11,136 bases of DNA from Paraphysomonas bandaiensis. Lineage: Eukaryota; Protista; Chrysophyceae. Made by a program: the position numbers and the translations under genes. Location of the stretch: contig CBFFRP010000220.1 of assembly GCA_965644295.1 (NCBI GenBank), positions 1-11,136 of the forward strand. Reading direction: 5' to 3'. The notes below the pieces were generated by a model. The model saw only the letters and a program-made list of their open reading frames with translations. It did no database searches and was not told the DNA's origin. Numbering within the stretch: position 1 is the first letter of the stretch; each line of letters opens with the position of its first letter. Positions 1 through 11,136 of the stretch are shown here, piece after piece.

Positions 1-46
1 TTTTTAGACAGAGGTTTAGACTTAGAGATGAGTCTATTTTACTGTC

Positions 47-108
47 AAGAATTTTTTTATCTCAGGCATTCAATAGCTGGGAGGCGTCATAGTACAACAC
101 TCAATTGA
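47..108 (+). pseudogene. Probable extreme C-terminus of a Ty1/copia Pol (RNase H tail), truncated or degenerate
   Basis: Frame 1 is open from base 1 to TGA at 106-108 and reads ...QEFFYLRHSIAGRRHSTTLN*. The F-x-x-LR-x-x-I-x-G pattern resembles the end of copia RNase H, and it runs directly into the PPT. The upstream AD-x-x-TK motif is not visible. Confidence 0.4.
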
Positions 109-115
109 GGGGGAG
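107..115 (+). other. Polypurine tract (PPT) of an LTR retrotransposon
   Basis: GAGGGGGAG immediately followed by TGTTG, the typical copia PPT/3'-LTR junction. Confidence 0.8.
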
Positions 116-486
116 TGTTGAGATCTGAAGATTCTATATACTTGCAATTGAGTGCAGTATTATGTGAGATGCAAGGATCGAAAGATATATATGTAATTAG
201 TACATTATATTATGTAGTATGAAACTGAAGTAGAAGTGGGTGACTATACAGGATACGATCACTGAGTGTGTGGTTTGTACACTATAGTAGTAAATGAATG
301 GTGTTGAACACATCGAACACAACTTAGGTTCTTTATCATGTAATGTTTATAATTTCATCTTATCAGTTGAGAATAGTAAACCTTAGCAAATAATGTCAAC
401 TTCTGTTAGTTATATCGAGAATGTCTTTATCGTCGTGCACGATACAACAACACTATAGATAAAGTTGGAGCCCACATATCTCAACA
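116..486 (+). mobile_element. 3' LTR (371 bp) of a Ty1/copia-like retrotransposon
   Basis: Starts TGTTGAGAT (116-124) and ends ATCTCAACA (478-486), a perfect 9-bp terminal inverted repeat with TG...CA ends, directly after the PPT. Candidate target-site duplication is TGAAT (487-491). Confidence 0.8.
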
Positions 487-785
487 TGAATAGTTTATGT
501 ATTATGTACACTTAATTCTGAATTGTAGACGAGTTATTGTGCCTAAAAAATTGTTTCACTCAATTTAGTGAATCTATTCATTTTACAATCTTGGTTCAGT
601 TGTACATTTTTAGTATGGCGTATCAATCTTATTTTTTGTCTTGTAGTAGGGAGGTGTAGATATGGTTTTGCATCACATTATTGTGGGGATTTAGTTTCAT
701 TTAGAATATCTAACTTTTTACAAATAAAATATTACATCAAAGTATAACATAGCAGTGCTGCATTGACACCACGTTTCTAATATCT

Positions 786-3700
786 TTAAGTCATTTGTAC
801 ATCACCTCTAATTACTTCCACTAATTCCTCAAATTTCCCTTTCTCTAAACGCAGCAGAAAATCTTCTTTCTGAAGTTGCAAAAATTCCCACTCGCTGCCC
901 ACGTAGTAGACCCGATGTTCACAAGATACATCATCATAATCTTCTATTTTTCCATCATAGTATTTCGCATCCTCAGACCAGTATACTTTCACCGGTAATC
1001 TCAGGACTTGAATATGAATACAGCTGAAGCAGTCTGGGCACACCCACTTCCAAGCGTCCGATATAGAGGCAGACGGGAGAGTGGAACAACAATTCCCGAA
1101 TAAAGTCCACTGCAATATTCGTGTAAGGTAGAAAGTATATTCGTGTCTTAGATATACCAAATCATACTTATAGAAATTAACGTACACAACATTAACGTAT
1201 CACTATCAAACCACACATATATTCAAAAAGTCCCGACAAACCTTTTCCTCACAAATAGCACAGTCACGAATCGTAGTGCCATCTGTAGAGCATTTATCGT
1301 CGCACTTCTTAATTATCACAGTATTTGTGGAGTATATATTGAGTGCGCAGCGTCCGGGGGAGGATTCAAGCCATAGTTGACGTAAATAAGCAAATATGCC
1401 ACCCAATACCGAAGAATCCCACCAAGTCTAAAAAAACAAATCAAATTACCGGTGATACACGGAGAAAAATAATATATAAATTATCTTACCTTAGACATTT
1501 CGTCAGTAATCTGACGACCATTACTGAGCATTTCGTAAAAGTCTTTAGAAAACTGTGCAAACGAATGGTACAAGTGGTCCTGAAGCTTTCGTTTCATGAT
1601 ACCTAAGCTTATTGGGTGTACTACCAGGGAATTGTACTTCGGGAATATATGATACGGAATTTCGTCAAAATCTTCTGACAGCATTCTTCCATCCGATACA
1701 CTCGTTTCACCCGATGAGGGCACAGATGAAGGCAGGTCCTCAACAGATGATGTGCTGTATTTACTTCGCTGTTTCGATGCTCGACTCGAGGGCAGCCGGG
1801 TCCGACGGACATGTGCATATTTGGGCTGAGATGATGAGCTTCTGTTATTCCACCAGTGTGTGGATATATCTTTCTTCTCAGCTAAACAGCGAATCAATGC
1901 AGATATACAGGCATCAGAGGAGCCTGCTTGGTCAATATTTCCAAAAATACCTTCACATGGGACGCACACATCCGATAGAATAGCAAGAATAGTGGCCAGT
2001 ACACGCTCCAAACGTACCGCACTCTGAGCGGCGCAATATCTTGATGAGTTTCCCACTGCAGTCCATTCACTACCCTTGTTGGAAAGAAGGTCTGGGACGA
2101 ATTTGTCAACAGCACACTGAAACCCTGATCCACTGTCAATAAATCGATGCACCATCCTATCTACTAATAACGAGTCCACCCTAGGTAGAGTGGGAACAGC
2201 GGTTTTCGCTAATATTGATGTCGGTGAATCTCTCTGCTTCATACCTGCTGGGGAATCTTCATCGGGAGCTCTCTTCCTTTTCTTCGGTATTACTTCAGCT
2301 CTGATTTCTTCTCCACATTTCCCTTCACCGCCTTTCTCCATCTCTGCTATATCCTTCGTTTTAATCTCCACTTCCAAATCATATTTCGGGACAGACTTCA
2401 TTTTCGACTTCGAGGTTATTTTTCGAGTACTTTCATGAAGGTAGCAGTCTACATGCGCCCCTAACTCCGTTTCAAAGTCAACCATTTCGCTTTCACCCAC
2501 CTTTCTAAACATGTCTTCGCGAACAATCCGAGAATATCCGGAATATCCACCACTCTTCGCAAAATTGGAATGTGAAAGTTGCTGGCTACCCAATTTCACA
2601 CTCAGCTCATGTGACACTTTCGCCGGCACAGTAGGAGGTCGAGGTTCAGAGAATGTGAATGCAGAAGTAGAAGTTATAGCTGTATCAGATTCGTCATTTT
2701 GTTTCTTACGCGGACGTCGCTGTTTCTTCGTTAAATTTTGAGATTTGATATCACTACCAGTGTCATTTTCATGACGCAACAGAGCTACTGGAGCAGTTGT
2801 GTGATGCTTTCGCTTGATAGGTGCAATGCTTGTAGAAAGTTCTAAACTCGGTACACCGAGTGGAACTTGGAGAGGTTTACTCCCTCCTCCACTTCTGTGT
2901 ATAATACCACTCCCAGATTCTATTTCATTCATTGTCACTGATTCAGCACTAGGCGACTGCATCACTTCCTCCGAAGTCCGCAAACCGCGAGACTTCTTTA
3001 GCCGTCTTAGGGCGAGTTCTATATTGCGAACGAATATTTCTCCTCGTGTACTGTAATATTTCTTTTTCGATTTTTCTCGCACTCTGATTAAATCTAAAAT
3101 AATTAGCGCATTATTCAGGGAACGCCGTAAACGAGCCACTTCCTCTGAATCAACCCAGTACCCATTAGGAAGACGATATATACCACTCGGAATGTGATTG
3201 GAGCAAAAGTATTCCTTAACCCCATTTCTAATGCGAATAAAGCAGTCCCCTGCACGAGCAGCACAAATAGGATGAAATAGCTGTCCACACGACTCATGAT
3301 GGGAACAGCGTGTACACAGGCCGGTCTTGCGGTTACAGTACACACAATTTTGTTTCTTACCATCTTTACAAATCTGTCCGCTACGAGTGGGTTTGTAGGT
3401 AGCACAAAAATGATGAAACCACTTCCCATCAACTGTAATAAACATGCCCCCACGTCGAGGGCATGCTGCACAGCGAAGTTCCGGTAGAGGAGCAGCATCT
3501 CGTCCCTCGTCCTCTTGCTTTATGTGTGCATTTTTCCGGGTACACGAAACGCATTTCCAATTCGAAATGTCTACATTTTGCAGGGAATTGGGATCAATAG
3601 TGGGGTTTGAAGGTACCATTTCCATTTCTTCTGCTTTGTGGTATCCTGTCCCTGGGAATCCAGTTTTGGTAGCTTGCTCATTAGTACTGGGCTTCGCATT

Positions 3701-6700
3701 CTTAACTTCCGACATTGGAGTGTGATCACACTGGGACTCCATACAACGAATGGATTGCGCAGACAAAGAAATAGCACATTCGAGACTGTCATCTAAAGGA
3801 GAGGGAGGAGAGAGGGTTGGTCCACTTTGATGATCACCGCGTGATGTAATTTCAATATCTTGCACTTGAAGAGATGACATCGTAACAATTCGCGTACGAC
3901 TCCCCAAGGATGGTACAAGGCACTTTCTGTGTACACTTAATGCACAATCTACGCATTTGACAAGCCATGCATGGGAATCTGGAATATTTTTTTGTGAGTC
4001 AGATATAACCTTCTCGTTTTCATTCACTTCGGATACTTTCGGAAATATTTTTCCTGCTGGCCCGAGACAGATCGCACATATGTCTGATCCGTATATGTCG
4101 ACATTCAAATCCTTTGGCTTCACAGTACCTACCAGTCGCTTGGTGGCATTCGATATGCTTTGATTCTTCTTCTTCACCCTCCGGCGCTTCGGAGCTCGAC
4201 CAGGAATATAGCACAAATCCAGCTCACTTATCATATATAGACGTCGCAAGTCCCTCTGCATAGCCCGAGCATGAGAAACCCCTGTTGGCGTATGGGACAA
4301 GCAATGAAAGGTAAAGTTCAAGCCAGAAGGGTACATACACTCACTACCAAGCTTGGGTTGACCAAGAAAAGACGGGTCGGTGAGTTCAGTGAATATGTAC
4401 AGACCTGTAAACCAAGCACATATAGGATGGAATGCATTCCCACAGTCCTTAGCGCTACAACCTACCATATAGCCTCCTCCTTTATTACACACCGAGCACA
4501 CGTTTGTGGATATCGAAGTGTCAGGAGCATTGGTGATAGAACCTTGCAGTTGCGATTCACAACTAACCCCAGGCCGTTCAATTGATATCAACGTAGCTGC
4601 GGAACTAGCACTGATATTATCTCGTCTTGCACTCGTGCCAGGGCCTGAAGAAGTCGGATCATTCACCGGTTGTGAATTAATCAGAGAGCTATCTTCACGT
4701 CTTTCAGCGGCGGTGAGACCCATAAATGGCACCCTTGATATGTCGACAGGGCCCATTCGCTTAAGATCATGTATATCTGCTTTTCCGGACCATATGGCGC
4801 ATGCGAGATGTACCCATCTCCCGTCTGTTGTTTTCTTCAGCGCACCATGGTAAAGAGGGCATAAGCAGCATGACACTAAACCCTTTAAATTTTCATTTTC
4901 AGAGCCGAAGTTCAGACCTTGAGATAAGTCTTTAATATATTCACACCTATCACAGAAAAAATCGCCATCCGGAACGACAGAGATCCCGTAACACATCTGG
5001 TGCACGGCAGTGTTACACCCATCGCAAAATATAATCCTGTTTGCATCGTCAGAGCTGGTGCCGTCAAAGCAACACATACAAACGGCGTCGATATGGTTCA
5101 CATCATCATTAATAGCCTTGAGCTGTTCTTCTGTCGGGCGACCCTCGACTTCTATGGCCCATGACGCAGGGACTACATCAACGTGATGTTTGTTAAAGTC
5201 CTTAGTTTGGTCCCTGATCCCGCGCATCACACTACGACAGATGCTACCCCATATCCGTTGGTTTGTATACGATGTCAAAATCGCTTTCTCGTCGGCCTGC
5301 TTCTGCTTTAACTGCTTTACAGCAGATCGAGCTAAATTCACAGCATCGGATCTCAGTAGTCTATCCACAACACCAGTCATGGACTCCAGCAAGTCTCGAT
5401 ATACTGCTTGATCGTGTCGAATCAATTCACAAATTTCATCATTCTCCTCCTCGAGCGGAATTAACTCCCGATCTCCAAGCAGGACCGAATTCGATGAACT
5501 ATAAGACTCTACACCATCCAGTTTTATTTCCGTTTTCCTTAACACACCCTCACTAGCTGGGGTGTTCATAGTGGTCTGTACCCCCAATATACCGCACGCT
5601 GTGAACAACTTTTCAAAGGAACTAGGGTCGTTTCCAACACTCCCACTATTCTCATAGCTGTCATCAGTCTCACTGCAGCAATGAAATCCTTTGACTGGGT
5701 ATCGCCATTGGCTATTCTCAGCACTTGTATTGGGGTCACGTTGACGCAAAGAGAAAACACATTTTCTACGTTTTGGTCCGTTGAATAGGACACTAATATA
5801 CTGGGGCTTCTTCTCATCTATGAGCAACACCATTATCAGCGACAAATATAAAATATATATCAAGTATTAATACATACCTGCATCATCAAATCCCTCAAAA
5901 GGGAATTCCAATCGCGTCAGGTAATGAACACCACTTTTGTCAAAGCAAAACGCTTCGTCAGTCGACGGCTGTCTTTCACGAATTGCTTTTGACTGCGTTT
6001 TCACCGGAGACATGGCGTCGAGTTCCGTGGACACCTCTTTTTTCAATCCGCTTGCTTTCGCGGTGTATGATGCTCTTGCAGATGGGATTTCATCAATAAC
6101 ATTGATGAGTTTCGTGATCTTATTCTCAAACTCACCACGCTTGTCGGGGTCCATAAGAGCAACAAAGTCTCGATCAGAGAGGCCAGAAGACAATACCTCA
6201 CTGTCCCCAAGTCTTAATTTCTGAACAAAATGTAAAACAAACTCCATGTGTACCACCAATGCAAGTAGGTTCATACCTCGATAGTATCCTTAAGAGATCC
6301 CAACGGCGGTGGAATGTAATTCTCATAGTCTTTAAAGAATGGGTTTGCTGGACCCAATCTCAACCTCGAAGCCATGAAATCTATCCACTGTGTACGTACC
6401 ACACATCAAATTAACAGTCATATTCCTATGAATCCTACGAGTGCAGATGCACAATGGTCGTATTGCAGCACTACGGATATATCAATGAAAGCATTTATCA
6501 CCTGCTCGTCGTGATCTTCAGGGAACCACATTGCTACAACATCCCAGAAATGATTAAGGTCCATGGGCTCGGATTCAGCCTTCCCGGGCCATTCTGAAGC
6601 CGTGTAGACCGCATAACCAGCTTTCTCCGAGAGGTCCTACAAAAAAATGAGATATCAATCGCACTCGTAACAGAGGCTACACGAATTTATGTATGATATG

Positions 6701-8030
6701 GTATTCACATGTCGTGTATAAACACTAGTGTAACAAAACATACAGTGCGGTATACAGTCAGAGGTTTAATGTCATAAATTACATCGGCAGCAGCACCTCA
6801 ACTTCGATTTCCTCGCTGGTGTCGTCTACGTTCCCTCCAGGTTTAGAAATACCTTTTCTGCTTATAGACCTATTCTGTGATGAATTTATTATGCCATTTT
6901 CAACGATCTTTTCAACTTCTGGTGCAACTTTCATAGCGCTAGTACGTTGAGCACGCGTGGGTGTGGATGCATTCGAAGGGCTCCCGCGCCTCCTGGGGGT
7001 ATTTTTGATGGGTTCGTTATTTGAATTTTCAATGCCACTCCGCCTACGATTCTTTGAACTTTGATCCAACGAATGAGAATTATTTTTGGGCGTTGCTACC
7101 GTATTCTCAACAGAATGATCTGGCAATGAAGAGCGATTTCCGTTCACCTACCAAATACGCTTTCATTAAGAAATTCCTTTCCTATTGGGGAGTAATACAG
7201 TACATCACGATACACTAACCATCGTTATACCAAATATGACTGCCTATAATGGCACACAGTCTGACACAAACTACTGTCACATATATAGCATATACTCTGA
7301 GATCAGTCGTTTCAATTCTCATCCTATGATTTCTGATATAAATCTTGATATTTGAAACAAATCACCTTAGGTTTGACAGGTCCGTCGACGGATGATGCAT
7401 GAAGTGCACAAAATATTTCAAATAGATGCTCGCTTGGGTCTATTGGACTTTTTACAACTCGATGAGTGAATCCTTTATTGTGACGTACAGCACACCAAGG
7501 GTGGGCCCCTACACAACATCGTCCGAAACAGCACTGAACAACAGCACCTTTATGGGAGCAAAGCTTACAACCAATCTTGTAGCGCGCCTTGTCAATATGG
7601 GATACATTATATATACCACCCTTGGAGGGATCATAATAGACTTTGGGCACCCAGAGGGCACAGAGACCGTGAACCCACTTTCCTTTCTTCTCAGTTTTCT
7701 TGAATGCCCCTGAAGTGTGTTGACATATCACACAACGAGTTTTACTAGGCTTTCCACCTCCTCTGCAAACCTCACAATACCTTATAATGACAAGGTCAAT
7801 TCAACAATCGGATTAACACACGCATCTCACCATGCGCCTTCCGGAATAACATCAACACCATAGCACAGCTGGTGCACCGCTACGTTGCAGCTTTCGCATA
7901 TAAGTATCTCGTTGTTCTCATACACTGTGCCGTCCACACATACATCGCAAACTTGATCCTATATCATACTGTTACAGTCACGTATACGGGGGACTTAGAG
8001 CACTACCACATCAGAATCGTCTGCGTCCAT
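786..8030 (-). CDS. Multi-exon BRPF/JADE/Nto1/AF10-like chromatin protein (about 2,110 aa): 3 PZP modules, Ada3-like region, bromodomain, Tudor
   Basis: Exons assembled by hand with GT-AG introns and continuous frame: 8030-8007, 7958-7831, 7780-7366, 7147-6797, 6636-6502, 6387-6277, 6220-5878, 5817-1490, 1427-1242, 1109-786 (alternative last acceptor at 1166). Splicing restores an intact PHD finger (...IPEGAW|YCEVC) and the last bromodomain helix (...DEMSK|[12 protein letters not shown]). An in-frame TGA lies just upstream of ATG 8030. The boundaries of exons 1, 4 and 10 are the least certain. Confidence 0.88.
840..1010 (-). other. C-terminal Tudor domain
   Basis: [40 protein letters not shown] fits the Tudor pattern V-x-V-Y-W-x-x-D-x-x-(W/Y)-Y-x-G-x-I-x-x-Y-D...H-x-V-x-Y...E-x-L-x-L. 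Confidence 0.85.
1370..2011 (-). other. Bromodomain resembling SMARCA/polybromo types, with an insertion after helix Z and an intron before helix C
   Basis: [15 protein letters not shown] ... [67 protein letters not shown]|[12 protein letters not shown]. Confidence 0.85.
3055..3145 (-). other. BRPF/JADE/Nto1 post-PZP (EPC-II-type) helix
   Basis: [25 protein letters not shown] matches the family pattern RLRxDLERARxLxELxRKREKxK. Confidence 0.75.
3194..4078 (-). other. PZP module 3 (PHD - Zn knuckle - extended PHD) with large insertions
   Basis: CAIC...[12 protein letters not shown]...WKCVSC; [11 protein letters not shown]...KWFHHFCA; CVYC...[19 protein letters not shown]...YFCSNH. Confidence 0.85.
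4292..5080 (-). other. PZP module 2
   Basis: CMCC...[31 protein letters not shown]; [27 protein letters not shown]; CSVC...[15 protein letters not shown]...HCLSH. Confidence 0.92.
5256..6570 (-). other. Putative Ada3/TADA3/Ngg1-like region
   Basis: Motifs occur in the Ada3 order: [42 protein letters not shown]...RLL. Recognised from memory of Ada3 sequences; no HMM was run. Confidence 0.55.
7396..7949 (-). other. PZP module 1 (N-terminal, split by one intron)
   Basis: CDVC...[31 protein letters not shown]; [14 protein letters not shown]...[11 protein letters not shown]; CKLC...[17 protein letters not shown]...FCALH. Confidence 0.92.
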
Positions 8031-8178
8031 TCGATCAGATCAGCCTCACATAAGCCTATCCATGAGAGACAGAGTCGATTCCTCCTTGCTTCATGCAAAC
8101 AGGAAGTGTATAGATGTGATCTATCCAATGCTGGATAACACACTACACCACCACTCCGTCCAACACCATGTACTGCTC

Positions 8179-8342
8179 TACATACATACATACATACATA
8201 CATACATACATACATACATACATACATACATACATACATACATACATACATACATACATACATACATACATACATACATACATACATACATACATACATA
8301 CATACATACATACATACATACATACATACATACATACATACA
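8179..8342. repeat. Perfect tetranucleotide microsatellite (TACA)41
   Basis: 164 nt of uninterrupted TACA units, followed by the variant units AACA AAC. Confidence 0.98.
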
Positions 8343-8525
8343 AACAAACTGTATTCTCTGTACGTACATACACTCTGCACAAGCAAGCTGTGTATGTCCA
8401 CAGACTGGCTTGGAGTTTGTGGAATATACTACATGGAATATATGATGTTACATATGGTGCGAGCTGATCTAGTGGGTTGATATCCATTTGACTATTTTCG
8501 ATCTGTGTATTTAATTGTTGATGAG

Positions 8526-10182
8526 ATGGATTTGACTCTTCGACTGTTTATCGTTTCATTGGCAGCTATGGTTAAGATATTTCTCGTGTCGTTGACGGGT
8601 GTAGTATGTGCCAAGTATCCCTCATCAGAGCCTCTGCTGCAGACTCAGGCACTTCGTCACTTGTCACGAATAAGCACATATGTTCTCGTGCCTTGTTTGA
8701 TCACTACTTCCATCGGGTATAACTTATCTGTGGAGCTGTTGATGCAGTATGGTGTGCTCATACCAGCGTGTATGATGACGATAGGTGTGTCGTATGCATT
8801 CGGATATATACTAAAGTTTATCCACGAAGATAACCCAAAACTTTATGCTTCGTCCTTTGCCACTGTTGGTAGCCCGAACATTATAGCACTGCCAATCATT
8901 GTGATGCAATCTCTCTGTGAAGAGTCTACTGTAAATGCCGATTATCATGACGATCCCCAGGAATGTTCACAAGTGGCTAATTCAATGATGTTCATATATG
9001 CAATTGGGTTTAGTCTTATATTTTGGAGTTACGGTACGTCGACCTTAGCTTCACTAAACGACTACGATGAAAGCAGTACCCGAACCAGAACCAGAAGTAG
9101 AAGTAGAAGCGGAAGTTTGGAAGGAATAGAGTTTTACCGTAAAACTGCCTTGAAAATGTACAGCATATTACAACAACCATCTCTACTTGGTATATATGCT
9201 GGGCTTTTCGTTGGGCTAATACCATCTCTCGGTGACCTTCTGTTTCACAAGTTTTCTGTCCTCAGGCCTATGGGGGGAGCTTTGATGGTTTTGGCATCAC
9301 CCGTGGTTTGCCTGAGTATGCTAATAATGAGTGCTTCTCTAGCGCATATCAATGTTGACTGGAGCGTAATTTTAAAAGGTAGTATTGCCGTAGGTTAGTA
9401 TCGTCATATTAATATTGACTGTGCAGATATAAAGAACAAAGTACTATCCCCAAGCATAGAAATGACTTCCATAAATGATGACGAAAACCAATCGTCGCAC
9501 AGCGATCCTAATGTATTAGCTATCGATGAATCACAGTTATGCTTATCCAATGGTGTGAGACGAAGTGATGCCGGGACAGAAGCCGCTAGTGGTTATATGG
9601 ATGTAGTTGCTACAGGAGAGGACGGTACAACAGTGGCACAATTGACCCCTTCGGAAGACCTAGATAGTGAAAATTCCTTCAGCGTTGACAGTAGCAAGCA
9701 GATTGACAGTATGCCACAGTGGCGGTCAGTAATTTTTATAATTCTCTGCAGGTATGCACTCGTATAAGAGTATATAATTACTTTACTCAACTGCATATCC
9801 GGTAACTTAACGTAGATTGTGTACAAGATATATGACTTTAGCGTGTGTTGAGATACACTCGAGAACATGTGGTTCAATTTTCTTCTTGTTTGCTAACTTT
9901 CTCTTTTATTTCAGGACTGTATTACCTCCAATAATTGTTCTGCCCGTTCTCTTCATGTGTGTTAAGGTAGGTGTGATCGGTGAGAGTCACCGACTTCTTC
10001 AACTTTTAATAATTGTCGAGGCGGGTTCTCCTCCTGCCAATATGGTGATAGTAGTTCTTAACCAGCTGGGATTTCATTCCGTAGCAAGTAAGGTTTCATA
10101 TACTTATGTTTTTACATATTTATTTAGCATTATATCAATTACTATATGGGCAACAATAGGGATGAGAATGATTTATTTTTGA
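8526..10182 (+). CDS. PILS: PIN-LIKES (PILS) / auxin efflux carrier family membrane transporter, about 481 aa, 3 exons
   Basis: Exons 8526-9378, 9427-9751 and 9915-10182 with GT-AG introns of 48 and 163 nt in compatible phases. About 10 hydrophobic helices. Family-like motifs: LSRISTYVLVPCLI, PNIIALPIIVMQSLC, FSLIFWSYG, RTVLPPII, EAGSPPANMV, YLFSIISITIW. The substrate is unknown. Confidence 0.88.
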
Positions 10183-10620
10183 TATATGTAGCTTAGTGTG
10201 TTGGCATATATCAGAACTTTTAATACGACAACTAACTCAAGAAGTGCAATGATTTTATATGCGCAGCCTCGATTCAACTTCCCATATTTCTAATCAACTG
10301 ACCTCATGTTGTATTGACAGTACATATGCGTACATTGCACATTATCTTGTTCACGAGGCCTTTATAAAAGCCAATTCAGAATAGACAAAATGATTGTGTT
10401 GAGAGGATGACGTATTCACACATTGCTTGGATGGTGGACGCACACTCTACATACTTTATGACGCTAGTGTCGTCTTTACTGATCATTTACTAGTTCAATG
10501 TTCAATCCCATAATTTAAATGTGACAAATACGTTTAAAAAAAACGGGGAGGAGAGGACAAGGACAAGCCTTTTTCTACCCCACATGCCCCTCAAGGGGCC
10601 TCTTCTCTTCGAGTGTTTCC

Positions 10621-10643
10621 AATTACAACCTTCGGTTGTAATT
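10621..10643. other. Perfect hairpin, 10-bp stem with a 3-nt loop
   Basis: AATTACAACC-TTC-GGTTGTAATT. Confidence 0.9.
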
Positions 10644-10672
10644 CCTTCTCTTTGTGAGTTTAACTTATAACT

Positions 10673-10737
10673 TATTATTAATAACTTTTAATTACTTTAT
10701 ATATTATTAATAACTTTTAATTACTTTATATATTATT
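10673..10737. repeat. 29-bp AT-rich tandem duplication (about 2.2 copies)
   Basis: TATTATTAATAACTTTTAATTACTTTATA at 10673-10701 and 10702-10730. An internally deleted third copy lies at about 10754-10779. Confidence 0.9.
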
Positions 10738-10790
10738 TATATTCTTAAATAAAATTAATAACTTTATATATTATTTATAATGTTTATAAT

Positions 10791-10961
10791 AAAAAGTAAT
10801 ATAGATAGTAAAGTAGATTTAATAAGTAGATTTAATAGTAGATATAGGGGGAGGGAAAAATTAAAATGAAAAATAATTTAAATTTGTAAAGGTTGTAAAA
10901 CCCCGGGATTCTACCATTAAAACTACTTATTAAATCTACTTTGTTATCTATATGACTTTTT
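10791..10961. repeat. 52-bp inverted repeat with a 67-nt spacer
   Basis: Arms 10791-10842 and 10910-10961 have 47 of 52 positions Watson-Crick complementary without gaps. The left arm contains the 13-bp tandem AGTAGATTTAATA x2. Confidence 0.9.
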
Positions 10962-10981
10962 TATAATAATGTATAATGGCA

Positions 10982-11080
10982 ATGCTTAAAGCTCTGGAAT
11001 GTAGTTGTAGTGATATAATGGCGAATATGCTTAAAGCTCTGGAATGTAGTTGTAGTGATATAATGGCGAAGCTTTAAGCA
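10982..11080. repeat. 45-bp tandem duplication closed by an 11-bp inverted repeat
   Basis: ATGCTTAAAGCTCTGGAATGTAGTTGTAGTGATATAATGGCGAA occurs identically at 10982 and 11027. AGCTTTAAGCA (11070-11080) is the reverse complement of TGCTTAAAGCT at the start of each unit. Confidence 0.92.
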
Positions 11081-11136
11081 AAAACGTCCCAATTTTTATA
11101 TAAAAACCTTGATTTCACAATTTTATAAAAATATAT

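Follow-up and report, generated by a model that had tools for sequence, protein, structure and literature searches.

A conserved module between PZP domains of a Paraphysomonas bandaiensis chromatin scaffold as a candidate docking platform in the place of Ada3

The window analysed here, 11,136 nucleotides of Paraphysomonas bandaiensis (contig CBFFRP010000220.1), encodes on its minus strand a large predicted scaffold protein in which four predicted exons, lying between two PZP domains, form one conserved coding unit. Judging from sequence comparison, this module represents a new, previously unannotated domain family of chromatin scaffolds from stramenopile-type protists, with two paralogues in this genome. 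The module probably holds an acetyltransferase module; that it is a docking platform doing the job of Ada3 within a multi-reader PZP scaffold is a reading on which we stand about midway between belief and doubt. Behind it stand the predicted exons and their conservation, a fold that AlphaFold2 (AF2) predicts with confidence, the order of the domains and a genome that encodes ADA2 and SGF29. Descent from Ada3 itself is the strong form of this reading, nested within it, and is considered separately below.

Gene model and conservation of the module

Four peptide strings had been proposed, in an earlier sequence-only reading of this DNA, to lie on spliced exons between two PZP domains, and direct reading of the sequence located all four there, on the minus strand. 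The third and fourth strings (the latter with ...DRLL) fall within 200 codons of the start of the long open reading frame below 5817. The borders of the exons that carry them (Table 1), also read from the sequence, are AG/6636..6502/GT, AG/6387..6277/GT, AG/6220..5878/GT, the last with a split codon, and AG/5817, and the three introns between them, of 114, 56 and 60 nt, are of the GT-AG type. The exons were searched singly, with continuous homologues from the databases serving as proxies for the spliced protein. At the first junction P0006 and at least 13 other homologues are uninterrupted, reading ...PEDHxxxW(L/V)xxM..., and both P0003 and P0001 run unbroken through the junction between 5878 and 5817. 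A paralogue on contig C35 of the same genome, 54% identical, retains the exon breaks and the motifs. It is hardly credible, then, that the motifs arose by chance in introns or misjoined reading frames, with the exons belonging to separate transcripts, given canonical splice sites, continuous frames, junctions that are each spanned by many database proteins, and a paralogue of the same structure.

The surroundings of the module also agree with that reading, which had placed it in a scaffold with bromo and Tudor domains: PZP1, PZP2 and the bromodomain were all matched, and a Tudor-like end is probable. The predicted protein exceeds 2000 residues and comprises three PZP-type blocks, the bromodomain and this probable Tudor-like end. 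Within PZP1, the open reading frame 7324-7731 matches the Pfam families zf-HC5HC2H_2 (1.6e-15) and zf-HC5HC2H (1.8e-12), and PZP2, searched with phmmer against PDB sequences, finds the PZP domains of Jade-1 (4.4e-23) and BRPF1 (2e-22), together with Nto1 (4.6e-21). The open reading frame of the probable last exon has no Pfam match at E<=0.01; at the corresponding C-terminal position, P0090 and P0116 give sub-threshold matches to PTM/DIR17-like Tudor domains. No EPL1/EPC-N domain (PF10513) was found in the open reading frames of the window, where the gene model starts at PZP1, among the domains precomputed for P0001-P0009, or in P0090, P0094 and P0116.

Table 1. Predicted features of the scaffold gene, in positions of the window.
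Feature	Position	Strand	Remarks
PZP1 (PHD, zinc knuckle, PHD)	7324..7980	-	Two exons, GT-AG intron at about 7781-7830; upstream PHD exon read directly
Module exon	6502..6636	-	Carries the EWPGxxEGExMDL(D/E)HFWN-type motif; provides the module's first helix; AG/GT borders are canonical and in frame
Module exon	6277..6387	-	WIDFMASRL..., then YIPPPLG; second helix and PxLG motif
Module exon	5878..6220	-	KR-rich helix and variable linker; split codon begins at the last base of the exon
Module exon, core beta/alpha domain	5123..5817	-	Strands, helix, strand pair, two long helices; PASW..GRP at the end, just before PZP2
PZP2	4364..5101	-	Directly follows the module; Pfam PHD_2 and zf-HC5HC2H_2 also match
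Bromodomain start, end of long exon	1493..1657	-	Pfam Bromodomain 6.9e-09, residues 1403-1457 of the open reading frame
Probable last exon, Tudor-like (tentative)	786..1187	-	VKVYWSED...EWEFLQL resembles the C-terminus of P0006

Exhaustive HMMER searches gathered 128 proteins with the module, for which there is no Pfam family; a word-indexed protein search with the module alone returned no match. Nearly all of these relatives are long, carry PZP domains and a bromodomain, and have a PZP immediately after the module; members of the family also end in a Tudor-like region, and those that are named come from stramenopiles. The core exon of the window scores 9.9e-54 against the HMM of the family. 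In 17 members, the motif EWPGxxEGExMDL(D/E)HFWN..S..FPEDH...W is nearly invariant, and 30-45 residues past it most members have a relaxed, semi-conserved (I/M/L)P(P/C)LG. The exact IPPPLG string is limited to the two paralogues, of which the one on C35 reads YKPPPLG. Further along, the family block (L)GSEKER..D..KR aligns to the exon 5878..6220, and the helix D(E/D)(I/L).R.IR.DQ.AY is a family consensus. Conservation of the predicted module is thus, on these alignments, far beyond chance.

Predicted fold and the question of Ada3 ancestry

The core of the module is predicted to fold confidently. Its AF2 model, with a mean pLDDT of 81.3 and values of 96-99 in the helices, contains three strands and a short helix as well as two long helices, which together take up about 70 residues. 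For the whole region, modelled from the homologue P0057 at a pLDDT of 72.1, the exon with the EWPG motif is helical. The layout that emerges is an N-terminal helical part, namely EWPG..MDLxHFW, PxLG and the KR-rich helix, followed by the beta/alpha core, which extends to PASW..GRP before PZP2. When the two AF2 models were compared with known and predicted structures (Foldseek PDB, VIA-align wide and Atlas), only generic coiled coils were recovered, at Z<=7, and no Ada3; scaffold chains of NuA3, NuA4 and HBO1 were not ranked. ESM Atlas feature searches with the window core and with the homologue P0059 gave no usable match.

The module had been read from its motifs as an apparent Ada3-like domain. 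In Ada3/TADA3/Ngg1 these motifs run in the order FW-x-x-V-x-x-Y, IPPLG, (L/F)E-x-R...G-(I/L) and a DE(I/V)-x-x-EL-R-x-x-Q coiled coil. What stands of this proposal is a conserved module and two sub-threshold Ada3 matches on the very helix that had been named; recognition at the Pfam threshold and a match in PDB or fold searches did not follow, in tests of low power. Specifically, the Pfam Ada3 profile (PF10198) has 127 positions and a gathering score of 24.5 bits, and the window exons, the long open reading frame and the paralogue did not match it even at E<=10. Among about 95 homologous copies two matched, both below the gathering score: P0114 with 19.4 bits (E 0.0012, profile 28-65) and P0030 with 14.6 bits (E 0.036, profile 29-66). 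Both matches share the same register and fall on the first long helix (DEI..I..Q). The HMMER match to the Ada3 family that had been suggested as a check was therefore not obtained at the gathering score with window exons, paralogue or any of the copies, although the power of these tests is low.

That the module is a true but highly diverged Ada3/TADA3/Ngg1 homologue, fused into a PZP scaffold, so that Ada3 is hidden rather than lost, seems to us possible but on balance doubtful. In its favour, the two weak matches agree in profile position and helix, and when the 95 helix segments were compared with Pfam, Ada3 had the best E-value of the 69 families that they matched. Moreover, the four listed motifs occur in the same order, and three of them are conserved family-wide; the genome yielded no stand-alone PF10198 match; and the Arabidopsis ADA3 domain, a mixture of six strands and five helices in 228 residues (PMC8071052), resembles the make-up of the module. 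However, only two of about 95 copies matched, over about 38 of the 127 profile positions, and unrelated families gather as many segments or more (ParM_N 4, DUF1451 3). Since the same helix profile also matches yeast Rpn7 among PDB sequences at 19 bits, scores of this size are noise for such a helix motif. Nor did the window exons or the paralogue contribute anything, and fold searches gave coiled coils only. PDB sequences searched with exons E5 and E6, P0114 and five family profiles yielded no Ada3 chain, only noise (Rpn7, nephrocystin); Ada3 is largely unresolved in the solved SAGA structures (PMC10226619). In its broadest form this proposal states that the PZP scaffolds of supposedly ADA3-independent GCN5 complexes hide a diverged Ada3 segment between their PZPs, in stramenopiles and perhaps in alveolates, so that one polypeptide would combine the bridge of the HAT module with PZP, bromo and Tudor-like readers; we hold it to be a minority possibility.

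Partners and role of the module

The genome encodes two members of the GCN5 acetyltransferase module, namely ADA2, with its third domain found at 1.9e-27, and SGF29, with Tudor matches of 6e-24 and 3.9e-25; GCN5 could not be pinned down among 15 GNAT matches. The sequence-only reading had raised the matter of a separate ADA3, and a six-frame search of the whole genome with PF10198 detected none. EPL1 is present in most eukaryotes. The same type of search also missed EPL1, which marks six-frame Pfam searches as insensitive in this intron-rich genome, and little weight can therefore be put on the lack of a stand-alone Ada3.

In the mechanism that we propose, the reader domains would seat the scaffold on modified nucleosomes, while the module would grip the catalytic partner, for which the GCN5-ADA2-SGF29 acetyltransferase module is the most probable candidate, and so perform the bridging done elsewhere by Ada3. 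This last step would agree with GCN5 complexes called 'ADA3-less', whose PZP scaffolds are stoichiometric subunits of GCN5-ADA2 complexes described without ADA3, as in SPC of plant PAGA, TgPZP1/2 of Toxoplasma and PHD2 of Plasmodium (PMC13601556). It follows that the combination of PZP and Gcn5, which had been thought to be an unknown architecture, has precedents. Several further observations touch on this proposal. The two paralogues of the present genome recall the Toxoplasma complex, which is split by two PZP paralogues (PMC13601556), and the weak Ada3 matches on the first long helix of two homologues are consistent in register. What links the family to the apicomplexan PZP proteins associated with GCN5 is mainly the PZP domains, which counts against the proposal. 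For instance, the whole protein has a single named relative, the PHD-zinc-finger-like P0009 of Cryptosporidium meleagridis, which is matched at 7e-12, mostly through its PZP, and the tail of the module reaches residues 753-788 of P0009 with 1.7 bits only, a positional match. The family also goes without the EPL1 domain of MYST scaffolds, so the label of a SAGA/NuA3 hybrid, which had been attached to the protein, is unnecessary.

Two other roles have to be weighed against docking of the GCN5 module. The module could correspond to the EPC-II region of BRPF/JADE/Nto1, with its long helices bundling with ING and EAF6 in the service of a MYST enzyme (NuA3/HBO1-like) and with no link to GCN5. BRPF/JADE/Nto1 proteins have a helical partner-binding region after their PZP, and plant PAGA also includes ING1 and EAF6; the PZP domains of the window protein have their best matches in Jade-1, BRPF1 and Nto1, and long helices, about 70 residues in all, dominate its core. 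However, EPL1/EPC-N was found neither in the open reading frames of the window nor in any homologue scanned, the family profiles miss Nto1 even though the PDB set includes it at full length, and the fold searches left NuA3/NuA4/HBO1 scaffold chains unranked, which together make this role unlikely. Somewhat less likely still is a lineage-specific platform for other partners, such as sequence-specific transcription factors after the manner of the ApiAP2 pairs carried by TgPZP1/2, or an intramolecular spacer, in either case with no direct holding of an acetyltransferase. Such a role would accommodate the lack of a known family by sequence or fold, and the PZP adaptors of Toxoplasma are reported to tether specific AP2 heterodimers (PMC13601556). 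Against it stand the near-invariant surface motifs and the strong conservation across distant protists, which favours an ancient conserved partner over lineage-specific factors.

The work on Toxoplasma, Plasmodium and plant PAGA places GCN5-ADA2 on PZP/PHD scaffolds without Ada3, and the part of the scaffold that replaces it was not named. In the present window a module of sharp conservation and confident predicted fold, outside any Pfam family, is delimited just where such a bridge could sit, and alignments of its core (A3), of its N-terminal part (A4) and of the whole region (A7), together with the coordinates, can guide deletions and binding assays. Binding of the module to ADA2, GCN5 or SGF29 would explain how such complexes are assembled. 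If it is also derived from Ada3, the 'ADA3-independent' label would need revision, and the HAT module of SAGA would prove better conserved among eukaryotes than has been supposed. Should it bind another partner, it would still stand as a new family of domains in the chromatin scaffolds of a large and poorly studied group of protists.

Comparison with known systems

The module resembles Ada3/TADA3/Ngg1 in an acidic patch followed by an amphipathic helix, D-E-(I/V)..(I/L)-R..Q, in long helices spanning about 70 residues in all, in the similar order of short motifs and in a presumed bridging role in the GCN5 module. Unlike Ada3, a stand-alone adaptor, it is embedded in a reader-rich scaffold between PZP1 and PZP2, in the homologues as well; the threshold of PF10198 is never reached, about one third of the profile is matched, and neither structure nor profile leads to an Ada3 chain.

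In BRPF proteins, too, a bromodomain is present, as is another reader domain at the C-terminus. The PZP domains of BRPF1/2/3, JADE1/2/3 and Nto1 are closely similar to those of the window protein (E 1e-21 to 4e-23). However, the latter has no EPL1/EPC-N before its PZP and three PZP-type blocks where those proteins have one, and no counterpart of the inter-PZP module is detectable in the sequences of Nto1, BRPF and JADE.

A third parallel is offered by SPC, TgPZP1/2 and PfPHD2. The window family differs from them in its three PZP-type blocks with a bromodomain and a Tudor-like end, and its inter-PZP module is not described in PMC13601556 or PMC8396726. Judged from sequence, it is like them in being a large scaffold on which several PZP/PHD readers are combined and no EPL1 was found. 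Its genome encodes ADA2 and SGF29, whereas a six-frame search (one that also missed EPL1) recognised no stand-alone Ada3, and, as in Toxoplasma, the scaffold comes as two paralogues.

Exon structure of the scaffold gene and of its paralogue

The scaffold gene lies on the minus strand of the window and has several exons. These were read directly from the sequence, and three short ones were found between the PZP-encoding ORF 7324-7731 and the long ORF 1481-5863. All introns are of the GT-AG type, with lengths of 114, 56 and 60 nt. This exon model bears out, at their proposed place, the peptide strings quoted in the sequence-only reading of the segment between PZP1 and PZP2, hereafter termed the module. 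The exons were searched one by one, and homologous database proteins that run on uninterrupted stood in for the spliced product. Used as the query in a word-indexed search, the long ORF retrieved eight metagenomic or SRA-derived proteins, with 31-40% identity, and, as a named match, a Cryptosporidium 'PHD-zinc-finger like domain protein'. Every proposed exon junction is bridged without a break by homologous proteins: the first is spanned in the homologue P0006 by ...MDLDHFWNFTSSFFAEDHTREWFQYM..., and the third and fourth exons are represented in two others, P0003 and P0001.

Contig C35 of the same genome carries the module once more, with 54% identity over 245 residues and with exon breaks as in the window gene (...FPEDHDNE / QWVEFMASRL...YKPPPLGCLKDTIE). 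At this locus the scaffold gene is present as a whole in diverged form, with the module inside a 1662-codon ORF. In the window, a long (TATG/CATA)n-type microsatellite (8170-8370) separates the scaffold gene from the neighbouring transporter gene and creates ORFs on both strands, reading CMYVCMYV... and HTYIHTYI....

Features of the window and related loci of its source genome (G000)
Feature	Location	Strand	Basis or detail
PHD/PZP-type zinc-finger blocks and bromodomain	ORF 1481-5863	-	Pfam
Further PZP	ORF 7324-7731	-	Pfam
First short exon, 45 residues	6636-6502	-	direct reading
Second short exon, 37 residues	6387-6277	-	direct reading
Third short exon, ending in a split codon	6220-5878	-	direct reading
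Long exon, completing the split codon as (D)	start 5817	-	direct reading
Multi-exon membrane transporter gene, PIN/auxin-efflux-carrier-like	8505-10182	+	Mem_trans (PF03547), E 5.3e-15
Paralogue locus	G000:C35:149000-158999 (L011/L012)		module L012:6102-6839; upstream exons near L012:5240-5650
SGF29 Tudor loci	G000:C128:120216-120578, G000:C41:35508-35870 (L001, L002)		90 and 88.5 bits
ADA2 gene	G000:C9:93811-97038 (L009)		ZZ + SANT exon; third-domain exon L009:1270-1905; SWIRM in small exons

The module as a conserved domain family

The module belongs to a conserved family without annotation, newly defined by the present analysis. An exhaustive HMMER search with a core profile built from nine sequences retrieved 128 proteins at E<=0.001, 46 of them at E<=1e-30, most of which have 1300-2800 residues and carry the core match directly upstream of a PZP. 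In the members scanned, Pfam identified PZP blocks and a bromodomain, together with a PTM/DIR17-like Tudor below threshold, and matched EPL1 in none. The few named members are stramenopiles, namely, Chlorochromonas danica, Mallomonas annulata and Bicosoecida sp.

In the N-terminal part, the motif EWPGQxEGExMDL(D/E)HFWNxVSxxFPEDHxxxW is near-invariant in 17 members, and is followed after 30-45 residues by a relaxed (I/M/L)P(P/C)LG, the exact IPPPLG string being confined to the two paralogues, and further downstream by a (L)GSEKER..D..KR helix. The core shows, family-wide, VxFDGxxRxxCxF strands and a D(E/D)(I/L).R.IR.DQ.AY helix, then a second helix, Y..Q..W..V......G.RDQ..DFNK, and PASW.I.V.GRP. 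AlphaFold2 modelled the window core, from a 61-sequence alignment, with a mean pLDDT of 81.3, as three strands and a short helix plus a pair of long helices (pLDDT 96-99); for the compact homologue P0057, modelled over the entire region (pLDDT 72.1), it predicted N-terminal helices, five strands and long helices.

Comparison with Ada3

The sequence-only reading had taken the module for an Ada3-like HAT-module domain fused inside a PZP scaffold. The order of motifs in human TADA3, namely, FW..V..Y, IPPLG ~36 residues on, an L-E..R...G-L-L helix and D-E-V..E-L-R..Q, agrees with the motif-order argument of that reading. Direct comparison with the Ada3 family went against it, as Pfam Ada3 (PF10198), searched up to E<=10, gave no hit in the window exons, in the paralogue or in the initial eight homologues. 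Among 61 + 35 further core copies, a single lineage matched, P0114 and its near-identical cluster-mate P0145 (E 0.0024), on the very helix singled out in the sequence-only reading. After all copies were trimmed to ~97 residues around this helix, for higher sensitivity, 2 of 95 matched: P0114, the best homologue, with 19.4 bits (E 0.0012, profile positions 28-65), and P0030, from an unrelated lineage, with 14.6 bits (E 0.036, positions 29-66) in the same register, both below the 24.5-bit gathering score of Ada3. The best E-value among the 69 families touched by the trimmed copies was that of Ada3, and unrelated families matched more members, four for ParM_N and three for DUF1451. Since the family helix profile also matches yeast Rpn7 at 19 bits among PDB sequences, scores in this range are noise for an acidic patch plus an amphipathic helix.

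Profiles of the N-terminal part, core and helix found no Ada3 chain among PDB sequences, and Foldseek, VIA-align and ESM Atlas returned generic coiled coils only; these negatives are low in power. SAGA structures leave most of Ada3 unresolved, and the protein is predicted as helices joined by disordered linkers (PMC10226619). The Arabidopsis ADA3 domain, with six strands and five helices in 228 residues (PMC8071052), has a secondary-structure make-up similar to that of the module, a soft point for the Ada3 reading. True descent of the module from Ada3 stays unproven, with Pfam Ada3 scores below threshold, and we consider it possible but doubtful; the sequence-only interpretation is partly supported, in that a GCN5-type complex with a PZP scaffold encoded by the window gene is plausible.

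As to a separate ADA3, for which the same reading had proposed a check, a six-frame search of the whole genome gave no PF10198 match. Such searches also miss EPL1 (PF10513), for which no match was found anywhere in the genome, so that absences here need cautious reading; an Epl1/EPC gene would be either too intron-fragmented or very diverged.

Other loci were recorded in these searches. The C128 and C41 SGF29 loci, almost equal in score, could represent haplotigs or have arisen by recent duplication, and an additional SGF29 Tudor match lies in a 579-codon ORF on C66. A tandem array of ~17 weak SGF29-Tudor-like matches (19 bits each; G000:C217:4751-14517; L007, L008), spaced mostly by 597 bases within two ORFs (1102 and 2415 codons), suggests a highly repetitive protein. 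The closest named fragment to the ADA2 gene is 'ADA2A, partial' of Symbiodinium microadriaticum (58% identity), in contrast to the stramenopile named relatives of the PZP scaffold.

Proposed function and known PZP scaffolds

In the mechanism that we propose, the PZP domains, bromodomain and Tudor-like end would read histone tails and DNA, and the module between the PZPs, in which exposed motifs are near-invariant and long helices make up ~70 residues, would serve to dock a conserved partner. The foremost candidate for this partner would be the GCN5-ADA2-SGF29 module, and the segment would therefore be a functional stand-in for Ada3. Our confidence in this putative role, the case of true homology included, is evenly poised. 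Alternatively, the module could resemble EPC-II and offer a platform to ING, EAF6 and a MYST enzyme, which seems unlikely. A platform for other factors is rather improbable, and an artefact is hardly credible.

In Toxoplasma, a 2026 study found TgPHD1 on the GCN5b-ADA2A-SGF29 core together with two PZP proteins, TgPZP1 and TgPZP2, and describes TgPZP1 as the counterpart of Plasmodium PfPHD2 and as similar to SPC, the multi-PHD scaffold of plant PAGA (PMC13601556). The coupling of a PZP scaffold to the Gcn5 module, presented in the sequence-only reading as an unfamiliar architecture, had thus already been described in these three systems (PMC13601556). In the literature searched, no PHD or PZP protein is said to carry a segment resembling Ada3. 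The module tail scored just 1.7 bits against the Cryptosporidium protein, though placed right before its PZP. By analogy, the window gene would be a scaffold of this known kind, and its conserved module is the obvious candidate for the bridge that is missing from GCN5 complexes termed 'ADA3-less'. The window gene resembles such scaffolds in four respects: its PZP domains are closest to Jade-1, BRPF1 and Nto1, yet it is without EPL1; ADA2 and SGF29 are both encoded in the genome of the window; two PZP scaffold paralogues are present, in parallel to TgPZP1 and TgPZP2 in Toxoplasma; and the only named whole-protein relative of the gene is an apicomplexan PZP protein.
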